From: Cereibacter sphaeroides 2.4.1 | Lineage (GTDB): Bacteria > Pseudomonadota > Alphaproteobacteria > Rhodobacterales > Rhodobacteraceae | DNA: 32,000 bases | Reading direction: 5' to 3' | Assembly: GCF_000012905.2 (NCBI RefSeq) | Contig: NC_007493.2 | Span: 870,001-902,000, forward strand | The notes under the pieces: model-generated | What the model saw: the letters and a program-made list of their open reading frames with translations, nothing else | Told to the model about the DNA's origin: nothing | The model's database searches: none | Part shown: piece by piece, positions 1 through 32,000 of the stretch | Layout: each line of letters starts with the position of its first letter | How positions within the stretch are numbered: the first letter of the stretch is position 1 | Program-made: the position numbers and the translations under genes

Positions 1-298
1 CGGGCCGGGCGAGAGGCGCAGGCACGGTGGAGGGGCAGGTCAGGTGCCCCCGATGGCCTGCACCGTGCGGTGGGCAGCAACCCGGGGATGCTCCGGCTGC
101 GGGCCTCCGCGCGGCACGCCGGCCGGCACATGATCCGCCTGCTTCCACTCCGTGAAACCTTCTGCCGTGAAGTCAGTCCGAAGGGTGCGCTTGCCGCGGG
201 GGGCATTGCGGCCTAAACCACGCCGCGACAAGAGGAGGACGGGACGCATGGCATGAAGACCCACCACCCAGCTCGAGGATCGTCCGAAGTCGAGGAGG

Positions 299-2035
299 AT
301 GAGCGCGCTGCGGGGCCTCGTGCCGTTCCTCGCGCCCTACCGCAAGCTCACCTTCGGCGCGCTGGGCGCGCTCGTTCTCACCGCGATAATCAGCCTGATC
401 CTGCCGGTGACGGTCCGGCGCGTGGTCGACGGCTTCATGGAGAACAATGCGGCCCTGCTCGACCAGTATTTCGCCGCCGCCCTCTTCATTGCGGCCGCAC
501 TCGCTGCAGGCACGGGGCTGCGCTACTATCTCGTGACGCGGCTCGGCGAGCGGGTCGTGGCCGACATGCGCCGCGCGCTCTTCGACCGGATGATGGGCAT
601 GAGCCCCGCCTTCTTCGAGCGGATCATGACGGGCGAGGTGCTGTCGCGGCTCACGACCGACACGACGCTGCTTCTGTCGGTGATCGGCTCCTCGATCTCG
701 GTGGCGCTGCGCAACCTCCTGATCCTGATCGGCGGGCTGGTGCTTCTCCTGTTCACCTCGACCAAGCTCACTGGCCTCGTGATGCTGCTCGTGCCGCTCG
801 TGGTGGTGCCGATCGTCATCCTCGGCCGCAAGCTCCGCCGCCTCTCGCGCGAGAATCAGGACTGGATCGCCCAGAGTTCGGGCAATGCGTCCGAGGCGCT
901 CCTGTCGGTGCAGACGGTGCAGGCCTTCACCCACGAGCGCCAGTCGCGCGCCTTCTTCGGCGATGTGACGGAGAAGTCCTTTCTGTCGGCCAAGGACCGG
1001 ATCGGGACGCGGGCGCTGATGACGGTGATCGTGATCTTCCTCGTCTTCACCGGGATCGTGGGCGTGCTCTGGGTGGGCGCGCGCGATGTGCGCGCGGGCA
1101 CCATGACGCCGGGCGAGATGGTGCAGTTCCTCATCTATGCGGTGATGGTGGCGGGCTCGGTCGGCGCGCTCTCCGAGATCTGGAGCGAGCTGCAGCGGGC
1201 GGCGGGCGCGACCGAGCGGCTGAACGAGCTGCTGACGGCCGAGGATCCGGTGCAGGATCCGGCCACGCCGGTGGCGCTGCCGCGGCCGGTGAAGGGCGAG
1301 ATCAGCTTCGAGGGCGTGCGTTTCCGCTATCCGGCGCGGCCCGAGGTCTCGGCGCTCGACGGGATCGATCTCGTCGTGCGGCCGGGCGAGACGGTGGCGC
1401 TTGTGGGGCCGTCGGGGGCGGGCAAGACCACGATCCTCCAGCTGCTCCTGCGCTTCTACGATCCCCAGCAGGGGGCCGTGCGCATCGACGGGGTGGATCT
1501 GCGCGACATGACGCGCGACGATTTCCGCCGTGCCATCGCCCTCGTGCCGCAGGATCCGGTGATCTTCGCCACCTCCGCGCGCGAGAACATCCGCTTCGGC
1601 CGTCCCGAGGCCACGGATGCCGAGGTGGAGGCTGCGGCCCACGCCGCCGCCGCGCACGATTTCCTGAGCCTCCTGCCGCAGGGCTACGACACCTATGTGG
1701 GCGAGCGCGGCGTGATGCTCTCGGGCGGGCAGAAGCAGCGCGTGGCGCTGGCGCGGGCGATCCTGCGCGACGCGAAGATCCTGCTCCTCGATGAGGCGAC
1801 CTCGGCACTCGATGCCGAGAGCGAACGCGCCGTGCAGACCGCGGTCGAGGCGCTGGCGCAGAACCGCACGACGCTGGTGGTGGCCCACAGGCTCGCCACC
1901 GTGAAGCGCGCGGACCGGATCGTCGTCTTCGACAAGGGCCGCATCGTGGCCACCGGCACCCACGATGCGCTGGTGGCCGAGGGGGGGCTCTATGCCCGTC
2001 TCGCGCGGCTCCAGTTCACCGACGGGTCGGTCTGA
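299..2035 (+). CDS. ABC transporter, fused permease/ATP-binding protein (ABCB/MsbA-like exporter)
   Basis: 578-aa ORF. The N-terminal half is hydrophobic and multi-TM. The C-terminal NBD has Walker A GPSGAGKTT, signature LSGGQKQR, Walker B ILLLDEATSALD and H-loop VAHRL. GAGGAGG lies just upstream of the ATG at 299. Confidence 0.93.
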   Translation: MSALRGLVPFLAPYRKLTFGALGALVLTAIISLILPVTVRRVVDGFMENNAALLDQYFAAALFIAAALAAGTGLRYYLVTRLGERVVADMRRALFDRMMGMSPAFFERIMTGEVLSRLTTDTTLLLSVIGSSISVALRNLLILIGGLVLLLFTSTKLTGLVMLLVPLVVVPIVILGRKLRRLSRENQDWIAQSSGNASEALLSVQTVQAFTHERQSRAFFGDVTEKSFLSAKDRIGTRALMTVIVIFLVFTGIVGVLWVGARDVRAGTMTPGEMVQFLIYAVMVAGSVGALSEIWSELQRAAGATERLNELLTAEDPVQDPATPVALPRPVKGEISFEGVRFRYPARPEVSALDGIDLVVRPGETVALVGPSGAGKTTILQLLLRFYDPQQGAVRIDGVDLRDMTRDDFRRAIALVPQDPVIFATSARENIRFGRPEATDAEVEAAAHAAAAHDFLSLLPQGYDTYVGERGVMLSGGQKQRVALARAILRDAKILLLDEATSALDAESERAVQTAVEALAQNRTTLVVAHRLATVKRADRIVVFDKGRIVATGTHDALVAEGGLYARLARLQFTDGSV

Positions 2036-2140
2036 CGTTGCGTTTGTCGCGGGCGGGTGCCTTGCCGTGCGCGACAAAAGACCCCATCGTTCCGACCAAT
2101 AAAGGGGTTTCCGGGGAACGGGAGCCGGGAGGAGGAAGAT

Positions 2141-4030
2141 ATGGGGAGTTTCGCCTGCGCCGCCGATCTCAGGGCGATCGGGGCTGAAGGGGCGTGGGCG
2201 GATCTCGGGACGCCGCGCACCATGCACCGGTTTCTGGGCCGGGCCGCGGCCGAACATGGCGACCGGCCGGCGGTGAGCTTCCAGCTCCTGTCCGCGCCGA
2301 AGAGCCGGGCCGAGACGCTGAGCTGGAGCCAGCTGCACCGCCGCGTGACGCAGGCCGCCAACCTTTTCCGCAGCCTCGGCGTGGGCGAGCGCGACGTGGT
2401 GGCCTTTGTGCTGCCGAACTGCACCGAGACGGCGGTGACGCTTCTCGGCGGCGCGGTGGCGGGGATCGTCAATCCTATCAATCCGCTGCTCGAGGCCGAC
2501 CAGATCGCGGCCATCCTGCGCGAGACGAAGGCGCGGGTCGTGGTGACCTTGCGCGCCTTTCCGAAGACCGACGTCGCCCAGAAGGTGGCCGAGGCGGTGC
2601 GCCATGCGCCCGAGGTGCGCACGGTGCTCGAGGTCGATCTCTTGCGCTACCTCGGGCCGCCGAAGAGCCTGATCGTGCCGCTGATCCGGCCGAAGCTGAA
2701 GCCCGCGCATCACGCCCGGGTGCTTTCGTTCAACGCGGAGCTTGACCGACAGCCCGCGACGCTGGCCTTCCCCGATCCCGAGATCGACCGGGTGGCGGCC
2801 TATTTCCACACCGGCGGCACCACCGGCATGCCGAAGGTGGCCCAGCACAAGGTATCGGGCATGATCTACAACGGCTGGTGCGGGCAGCGTCTGCTGTTCC
2901 AGCCGACCGACACCGTGATGTGTCCGCTGCCGCTGTTCCATGTCTTCGCGGCCTATCCGATTCTGATGTCGATGATCGCGAGCGGGGCGCATGTGGTCTT
3001 TCCGACGCCCGCGGGCTACCGAGGCGAGGGGGTCTTCGACAATCTGTGGAAGCTGATTGAGCGCTGGCGCTGCACCTATCTGGTGACGGTGCCCACGGCG
3101 CTCGCCGCGCTGATGCAGCGCCCCATCGATGCCGACGTGAGCTCGCTCCGCGGGGCCTTCTCGGGCTCTGCGCCGCTGCCGGTCGAGCTTTTCAACCGGT
3201 TCGAGAAGGCCACGGGCGTGCAGATTGTCGAGGGCTACGGGCTGACCGAATGCACCTGTCTCGTCTCGGTCAATCCGCCGGAGGGGGCGAAGAAGATCGG
3301 CTCGGTCGGGCTGCCGTTCCCGCACACCCATGTCCGCATCCTCCATTCCAACGGCAGCGGTCATGTGCTGAAGGAATGCGGCGTGGACGAGGTGGGCGAG
3401 ATCTGCGTGGCCAATCCGGGAGTCTACGAGGGTTCGACCTACACGGAGCTCGACAAGAACCACGGGCTTTTCGCCGAGGACCGGTTCCTGCGCACGGGCG
3501 ATCTCGGGCGCCTCGATGCCGAGGGCTATCTCTTCATCACCGGTCGCGCCAAGGACCTCATCATCCGGGGCGGGCACAATATCGACCCGGCCGGGATCGA
3601 GGCGGCGCTGATGAGCCATCCGGCGGTGAGTTTCGTCGGCGCCATCGGCCAGCCCGACGCCTTCGCGGGCGAGCTGCCCTGCGCCTATGTGGAGCTGGTG
3701 CAAGGGGCCGAGGTCGAGACGGCGGCGCTCTTCGATCATGCCCGGGCCCATATCCACGAACGGGCGGCCGTGCCGAAACATATCGAGATCCTGCCCGAAC
3801 TGCCCAAGACGGCGGTGGGCAAGGTGTTCAAGCCCGACCTGCGCCGCCTCGCCATCGCGCGGGTCTACGATGCGGCGCTGGCCTCTGCCGGGCTCCCCGT
3901 CCGTGTGGCCGAGGTTGTCGAGGATCGCAAGCGCGGCCTCGTGGCGCGGCTGGAACGGGCGGGCGAGGTGGATGAGGAGCGGCTGGCCCATGTGCTCGGG
4001 GAATATACAAGGCCGTGGGAGTGGGCCTGA
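2141..4030 (+). CDS. Acyl-CoA synthetase / AMP-dependent synthetase-ligase
   Basis: Adenylate-forming motifs YFHTGGTTGMPK, EGYGLTE, TGDLGRLDAEGYLFITGRAKDLIIRGGHNI and PKTAVGKVFK. I chose the ATG at 2141, which is preceded by GGAGGAGGAAG, rather than the first ATG of the track ORF at 2057. Confidence 0.9.
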   Translation: MGSFACAADLRAIGAEGAWADLGTPRTMHRFLGRAAAEHGDRPAVSFQLLSAPKSRAETLSWSQLHRRVTQAANLFRSLGVGERDVVAFVLPNCTETAVTLLGGAVAGIVNPINPLLEADQIAAILRETKARVVVTLRAFPKTDVAQKVAEAVRHAPEVRTVLEVDLLRYLGPPKSLIVPLIRPKLKPAHHARVLSFNAELDRQPATLAFPDPEIDRVAAYFHTGGTTGMPKVAQHKVSGMIYNGWCGQRLLFQPTDTVMCPLPLFHVFAAYPILMSMIASGAHVVFPTPAGYRGEGVFDNLWKLIERWRCTYLVTVPTALAALMQRPIDADVSSLRGAFSGSAPLPVELFNRFEKATGVQIVEGYGLTECTCLVSVNPPEGAKKIGSVGLPFPHTHVRILHSNGSGHVLKECGVDEVGEICVANPGVYEGSTYTELDKNHGLFAEDRFLRTGDLGRLDAEGYLFITGRAKDLIIRGGHNIDPAGIEAALMSHPAVSFVGAIGQPDAFAGELPCAYVELVQGAEVETAALFDHARAHIHERAAVPKHIEILPELPKTAVGKVFKPDLRRLAIARVYDAALASAGLPVRVAEVVEDRKRGLVARLERAGEVDEERLAHVLGEYTRPWEWA

Positions 4031-4070
4031 GCGCGTGCCCTCGGCGGGAGGCACCGGGGGCCGCCGGCGC

Positions 4071-4122
4071 GCGGGGGCTGTCTGCCCCCGCACCCCCGAG
4101 GATATTTGGGCAGAGTGAATGG
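4071..4122 (+). repeat. Dispersed element copy 1: 7-bp GC hairpin + ACCCCCGAGGATATTTGGGCAGAGTGAATGG
   Basis: Stem GCGGGGG, loop ctgtctg, stem CCCCCGC, followed by the conserved tail. It aligns with the copies at 15231-15284 and 21127-21180, same orientation. It sits about 40 nt after the acyl-CoA synthetase stop. Confidence 0.8.
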
Positions 4123-4402
4123 CGGGTGGGGCAGCCCCGCCGGGGCCGTCTGATTGCCGGGCTCGGGGCGGGCGGATGCGGGGGTGCGGCTGGCCGGCGG
4201 CTGGGGCCCGGAGCCTGTCGGCCGTGGCGGCCGGAACGCCCGGACGTCAGGGGTCCCGGGGTGCGGGCGGTCCGCTGACGGGGAAGAGCGGTGCCGGGGG
4301 CGTCGCGGCGCGGAGCGGATCGGGGGTGGGGCCGGCCGGACGGGCGCCATCGAGCGGAGACGGCGCGTCGTCGGGGGGGCGGTGACCGGACCCGCCCGGT
4401 CG

Positions 4403-4840
4403 TCAGGTCTCCATCCAGATCGTGACGGGGCCGTCGTTCAGGAGGCGCACCTTCATGTCGGCGCCGAAGCGACCGGTGGCGGTGGGGATGCCACAGGCCG
4501 CGATCTCGGCGGCGAAATGGCGGTAGAGGCGCTCGCCGTCGGCGGGAGGGGCGGCCGCCGAGAAGCCGGGACGGTTGCCGCGGCTGGTGTCGGCCGCGAG
4601 CGTGAACTGGCTCACCACCAGCGCGGCGCCGCCCGTGTCGCGGACCGAGCGGTTCATCTTGCCGGCCTCGTCCCTGAAGATCCGCAGCTTGGCGATACGG
4701 GCCGCCAGCGCGCTGGCCTGGGCCTCGCCGTCGCCCTGCATGGCGCAGACGAGGATCAGGAGGCCCGGGCCGATCTCGCCCAGAAGCTCGCCCTCGACGG
4801 TGACGGAGGCCTCGCTTACCCGCTGAATCAGGGCGCGCAT
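4403..4840 (-). CDS. dtd: D-aminoacyl-tRNA deacylase
   Basis: 145 aa, starting MRALIQRV, with the SQFTLAADT and NDGPVT motifs typical of Dtd. The start overlaps the upstream stop (TGATG). Confidence 0.93.
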
Positions 4841-5760
4841 CAGAGCTCGTCCACCCAGGGCGGGTTGGCGCCCGGCCGCGAAACGGTGACCGCCGCGGCC
4901 CGCGTGCCGAGCGCGAGGGCCGCGGCGAGGGTTTCAGGGGAGAGGGACGCCACTGCCGACCTGGACAGCGCACCCGCCTCGTGCAGCGCGGCCAGAACGC
5001 CTGCGTTGAACGTGTCGCCCGCGCCCACCGTGTCGGCCACCTGCACCGGCGTTGCGGCGCAGAACCGGTCTTCCGTGGCGGTGACGGCGCGCGCGCCCAC
5101 CGCGCCCTCCGTCACGAGGACGAGCTTCGGGCCGCGGGCCAGGAGGCCGCGGGCGAGGGACAGGATCTGTCCCGGCCCCTCGAGCCAGTGCAGATCCTCG
5201 TCCGAGAGCTTCAGGATGTCGGCCAGCGCGATCATCCGGCCGATCCGGGCGCGGTAGGCCGCCGCATCGGCGATGAAGCCCGGGCGGATGTTCGGATCGA
5301 GCATGGTCACGCGGCGCGGCGCCTCGCGCGCCATCAGCGCCTCGTAGGTGGCGGCCGCAGGCTCGTTCACCAGCGAGATGCCGCCGAAGAAGAGCGTGCT
5401 CACCCGGTCGGGCAGGGCGGGCAGGTCGGCCGGGGCCAGAAGCCGGCCGGCGGTGTTCTCGTCGTAGAAGGCGTAGCTCGCCTGCCCGTTCGTGAGCCGC
5501 ACGAAGGCGAGCGTGGTCGGCCGGTCCGAGCGGGCGCAGAGATCGGTCTCGACCTGGCTTGCGGCCAGCGTCTCGGCGAGCTGCACCCCGAAGAGATCGG
5601 TCGAGAGGCCCGAGAAGAAGCCCGCGGGCGCGCCGAGCCGCCCGAGCGCGATGGCCGTGTTGAAGACGGCCCCGCCCGCATAGGGCGCGAAGGCCGCCTC
5701 TCCTGCCGTCGTCTCGCGGGGGAGCATGTCGATCAGGGCCTCGCCACAGCAGAGGATCAT
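4840..5760 (-). CDS. PfkB-family carbohydrate kinase (fructokinase-like)
   Basis: 306 aa, with N-terminus [12 protein letters not shown] and PfkB signature [12 protein letters not shown] near the C-terminus. Confidence 0.88.
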
Positions 5761-5773
5761 GGCCGTCTCCCGG

Positions 5774-6733
5774 TCAGCGGGTGAAGTGGGGCGCGAGGTT
5801 CGCCCGGATCCGCTCGAGCGGCGTGGCGCCCGAGAGATCGGGCTCGAAGGGCCGGCCGGTGATCGTCTCGAAGGCCTCGATATAGACCTCGGAGGTGCGG
5901 CGGATCATCTCGTCGGGGATCTCGGGGATCGGATCGCGGTAGGGGTCGCAGCGCGCGGCGACCCAGGCGCGGATCACGTCCTTGTCGAAGGACGGCGGGC
6001 GCTGGCCGGTGCGGAAGGCCTCCTCATAGCCCGAGGCGATCCAGTAGCGGCTCGAATCCGGCGTGTGGATCTCGTCGGCGATGAGGATCCGGCCCTCCTC
6101 GTCGAGGCCGAATTCGTATTTCGTGTCGACGAGGATCAGGCCGCGCTCGGCCGCCATCGCCTGTCCGCGTGCGAAGAGCGCGAGGGCCTTGGCCGAGACC
6201 TCGTCCCACTGGGCGCGGGTGAGAAGCCCCTGCGCCACGATCTCGGCCTCGGTCAGAGGCTCGTCATGACCGCCGTCGAAGGCCTTCGAGGTGGGGGTGA
6301 TGAGGGGTGCGGGCAGCACCTCGTTGTCGCGGAGCCCGTCGGGCAGGCGGTGGCCGTACATCTCGCGCACGCCCTGCTTGTAGAGCGTGAGCACCGAAGT
6401 GCCGGTGGTGCCCGCGAGATAGCCGCGCACCACCACTTCGACCGGAAGGATCGTCACGCGCCTGGCCAGCACCACGTTCGGGTCGGGGTAGGAGAGCACA
6501 TGGTTCGGACAGATGTCGGAGGTGGCGTCGAACCAGAAGCGCGCGGTCTGGGTCAGCACCTGCCCCTTGAACGGGATCGCCGCGAGGATGCGGTCGAAGG
6601 CCGAGATCCGGTCCGACGAGATCAGGAGCCGCCGCCCGTCGGGCAGGTCGTAGCAGTCGCGGACCTTGCCGTAATAGGGATCGGGAAGCTCGGGGATATG
6701 CGCCTCGGGAAGGACGCGGGAGAGGTCGGGCAT
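5774..6733 (-). CDS. purC: Phosphoribosylaminoimidazole-succinocarboxamide (SAICAR) synthase, long form
   Basis: 319 aa. It has the SAICAR synthetase core [11 protein letters not shown] and GKVRDCYDL near the N-terminus. GGAGG lies 4 nt before the ATG. Confidence 0.9.
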
Positions 6734-6757
6734 GGGGCCTCCGCTGCTGGTGCGGGC

Positions 6758-6786
6758 TCTATCTGCCCCACGGGTCCGTCTGTCAA
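6758..6786 (-). promoter_or_regulatory. Candidate sigma70-type promoter for purC
   Basis: On the minus strand: TTGACA (6786-6781), a 17-nt spacer, then GATAGA (6763-6758). This lies about 25 nt upstream of the purC ATG, in the 66-nt gap after the DedA stop. The -35 is perfect; the -10 is weak. Confidence 0.3.
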
Positions 6787-6799
6787 CGGGGAAGGGGCC

Positions 6800-7237
6800 T
6801 CAGCCCGCCACGGCGGAGAAGCCCGCGGCGAGAAGCGCGTAGCGCGCGGCCTTGCCGAGACCCACGAGGAGGAGGAAGGGCCAGAAGCCCACCTTAAGCA
6901 TGCCGGCGGCCACCGTCAGCGGATCGCCCACCACCGGCACCCAGGCGAAGAGGAGCGACCAGAGCCCCCAGCGGCGGTAGCCCCGCTCGGCGCGGGCGAG
7001 GGCGGCCGCGGAGACGGGAAACCAGCGGCGGTCGCGGAAGCGGATGAGGAACCGCCCCAGCGCCCAGTTGACGAGCGAGCCCGCGAGATTGGCGGCCGTG
7101 GCCACCGCCACGAGCGGCGCTGCGGGCTCTCCGGCGGCCAGAAGGGTCAGCAGGAGCGCCTCGGAGGAGCCGGGCAGCAGGGTCGCCGAGGCGAAGGCGC
7201 TGAGCGCGAGCAGGAGGACCGCGGAGAGGCCGTCCAC
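6800..7237 (-). CDS. DedA/YqaA-family small inner-membrane protein
   Basis: 145 aa and highly hydrophobic with about 4 TM segments. The pattern LPGSSEALLL ... WGLWSLLFAWVPVVGDPLTVAAG is typical of YqaA/DedA (SNARE-associated) proteins. Confidence 0.8.
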   Translation of the reverse strand: MDGLSAVLLLALSAFASATLLPGSSEALLLTLLAAGEPAAPLVAVATAANLAGSLVNWALGRFLIRFRDRRWFPVSAAALARAERGYRRWGLWSLLFAWVPVVGDPLTVAAGMLKVGFWPFLLLVGLGKAARYALLAAGFSAVAG

Positions 7238-7241
7238 CGGA

Positions 7242-8339
7242 TCAGCGCGCCTGCGAGATATAGGCCGCGATCCCGGCTGCGATCAGCCCGAGCAGGACCG
7301 CGAAGGCGATCTTCCAGGCCGACCAGGGCCGCTCGCCCTGCACGCGGCCGGTCTGGCCATTGACCACGAAGCGGTAGCTCTTGCCGCCGTAGCGGTAGGC
7401 CGCCATCCAGACCGGCAGCAGCACATGCTTGAAGGTCTCGCGGTCGTAGGCGGTCTCGACCTGGCCCACCCGCTGCTCGTCGCCGCCGATGTCGCGCGCC
7501 ACGTCGCCCCGGATCGTGCGCGCCATGATCTCCTGCGCGCGGGACCAGCCCTCCGGCAGCCCGACCGTGTAGCCCTCGGCGGTGAAGCCCGCGAGCCAGT
7601 CGGCGCGGTAGGGCTCGAGCGCCGACAGGTCCCACGGTTCGAGCGCCTCGGTATAGTGGCGCGGAAGGCTCTGCGAGGCGAGCACCAGCACATCGTCGAA
7701 CTCGCGCGCGACGCGGCCCGAGACCGGGGTCCAGCGGATCTGGCGCACGCGTTCGGTGCGCCGCTGCGGGCGGCCGTTCACCTCGACCGTGACGGTGCGG
7801 GTCGTGTAATAGGCGTCGCCCCGCTGGCCGGTGTAGCGGCTGCGGGTGGCGGCGTCGAAGGTCCAGTAGGGGACATAGAGGCCCGAGAGCGCACGGCCCT
7901 TGCGGGCATATTGCACGAGCCCGTTCGGCGCGAACCAGAGCCGGCCCAGCCAGTCGGTCATCGCCTGACGCGCCTCGCGCTCGGTCAGGCGAAAGGGGAT
8001 GACGGCCTGCGGCTTCAGCAGCCGGGTCTCGCCGGTGCCCGCCACCACGGGCGTGGCGCAGAAGGGGCACTGGGTCGCGTGGGTCGCGCCCTCGAACTCG
8101 ACCAGCGCGCCGCAGGAGGGGCAGGGGGTCGTGCGCACCTGCTCCGAGGCCGAGGCGGGCAGCCTGTCGGCCAGCGCGGCATGGAGGTCGAGCTCGCCCA
8201 TGCCGCGGCGGTCGGTGGGGGCGGTCGCGGGGATCTCCTGCACATGTCCGCAATGGTCGCAGACGAGCCGGGTCTGCCCCGGCGCAAAGCGGAGATCGGC
8301 CCCGCAGCTTTCGCAGGGCCAGTGCCGGACGTCCTGCAC
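7242..8339 (-). CDS. Double zinc-ribbon membrane-anchored protein (YdjG-like; often annotated as primosomal-N'-like)
   Basis: 365 aa. There are two CxxC...CxxC ribbons (CESCG..CDHCG and CPSCG..CPFC), a central beta-rich domain and a single C-terminal TM (IAFAVLLGLIAAGIAAY). The start lies 1 nt after the stop of the SPFH gene. Confidence 0.8.
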   Translation of the reverse strand: MQDVRHWPCESCGADLRFAPGQTRLVCDHCGHVQEIPATAPTDRRGMGELDLHAALADRLPASASEQVRTTPCPSCGALVEFEGATHATQCPFCATPVVAGTGETRLLKPQAVIPFRLTEREARQAMTDWLGRLWFAPNGLVQYARKGRALSGLYVPYWTFDAATRSRYTGQRGDAYYTTRTVTVEVNGRPQRRTERVRQIRWTPVSGRVAREFDDVLVLASQSLPRHYTEALEPWDLSALEPYRADWLAGFTAEGYTVGLPEGWSRAQEIMARTIRGDVARDIGGDEQRVGQVETAYDRETFKHVLLPVWMAAYRYGGKSYRFVVNGQTGRVQGERPWSAWKIAFAVLLGLIAAGIAAYISQAR

Positions 8340-8340
8340 C

Positions 8341-9450
8341 TCAGGCGCCCGGCGGCAACGGCGGCGGGATCCGCGCGAAGAGCGGCGCCAGAGCCGCGAC
8401 CTCGCCCGCGGGAACCCAGCCCTCCTGTCCGGGGGTCCAGACGAGGGTGGCGCGCGTCACCTGACCCGCCGCCACGCGCCGGGCCAGATCGGCCTGCGCG
8501 ATGGGTCCCTCGGACTGGCCGTTCGCCGCCACATGCCAGACCGGCTCGGTGGGCGGCGGAGGGGGTGGGGGAGCCGCGGGCTCGGCCGCCGCAGGCGCTG
8601 CGCCCCACGGGCCCATGCGCTGCGCCATCCCGAAGCCCATGGCCGCGCCCATGCCGCTTGCCACCGCGGCGCCGGCGGCCGAATTCGGCGCCGCCATGGC
8701 CTCGGCCGCGCTGTATTGGGTGAACTTGCCCAGATCGCCCACGATCCCCATCGAGGTGCGCTTGTCGAGCGCCTTCTCGACCTCCTGCGGCAGCGAGATG
8801 TTCTCGATGTAGAGCTCGGGGATCGAGAGGCCGTAGGCCGCGATGGTGGGCGCGATGGCCTCGGCCACGAGCTTGCCCAGATCGGCGGTGTTGGCCGCCA
8901 TGTCGAGCACCGGGATCGACGAGGCGGCAAGCGCGCGGCCCATCTCCTGCACGATCACGTTGCGGATCTGGAAGCTGATCTCGTCGGCGGTGAATTCGCC
9001 GTCGGTGCCCACGATCTCGGTCATGAAGCGGCCGGGATCGGTCACGCGCATCGAATAGGTGCCGAAGGCGCGCAGGCGCACGGGTCCGAATTCGGGATCC
9101 CGGCAGATGATCGGGTTCTTCGTCCCCCACTTCTGGTCGTTGAAGCGGGTGGTATTGACGAAGTAGACCTCGGACTTGAAGGGCGAGCGGAAGCCGTGGT
9201 CCCAGTGCTGGAGCGTGGTCAGGATCGGCAGGTTGTTGGTCTCGAGCATGTAGAGACCGGGGGTGAAGACATCCGCCAGCTGGCCCTCGTGGATGAAGAC
9301 CGCGGCCTGCCCCTCGCGCACCGTCAGCTTGGCGCCGTATTTGATCGCATGACCCTGCCGCTCGAAGCGCCAGACCATCGTGTCGCGGGTGTCATCGACC
9401 CAGTGGATGACGTCGATGAATTCGCCGCCGAGGAAATCGAACAGAGCCAT
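8341..9450 (-). CDS. SPFH/Band-7-like protein (YdjI / virion-core-protein-like) with C-terminal Pro-rich linker and GYF_2-like domain
   Basis: 369 aa. The N-terminus MALFDFLGGEFIDVIHW ... REGQAAVFIHEGQLADVF is characteristic of YdjI-type SPFH proteins. The C-terminus has the linker PAAPPPPPPPTEP, then WHVAANGQSEGPI...LVWTPGQEGWVPAGEV, which is GYF_2-like. Confidence 0.85.
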   Translation of the reverse strand: MALFDFLGGEFIDVIHWVDDTRDTMVWRFERQGHAIKYGAKLTVREGQAAVFIHEGQLADVFTPGLYMLETNNLPILTTLQHWDHGFRSPFKSEVYFVNTTRFNDQKWGTKNPIICRDPEFGPVRLRAFGTYSMRVTDPGRFMTEIVGTDGEFTADEISFQIRNVIVQEMGRALAASSIPVLDMAANTADLGKLVAEAIAPTIAAYGLSIPELYIENISLPQEVEKALDKRTSMGIVGDLGKFTQYSAAEAMAAPNSAAGAAVASGMGAAMGFGMAQRMGPWGAAPAAAEPAAPPPPPPPTEPVWHVAANGQSEGPIAQADLARRVAAGQVTRATLVWTPGQEGWVPAGEVAALAPLFARIPPPLPPGA

Positions 9451-9452
9451 GG

Positions 9453-9641
9453 CTATTTCTTGGGAGCCGCCGTGGACCAGTCGCCCCGCGCAGGAACGAC
9501 GATGGCCGAGACCGCCTTCGGCGGCTTCGGCGCGGCGCCTTCGGCGGGCTTCCGCGGCGCGCGCGCGAACCAGCCCCGGTCGGGCCGGGCGCGGCTCGGC
9601 TGGTAGCCGTCGATCAGCAGGGTCCGTCTGTCATCCGGCAT
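9453..9641 (-). CDS. Candidate small protein (62 aa), hypothetical
   Basis: Internal ATG (codon 66) of track ORF 9453..9836. The ATG overlaps the stop of the upstream gene by 11 nt (ATGCCGGATGA), and the stop lies 2 nt before the SPFH start, so it exactly fills the only gap in the gene chain. The product (MPDDRRTLLIDGYQPSRARPDRGWFARAP...) is basic and low-complexity, with no domain I recognise. Confidence 0.3.
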   Translation of the reverse strand: MPDDRRTLLIDGYQPSRARPDRGWFARAPRKPAEGAAPKPPKAVSAIVVPARGDWSTAAPKK

Positions 9642-10269
9642 CGTCGGTCCTCTCCCGCTCGCCCTCCAGTTCGAGAAACTCGATGGAGCGCATCCCTTCC
9701 AGCGACAGCAGCATCGCGCGCGGCGGCACCACCTCGGCCCACTGCCCGTCGTCTGCGACATGATATAGGCGTTCGAGATAGATGTCGCCACGGTTTCCAT
9801 CGCTCGCCGCCAGCGACTCCTCGCCGAAGAGGCCATGGACGACCGTTCCGTCGGTGAAGGTCACGATCACGAAGCTCGGTCCCCTGTGCTTGCCGAAGGC
9901 GAAATCGTAGGCGCGCCGCGCCGGGTTCTGCACCGGCATGGAAAGCCTTCGCAGGAGCGAGCGGTTCCAGCCGAGCGAGAGGTTCCAGCCGAAGAGCGCG
10001 CCGAGGGTTGCGGGCAGCACCAGCACCTCGAGGAAGAAGACGCCGCGCGCGGGCAGGACGGGCGCCGCGGGCACGAGCGACCAGAGGCTTGCGAGGAACA
10101 GGAAGGCGAGCTGGTTGATGAGCGAGAGCGCCACCGCCTCGACCAGCTGCTCGGTGAGCTTCGGCCGCTCGCCCACCACGAAGCGCGAGCGCACCGAGAT
10201 CACGATCAGTCCCGCCAGCAGGTAGCGCGCGAAGAACTCGAAATTGTCGGGCGTGATCAGGCTGTTCAT
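9631..10269 (-). CDS. Membrane protein of unknown function (N-terminal TM bundle + soluble C-terminal domain; possibly DUF6338-like)
   Basis: 212 aa. There are 3-4 predicted TM helices in the first ~110 aa, then AYDFAFGKHRGPSFVIVTFTDGTVVHGLFGEES...DIYLERLY. Codon usage looks native (G/C-rich third positions). Confidence 0.7.
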   Translation of the reverse strand: MNSLITPDNFEFFARYLLAGLIVISVRSRFVVGERPKLTEQLVEAVALSLINQLAFLFLASLWSLVPAAPVLPARGVFFLEVLVLPATLGALFGWNLSLGWNRSLLRRLSMPVQNPARRAYDFAFGKHRGPSFVIVTFTDGTVVHGLFGEESLAASDGNRGDIYLERLYHVADDGQWAEVVPPRAMLLSLEGMRSIEFLELEGERERTDDAG

Positions 10270-10284
10270 CGCCCGGTCGCGCCT

Positions 10285-11250
10285 TCAGCTTTCGCCGCCG
10301 AGCAGCTCGTAGGCGATCGTCTGGACGATGGGCCGGGCCTCCTCGACCGTCATGCCGGGCTTCAGGCGCCGGTCGTAGAGGATCTTCAGCATCAGCTCGT
10401 CCTGGGTGGTCAGAAGCGCGAATTCCTCGTCGTCGTTGAAGATCGAGGGCCGCGCGTTCGGGCTGTCGTTGGCCAGCCCCAGCCCCTGCGCGATCTCCTC
10501 GTGCAGGCAGGCGAGGCGCAGCAGGTCGGGATGTTCGGAGCGGATCACCGCGAAGGCGCGGTTGTAGACGCTCGTCGCATCGTCCGAGAGCGCATAGACG
10601 AGGCAGTAGGTGGTGGTGGGAAGCTGCGTGATCCCCGCGATCTCCGCGGCGGAGAGGGTGGGCAGCGCCTCGGCCACCTGGGGCCCGAGCGCGCGGCGCT
10701 CGTCCTCGGAGACGACCTGAAGCCAGAAGTTGATGCCGCTGTCGGCCAGCGCGATCGGGTGGCCGGTGATCTTGGCCAGCCGCGCCAGATACGAGGCGAT
10801 GCGCGCCCGGTCTGTCGCCCGCCGCTCCTCGGGAACCGAAGCGCCGAAGCGCAGGCCCACGCGCACCGGCGCTTCCCAGCGGCGCAGCCGGCTTTCGACC
10901 TCGCGCTGGGCGAAGCCGCCGCCCTGCCGCTCGTATTCGTCATAGAGCGCGATGCGGATGAAGTTCTCGGCCAGCATCCGGTCGGTATAGGGCGTGTCGC
11001 GCCCGCCGCCGTCGGTCCGCAAAAGGCCCTGCGCCAGAAGGTCGGTCTGCACCTTGGCGAAATAGGCCCGTATTGCCTGCGACTCGGGGCTCTCCTTCAC
11101 CGGACCCTGAAGATCCGCCGGCCGCGCGCGCGGACCGAGTCCGTGCGCGGGCTCGCGCGGGGCGGGCGGCGTGCAGGCCGACAGGATCGCGCAGGCGGCC
11201 AGCGAGAGGCCGCCGTGGAGAAGGGTCGAGAGGCGGACGCCCCGGTGCAT
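10285..11250 (-). CDS. Lipoprotein of unknown function (DUF2927-like)
   Basis: 321 aa. It has a signal peptide with lipobox LSAC (MHRGVRLSTLLHGGLSLAACAILSAC). The motifs FIRIALYDEY and HEEIAQGLGL recall the DUF2927 family, which is common in Rhodobacteraceae. The family assignment is from memory. Confidence 0.7.
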   Translation of the reverse strand: MHRGVRLSTLLHGGLSLAACAILSACTPPAPREPAHGLGPRARPADLQGPVKESPESQAIRAYFAKVQTDLLAQGLLRTDGGGRDTPYTDRMLAENFIRIALYDEYERQGGGFAQREVESRLRRWEAPVRVGLRFGASVPEERRATDRARIASYLARLAKITGHPIALADSGINFWLQVVSEDERRALGPQVAEALPTLSAAEIAGITQLPTTTYCLVYALSDDATSVYNRAFAVIRSEHPDLLRLACLHEEIAQGLGLANDSPNARPSIFNDDEEFALLTTQDELMLKILYDRRLKPGMTVEEARPIVQTIAYELLGGES

Positions 11251-11262
11251 GATGGCCTTTCC

Positions 11263-12453
11263 TCAGGGTCGGACGGATGTTCCGGCAGTGTCGCCGGTCC
11301 CGGTGCGGCGGGCGCGGGCGGAGGCGAGCGTGTCGCGCAGCTCGGCCTCCATCCGCTGAAGCTCGGTCTCTGCCGTGGCACGGCGGGCGCGGCCCTCGTC
11401 GGCGATGGCGAGGCTTTCGTTGATCGTGGCGATCAGCGTCGCATTGGCCTTCTTCACCGCCTCGATGTCGAAGACGCCGCGCTCCATCTCCTTGCGGACG
11501 ATCTTGTTGGCCTGCTGGAGATTTTCGGCATTCGCCGTCAGCAGCTCGTTCGTCAGGTCCGAGGCGCCGCGCACGGCCTCGGCCGCCTCGCGCGACCGCT
11601 GGATGGTCACGGCCTGCGCCAGCTGCGTCTCCCAGAGCGGGACCGTGTTGACGAGGGTCGAGTTGATCCGCGTGACCAGCGCCTTGTCGTTCTCCTGCAC
11701 GAGGCGGATCGAGGGCAGCGACTGCATCGTGACCTGACGGGTGAGCTTGAGGTCATGCACCCGGCGCTCGAGATCGTCGCGGGCGGCGCGCAGGTCGCGC
11801 AGCTCCTGTGCCTTGATCATCCGGTCGCCCTCCGGCGTCGCCGCCACCTCGGCCTCCTTGGCCGGGATCACCCGTCCGTCGAGATCGGCCAGCACCTCGT
11901 CGCCCGCGGCGATGTAGAGCGCGAGCTCGTCGTAGAAGTCGAGCGTGCGGGCATAGAGGATGTCGAGCCCCTTGATGTCCTTCAGCAGCCGGTGCTCGTG
12001 GGTCAGGAGCGACTGGGTGATCCGGTCGATCTGCTGCTGCACATCCTCGTAGCGGGCGACGAAGCGGGCGAAGGGGGCGGTGCGGCCCAGAAGCCGCTCC
12101 CACCAGCTGGCCTTGCGGCGCACGTCGAACTCGGAGACCGAGAAGCCGCGGATGGTCGAGACCACCTCGCGCAGCGAATCGCCGGCAGGCCCCACGTCCT
12201 TGTTCTTCACGTCGGCCAGCATCTGCTGGCTGATCGTCTGCAGTTCGGCCTGCGCCTTGGACCCGAAGCCGATGATCGACTGCGAATCGCTCACGTTCAG
12301 CTCGGCCATGCGGCGGCGGATCTCTTGGGCCTTCTCGGGCGGGGCGGAGGCCAGAGGCGTCACGGCCGGAGCGGGCTCGGGCAGGTCGGGGGCGGTCACT
12401 TCCGCAAGCCGGGGAAGGGCTTCGGCGGCCTCGCGGCGGCTGCTGTCGGTCAT
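11263..12453 (-). CDS. telA: Toxic anion (tellurite) resistance protein TelA
   Basis: 396 aa and all-helical, with a TelA/KlaB/YaaN-like sequence (SQSIIGFGSKAQAELQ..., ...IDRITQSLLTHEHRLLKDIKGLD...). I chose the ATG at 12453 (MTDSS), preceded by GAGCGAGG, instead of the track start at 12585. Confidence 0.88.
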   Translation of the reverse strand: MTDSSRREAAEALPRLAEVTAPDLPEPAPAVTPLASAPPEKAQEIRRRMAELNVSDSQSIIGFGSKAQAELQTISQQMLADVKNKDVGPAGDSLREVVSTIRGFSVSEFDVRRKASWWERLLGRTAPFARFVARYEDVQQQIDRITQSLLTHEHRLLKDIKGLDILYARTLDFYDELALYIAAGDEVLADLDGRVIPAKEAEVAATPEGDRMIKAQELRDLRAARDDLERRVHDLKLTRQVTMQSLPSIRLVQENDKALVTRINSTLVNTVPLWETQLAQAVTIQRSREAAEAVRGASDLTNELLTANAENLQQANKIVRKEMERGVFDIEAVKKANATLIATINESLAIADEGRARRATAETELQRMEAELRDTLASARARRTGTGDTAGTSVRP

Positions 12454-12569
12454 CTGAAAACCTCGCTCTCTGGAAGATCGCTGCCGGCCGCGCCGCGATG
12501 CGGCGTCAGCCTCCTGTATAGCAGGCCCCGGCCTCTTCTCAATCGAAGCGCGCGGCCGCGGCCAATCGG

Positions 12570-12594
12570 GCGGCAGGCGATGCAAGCCTGCCGC
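12570..12594 (-). other. Perfect 9-bp stem-loop between the XpaC-like gene and telA
   Basis: Stem GCGGCAGGC, loop gatgcaa, stem GCCTGCCGC, placed 8 nt after the XpaC-like stop. No T-tract follows on the transcribed strand, so it is not a canonical intrinsic terminator. Confidence 0.5.
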
Positions 12595-12601
12595 AGGGGG
12601 G

Positions 12602-13480
12602 TCAGGTCTCGCGCCCCAGACGGTCGCGCAGCACCTCGATCTCGAGGTCGAGCCCGGCCCGGTCGTTCTGCAGAAGCCGCCGGGTGCGGTCGGCGAAGCT
12701 GGTGCCCAGATCCTCGAGCAGCCGCTCGTAATCCGCGCGCACCTGCGGATCGCGCTCGCGGCCGTAGAGGTCGGCGAACTTCAGCGTCGCGTCGCGCGCG
12801 CCCATCAGATAGACGCCGAGATAGCGGCGCGCGGCCGTGAGATCGCCGGGATCGGCCTCGACGCTGCGGAAGAGCCCGCGCGCCGTGGTGGCGAAGGTCT
12901 CGAGCCGTCGGTCGAGGCTTGGATCGCGGAGGCGCGCCACCGCCTCACGCATCGCCGTCAGGTGGCTCTCGGCCTCCGCCACGGCGCGGCTCACCCGGTC
13001 GCTCTGGAAGCCGTCGACGCCGTCCGGGATCTTGTCGGTCAGCGGATCGGGCCCGAAGGCCGCCAGATGCAGAAGGCCGCCGATCCCGCCCCAGGCCGCC
13101 GCCACCAGCAGGCCCGCATCGCCCGCAAGCCCGCCCGCCAGGAGCCCGGCGCCGGTCAGGACCGAGGCGAATATCTTGCGCGGGATCGCCGGGCGCTTGG
13201 CCACGGGGCGGGCATCGTAGGCTTCCTCGGCGAGGATGCCCTGCCGGGTCAGCCAGGCGGCGAGAAAGAGCGCGGCGAAGGCTGCAAAGGCGGGAACGAA
13301 ATCCTGCGCGGGGCCGAGGAAGGCATCCCACAGGAAGAGGAACGGCAGGAAGAACAGGATGTTCGAGCGTCCGCCCGCGCGGCTCCGGCGCTTGCGGTCC
13401 CAGCGGCTGACCGGCGGCCCCGGAGGGCCCTCGCGCCGGGCATTGGCGGGGCTGAAGCGGCCGCCGTAGCGTTCGGCCAT
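12602..13480 (-). CDS. 5-bromo-4-chloroindolyl phosphate hydrolysis (XpaC)-family membrane protein
   Basis: 292 aa. A basic N-terminus and 3 TM helices are followed by a helical C-terminal domain (...RRYLGVYLMGARDATLKFADLY...). This architecture, and pairing with a TelA/YaaN homologue, are typical of XpaC. Confidence 0.78.
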   Translation of the reverse strand: MAERYGGRFSPANARREGPPGPPVSRWDRKRRSRAGGRSNILFFLPFLFLWDAFLGPAQDFVPAFAAFAALFLAAWLTRQGILAEEAYDARPVAKRPAIPRKIFASVLTGAGLLAGGLAGDAGLLVAAAWGGIGGLLHLAAFGPDPLTDKIPDGVDGFQSDRVSRAVAEAESHLTAMREAVARLRDPSLDRRLETFATTARGLFRSVEADPGDLTAARRYLGVYLMGARDATLKFADLYGRERDPQVRADYERLLEDLGTSFADRTRRLLQNDRAGLDLEIEVLRDRLGRET

Positions 13481-13481
13481 C

Positions 13482-13565
13482 TCAGGCGCCTCCCTGCGCC
13501 GCGACGTAGAGGGTGAGCCCCACGAGCAGCAGGAAAGCCAGCGTGCGCAGGCCCTTCGAGTTCAT
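13482..13565 (-). CDS. Candidate 27-aa single-TM micropeptide (MNSKGLRTLAFLLLVGLTLYVAAQGGA)
   Basis: Too short for the ORF track. The ATG at 13565 is preceded by GGAAAGGGGA with a 5-nt spacer. Its TGA lies 1 nt before the XpaC-like ATG (TGAGATG). The peptide has a positively charged N-terminus followed by a hydrophobic helix. Confidence 0.45.
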   Translation of the reverse strand: MNSKGLRTLAFLLLVGLTLYVAAQGGA

Positions 13566-13623
13566 CGCCATCCCCTTTCCGGTCCTTGGTCCCGGCCAAT
13601 ATAGGATGCCCGGGACCGGCTCG

Positions 13624-13647
13624 CCAGAAAAGGCGCGGAGACCCGCG
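13624..13647 (-). terminator. Weak candidate intrinsic terminator after rluB
   Basis: On the minus strand: stem CGCGG, loop GTCT, stem CCGCG, followed by CCTTTTCT. It lies about 20 nt after the rluB stop. The stem is only 5 bp. Confidence 0.25.
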
Positions 13648-13664
13648 GCCCGGGGGTGCCGGGG

Positions 13665-15191
13665 TCAGCGCCCGCCGGGCCGGCCTTTCGGTCCGCGCGA
13701 GGGCGGGCGGGGGCCTGTGGGCTGCGGTTTCCGGTCCCCCTGGGCAGACGGCGTGCCCGTCCGGGGGCCCCGTCCGCCGGCGGTCTCGCCCGGTCCCTTG
13801 GCGCGCGGAGTGGGGGCGACCTTGGCCGCGCCGCCGCCCTTGGCCTTCGGACCCGCCGCGGCGCGACCCCGCGGCGCACGGGCGTCGATCGGCGTGTCGG
13901 GCAGGGCTTCTCGCCGGCTGCGGGCCGGACCCGCGGCCTTGGCCGGACCGCGCGGACCCTTGGCGGGCGCCTCGGCGCTGCGGCTACGGAACGCACGCGG
14001 CGCGTCGGCCGCCTCGGTCTTGCCGGACCGTCCTGCAGCGGCGGGTTTGCCGTCCGCCGGCCGGGTGCGTGCCGTGCCCTCGGCGCTGCCCGGGCGGGAG
14101 GTGCGCGCCGGGCCCGCTCCGGCGCCCCGCGCCGGGCGCGCAGCCTCGGCCGCGCCTTTGCCCGCCGAGCGCGCGCTGTCCTTCGGTGCCCCTGCCCTGC
14201 GCGCCGCCCCGTGGGGCGAGCGTCCCTTGGCCGGGCCTGCGGCGCCCTCGGACCCCGCCCCCCGACCCGCGCGGGCGGGTCCCTCCGCCGCGGCGCCGCG
14301 CGGCGGACGCGCGGTTCTTTCGGAGCGTGCGGCGCCTTCGGCTCGTGCAGGGCGTGCACCACCTTCCGCTCGTGCGGGACGTGCGGCGCCTTCGGATCTT
14401 GCCGGACGCGCGGCGCCCTCGGGTTTTCGTCCCCTGGCCGGGCGTGCCTCGCCGTCGGCATGCGGATCGAGGCCGAGCTGGTCGCGCAGGATCTTGGGGC
14501 GCACCTCCTCGACCATGCCGGGCTCGAGCTCGTTCAGCCGGAAGGGACCGTAGCTCACGCGGATCAGCCGGTTCACGGTGAGGCCCAGGGCGGACATGGC
14601 GCGGCGGATCTCGCGGTTCTTGCCCTCGCGGAGGCCCACCGTGAGCCAGGCGTTGGCGCCCTGCACCCGGTCCAGCGAGACGGTCATCGGCTGGAAGCTC
14701 TCGCCCTCGACCGTTATCCCCTTGCGCAGCGGCTCGAGGTCGGCGTCGGTCGGGTTGCCCTTCACCCGCACGCGGTACTTGCGCAGCCAGCCGGTGGAGG
14801 GCAGCTCGAGCCGGCGCTTCAACTCGCCGTCATTGGTCAGGAGGAGGAGACCCTCGGAATTGAGATCGAGCCGTCCCACCGACATGACGCGGGGCATCCC
14901 CTCGGGCAGGTGGTCGAAGACCGTCTCGCGGCCCTTCTCGTCCGAGGCCGAGGTGACGAGCCCTTCGGGCTTGTAATAGAGCCACAGGCGGGCGGGCTCG
15001 GGCGGGGCCAAGGGCTGGCCGTCGACGGTGATGCGGTCCTTCGGGCCCACATTCAGCGCCGGGCTGTCGATGGTGCGCCCGTTCACCGCGATGCGGCCAA
15101 GCTCGATCATCCGCTCGGCGTCGCGGCGCGAGGCGATGCCCGCACGAGAGAGAACCTTGGCGATGCGCTCGCCGTCTTTGCTGTCGGTCAT
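13665..15191 (-). CDS. rluB: 23S rRNA pseudouridine synthase RluB-type with a long Arg/Ala/Gly/Pro-rich C-terminal tail
   Basis: The start ATG at 15191 (MTDSKDGERIAKVL) is in frame with track ORF 13665..15893. It has an S4 domain (RIAKVLSRAGIASRRDAERMI) and the catalytic motif VGRLDLNSEGLLLLTNDG. Residues ~241-508 are a low-complexity basic tail. Confidence 0.88.
   Translation of the reverse strand: MTDSKDGERIAKVLSRAGIASRRDAERMIELGRIAVNGRTIDSPALNVGPKDRITVDGQPLAPPEPARLWLYYKPEGLVTSASDEKGRETVFDHLPEGMPRVMSVGRLDLNSEGLLLLTNDGELKRRLELPSTGWLRKYRVRVKGNPTDADLEPLRKGITVEGESFQPMTVSLDRVQGANAWLTVGLREGKNREIRRAMSALGLTVNRLIRVSYGPFRLNELEPGMVEEVRPKILRDQLGLDPHADGEARPARGRKPEGAARPARSEGAARPARAEGGARPARAEGAARSERTARPPRGAAAEGPARAGRGAGSEGAAGPAKGRSPHGAARRAGAPKDSARSAGKGAAEAARPARGAGAGPARTSRPGSAEGTARTRPADGKPAAAGRSGKTEAADAPRAFRSRSAEAPAKGPRGPAKAAGPARSRREALPDTPIDARAPRGRAAAGPKAKGGGAAKVAPTPRAKGPGETAGGRGPRTGTPSAQGDRKPQPTGPRPPSRGPKGRPGGR
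14327..14434 (-). repeat. Four imperfect 27-nt tandem repeats inside the rluB tail (9-aa units EGAARPARA-like)
   Basis: Units are at 14327-14353, 14354-14380, 14381-14407 and 14408-14434 (gtgcggcgccttcgg...). They encode ARPARSEGAARPARAEGGARPARAEGAAR. Confidence 0.75.
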
Positions 15192-15230
15192 GAGGGGTCC
15201 CGGATTGAGGCTGTTCCGCTGGCGGAACCC

Positions 15231-15284
15231 CCGGGGGTTTTCCACCCCCGGACCCCCGGAGGATATTTGGACCAGAGTGAAAGG
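15231..15284 (+). repeat. Dispersed element copy 2
   Basis: Stem CCGGGGG, loop ttttcca, stem CCCCCGG, then ACCCCCGGAGGATATTTGGACCAGAGTGAAAGG. It lies in the divergent rluB/tadA intergenic region. Confidence 0.8.
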
Positions 15285-15524
15285 GCAAGGCGGGGAGGGG
15301 ACCAACCTCGCGGCAGCCCCCGCGTCCTGAGGCGGCGTGTGCATGTGAGCTGGGAGGTGAAAGGGAGGTTCGGAGCCTGCGGGGCGAGAGAAGGCGGCAG
15401 TTCCCGAAAGGGGCGGCCGGGACCGGCACCGCAAGCGGGTGCGCGGCGGCCGATGAGTGGGCTGCCGATATGACCCGCAACGGGCGCCGCTTGCGCGGGC
15501 GCGGGGGGCGCGGCATGAGGGGGC

Positions 15525-15977
15525 ATGGAGTTTCGCAGTCACATGCAGGCGGCGCTTGCCGAGGCCCGCGCGGCGGGCGCGCGGGGCGAGGTGCCGGTCG
15601 GCGCCGTCGTCGTGGCGCCGGGCGGGCAGGTTGTCGCGCGGGCGGGGAACCGCTGCCGCGAACTGTCCGATCCCACGGCCCATGCCGAGATGCTGGCGAT
15701 CCGGGCGGCCTGCGCGACACTGGGCGAGCGGCTGACCGGCTGCGATCTCTATGTGACGCTCGAGCCCTGTCCGATGTGCGCGGCGGCCATCTCGGCCGCG
15801 CGGATCGCCCGGCTCTATTACGGCGCGGCCGATCCCAAGTCGGGCGGGGTGGCGCAGGGGGCGCGGGTCTTCGCGCACCCGCAGTGCCACCATGTGCCCG
15901 AGGTCTATGACGGGATCGGCGAGGCCGAGGCGGCGGCGCTCCTGCGCGGCTTCTTCTCCGCGCGGCGGCCGGGCTGA
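15525..15977 (+). CDS. tadA: tRNA adenosine(34) deaminase
   Basis: 150 aa, with the CDA zinc motifs HAEMLAI and PCPMCAAAI and with EVPVGAVVV near the N-terminus. The start could instead be the ATG at 15543. Confidence 0.9.
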   Translation: MEFRSHMQAALAEARAAGARGEVPVGAVVVAPGGQVVARAGNRCRELSDPTAHAEMLAIRAACATLGERLTGCDLYVTLEPCPMCAAAISAARIARLYYGAADPKSGGVAQGARVFAHPQCHHVPEVYDGIGEAEAAALLRGFFSARRPG

Positions 15978-15987
15978 GCCGGGGCGC

Positions 15988-16680
15988 TCAGATGTCGATC
16001 GGGACGAGCACCTGCGGCTCGATCACCTCGACGCCGGGCAGGCCCTCCTTCAGCGCCTCGGCCGACTGTTCGAGCAGCGGGAAGGTGCGGTAATGGCAGG
16101 GGATCACGGTGCGGAAGTCGAAATATTTGCGCGCTGCGAAGGCCGCCCGCTTCATGTCCATGGTGAAATGACCGCCCGCGGAGAGGATGCCCACGTCGGG
16201 GCGGTGATATTCGCCCATCCAGCCCATATCGGCCATGATGTCGGTATCGCCCGACAGGTAGATCACATGGCCCTCGCCCGCGATCATGTAGCCCGATTCG
16301 GTGCCGGTATAGATCGGGCCCGCCTCGCCCGACATGGAGGAGGAATGGGTGGCCTGCACCATGGTGACCCGGGCCCCGCCCAGCGTCACCGTGCCGCCCT
16401 TGTTGAAGCCGATCCCGTCGATCCCCTCCTTCTCCTGCAGCCAGGTCACGAGATCGTAGATGCCGACCACCGGAAGGCCCCGCTCCTTCGCGATGGCCAC
16501 AGTGTCGCCGGTATGGTCGCCATGCCCGTGGGTGATGAGGATATGGGTGGCGCCCGCCAGCGCCTCCTCGCGCCGGTCGGCGGGGAAGAGCGGGTTGCCG
16601 GTGAGCCAGGGGTCGACAAGCAGCACGGCCTGCTCGATGGCGATGCGGAAGCCGGAATGGCCGAGCCAGGTGATCTTCAT
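15988..16680 (-). CDS. UPF0173-type metal-dependent hydrolase (metallo-beta-lactamase fold)
   Basis: 230 aa, with MKITWLGHSGF at the N-terminus and the HGHGDH metal-binding motif. Confidence 0.85.
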   Translation of the reverse strand: MKITWLGHSGFRIAIEQAVLLVDPWLTGNPLFPADRREEALAGATHILITHGHGDHTGDTVAIAKERGLPVVGIYDLVTWLQEKEGIDGIGFNKGGTVTLGGARVTMVQATHSSSMSGEAGPIYTGTESGYMIAGEGHVIYLSGDTDIMADMGWMGEYHRPDVGILSAGGHFTMDMKRAAFAARKYFDFRTVIPCHYRTFPLLEQSAEALKEGLPGVEVIEPQVLVPIDI

Positions 16681-16742
16681 GGGGATATCTCCCGTAGCGG
16701 ATTCGGTTCGGCTGCAATCTAGGGCAGGGGAGGGCGAGGGAA

Positions 16743-17399
16743 ATGGAGTGGTTCGCCGCGGTCGACGGCTATTGCGAGCGCGGAGGGACAGGGCTCTGGG
16801 CCGAGCCGCTGAATGCCGCGACGAACGCGGCCTTCCTGATCGCGGCCGCCCTGCTCTGGCCGCGGGTGCGGGGCTTGGCCCGCGGCCGGGCGCTCTGCCT
16901 CTCGCTTGCGGCCATCGGGCTCGGCTCGGGGCTCTTTCACACGGCGGCGAACCGGCTGACCGGGCTTCTCGACGTGCTGCCGATCCTCGTCTTCATCCTT
17001 CTCTATCTCCATGCCGCGGCGCGCGACCTGCTGGGGATGGGCCGCGGAGCGGCGCTGCTCGCCACGGCGGCCTTCCTGCCTTACGCCGCGCTCACCGTGC
17101 CGCTTTTCGCGCGCCTGCCCGGGCTCGGCTCCTCGGCAGGCTATGCGCCGGTGCCGGTCCTCATCCTGGGCGTGGCCGCCTGGCTTGCGCCGCGGGCGCC
17201 CCCCACGGCGCGGGGGCTTGCCGGGGGCGGGGCGCTTCTCCTTCTCTCGCTCGCCTTCCGCACGCTCGACGGGCCGCTCTGCCCGGCCTTTCCGATCGGC
17301 ACGCATTTCCTGTGGCATCTCCTGAATGCGCTCCTCCTCGGCTGGATGATCGAGGTCTGGCGGCGGCACCGGCTTGCAGCCGCAGGGCGGCCTCGCTAA
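16743..17399 (+). CDS. Ceramidase-like integral membrane protein
   Basis: 218 aa with about 6-7 TM segments. The N-terminus [26 protein letters not shown] resembles bacterial alkaline ceramidase-family proteins. The function is uncertain. Confidence 0.65.
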
Positions 17400-17430
17400 A
17401 CGGACCCAAACGGCAAGCGGAGCGAAGGAC

Positions 17431-17718
17431 ATGTCGATCGACATCGAGACCGCGCGGCGGGTGGCGCATCTCGCGCGGATCCGCGTGGACGAGGCGGACC
17501 TGCCGGCCTTGGCCGGCGAGCTTTCGGGCATCCTCACCTTCATGGAGCAGCTGAACGAGGTGGATGTCGAGGGTATCGAGCCCATGACCTCGGTCACGCC
17601 CATGCGGCTGAAGCGGCGGCAGGACGTGGTGACCGACGGCGACATGCAGGACAAGGTGCTGTCGAACGCGCCCGACGCCCGCGAGGGCTTCTTCGCCGTG
17701 CCGAAGGTGGTGGAATGA
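17431..17718 (+). CDS. gatC: Asp/Glu-tRNA amidotransferase subunit C
   Basis: 95 aa ([21 protein letters not shown]...). It has an ATGA overlap with gatA. The start is codon 20 of track ORF 17374..17718. Confidence 0.92.
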
Positions 17719-19190
17719 ACGCGAACGAACTGACGATCGCCGACGCCCGCGACGCGCTGGCCAAGGGCGAGCTCTCGGCGGTGGACCTGACCATGGCCTG
17801 CCTCACGGCCATCGATGCGGGCACGCCGCTCAATGCCTTCGTCCATGCGACGCCCGAGATCGCGCTCGATCAGGCGCGGGCGGCGGATGCGCGCCGGGGC
17901 GCCGGGGCGGGCGCGCTGAACGGCATCCCGCTCGGGATCAAGGATCTCTTCTGCACCAGGGGCGTGGCCTCGCAGGCGGCCTCGAACATCCTCAAGGGCT
18001 TCAAGCCGGAATATGAATCGACCGTCACCTCGAAGCTGTTCGAGGCGGGGGCGGTGATGCTCGGCAAGCTCAACATGGACGAGTTCGCCATGGGCTCGTC
18101 GAACGAGACCTCCTGCTACGGCGACGCGGTCAACCCCTGGAAGGTGGACGACCGCAGGCTGACGCCCGGCGGCTCGTCGGGCGGCTCGGCCGCGGCGGTG
18201 GCGGCGGATCTCTGCCTCGCAGCCACGGGCACCGACACCGGCGGCTCGATCCGGCAGCCGGCCGCCTTCACCGGCATCGTGGGGATCAAGCCCACCTACG
18301 GGCGCGTCTCGCGCTGGGGGATCGTGGCCTTCGCCTCGTCGCTGGATCAGGCGGGGCCGATGACCAAGAGCGTGCGCGATGCGGCGATCCTGCTCGGCGC
18401 CATGGCCGGGCACGATCCGAAGGATTCGACCAGCGCCGACATTCCGGTGCCGGATTTCGAGGCGGCGCTGACGGGCGACATCCGTGGCAGGAAGATCGGC
18501 ATCCCGCGCGAATATCGCATGGAGGGCATGCCCGCCGAGATCGAGGCGCTCTGGGCTCGGGGCCGCGAGATGCTGGCCGATGCGGGCGCCGAGATCGTCG
18601 ACATCTCGCTGCCCCACACGAAATATGCGCTCCCTGCCTATTACGTCATCGCGCCGGCCGAGGCCTCGTCGAACCTCGCCCGCTACGACGGGGTGCGCTA
18701 CGGCCACCGCGCGCGGCTCGGGCAGGGCGACGGCATCGTCGACATGTACGAGAAGACCCGCGCCGAAGGCTTCGGCAAGGAGGTCCAGCGCCGGGTGATG
18801 ATCGGCACCTATGTGCTCTCGGCGGGCTTCTACGACGCCTATTACAACCGGGCGCGCAAGGTGCGGGCGCTGATCAAGCGCGACTTCGACGAGGCCTTCG
18901 CGGCCGGGGTCGATGCGATCCTGACGCCCGCCACGCCCTCCTCGGCCTTCGGGCTAGGCGAGATGGCCGATGCCGATCCGGTGGCCATGTATCTCAACGA
19001 CGTCTTCACCGTGACGGTGAACCTCGCGGGGCTGCCGGGCATCTCGGTGCCGGTGGGTCTCGACGCCAAGGGACTGCCGCTCGGGCTTCAGCTCATCGGC
19101 CGTCCGTGGGACGAGGCGGGGCTCCTCAATCACGCCCATGTGCTCGAACGGGCGGCGGGCTTTGTGGAAAAACCCCGGAAATGGTGGTAA
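17715..19190 (+). CDS. gatA: Asp/Glu-tRNA amidotransferase subunit A
   Basis: 491 aa, with the amidase signature [13 protein letters not shown] and [12 protein letters not shown]. Confidence 0.95.
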
Positions 19191-19225
19191 GGCCCCTCGG
19201 ATCCATGCGACACAGGACCGATACC

Positions 19226-20026
19226 ATGCGCGCTTCCGCGGCACTTCTTCTCGCCGTCGCCACCGCGGCCTGCCAGCCTGCGCCGCCGCAATCGGGCGCG
19301 GGCTTCGAGGATTATTCGAGCTACCTGCACCGCCGGGAAGCGGAGCTGATGGGGCAGGGCCGCTCCACGACCATGCCGCTGCCCGACGGGCCGGCGGGTG
19401 CGGCCGCGCAGCCCGGCTTCTCGACCGAAGCCATCGGCTCGGCGATCGACGCGGCCGACGGCGGTGCGGGCTACGGCGGGCAAGGGTCCACCGTTCCGGG
19501 TCAGGCGGCTCCGGGCGCGCTGATCGGCGGCACGACGAGCTACACGACCGGCGAGGCGGGCCTGCCCGCCAACCGGCCGCGCGGCAACGCACCGGTGGGG
19601 ATTCGCGAGGAATCGGGCGAGATGGCGGGCGTGGGCAGCCATACCGGCATTTCGGACGAGAACGACTTCAGCGCGGTGTCCGAGCGCCGGAGCCGGGAGG
19701 ACGATGCGCAGCTCATGGCGCAGAACCGCGCCAACTACACGGTGATCGCGCCCCAGCCGGTGCCGCAGCGCACCCAGTCCGACGGACCGAACATCGTCCA
19801 GTTCGCGCTCTCGACCAATCATGCGCCGGGAACGCAGATGTACAAGCGCTCCTCGCTGCGCCTGACGGATCCGGGCGCGGCCTGCGCGAAATTCGCCTCG
19901 CCCGATCTGGCGCAGCAGGCCTTCCTCGCCTCGGGCGGCCCCGAGCGCGACCGCAAGGGCCTCGATCCGGACGGCGACGGCTTCGCCTGCGGCTGGGACC
20001 CCCGGCCGTTCCGCGCTGTCCGCTGA
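19226..20026 (+). CDS. Lipoprotein with C-terminal Excalibur calcium-binding domain
   Basis: It has a signal peptide and lipobox MRASAALLLAVATAAC, a low-complexity middle section, and the C-terminal motif DPDGDGFACG. An alternative in-frame ATG is at 19205. Confidence 0.75.
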   Translation: MRASAALLLAVATAACQPAPPQSGAGFEDYSSYLHRREAELMGQGRSTTMPLPDGPAGAAAQPGFSTEAIGSAIDAADGGAGYGGQGSTVPGQAAPGALIGGTTSYTTGEAGLPANRPRGNAPVGIREESGEMAGVGSHTGISDENDFSAVSERRSREDDAQLMAQNRANYTVIAPQPVPQRTQSDGPNIVQFALSTNHAPGTQMYKRSSLRLTDPGAACAKFASPDLAQQAFLASGGPERDRKGLDPDGDGFACGWDPRPFRAVR

Positions 20027-20029
20027 GGC

Positions 20030-20701
20030 GTGAGCCTCTCGCCCAATTGCGGGCCGCGGCGCGAGGGTGCGCGGCCCGATCTCGTGGTGATCCATTACAC
20101 GGCCATGGCCAGCGCCGAGGCCGCCCGCGTCCGGCTCTGCGATCCGGCGGCGGAAGTCTCCGCCCACTGGCTGGTCCCGGAGCGGGGTGAGCCGCTGGCC
20201 CTGGTGCCGGAGGAGCTGCGCGCCTGGCACGCGGGGGCGGGGTCCTGGGGAGGCGTGACGGATGTCAACTCGCGCTCGATCGGGATCGAGCTCGCCAATC
20301 CCGGCGACAGGCCCTTTTCCGAGCCGCAGATGGCGGCGCTGGAGCGGCTGCTGGCGGGGATCCTCGCACGGTGGCGGATCCCGCCCGCGCGGGTGATCGG
20401 CCATTCCGACATGGCGCCGGAGCGGAAATGCGATCCGGGACCGCGCTTCGACTGGCGCCGTCTGGCCCGCGGCGGGCTCTCGGTCTGGCCCTCGGACGGC
20501 TGTCCGCCTGCGGAGGCGGAGACCTTTGCCGCTTCGGCCCGCGCCTTCGGCTATCCCGCCGTGGAGGCGGAGCTTCTGCTCGCGGCGGTCCGCCTGCGGT
20601 TCCGGCCCTGGGCGCGGGGGCCGCTCACGGGCGAGGACGCGGGGGTGATGGCCGATCTTGCGGCGCGCTATCCGGTTGACGGAGAGACGTCCCAAGCGTA
20701 A
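20030..20701 (+). CDS. N-acetylmuramoyl-L-alanine amidase (AmpD/amidase_2 family) with a C-terminal PG-binding-like region
   Basis: 223 aa with a GTG start. Motifs VVIHYTA, AWHAG and SIGIELAN are typical of amidase_2. Confidence 0.85.
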   Translation: MSLSPNCGPRREGARPDLVVIHYTAMASAEAARVRLCDPAAEVSAHWLVPERGEPLALVPEELRAWHAGAGSWGGVTDVNSRSIGIELANPGDRPFSEPQMAALERLLAGILARWRIPPARVIGHSDMAPERKCDPGPRFDWRRLARGGLSVWPSDGCPPAEAETFAASARAFGYPAVEAELLLAAVRLRFRPWARGPLTGEDAGVMADLAARYPVDGETSQA

Positions 20702-20704
20702 GCC
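20676..20704 (+). promoter_or_regulatory. Candidate rnpB promoter inside the 3' end of the amidase gene
   Basis: TTGACG (20676-20681), a 17-nt spacer, then TAAGCC (20699-20704). This places a start about 7 nt downstream, at the 5' strand of the predicted P1 helix (20711). The -10 is weak. Confidence 0.3.
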
Positions 20705-20707
20705 ACC

Positions 20708-21112
20708 GCCGTGCGGGTGGCCGGATGACCGCGAGCCTTCGGGCGCGAGGAAAGTCCGGACTCCATGGGACAAGGGTGCCGGGTAACGCCCGGCCGGGGC
20801 AACCCGAGGGAAAGCGCCACAGAGAACAGACCGCCCCACCGGCCTTCGGGCCCGGGGCAAGGGTGAAACGGTGGGGTAAGAGCCCACCGCGGGACTGGCA
20901 ACAGGACCGGCATGGCAAGCCCCACCCGGAGCAATGCCGAATAGGGGTTCCGCGCGGGCCTGATCCTTCCGGGGATATCGCCGCAGGGACGTCTCAGCCC
21001 GAGGAACCCGGGTTGGCAGCTCGATCCCGTCGGCAACGGCGGGGCCAGAGGAATGGTCATCGAAGGGGGCAACCCCGGAACAGAATCCGGCTTACAGGCT
21101 GCCCGCACAACT
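20708..21112 (+). ncRNA. rnpB: RNase P RNA, bacterial type A
   Basis: Universally conserved blocks GAGGAAAGTCCGGACTCC, GGGTGAAACGGTGGGGTAAGAGCCCACCG and ACAGAATCCGGCTTACAG are present. The P1 helix GTGCGGGTGGCC (20711-20722) pairs with GGCTGCCCGCAC (21097-21108), including two G-U pairs. The ends are approximate (+/-5 nt). Confidence 0.93.
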
Positions 21113-21126
21113 GATCCCGGCCGAGG

Positions 21127-21180
21127 CCGGGGGCTTCGCGCCCCCGGACCCCCGCGGGATATTTGGGCCAGCGTGAAAGA
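21127..21180 (+). repeat. Dispersed element copy 3
   Basis: Stem CCGGGGG, loop cttcgcg, stem CCCCCGG, then ACCCCCGCGGGATATTTGGGCCAGCGTGAAAGA. It lies immediately 3' of rnpB and ends 8 nt before the PaaK-like stop codon on the other strand. Confidence 0.8.
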
Positions 21181-21188
21181 CGGGCGCC

Positions 21189-22403
21189 TCAGCCGTAGGT
21201 GCGCCGGTCCTCGATCACCTTGCCGTCGTTGGGCAGGGTGCCGGGCGTCACGATCTCGATCCGGCCACGCAGCTTCAGCGCGGCCAGCACCGAGGCCTCG
21301 TAGACGGCCGGATTGGTGGCGCGGCTTTCGATCTGGACCGTCATCGCATCCATCTCGCCCTCGCGGGTGGCGATGACTCGGGCGCGGCTGACCTCGGAGT
21401 GGCGGGCGACGAGATCGGCCACCTGTTCGGGGCGCACGAACATGCCCTTGATCTTGGTGGTCTGGTCGGCGCGCCCCATCCAGCCGCGGATGCGCCGGTT
21501 GGTGCGGCCGCAGGGGCTCTGGCCCGGCATCAGGGCGGAGAGGTCGCCCGTGGCGAAGCGGACGAGGGGATAGTCGCGGTTGAGCGTGGTGACCACCACC
21601 TCGCCCACCTCGCCTTCGGGCACCGGATCGCCGGTGCCGGGGCGCACGATCTCGACCAGCACGCCTTCGTCGAGGATCATCCCCTCCATCGCCTCGCTCT
21701 CGTAGGCGATGTTGCCGAGATCGGCCGTGGCATAGCATTGCAGGCAGAGGATGCCGCGATCGGCATAGTCCTTGCGCAGCGAGGGAAAGAGGGCGCCGCC
21801 GCCCACCGCGGCGCGGACGATGCCCAGCCGCTCGCCCATCTCCTCGGCGCGGTCGAGGATCACCTTGAGATAATCGGGCGTGCCGGCATAGGCGGTGCTG
21901 CCCACATCCGCCGCGGCGCGGACCTGCAGGTCGGTCTGGCCGGTGCCCGCGGGCAGGACGCGGGCGCCCACGGCGCGGGCGCCGGATTCGAAGATCATGC
22001 CGGCAGGCGTCAAGTGGTAGCCGAAGCAGTTCTGCACGATGTCGGCCGGGCCCACGCCGCAGGCATGGAGGAAGCGGCCCATCCGCCACCAGTCGGGCGT
22101 CGTGCGGCCGATCTCGTAGATCGGCCCCGGCGACTGGAAGATATGCTCGAAGGCGCCGCCCTCGGGGAGGAAGCCGCCGAGCGGGGGATGCGTCTTCTGC
22201 GCGGCGACGAGGTCGGCCTTGCGGATCACCGGCAGAGAGGCCAGCGCCTCGATCGTGGTGATGGACGCGGGATCCACGCCTGCGAGGCTCCGGCCCAGTG
22301 CGGGCGTCGTCTTCGCATGGGCGATGAGCCGCGGCAGGCTCCGGGCAAGGTCCGCCGCGCGCGCGTCGGCGGAGCGGGTCTCGAGATCGTCGTAATGGGT
22401 CAT
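21189..22403 (-). CDS. Phenylacetate-CoA ligase-family (PaaK / F390 synthetase-like) adenylate-forming enzyme
   Basis: 404 aa starting MTHYDDLETRS, which is codon 367 of track ORF 21189..23501. It has PaaK-like features (GTPDYL, RFATGDL, TTKIKGMFVRPEQV). It is the last gene of the ABC cluster. Confidence 0.85.
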   Translation of the reverse strand: MTHYDDLETRSADARAADLARSLPRLIAHAKTTPALGRSLAGVDPASITTIEALASLPVIRKADLVAAQKTHPPLGGFLPEGGAFEHIFQSPGPIYEIGRTTPDWWRMGRFLHACGVGPADIVQNCFGYHLTPAGMIFESGARAVGARVLPAGTGQTDLQVRAAADVGSTAYAGTPDYLKVILDRAEEMGERLGIVRAAVGGGALFPSLRKDYADRGILCLQCYATADLGNIAYESEAMEGMILDEGVLVEIVRPGTGDPVPEGEVGEVVVTTLNRDYPLVRFATGDLSALMPGQSPCGRTNRRIRGWMGRADQTTKIKGMFVRPEQVADLVARHSEVSRARVIATREGEMDAMTVQIESRATNPAVYEASVLAALKLRGRIEIVTPGTLPNDGKVIEDRRTYG

Positions 22404-22417
22404 CCGTCTCTCTCCCC

Positions 22418-23254
22418 TCATGCCAGCCACCGCTTGCGCCGCCGGTAGGAGCGGACGTCGCGGAACGACTTGCGGCCCTTGTCGGACATGCCGAGGTAGA
22501 ATTCCTTGACGTCGGGGTTCTCGCGCAGCTCCTGCGCCGTGCCCTCCATCACCACCCGGCCGCTCTCGAGGATATAGCCGGTGTGGGCGTAGCGCAGCGC
22601 CACGTTGGTGTTCTGCTCGGCCAGCAGGAAGGTCACGCCCTCGCCCTCGTTCACCGCGCGCACGATTTCGAATATCTGTTCGACAAGCTGCGGCGCGAGG
22701 CCCATCGAGGGTTCGTCGAGCAGGATCATCTCGGGCCGGCTCATCAAGGCGCGGCCCATGGCGACCATCTGCTGCTCGCCGCCCGAGGTGTAGCCCGCCT
22801 GACTTTTCCGCCGTTCGCGCAGGCGCGGGAAGTAGGTATAGACCATCTCGAGATCCTCCATCACCGCCGCGCGCCCGTCCTTGCGGGTATAGGCGCCGGT
22901 GAGAAGATTCTCCTCCACGGTCAGATGCTCGAAACAGTGCCGGCCCTCCATCACCTGGATCACGCCGCGGCGGACGAGCGTCGCGGGGTCGAGATCCTGC
23001 ACCCGCTCGCCGCGGTAAAGGATCGCGCCCTTCGTGACCTCGCCCCGCTCGGAGCGGAGCAGGTTGGAAATCGCTTTCAGCGTGGTGGTCTTGCCCGCGC
23101 CGTTGCCGCCGAGGAGGGCTGTGACGCCGCCCTTCGGGACCTGCAGGCTCACCCCCTTCAGGACGAGGATGACATGGTTGTAGATCACCTCGATGTTGTT
23201 GACCTCGAGCAGGGTATCGGTCCGGGGGGAGGGGCGGTCGTCGAACATGGGCAT
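22418..23254 (-). CDS. ABC transporter ATP-binding protein, LivF-like
   Basis: Walker A GGNGAGKTT, signature SGGEQQM and Walker B ILLDEPSMGLAP, plus a basic C-terminal tail RSYRRRKRWLA. The start is ATG 23254, or 23248 (MPMFDD). Confidence 0.9.
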   Translation of the reverse strand: MPMFDDRPSPRTDTLLEVNNIEVIYNHVILVLKGVSLQVPKGGVTALLGGNGAGKTTTLKAISNLLRSERGEVTKGAILYRGERVQDLDPATLVRRGVIQVMEGRHCFEHLTVEENLLTGAYTRKDGRAAVMEDLEMVYTYFPRLRERRKSQAGYTSGGEQQMVAMGRALMSRPEMILLDEPSMGLAPQLVEQIFEIVRAVNEGEGVTFLLAEQNTNVALRYAHTGYILESGRVVMEGTAQELRENPDVKEFYLGMSDKGRKSFRDVRSYRRRKRWLA

Positions 23255-23334
23255 GGCCTCGGCAGGGGAGGGAGGGCCCGCAGCGGGCCCGCCGGGAGCG
23301 GATGCGGCCGGCCCCGGAGGGCCGGCGCGCCGGA

Positions 23335-24624
23335 TCAGTTGCAGCGCTCGGAGAGGCCGGCTTCCTTGGCGTAAGCCGCGGAATCCTCGGCCACGAGCGG
23401 GTCGAGCACCGCATCGTCGGGGGCGATCCAGTCGGTGACGAGCGTCCAGCGCTTGGCGCTCGCATCCCATTGCTGGATGCGCGCCATGCCCGGGCCGCCA
23501 TGGTCGGCGCAGGTGGCCTTGAAGGGCTGGCCGAAGTCGGGCAGGCCCAGCTCCTTCATGCGCGCCTCGGTGATCTCGAGCGCCTCGAAGCCGTCACGCA
23601 CCTGGGCCGCGTTCACGGCCGGGGTGCCGGCCAGCTCCTGTGCCTTGCGGATCGCCTCGGCGATGACCATGGCCGCATACATGCCGCGGGAGTAGATCAC
23701 GGTGCCCACGTTCGAGCCGTCGCCCGCCGCCTTGCCCGCGTCGACGACATACTGCTTCAGGTCGGCATAGACCGGATAGTCGGACCCCACACCGTGCATG
23801 GTCAGCGACTTGTAGCCGTTCGCGCCGGCGCCCGCGGGGGCCACGTCATTCTCGGAGCCCGACCACCAGATGCCGATGAAATTCTCCATCGGGAAGCGGA
23901 TGTTCGCGGCCTCCTGGATCGCGACCGAGTTCATCACGCCCCAGCCCCAGAACAGGACGTAATCCGGCTTCTCGCGCCGGACCTGGAGCCACTGGCTCTT
24001 CTGCTCCTGGCCGGGGCTGTCGATGGGGAGGGTCGAGAGGGTGAAGCCGTGTTTCTTCGACAGTTCCTCGAGCGTGCGGATCGGCTCCTTGCCGTAGGCG
24101 GAGTTGTGATAGAGCAGCGCGATCTTCTTGCCCTCGAGACTGCCGCCGTTCTGGTCGAGCAGATACTTGACCGCGACGGAAGCGCCGTCCCAGTAGTTGG
24201 CCGGGTAGTTGAACACCCATTCGAAAACGCGGCCGTTGGCGGCCGAGGTCCGCCCGTAGCCCGGCGTGTAGAGGGTGATCCCGTCCGCCTGCATCTTCGG
24301 GATGAGCTGGTAGGTGATGCCGGTCGAGAGCGGGTTGTAGACGAGCGCCCCCTGGCCCTTGGTGGCCTCGTAGCACTCGACGCCCTTCTCGGTGTTGTAG
24401 GCCGTTTCGCATTCCGGGGTCTTGACGATCTCGCCGCCGATGCCGCCGTCACGCTCGTTCAGCAGCGTGAAGTAATCCTGAAAGCCGTCGGCATAGGGGA
24501 TGCCGCCCGCGGCGAAGGGGCCGGTGCGGTAGCTGAGGTTCGGCACGACGAGATCCGCCTGCGCCGCGCCCGCCGTCGCGGCGGCGAGCGCCGTCGCGGC
24601 GAGCAGGGTGAAACTCTTTCTCAT
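23335..24624 (-). CDS. ABC transporter periplasmic substrate-binding protein (Leu/Ile/Val-binding-protein superfamily)
   Basis: 429 aa with signal peptide MRKSFTLLAATALAAATAGAAQA. The ATG at 24624 is preceded by GGGAGGAG with a 5-nt spacer. Confidence 0.9.
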   Translation of the reverse strand: MRKSFTLLAATALAAATAGAAQADLVVPNLSYRTGPFAAGGIPYADGFQDYFTLLNERDGGIGGEIVKTPECETAYNTEKGVECYEATKGQGALVYNPLSTGITYQLIPKMQADGITLYTPGYGRTSAANGRVFEWVFNYPANYWDGASVAVKYLLDQNGGSLEGKKIALLYHNSAYGKEPIRTLEELSKKHGFTLSTLPIDSPGQEQKSQWLQVRREKPDYVLFWGWGVMNSVAIQEAANIRFPMENFIGIWWSGSENDVAPAGAGANGYKSLTMHGVGSDYPVYADLKQYVVDAGKAAGDGSNVGTVIYSRGMYAAMVIAEAIRKAQELAGTPAVNAAQVRDGFEALEITEARMKELGLPDFGQPFKATCADHGGPGMARIQQWDASAKRWTLVTDWIAPDDAVLDPLVAEDSAAYAKEAGLSERCN

Positions 24625-24684
24625 GGACACTCCTCCCGTTGGTCCTTTGCCGGTTGTCCCGGCCTTCGTCCGGCCGCCCCCGCG

Positions 24685-25761
24685 TCAGTGCGGGAAGGGC
24701 CACAGCCGCAGCTTCTCCTTGAGCACGCGCCAGAGCTGGGCCAGCCCGTGCGGCTCGAGGATGAGAAATCCGATGATGAGCGCGCCCACGATCATGAGCT
24801 CGATGTGGGCCGCGAGATCCGAGGGCCAGCCGAGCCCGCCCACCAGCACGTTCTTGAGAAAGACCGGCAGGAGCACGAGGAAGGCGGCGCCCGCGAAGCT
24901 GCCGAAGATGCTGCCGAGGCCCCCGATGATGATCATGAAGAGAATGAGGAAGGACTTCTGGATCCCGAAGGCCTCGCCCACCTCGGCCGCGCCGAGATAG
25001 ACCGCGAAGAACAGCGCCCCCGCGATGCCGATGAAGAAGGACGAGACCGCAAAGGCCGATAGCTTGGTCGTGAGCGGGTTCACCCCGATGATCTCGGCCG
25101 CGATGTCCATGTCGCGGATGGCCATCCACTTCCGGCCGATGGTGCCGCGCGTGAGGTTCCGCGCGATCCAGGCCAGCGCGAAGAGGAAGGCCGCGCAGAA
25201 GAGATACTTGGCCCAAGCGGGTGTGTTGGCCCCCGTCACCGCGATGCCGAACATGGTCCGCTCGGGCGCGGTGATCTGGCCCGAGGCCGAGTAGTTGTAG
25301 AACCACGGCACCTTGTTGAAGAGCCAGACGAGAAAGAACTGCGCGGCGAGCGTGGCGACGGCCAGATAGAAGCCCTTGATCCGGAGCGAGGGCAGGCCGA
25401 AGAGCACGCCCACGCCCGCGGTGATCGCGCCTGCGAGGATCACATGGATCAGGATCGGCACGTCGGGAAAGGCGGTCATCAGCTTGTAGACCGCATAGGC
25501 CCCCACCGCCATGAAGCCGCCCGTCCCGAGGCTCACCTGCCCGCAGTAGCCGGTCAGGATGTTGAGCCCGATGGCCGCGATGGCATAGATCAGGAAGGGC
25601 ACGACCACGGCATTGGCCCAGTAGTCGTTGATGACGAAGGGCAGGATGGCGAAGCCCACGACCAGCGCCACCTGATACCAGAGCCGGTCCCACCAGATCG
25701 GGAAGGTCTGGCTGTCCTGCGCGTAGCTCGTCTTGAACTCGCCCGCTTCACGGTAAAGCAT
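24685..25761 (-). CDS. ABC transporter permease, LivM-like
   Basis: 358 aa, polytopic, with conserved LivM-type segments (GQVSLGTGGFMAVGAY). A 3-nt gap separates it from the upstream permease. Confidence 0.9.
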   Translation of the reverse strand: MLYREAGEFKTSYAQDSQTFPIWWDRLWYQVALVVGFAILPFVINDYWANAVVVPFLIYAIAAIGLNILTGYCGQVSLGTGGFMAVGAYAVYKLMTAFPDVPILIHVILAGAITAGVGVLFGLPSLRIKGFYLAVATLAAQFFLVWLFNKVPWFYNYSASGQITAPERTMFGIAVTGANTPAWAKYLFCAAFLFALAWIARNLTRGTIGRKWMAIRDMDIAAEIIGVNPLTTKLSAFAVSSFFIGIAGALFFAVYLGAAEVGEAFGIQKSFLILFMIIIGGLGSIFGSFAGAAFLVLLPVFLKNVLVGGLGWPSDLAAHIELMIVGALIIGFLILEPHGLAQLWRVLKEKLRLWPFPH

Positions 25762-25764
25762 GGA

Positions 25765-26754
25765 TCAGACCCTCTCGATGATGCGTTCGCCGAACAGGCC
25801 CTGCGGCCGGAAGACGAGGAACAGGAGTGCGAGCACATAGGCGAACCAGTTCTCGGTCGCGCCGCCGATCAGGGGGCCCGCAAAGAACTCGAACAGCTTC
25901 TCGCCCATGCCGATGATGAGCCCGCCCACGATGGCGCCGGGGATCGAGGTGAAGCCGCCGAGCATGAGGACGGGCAGCGCCTTCAGCGCGATGAGCGAGA
26001 GCGAGAACTGCACACCCGACTTCGCCCCCCACATGATGCCCGCGATGAGGGCCACGAAGCCCGCGATCGACCAGACCAGCACCCAGACGAAGCGGAGCGA
26101 GATGCCGACCGACAGCGCCGCCTGATGGTCGTCGGCCACGGCGCGCAGCGCGCGGCCGTATTTGGTATATTGCGAGAAGAGCGTGAGCGCCGCGACCAGC
26201 GCCGCCGCGACCAGCGTCGCCACGATGTCGAGCCTGTCGATGAAGAAGCCGTAGCCGAACCATTCGGCCGTGACCGCCTCGATCCCCTCCGAGATGCCCT
26301 GCGGCAGGCCCACGTCGAGCATCTTGATGTCTGCGCCCCACATGACGTCGCCCAGCCCCTCGAGGAAATAGGCAAGCCCGATGGTCGCCATGAAGAGGAT
26401 GATCGGCTCCTGGTTCACCAGATGCTTCAGGATCAGCCGCTCGATGGCCCAGGCGAGGCCCACCATCACGAGGGCGGTGAGGGCGATGGCCAGAGCCGCG
26501 GGCAGCGTCCAGCCGAAGCTGTGCAGGTTGGTGCCGAGGGCCGCGTTGATGAGATGGGCGAAGGGGATCTGACCGTTCTGCAGCCCCACCAGCGTCAGCG
26601 CGGCAAAGAGCGCGAGCACCCCCTGCGCGTAGTTGAAGATGCCCGAGGCCTTGAAGATCAGCACGAAGCCGAGCGCCACGAGCGCATACATCACCCCGGC
26701 CATCAGGCCGTTCAGGGTGACTTCCATGGCGTAGACAAGCTGGTCAGGCAGCAT
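25765..26754 (-). CDS. ABC transporter permease, LivH-like
   Basis: 329 aa starting MLPDQLVYAMEVTLNGL. The ATG at 26754 is preceded by GAGGAGG with a 6-nt spacer. The track's upstream extension (MPAPRPPRSR...) is implausible. Confidence 0.9.
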   Translation of the reverse strand: MLPDQLVYAMEVTLNGLMAGVMYALVALGFVLIFKASGIFNYAQGVLALFAALTLVGLQNGQIPFAHLINAALGTNLHSFGWTLPAALAIALTALVMVGLAWAIERLILKHLVNQEPIILFMATIGLAYFLEGLGDVMWGADIKMLDVGLPQGISEGIEAVTAEWFGYGFFIDRLDIVATLVAAALVAALTLFSQYTKYGRALRAVADDHQAALSVGISLRFVWVLVWSIAGFVALIAGIMWGAKSGVQFSLSLIALKALPVLMLGGFTSIPGAIVGGLIIGMGEKLFEFFAGPLIGGATENWFAYVLALLFLVFRPQGLFGERIIERV

Positions 26755-26888
26755 CGGGCGCCTCCTCGGCAGCGGGCGGGAACGGGGCGGACGGGGCGCG
26801 GGCATGCGGGGCTTCCGCCCGCAGGGAAGCGTCGCCCAGGAGCCGCGGGTGCGGCACCTCCGGCAGGCGCGCGCCGGGGATCGGGGCC

Positions 26889-27728
26889 TCAGTCATGCTG
26901 CACCCCCAGATAGGCGTCGATCACGGCCTTGTTGCTGCGGATCTCGTCGGGGGTGCCGTCGCCGATCTTCTTGCCGTAGTCCATCACCACGACGCGGTCC
27001 GAGAGGTCCATGACCACCCCCATGTCATGCTCGATCAGCGCGATGGTCGTGCCGAACTCGTCGTTCGTGTCGAGGATGAAGCGGCACATGTCCTCCTTCT
27101 CCTCGACGTTCATGCCCGCCATCGGCTCGTCGAGGAGCAGGAGCTTCGGCTCGGTGGCCAGCGCGCGGGCAAGCTCCACCCGCTTCTTGAGCCCATAGGG
27201 CAGGCGGCCGACCGGCGTCTTGCGGATATGCTGGATCTCGAGGAAGTCGATGATCCTCTCGACCTTCGCGCGGTGCTCGACCTCCTCGGCCTGCGCGCGG
27301 CCCCACCAGAGCGCCTGGCTCCAGAGACCGGTCTTCATCAGCGTGAGGCGCCCCGTCATGATGTTGTCGAGCACGCTCATCCCCTCGAAGAGGGCGATGT
27401 TCTGGAAGGTGCGGGCGATGCCCTGCTGGGCCACCTCATAGGGCTTCATCTGCGGCCGCCGCTTTCCGCGGAACCAGACCTCGCCCTCCTGCGGCACATA
27501 GAAGCCCGAAATCACGTTCAGCATCGAGGATTTGCCGGCCCCGTTCGGCCCGATGATCGCGCGGATCTCGCCCTCGCGGATGTCGAAGCTGATGTCGGTG
27601 ATGGCCTTCACGCCGCCGAAGCGGAGCGTGATGTTCTTCATCTCCATCAGCACCCCGCCGATGCGGCGCTCGTCGGTTGGCTCCGGACCCCTGACCATGG
27701 CTTCAGGCATATCGATGAGCGCTGTCAT
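26889..27728 (-). CDS. ABC transporter ATP-binding protein, LivG-like
   Basis: Walker A GPNGAGKSS, Walker B LLLLDEPMAGMN and the LivG-type insertion. AAGGGAAG lies 7 nt before the ATG at 27728. Confidence 0.9.
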   Translation of the reverse strand: MTALIDMPEAMVRGPEPTDERRIGGVLMEMKNITLRFGGVKAITDISFDIREGEIRAIIGPNGAGKSSMLNVISGFYVPQEGEVWFRGKRRPQMKPYEVAQQGIARTFQNIALFEGMSVLDNIMTGRLTLMKTGLWSQALWWGRAQAEEVEHRAKVERIIDFLEIQHIRKTPVGRLPYGLKKRVELARALATEPKLLLLDEPMAGMNVEEKEDMCRFILDTNDEFGTTIALIEHDMGVVMDLSDRVVVMDYGKKIGDGTPDEIRSNKAVIDAYLGVQHD

Positions 27729-27945
27729 GCCGCGTCTTCCCTTCTATCTGTCGACGTCGAGCGTGCATCGGTGGCCCGTCACGCTTCGGAGAAGCTCCCG
27801 CCGTGTGAAGGCAAAGCGGAGCGACAGGATGGCATTCCAGATGGACTTGTTCGTCGAACGGGTGGACCTCGTTTGTGAGTTGGGTGTTCAGCGCGCCTTC
27901 GAGCGGCTGAGTATGTGTCCGTTCGCTGCGGCCGCCTGCGCCGGT

Positions 27946-27971
27946 GAGGTTGAGGTCGAGGTCGAGGTCGA
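27946..27971. repeat. Hexanucleotide tandem repeat (GAGGTY) x4.3
   Basis: gaggtt gaggtc gaggtc gaggtc ga, within the 288-nt spacer between the FadD-like and LivG-like genes. Confidence 0.85.
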
Positions 27972-28016
27972 ACTTCGCATCAGGCTCTGGGCGTGGGCAG
28001 ATCAACGCTGAGAGTG

Positions 28017-29978
28017 TCATTCGGCAGCCATCCTCTGCGCGGAGGCGCCGTGGGTGGCGGCGTCCTCGATCCTCAGCGTGGCGCGGATCGCGCCCTTGCG
28101 GCCGTCCTCGTAGGTGACCTCGGTCTCGGTGTGGATGCTGGTCCGCCCGTCGTAGAGCGCGGCGATCAGGTCGTGGTATTTCTCCTCGATGACCTTGCGG
28201 CGCACCTTGCGGGTGCGGGTCATCTCGCCGTCGTCGGCGTCCAGCTCCTTGTGCAGGATCAGGAAGCGGTGGATCTGGCAGCCCGACAGCATCGGATCCT
28301 CGGCCACGGAGCGGTTCACCTCCTCCACATGGCCCTTCATCATCTCGTAGACCTTCGGGTGGCCCGCCAGCTCCTGATAGGAGGAATAGGCGATGTTGTT
28401 GCGCTCGGCCCAGTTGCCCACGGCGGCGAGGTCGATGTTGAGGAAGGCGGTGCAGCGCTCGCGCCCGTTGCCGAAGACCACGGCCTCGAGGATCGAGGGA
28501 TAGAACTTCAGCTTGTTCTCGACATATTTCGGCGCGAAGAGCCGCCCGTCGGCCATCTTGCCCACGTCCTTGGCGCGGTCGATGATCCGCAGGTGGCCGG
28601 TGGCCTCCTCGAAGAAGCCCGCGTCGCCGGTGGCGACCCAGCCCTCGGCATCCTTGGTCGAGGCGGTGCTTTCGGGGTTCTTGTAATAGGCCACGAAGGT
28701 GCCGGGCGAGCGGTAGAACACCTCGCCGGTCTCGGCGATCCGCACCTCGACGCCGGGCGAGGGCACGCCCACCGTGTCCGAGCGCACCTGTCCATCGGGC
28801 TGCTGGGTGATGAAGACCGAGGCCTCGGTCTGGCCGTAGAGCTGCTTCAGGTTGATGCCGAGCGAGCGGTAGAAGTCGAAGATCTCCGGCCCGATGGCCT
28901 CGCCCGCCGTATAGCCCACCCGCACGCGCGAGAAGCCGAGCGTGTTCTTCAGCGGCCCGTAGATCAGCTTGTCGCCGATCCAGTAGGCGATCCGGTCTGC
29001 GGTGCTCACAGGTCTGCCGTCGAGGATCGCGGGGCCCACCCGGCGGGCCACCTCCATATAGTGCCGGAAGAGCGCCTTCTTGATCCGGCCCGCATCCTCC
29101 ATGCGGATCATCACATTGGTGAGCTGGCCCTCGAAGACGCGCGGCGGGGCGAAGAAATAGGTGGGCCCGATCTCCCGCAGATCGTTCATCATGGTGGTCG
29201 CGCTCTCGGGGCAGTTCACGCAGAAGCCCGTCCACATCGCCTGACCGACCGAGAAGATGAAATCGCCGACCCAGGCCATCGGCAGATAGGCCAGCACCTC
29301 GTCGCCGGGGCGCAAGCCATCGAACGCGACCGAATTCTTCGAGGTCTCGATGATGTTGCGGTTCGACAGGACCACGCCCTTGGGCTTGCCGGTCGTCCCC
29401 GAGGTATAGAGCATCACGCAGGTCGAGCCGTAGTCGAGCTCGGCGATCCGGCGGTCGAGCTCTTCGTCGAAGCGGCGATGGGCGGCCCGGCCCTCGGCCA
29501 CGACATCCTCGAGCCAGTTCATGCGGGAATGGTCGTATTTCCGCATGCCCCGCTTGTCGACATAGACCACCTGCTCGATATGGTGGATCCGGTCCTGCAC
29601 CTCGATGACCTTGTCGACCTGCTCCTGATCGCCGCAGATGACGAAGCGCGCGCCGCAATGGTCGAGAACATAGACCATCTCCTCGGCGACCGCGTCCTGA
29701 TAGAGCGGCACGGGCACCGCGCCGCACATCTGCGCCGCCACCATCGACCAGTAGAGCGCCGGGCGATTGCGCCCCACCACCGCCACATGGTCGCCGCGCT
29801 GCATGCCGAGCGCGAGGAAGCCCAGCGCGATGGCGCGGATCTCGGACGCCGCCTCCGCCCAGCTCCAGACCTGCCAGATGCCGAATTCCTTCTCCCGATA
29901 GGCGGGCTGGCGCGGGAACGCGGTGGCGTTCCTGTGCAGCAGCGCCGGAATCGAGACGAGGTCCCCCGTTTCGGCCAT
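28017..29978 (-). CDS. Long-chain-fatty-acid-CoA ligase-like AMP-binding enzyme
   Basis: 653 aa starting MAETGDLVSIPALL, which is codon 92 of track ORF 28017..30251. GGGAGGA lies 5 nt upstream. Motifs LYTSGTTGKPKGV, YGQTE and TGDAGFFEEATGHLRIIDRAKD are present. Confidence 0.9.
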   Translation of the reverse strand: MAETGDLVSIPALLHRNATAFPRQPAYREKEFGIWQVWSWAEAASEIRAIALGFLALGMQRGDHVAVVGRNRPALYWSMVAAQMCGAVPVPLYQDAVAEEMVYVLDHCGARFVICGDQEQVDKVIEVQDRIHHIEQVVYVDKRGMRKYDHSRMNWLEDVVAEGRAAHRRFDEELDRRIAELDYGSTCVMLYTSGTTGKPKGVVLSNRNIIETSKNSVAFDGLRPGDEVLAYLPMAWVGDFIFSVGQAMWTGFCVNCPESATTMMNDLREIGPTYFFAPPRVFEGQLTNVMIRMEDAGRIKKALFRHYMEVARRVGPAILDGRPVSTADRIAYWIGDKLIYGPLKNTLGFSRVRVGYTAGEAIGPEIFDFYRSLGINLKQLYGQTEASVFITQQPDGQVRSDTVGVPSPGVEVRIAETGEVFYRSPGTFVAYYKNPESTASTKDAEGWVATGDAGFFEEATGHLRIIDRAKDVGKMADGRLFAPKYVENKLKFYPSILEAVVFGNGRERCTAFLNIDLAAVGNWAERNNIAYSSYQELAGHPKVYEMMKGHVEEVNRSVAEDPMLSGCQIHRFLILHKELDADDGEMTRTRKVRRKVIEEKYHDLIAALYDGRTSIHTETEVTYEDGRKGAIRATLRIEDAATHGASAQRMAAE

Positions 29979-29981
29979 TCC

Positions 29982-30039
29982 AATCCTCCCTGATGCGACC
30001 GGCCCCCTCCTCCGGGATCGGTCGGGCGAGGGGAGGATT
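29982..30039 (-). promoter_or_regulatory. Leader hairpin pairing the Shine-Dalgarno of the FadD-like gene with an upstream anti-SD
   Basis: In the minus-strand RNA, AAUCCUCCC (30039-30031) is perfectly complementary to GGGAGGAUU (29990-29982), which contains the SD. An inner stem pairs CGACCG with CGGUCG (30024-30019 / 30001-29996). The apical loop carries GGAGGAGGGGG. Confidence 0.45.
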
Positions 30040-30095
30040 CTTGGCGATCCCGCCCTTCGCCCGAGGAGCCTCGCCTGCAATGGTTGCGCGACTTT

Positions 30096-30112
30096 TTCGC
30101 AATCCTTGCGAA
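30096..30112. promoter_or_regulatory. Perfect palindrome TTCGCAA-TCC-TTGCGAA in an AT-rich patch (candidate operator)
   Basis: It lies within the locally A+T-rich stretch TTGCGCGACTTTTTCGCAATCCTTGCGAATTGTAACA, about 120 nt upstream of the FadD-like start, in the divergent intergenic region. Confidence 0.35.
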
Positions 30113-30254
30113 TTGTAACAGGTCGAGAAGGTCGCGCCGTCCCCGCTCCCGCGGTCTTGTGGCCGCCTCCGCCCGGCGGTGCGCGCCTCCCAACGGCCGG
30201 GCAGGCACCCTCCCGGCGGTTGCGGCTCTTCCGCCATCCCCCCGGGATCATGAG

Positions 30255-30278
30255 CTCTCAGCCTCTCAGCCTCTCAGT
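30255..30278. repeat. Octanucleotide tandem repeat (CTCTCAGC) x3
   Basis: ctctcagc ctctcagc ctctcagt. Confidence 0.85.
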
Positions 30279-30360
30279 CCGGCAGAGCATCTGGTTTCGC
30301 GATATCACCCGCGCACCCACGGACGGGCGCAATCGGCCGCCCGGGCCTGTCCGCGGCAGC

Positions 30361-30395
30361 GCCGGTTGCGGGGGTTCGATGCCCCCGCAACCGGC
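30361..30395. other. Perfect 14-bp inverted repeat (hairpin) with a 7-nt TTCGATG loop
   Basis: Stem GCCGGTTGCGGGGG, loop ttcgatg, stem CCCCCGCAACCGGC. The inner 7 bp (GCGGGGG/CCCCCGC) are identical to the stem of dispersed-element copy 1. Confidence 0.8.
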
Positions 30396-30400
30396 ACCTC

Positions 30401-30418
30401 CCTCCAGTCCCTCCAGTC
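30401..30418. repeat. Nonanucleotide tandem duplication (CCTCCAGTC) x2
   Basis: cctccagtc cctccagtc, immediately 3' of the 14-bp hairpin. Confidence 0.8.
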
Positions 30419-30538
30419 AGCCGTTCCCGGCGCGGAGCTGGCCGCGCACGCGGCGGAAGTGACGCGGCGGCCGTCCGCGCGGATGCCCCTTCCGCGGGAC
30501 GGGGGGCCGGTGCTAGCCAAGAGGTGGGAGGATGCGGG

Positions 30539-32000
30539 ATGCCGGAGAGAGACGAGCCGCTCGAGCCGCTCACGCGGGCGGGGCTGAACCTGATCCAGCA
30601 GGCGCTGTCGATCTATGACAGCGACCTCAAGCTCGCGGTCTGGAACCGCCGCTTCCGCGAGATGTTCGACCTGCCCGAGCGGCTGGCCAGCTCCGGCGCG
30701 GATTTCACCGAGACGATCCGCTATCTCGTCGAGCGCGGCGAATACGGCCCCGTCGAGGATGCCGACGAGGCGGTGCGCATCCGCGTCGCCGCCGCGCGCA
30801 CCTTCCAGCCGCATTACATGGAGCGCGAGCGGCCCTCCGGGCGCTGGATCTCGGTCGAGGGCGCGCCGCTGCCGCAGGGCGGCTGGGTCACGGTCTATAC
30901 CGACATCACCGAGATCAAGCTGCAGGAGAGCCTGCTGCGCGCCCGGTCCGAGGTTCTGTCGGGCGAGGTGCTGGCCCATGCCGAGCGGCTGGCGCAGGCC
31001 AACCGCGCGCTCGCCGCAACCAACGCCGCGCTGGAAGAGGCGCAGCGCGAGCTGACCGAGATGGAGGCGCGCACCCGCCTGACCACCGAGATGATGCCCG
31101 CCCACATCGCCCATGTCGGCCGCGATCTGCGCTATACCTATTCCAACCGTCGCCTGTCGCAGGTGATCCCCGGCCGGCCGTCCGACATTCTCGGCCTCAC
31201 CGGGCGCGAGGCTCTGGGCGAGGGGCTCTTCGCCCGCATCCGCCCGTGCCTGCTCCGCGCGCTCGAGGGCGAGGCCTCGGTGCTCGAATTCTCCGACGAG
31301 GACAGCGGCTCGCGCATCCGCGCGGCCTTCACCCCCGACCGCACCGGCGACGGGCCGATCAATGGCGTCTATATCCTGTCGATGGATGTCACCGCCGAGA
31401 CGCAGGCGCGCGAGGCGCTTATCCAGACCCGCAAGCGCGAGCTGACGGCGCAGCTCACCTCGGGGCTCGCCCATGATTTCGCCAACCTCTTGACCGTCAT
31501 CCTCGGGCTGCAGGGCCGGCTCGAGCGGATGGACCTGCCCGAGGAGGGCCGCCAGTTGGTCGCGGCCACCGTGGCCGCGGCGCGGCGCGGGGGCGGGCTT
31601 CTCGACCAGATCGCCTCGATCTCGGGCAAGCGGGCGCTGAAGCCCACCGCCACGGAGCTCGCGCGGTTCCTCGCCGACCTGCGGCTCATGGCAGGCCCGA
31701 CCCTGCCCGAGGGGGTGGCGCTCGAGATCGCCATGCCCGAGCCGATCCCGCCGGTGATGCTCGATGCGGGCGGGCTGCAGGATGCGGCGCTGAACCTCAT
31801 CCTGAATGCGCGCGATGCGATCGGGCCCGCGGGCGGCACCATCCGCCTGACGGCGCGCCCCGTGCGCGACGCCTGGATCGAGATCCTCGTCGAGGATGAC
31901 GGGCCGGGCTTCACCGAGGCGGCGCTCGAACGGGCGCTCGATCCGTTCTTCACCACCAAGGGCGGCATGGGTTCGGGGCTGGGCCTCTCGATGGTCTACG
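30539..32000 (+). CDS. Cytoplasmic sensor histidine kinase with two PAS-like domains (3' end outside the window)
   Basis: It is not in the ORF track because no stop occurs before the window end. The ATG at 30539 is preceded by GGGAGGA with a 6-nt spacer. The product starts MPERDEPLEPLTRAGLNLIQQALSIYDSDLKLAVWNRRFREMF... and has PAS, coiled-coil and second PAS regions. It has H-box LAHDFANLL, N-box LNLILNARDA, G1 EDDGPGF and G2 GSGLGLS. No TM segment is visible. Confidence 0.88.
   Translation, partial: MPERDEPLEPLTRAGLNLIQQALSIYDSDLKLAVWNRRFREMFDLPERLASSGADFTETIRYLVERGEYGPVEDADEAVRIRVAAARTFQPHYMERERPSGRWISVEGAPLPQGGWVTVYTDITEIKLQESLLRARSEVLSGEVLAHAERLAQANRALAATNAALEEAQRELTEMEARTRLTTEMMPAHIAHVGRDLRYTYSNRRLSQVIPGRPSDILGLTGREALGEGLFARIRPCLLRALEGEASVLEFSDEDSGSRIRAAFTPDRTGDGPINGVYILSMDVTAETQAREALIQTRKRELTAQLTSGLAHDFANLLTVILGLQGRLERMDLPEEGRQLVAATVAAARRGGGLLDQIASISGKRALKPTATELARFLADLRLMAGPTLPEGVALEIAMPEPIPPVMLDAGGLQDAALNLILNARDAIGPAGGTIRLTARPVRDAWIEILVEDDGPGFTEAALERALDPFFTTKGGMGSGLGLSMVY

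Follow-up and report, generated by a model that had tools for sequence, protein, structure and literature searches.

The described systems closest to the locus analysed here are two operons of Bacillus subtilis, namely xpaC-yaaN and pspA-ydjGHI (samGHI), both members of the sigma-W regulon for envelope stress (PMC3498285). In the former, the gene for an XpaC-family (PF10112) membrane protein immediately precedes a TelA/YaaN gene in the same orientation, an xpaC-then-telA arrangement also seen in Listeria (lmo1966-1967) and Enterococcus faecium (xpaC-telA), and in Firmicutes XpaC and TelA influence tolerance to daptomycin, nisin and tellurite (PMC6811118; PMC12791056). In the latter, YdjI, a soluble SPFH protein, is recruited to the membrane by YdjG and YdjH, and it is the TPM protein YdjH that makes contact with YdjI as well as with PspA (PMC8581546). 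Besides these operons, the kilA tellurite determinant of RK2/IncP plasmids (klaA-klaB/telA-klaC) encodes a TelA-family protein, KlaB. In 1997, O'Gara et al. reportedly found the telA gene of Rhodobacter sphaeroides unable to substitute for RK2 telA. The R. sphaeroides gene itself is cited as a tellurite-resistance locus (PMC6955997).

In Cereibacter (Rhodobacter) sphaeroides, genes resembling both Bacillus operons stand side by side. Within the window, i.e., the whole stretch of 32,000 nucleotides that was analysed, they form part of a block of nine ORFs, all on the minus strand, from 6800 to 13571, which encode in gene order a micropeptide, an XpaC-like protein, TelA, a DUF2927 lipoprotein, a DUF6338 membrane protein, a 62-aa product, an SPFH protein, a YdjG-type zinc-ribbon protein (ZnR) and DedA. 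The description given in an earlier note, with nine co-directional ORFs -11 to +15 nt apart and a single 148-nt gap, was reproduced, the successive gaps being 1, 148, 12, 15, -11, 2, 1 and 4 nt, and its domain calls (XpaC-like, TelA, DUF2927, SPFH, YdjG-like and DedA) hold by Pfam and, for ZnR, by architecture and homology. All nine ORFs, including those of 29 and 62 aa, are also called in the public annotation of this sequence, and GC3 is 0.88-0.93 for each of them, both small ones included. A Pfam search gave no match to the PspA family in the block or in the rest of the window, in agreement with the reported absence of a PspA homologue. The same-strand run goes on past the block both ways, into rluB upstream and into purC, pfkB and dtd downstream; the limits of the block are therefore not set by strand alone.

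The micropeptide gene (13482-13571, minus strand), identified as an ORF and in public gene calls, stops 1 nt before the xpaC ATG and encodes 29 aa with one TM helix; the end at 13565 proposed earlier corresponds to an alternative ATG giving a 27-aa form, and the longer form runs to 13571. In 62 of the 69 xpaC-bearing Rhodobacterales loci, an ORF of 23-34 aa with a single TM segment abuts xpaC (at most 16 nt away, with a usual spacing of -1 to +5), and the consensus is M..TGLQKLAF.LLV.L..YV...GG. Judged by these sequences, the 27–29-aa micropeptide is a real conserved gene, and its position before xpaC sets the locus apart from B. subtilis xpaC-yaaN. The xpaC-like gene (12602-13480, minus strand; PF10112, 82 bits) encodes a protein that matches B. 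subtilis XpaC weakly but collinearly and is about 90 aa longer, with a near-invariant N-terminal motif, MAxR(F/Y)GGK(F/Y)SP, and extra TM segments; its predicted layout comprises several TM segments followed by a helical domain at the C-terminus, on the cytoplasmic side. The telA gene (11263-12453, minus strand; PF05816 TelA, 356 bits) follows, and its product, 36% identical to B. subtilis YaaN over 351 residues (E 1e-70), is nearer to YaaN than to plasmid KlaB (~29%), so that the presence of an XpaC–TelA module is borne out. It is predicted to be soluble and all-helical, with no TM helix and three very long helices. While KlaB is 28.7% identical over 82% of the query, the neighbours of telA here come from families other than those of kilA (PF10112, DUF2927), and the C. 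sphaeroides locus is chromosomal and vertically inherited.

Where the B. subtilis pair ends, the pair here continues into a DUF2927 lipoprotein gene and an SPFH module. The DUF2927 gene (10285-11250, minus strand; PF11150, 227 bits) lies directly 3' of telA in 66/66 evaluable loci, and both the lipobox Cys26 of its product and a motif C-x-HEE-xx-Q-xx-G-xx-ND are invariant; a DUF2927 profile search of the PDB found no relative. The SPFH gene (8341-9450, minus strand; PF13421 Band_7_1, 342 bits, and PF14237 GYF_2, 64 bits) encodes a soluble, YdjI-like protein with a Band_7_1 domain, a poly-Pro linker and a C-terminal GYF_2 domain, a combination that, with a ZnR partner, is also found in Vibrio, Tsukamurella and Paracoccus loci without TelA. 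The adjoining gene (7242-8339, minus strand) encodes the 365-aa ZnR protein, which gave no Pfam model above threshold and is assigned by architecture and homology. It combines two zinc ribbons (C9/C12/C27/C30 and C73/C76/C91/C94), both with invariant CxxC...CxxC pattern, a central domain rich in beta structure and a TM helix at the C-terminus (residues 344-362), with an AF2 model at pLDDT 81; this architecture is matched by the published description of YdjG (PMC11237479). Its alignment with the ZnR protein of an Enterococcus SPFH-ZnR-TPM triad (E 1e-37) also spans the full length, and 7,427 cluster representatives are related to it at E<=1e-3. On these grounds the pair is indeed YdjI-like and YdjG-like.

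As compared with pspA-ydjGHI, which likewise combines a soluble Band_7_1 SPFH protein with a C-terminally anchored, double-zinc-ribbon protein, the block is without PspA and the TPM-domain YdjH and thus holds two of the four Bacillus components; in addition, the SPFH gene precedes that for ZnR, the SPFH protein ends in a GYF_2 domain and not in a zinc ribbon, and the upstream genes encode TelA, XpaC and DUF2927 instead of PspA. The same two genes, in the same order and with short gaps, occur as stand-alone pairs on a Vibrio coralliilyticus plasmid, in Comamonas and in Tsukamurella, and they are accompanied by a TPM gene in Enterococcus gallinarum. ZnR proteins of such pairs are 26-37% identical to the present one over the full length, and the C-terminal domain of their SPFH proteins is an HTH in Comamonas, a double zinc ribbon in Enterococcus and GYF_2 in Vibrio and Tsukamurella.

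Three of the nine genes are recent add-ons. The gene for the DUF6338 membrane protein (9631-10269, minus strand; PF19865, 164 bits) shares the last 11 nt of its 3' end with orf62 (9453-9641, minus strand; ORF and public gene calls), a Pro-rich small ORF whose stop is 2 nt short of the SPFH ATG. Neither of the two is found in C. azotoformans, C. ovatus or one further Cereibacter sp. DUF6338 is also present at this position in Cypionkella (46% identity) and in Roseovarius sp., and orf62 is invariably found together with it; positional counterparts of orf62 in loci L057 and L032 have a common motif, LxxGY(K/Q)P...PPK..SS.V, pairwise BLASTP between orf62 and these counterparts being non-significant. 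Both genes form a lineage-specific inserted cassette outside the conserved core. The dedA gene (6800-7237, minus strand; PF09335 VTT, 43 bits), encoding a small DedA/VTT-domain membrane protein, is at the block position in C. azotoformans and C. ovatus, not in Cereibacter sp. L088, and in 0/80 other Rhodobacterales loci; it is an addition seen only in Cereibacter. With this distribution, the treatment of the nine genes as one unit cannot be upheld.

Conservation was followed in 80 Rhodobacterales genomes, whose loci are the best of at least 600 candidates matching the C. sphaeroides SPFH protein and not a random sample. Where enough upstream sequence was available, telA and DUF2927 precede the SPFH gene in 66/69 loci, xpaC as well in 64/69, and the conserved core in these genomes is micropeptide–xpaC–telA–DUF2927–SPFH–ZnR. 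With a junction considered as kept when both genes are on the same strand within 3 kb, xpaC>telA is retained in 62/64 loci, telA>DUF2927 in 66/66, SPFH>ZnR in 74/75 and the inter-module junction, DUF2927>SPFH, in 68/71 (96%), the flanks being kept less (rluB>xpaC, 51/62 or 82%; ZnR>pfkB, 28/71 or 39%). Gaps in the cluster are short, typically 13-55 nt, with the genes co-directional, and unrelated variable genes sit inside it at the DUF2927>SPFH and SPFH>ZnR junctions. Four Paracoccus loci without xpaC retain telA-DUF2927-(DUF4241)-SPFH-ZnR (upstream ORFs inspected in locus L010), and three Paracoccus loci have SPFH-ZnR without telA. No TelA was found within 7-9 kb of SPFH-ZnR in Vibrio, Comamonas, Tsukamurella and Enterococcus, nor XpaC or DUF2927 within that distance of these stand-alone pairs; 613 TelA-bearing and 157 SPFH-bearing plasmid records overlap, among the matches and genus tallies listed, only in Rhodobacterales chromids. 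As such, two modules separate in Bacillus are joined here, as first remarked from the sequence, and their adjacency is kept across Rhodobacterales; the linkage of TelA with SPFH was not seen in the genera and plasmid records surveyed outside the order. Part of this linkage is explained by vertical inheritance, as it is found within one order and in a region where wider synteny (rluB, sometimes pfkB) is itself fairly well kept.

Upstream of the block, a promoter-like bipartite motif, TGGCGAG-N14-CCTATATT (13598..13626, minus strand), ends 26 nt 5' of the micropeptide ATG; a relaxed pattern, T[AG]G[CTA][AG]-N16-20-CTA[ATC]N[TC][TC], occurs upstream of the micropeptide gene in 21/61 loci against ~0.3 expected by chance (~0.005 matches per 130 nt). 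A terminator-like GC hairpin, CGCGGGTCTCCGCG then CCTTTTCTGG (13634..13647, minus strand), lies just 3' of the rluB stop codon and is relevant because it is sited between rluB and the block; overall, the terminator scan found 4 against 3.3 expected in shuffles, i.e., no enrichment. Directly 3' of the xpaC stop codon is a 9-bp GC-rich hairpin with no U tract (12570..12594, minus strand), and the RNA fold of the whole 148-nt xpaC-telA gap is not significant (z = -1.4). This gap, only ~35-60 nt in other genera, carries in Cereibacter a candidate internal promoter, TTGAGA-N16-TATACA (12515..12542, minus strand), which further distinguishes the locus from B. subtilis xpaC-yaaN; its GATTGAG block is invariant across four Cereibacter species, three of which retain an intact CTATAC block, this block having diverged in L088. 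With a promoter-like element before telA in Cereibacter, a single transcript for the block is therefore not assured; promoter-like elements are also found in Paracoccus, before telA and, where telA is lacking, before the SPFH gene.

While gene content, architectures, spacing and conservation pattern are established, what they stand for is probably, with modest confidence, a Rhodobacterales gene cluster for cytoplasmic-membrane stress response, derived from two older, separately mobile modules; a functional coupling, with the products acting in one pathway, is plausible. It is possible, though rather doubtful, that XpaC-TelA(-DUF2927) and SPFH-ZnR are independent stress operons, merely juxtaposed in a stable part of the chromosome with no common partners or regulation: each module is found alone elsewhere, rluB is likewise kept upstream, variable genes are inserted at two of the junctions, and promoter-like elements lie before telA and, in telA-less Paracoccus, before the SPFH gene. 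However, retention of the inter-module junction is on a par with that of the intra-module ones and far above that of the downstream flank, the genes are closely spaced and co-directional, telA stays with SPFH-ZnR in the xpaC-less Paracoccus loci, and in B. subtilis the two modules share regulation by sigma-W (PMC3498285).

The earlier note had gone further, with TelA in the position of a PspA-like effector and recruited by the SPFH/zinc-ribbon scaffold; in its specific form, this reading has TelA replace PspA at damaged membrane, in a nine-gene system of which DedA, DUF2927 and DUF6338 would be obligatory parts. TelA is long, helical and soluble, its gene lies two genes upstream of the SPFH/YdjG-type pair in most Rhodobacterales, a pair of this kind tethers PspA in Bacillus (PMC8581546), and the window is without a PspA gene. 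Recruitment of TelA by this scaffold can only be conjectured, and the proposal as a whole is improbable: DedA, DUF6338 and orf62 are not conserved members, YdjH, which contacts YdjI and PspA in Bacillus (PMC8581546), is absent, SPFH-GYF and ZnR pairs without TelA exist in three phyla, and a PPG-type GYF ligand is not conserved in XpaC. Moreover, Foldseek with the TelA model, of moderate to low confidence (AF2, pLDDT 66), returned generic coiled coils at non-significant scores, and none of the top 50 was a PspA/Vipp1/ESCRT-III chain. That the block or its variable part would be an anti-phage or abortive-infection island, as the TIR-domain and WD40 genes adjoining the Vibrio coralliilyticus plasmid pair and the cassette-accepting slots might suggest, is very improbable, given that 0/8 block proteins tested match any PADLOC model, the core is conserved by vertical descent among housekeeping genes, and viral-contig scans gave one SPFH relative and no DUF6338 relative.

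For the favoured reading, i.e., a cluster for membrane stress built from two modules, the first module would comprise (i) the 27-29-aa membrane peptide, (ii) the polytopic membrane protein XpaC, and (iii) the soluble coiled-coil TelA, and the second (i) the soluble GYF-bearing SPFH protein, and (ii) the tail-anchored, double-zinc-ribbon YdjG-type protein, the membrane topology of each product being as predicted. By analogy with B. subtilis YdjG/YdjI, ZnR may dock an SPFH oligomer at the inner membrane face, and DUF2927, a lipoprotein predicted to be periplasmic, is encoded at a fixed position between the modules. Expression of the cluster could proceed from the conserved promoter-like site before the peptide gene, with a second such site probably before telA in Cereibacter, and C. 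sphaeroides has gained DUF6338, its small partner ORF and DedA in variable slots. What is new is the neighbourhood, the modules themselves being already known: XpaC–TelA and SPFH–ZnR are kept together in nearly all sampled relatives.

The block occupies the minus strand of the window from 6800 to 13571 and comprises nine genes, on which three sources agree, namely the ORF listing, a direct reading and the public annotation of the identical sequence (GCA_009767555.1). In gene order, these are (i) a micropeptide gene of 29 aa, shortened to 27 aa if translation starts at the ATG at 13565 (13482-13571; present in all three sources), (ii) an xpaC-like gene (12602-13480; PF10112), (iii) telA (11263-12453; PF05816), (iv) a DUF2927 lipoprotein gene (10285-11250; Pfam), (v) a DUF6338 gene (9631-10269; Pfam), (vi) orf62, a Pro-rich ORF of 62 aa (9453-9641; ORF listing and public gene calls), (vii) the gene of an SPFH protein (8341-9450; PF13421 Band_7_1 and GYF_2), (viii) the gene of ZnR, a 365-aa protein of YdjG type with a double zinc ribbon (7242-8339; no Pfam family above threshold), and (ix) dedA (6800-7237), whose VTT domain scores 42.6 bits with PF09335 (cut-off 33.9). 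The successive gaps amount to 1, 148, 12, 15, -11, 2, 1 and 4 nt, in keeping with the earlier note, whose domain labels all find support in Pfam, its "uncharacterised membrane protein" being DUF6338; the absence of PspA that it reported holds as well, since no match to PspA/IM30 (PF04012) was obtained in the nine block proteins or in 13 other window ORFs scanned. GC3 stays at 0.88-0.93 throughout the block ORFs, both small ones included. By a simple hydropathy scan, the micropeptide has one transmembrane (TM) helix, XpaC, DUF6338 and DedA have several and ZnR a single C-terminal one, and none was seen in TelA or the SPFH protein. The same-strand run extends beyond the block, with rluB upstream and purC, pfkB and dtd downstream. 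An Rfam scan returned nothing within the block; the remainder of the window consists of housekeeping genes and one RNase P RNA of bacterial class A (20713-21110, plus strand; 277 bits), downstream of a group of gatC/gatA and amidase genes.

To delineate which of these genes belong together, the window proteins were searched by tblastn in 80 loci gathered with an SPFH-alignment scan at one genome per species, i.e., the best 80 of at least 600 matches and as such a non-random sample; homologue searches covered the best 120 matches each, all at least 66% identical. All 80 best-matching loci belong to the Rhodobacterales, with an SPFH identity of 67-75%, and display a recurrent order, namely (rluB), micropeptide, xpaC, telA, DUF2927, SPFH, a variable slot and ZnR. 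In loci with at least 4.5 kb of upstream sequence, telA and DUF2927 precede the SPFH gene in 66/69, and xpaC does so too in 64/69. Counting a junction as retained when both genes share a strand and lie no more than 3 kb apart, xpaC>telA is kept in 62/64 loci, telA>DUF2927 in 66/66, DUF2927>SPFH in 68/71 and SPFH>ZnR in 74/75, against 51/62 for the upstream flank (rluB>xpaC) and 28/71 for the downstream flank (ZnR>pfkB); the seam between the two modules is thus as stable as those within them, and more so than either flank. Two modules of known type, i.e., XpaC-TelA with its micropeptide and SPFH-ZnR, are kept together with DUF2927 across one order. Departures were met in Paracoccus, where four loci (L010, L026, L034, L039) are without xpaC and the micropeptide gene and keep telA-DUF2927-(DUF4241)-SPFH-ZnR, and three others (L035, L037, L038) have SPFH-ZnR alone, behind fatty-acid synthesis genes (fabF/fabI-like). 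Regarding the co-occurrence of TelA, XpaC, SPFH, ZnR and DedA envisaged earlier, the first four do occur together in most of these Rhodobacterales loci, and DedA in none of the 80.

The remaining genes are of narrower distribution. DUF6338 and orf62 are missing in C. azotoformans, C. ovatus and a third Cereibacter species, where DUF2927 and the SPFH gene lie 18 nt apart, which identifies the pair as an 837-bp insertion in C. sphaeroides. A cassette of DUF6338 and a small Pro-rich ORF occupies the same DUF2927>SPFH slot in C. sphaeroides (9453-10269, minus strand), Cypionkella sinensis (locus L057, 9175-9994) and Roseovarius sp. (locus L032, 1-514), the small ORF carrying each time the motif LxxGY(K/Q)P...PPK..SS.V; given this recurrence in three genera, orf62 is probably a genuine gene that goes with DUF6338 rather than with the core. 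Viral and metagenome scans gave no relative of DUF6338 except C. sphaeroides itself. As for dedA, three Cereibacter species alone (C. sphaeroides, C. azotoformans and C. ovatus) have it after the ZnR gene, and it is absent from this position in Cereibacter sp. (locus L088) and 80 other Rhodobacterales loci. The nine-gene system of the earlier note is consequently reduced by one third, DUF6338, orf62 and dedA being lineage-specific rather than conserved. In the dedA-purC spacer (6734-6799, minus strand), a perfect TTGACA is followed 17 nt on by GATAGA, a probable promoter of purC itself; the spacer shows no terminator-like structure after dedA. In other genera, the DUF2927>SPFH and SPFH>ZnR slots receive unrelated genes, e.g., SnoaL-like, DUF2306, DUF4241 and others. 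Between SPFH and ZnR, 22 Rhodobacterales species (loci L006, L011, L016, L019, L027, L030, L032, L033, L036, L043, L045, L047, L054, L061, L068, L070, L072, L073, L075, L076, L079 and L080) carry one or two genes for cytochrome-b561-like membrane proteins (PF01292, some weakly), with none elsewhere in those loci; these proteins may serve the cluster as a redox-linked accessory.

At the other end of the cluster, 62/69 Rhodobacterales loci (within L003-L088) have a single-TM ORF of 23-34 aa (mostly 27-29 aa) directly before xpaC, as a rule with a spacing of -1 to +5 nt; it has the consensus M..TGLQKLAF.LLV.L..YV...GG, of which the pattern is conserved and the sequence diverged. On sequence grounds, the micropeptide is a genuine member of the cluster, predicted to be translationally coupled to xpaC, and is probably missed by most public annotations. 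Upstream of its gene, the bipartite motif T(A/G)GCAAG-N14-CCTA(A/T)(G/A)TT is present in 21/61 loci versus about 0.3 expected, i.e., some 65-fold over background, and ends 12-42 nt before the ATG; the window copy lies at 13598-13626 (minus strand), just after a terminator-like hairpin 3' of rluB. Together, motif and hairpin argue that the cluster begins its own transcript at this promoter-like site. The RluB-like pseudouridine synthase bears at its C-terminus a tail of some 250 residues, enriched in Arg, Pro, Ala and Gly and encoded with a GC content of up to 0.79 (3' part of rluB, 13665-14450, minus strand); the tail differs greatly in length among Cereibacter species, where the complete protein measures 508, 466, 389 or 367 aa. 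The upstream motif resembles the alphaproteobacterial RpoH/sigma-70 consensus, CTTG-N17/18-CYTATNT; regulation of RpoH type was nonetheless set aside, as the cluster was found neither in the RpoHI/RpoHII regulon paper (text and supplements) nor in the CenKR paper. The xpaC-telA gap of about 150 nt in Cereibacter (148 nt here), versus about 35-60 nt in other genera, contains a GC hairpin and a largely conserved TTGAGA-N16-TATACA element, and this promoter-like element suggests that telA may also be transcribed separately. A similar element, TTGAAC-N16-CCTAT, precedes telA in Paracoccus loci without xpaC.

The TelA domain is full-length (PF05816, 355.8 bits, profile positions 4-331 of 332) and the protein is 36% identical to B. 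subtilis YaaN (E 1e-70). Directly upstream on the same strand, the xpaC-like product matches PF10112 with 82.4 bits (cut-off 29.8) and aligns collinearly but weakly with B. subtilis XpaC (18% identity, E 0.002). With both genes of the YaaN-type pair present, namely a full-length TelA and a PF10112 gene before it, the cluster is taken to hold a bona fide XpaC-TelA pair of Firmicutes type. Compared with RK2 kilA/klaABC at the level of Pfam labels, the genes that flank telA here carry other families. XpaC starts with an N-terminal extension that B. subtilis XpaC, a far shorter protein of 204 aa, does not have; in this extension, MAxR(F/Y)GGK(F/Y)SP is near-invariant across Rhodobacterales and the next 30 or so residues are highly variable (window 13450-13480, minus strand; loci L003-L088), making it a candidate interaction or targeting motif. 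A GPPGPP stretch at the XpaC N-terminus was considered as a ligand of the SPFH GYF_2 domain and discarded, proline motifs occurring in only 9/69 XpaC N-termini. In the DUF2927 protein, the lipobox Cys26 is invariant. Searches of PDB sequences with TelA and with the DUF2927 profile found nothing. Tolerance of tellurite, nisin and daptomycin has more than once been associated with TelA and XpaC, to our knowledge without a described mechanism. In B. subtilis, the envelope-stress factor sigma-W controls both the xpaC-yaaN and the pspA-ydjGHI operon (PMC3498285); XpaC/TelA influence the binding of daptomycin and the tolerance of nisin and tellurite, with phenotypes in E. faecium and Listeria (PMC6811118; PMC12791056), and PMC6955997 cites telA as a tellurite-resistance locus of R. 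sphaeroides.

The SPFH protein covers the whole PF13421 Band_7_1 profile with 341.8 bits, followed by a poly-Pro linker and GYF_2, and lacks a TM segment; a soluble Band_7_1 SPFH protein of YdjI type is thereby present, with GYF_2 and not a zinc ribbon as its C-terminal domain. ZnR possesses two invariant four-Cys ribbons (CxxC...CxxC) and a TM helix at 344-362, in line with the architecture described for YdjG, where a central YpeB/NTF2-like domain lies between a pair of zinc ribbons and a TM segment (PMC11237479). Its AF2 model is confident (pLDDT 81) and composed of helices and two very long beta-hairpins with strands of 30-36 residues; Foldseek returned no significant PDB match, leaving an NTF2-like central domain unsupported, and the non-significant top matches, beta-barrel pore toxins and secretins, reflect these hairpins. 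The family is large, with 7,427 representatives of 50%-identity clusters at E<=1e-3, and widely misnamed, often as "primosomal protein N'" at NCBI and, among other labels, as "RNA polymerase subunit RPC12", "RPC12/RpoP" or "ribosomal protein S27E" at JGI. Beyond Rhodobacterales, for which contexts were taken solely from a plasmid collection, the gene next after SPFH encodes a full-length homologue, 26-37% identical, in Vibrio, Comamonas ("TFIIB-type zinc ribbon"), Tsukamurella and Enterococcus gallinarum. The third gene of the Enterococcus locus encodes a TPM-domain protein (PF04536 match), so that this SPFH-ZnR-TPM set, whose ZnR member matches ours at E 1e-37, reproduces Bacillus YdjI/YdjG/YdjH (PMC11237479; PMC8581546). 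The label "YdjG-like" derives from this intermediate, the published architecture and the primer-derived YdjG N-terminus MIISYKCPNC (PMC8581546), set against MDVITHKCPNCGG, and not from the B. subtilis YdjG sequence itself. No block protein matches the TPM protein YdjH (PF04536); two of the four defining components of PspA-YdjGHI, i.e., PspA and YdjH, are absent, and the cluster is therefore not a member of that system. TelA was not found near the SPFH-ZnR loci of Vibrio, Comamonas, Tsukamurella and Enterococcus, and among the rows and genus tallies listed for the plasmid collection, TelA-bearing and SPFH-bearing records overlap only in Rhodobacterales chromids. On a Vibrio coralliilyticus plasmid (locus L083, 2718-10154), a lone SPFH-GYF/ZnR pair stands beside divergent TIR-domain, "TRAFs-binding" and WD40-repeat genes, a defence-island-like context versus a housekeeping one in Rhodobacterales. 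An anti-phage defence function was considered for the block itself and rejected, eight of its proteins having no PADLOC-DB match at E<=0.01.

Regarding function, we lean slightly towards the products of the block acting in one common membrane-stress pathway, where ZnR would dock an SPFH-GYF oligomer beneath the membrane, XpaC and the micropeptide would hold or gate soluble TelA, and the DUF2927 lipoprotein would face the periplasm. That the two modules are just juxtaposed, a reading to be set beside the Paracoccus loci with SPFH-ZnR alone on the one hand and the stability of the inter-module seam on the other, appears a less likely alternative. In B. subtilis, the soluble SPFH protein YdjI is drawn to the membrane by the membrane proteins YdjG and YdjH and in turn recruits PspA (PMC8581546). 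The sharper claim of the earlier note, that the SPFH/ZnR scaffold carries TelA instead of PspA as its cargo in a block devoid of PspA, is improbable considering that YdjH, which contacts both YdjI and PspA in Bacillus, has no counterpart here, that the TelA model, weak at pLDDT 66, retrieved only generic coiled coils with no PspA/ESCRT-III chain in the Foldseek top 50, that SPFH-GYF/ZnR pairs without TelA exist in three phyla, and that a proline ligand for GYF is not conserved in XpaC. Beyond the common pathway favoured here, it is conceivable, if doubtful, that the XpaC/TelA and SPFH-GYF/YdjG-type pairs constitute one PspA-independent machine for membrane maintenance, a TelA-centred functional analogue of the Psp system, in which tail-anchored ZnR and an SPFH oligomer would form a sub-membrane platform to position the coiled-coil protein TelA, XpaC and the micropeptide would gate TelA, and the periplasmic lipoprotein DUF2927 would couple the platform to the outside.

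A literature search turned up no mention of DUF2927 and no paper that connects TelA to SPFH proteins, and a large survey of Psp neighbourhoods leaves TelA unmentioned (PMC11237479), on which basis the cluster is classed as a new neighbourhood variant, i.e., an apparently new arrangement of known modules, evidenced by synteny within a single order. Six conserved genes are now separated from three lineage-specific passengers, and two fixed members of the cluster are identified in the conserved micropeptide and in DUF2927, a lipoprotein family as yet uncharacterised. As far as we know, the sole role described for SPFH scaffolds of YdjI/YdjG type is the tethering of PspA in Bacillus. The presence of TelA beside such a scaffold across a whole order, without a PspA or TPM partner, leads to the hypothesis that SPFH scaffolds serve effectors besides PspA. 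For the field of envelope stress, this provides a testable role for TelA and a candidate second client for YdjI/YdjG-type scaffolds, in C. sphaeroides as a tractable host with an existing telA phenotype.
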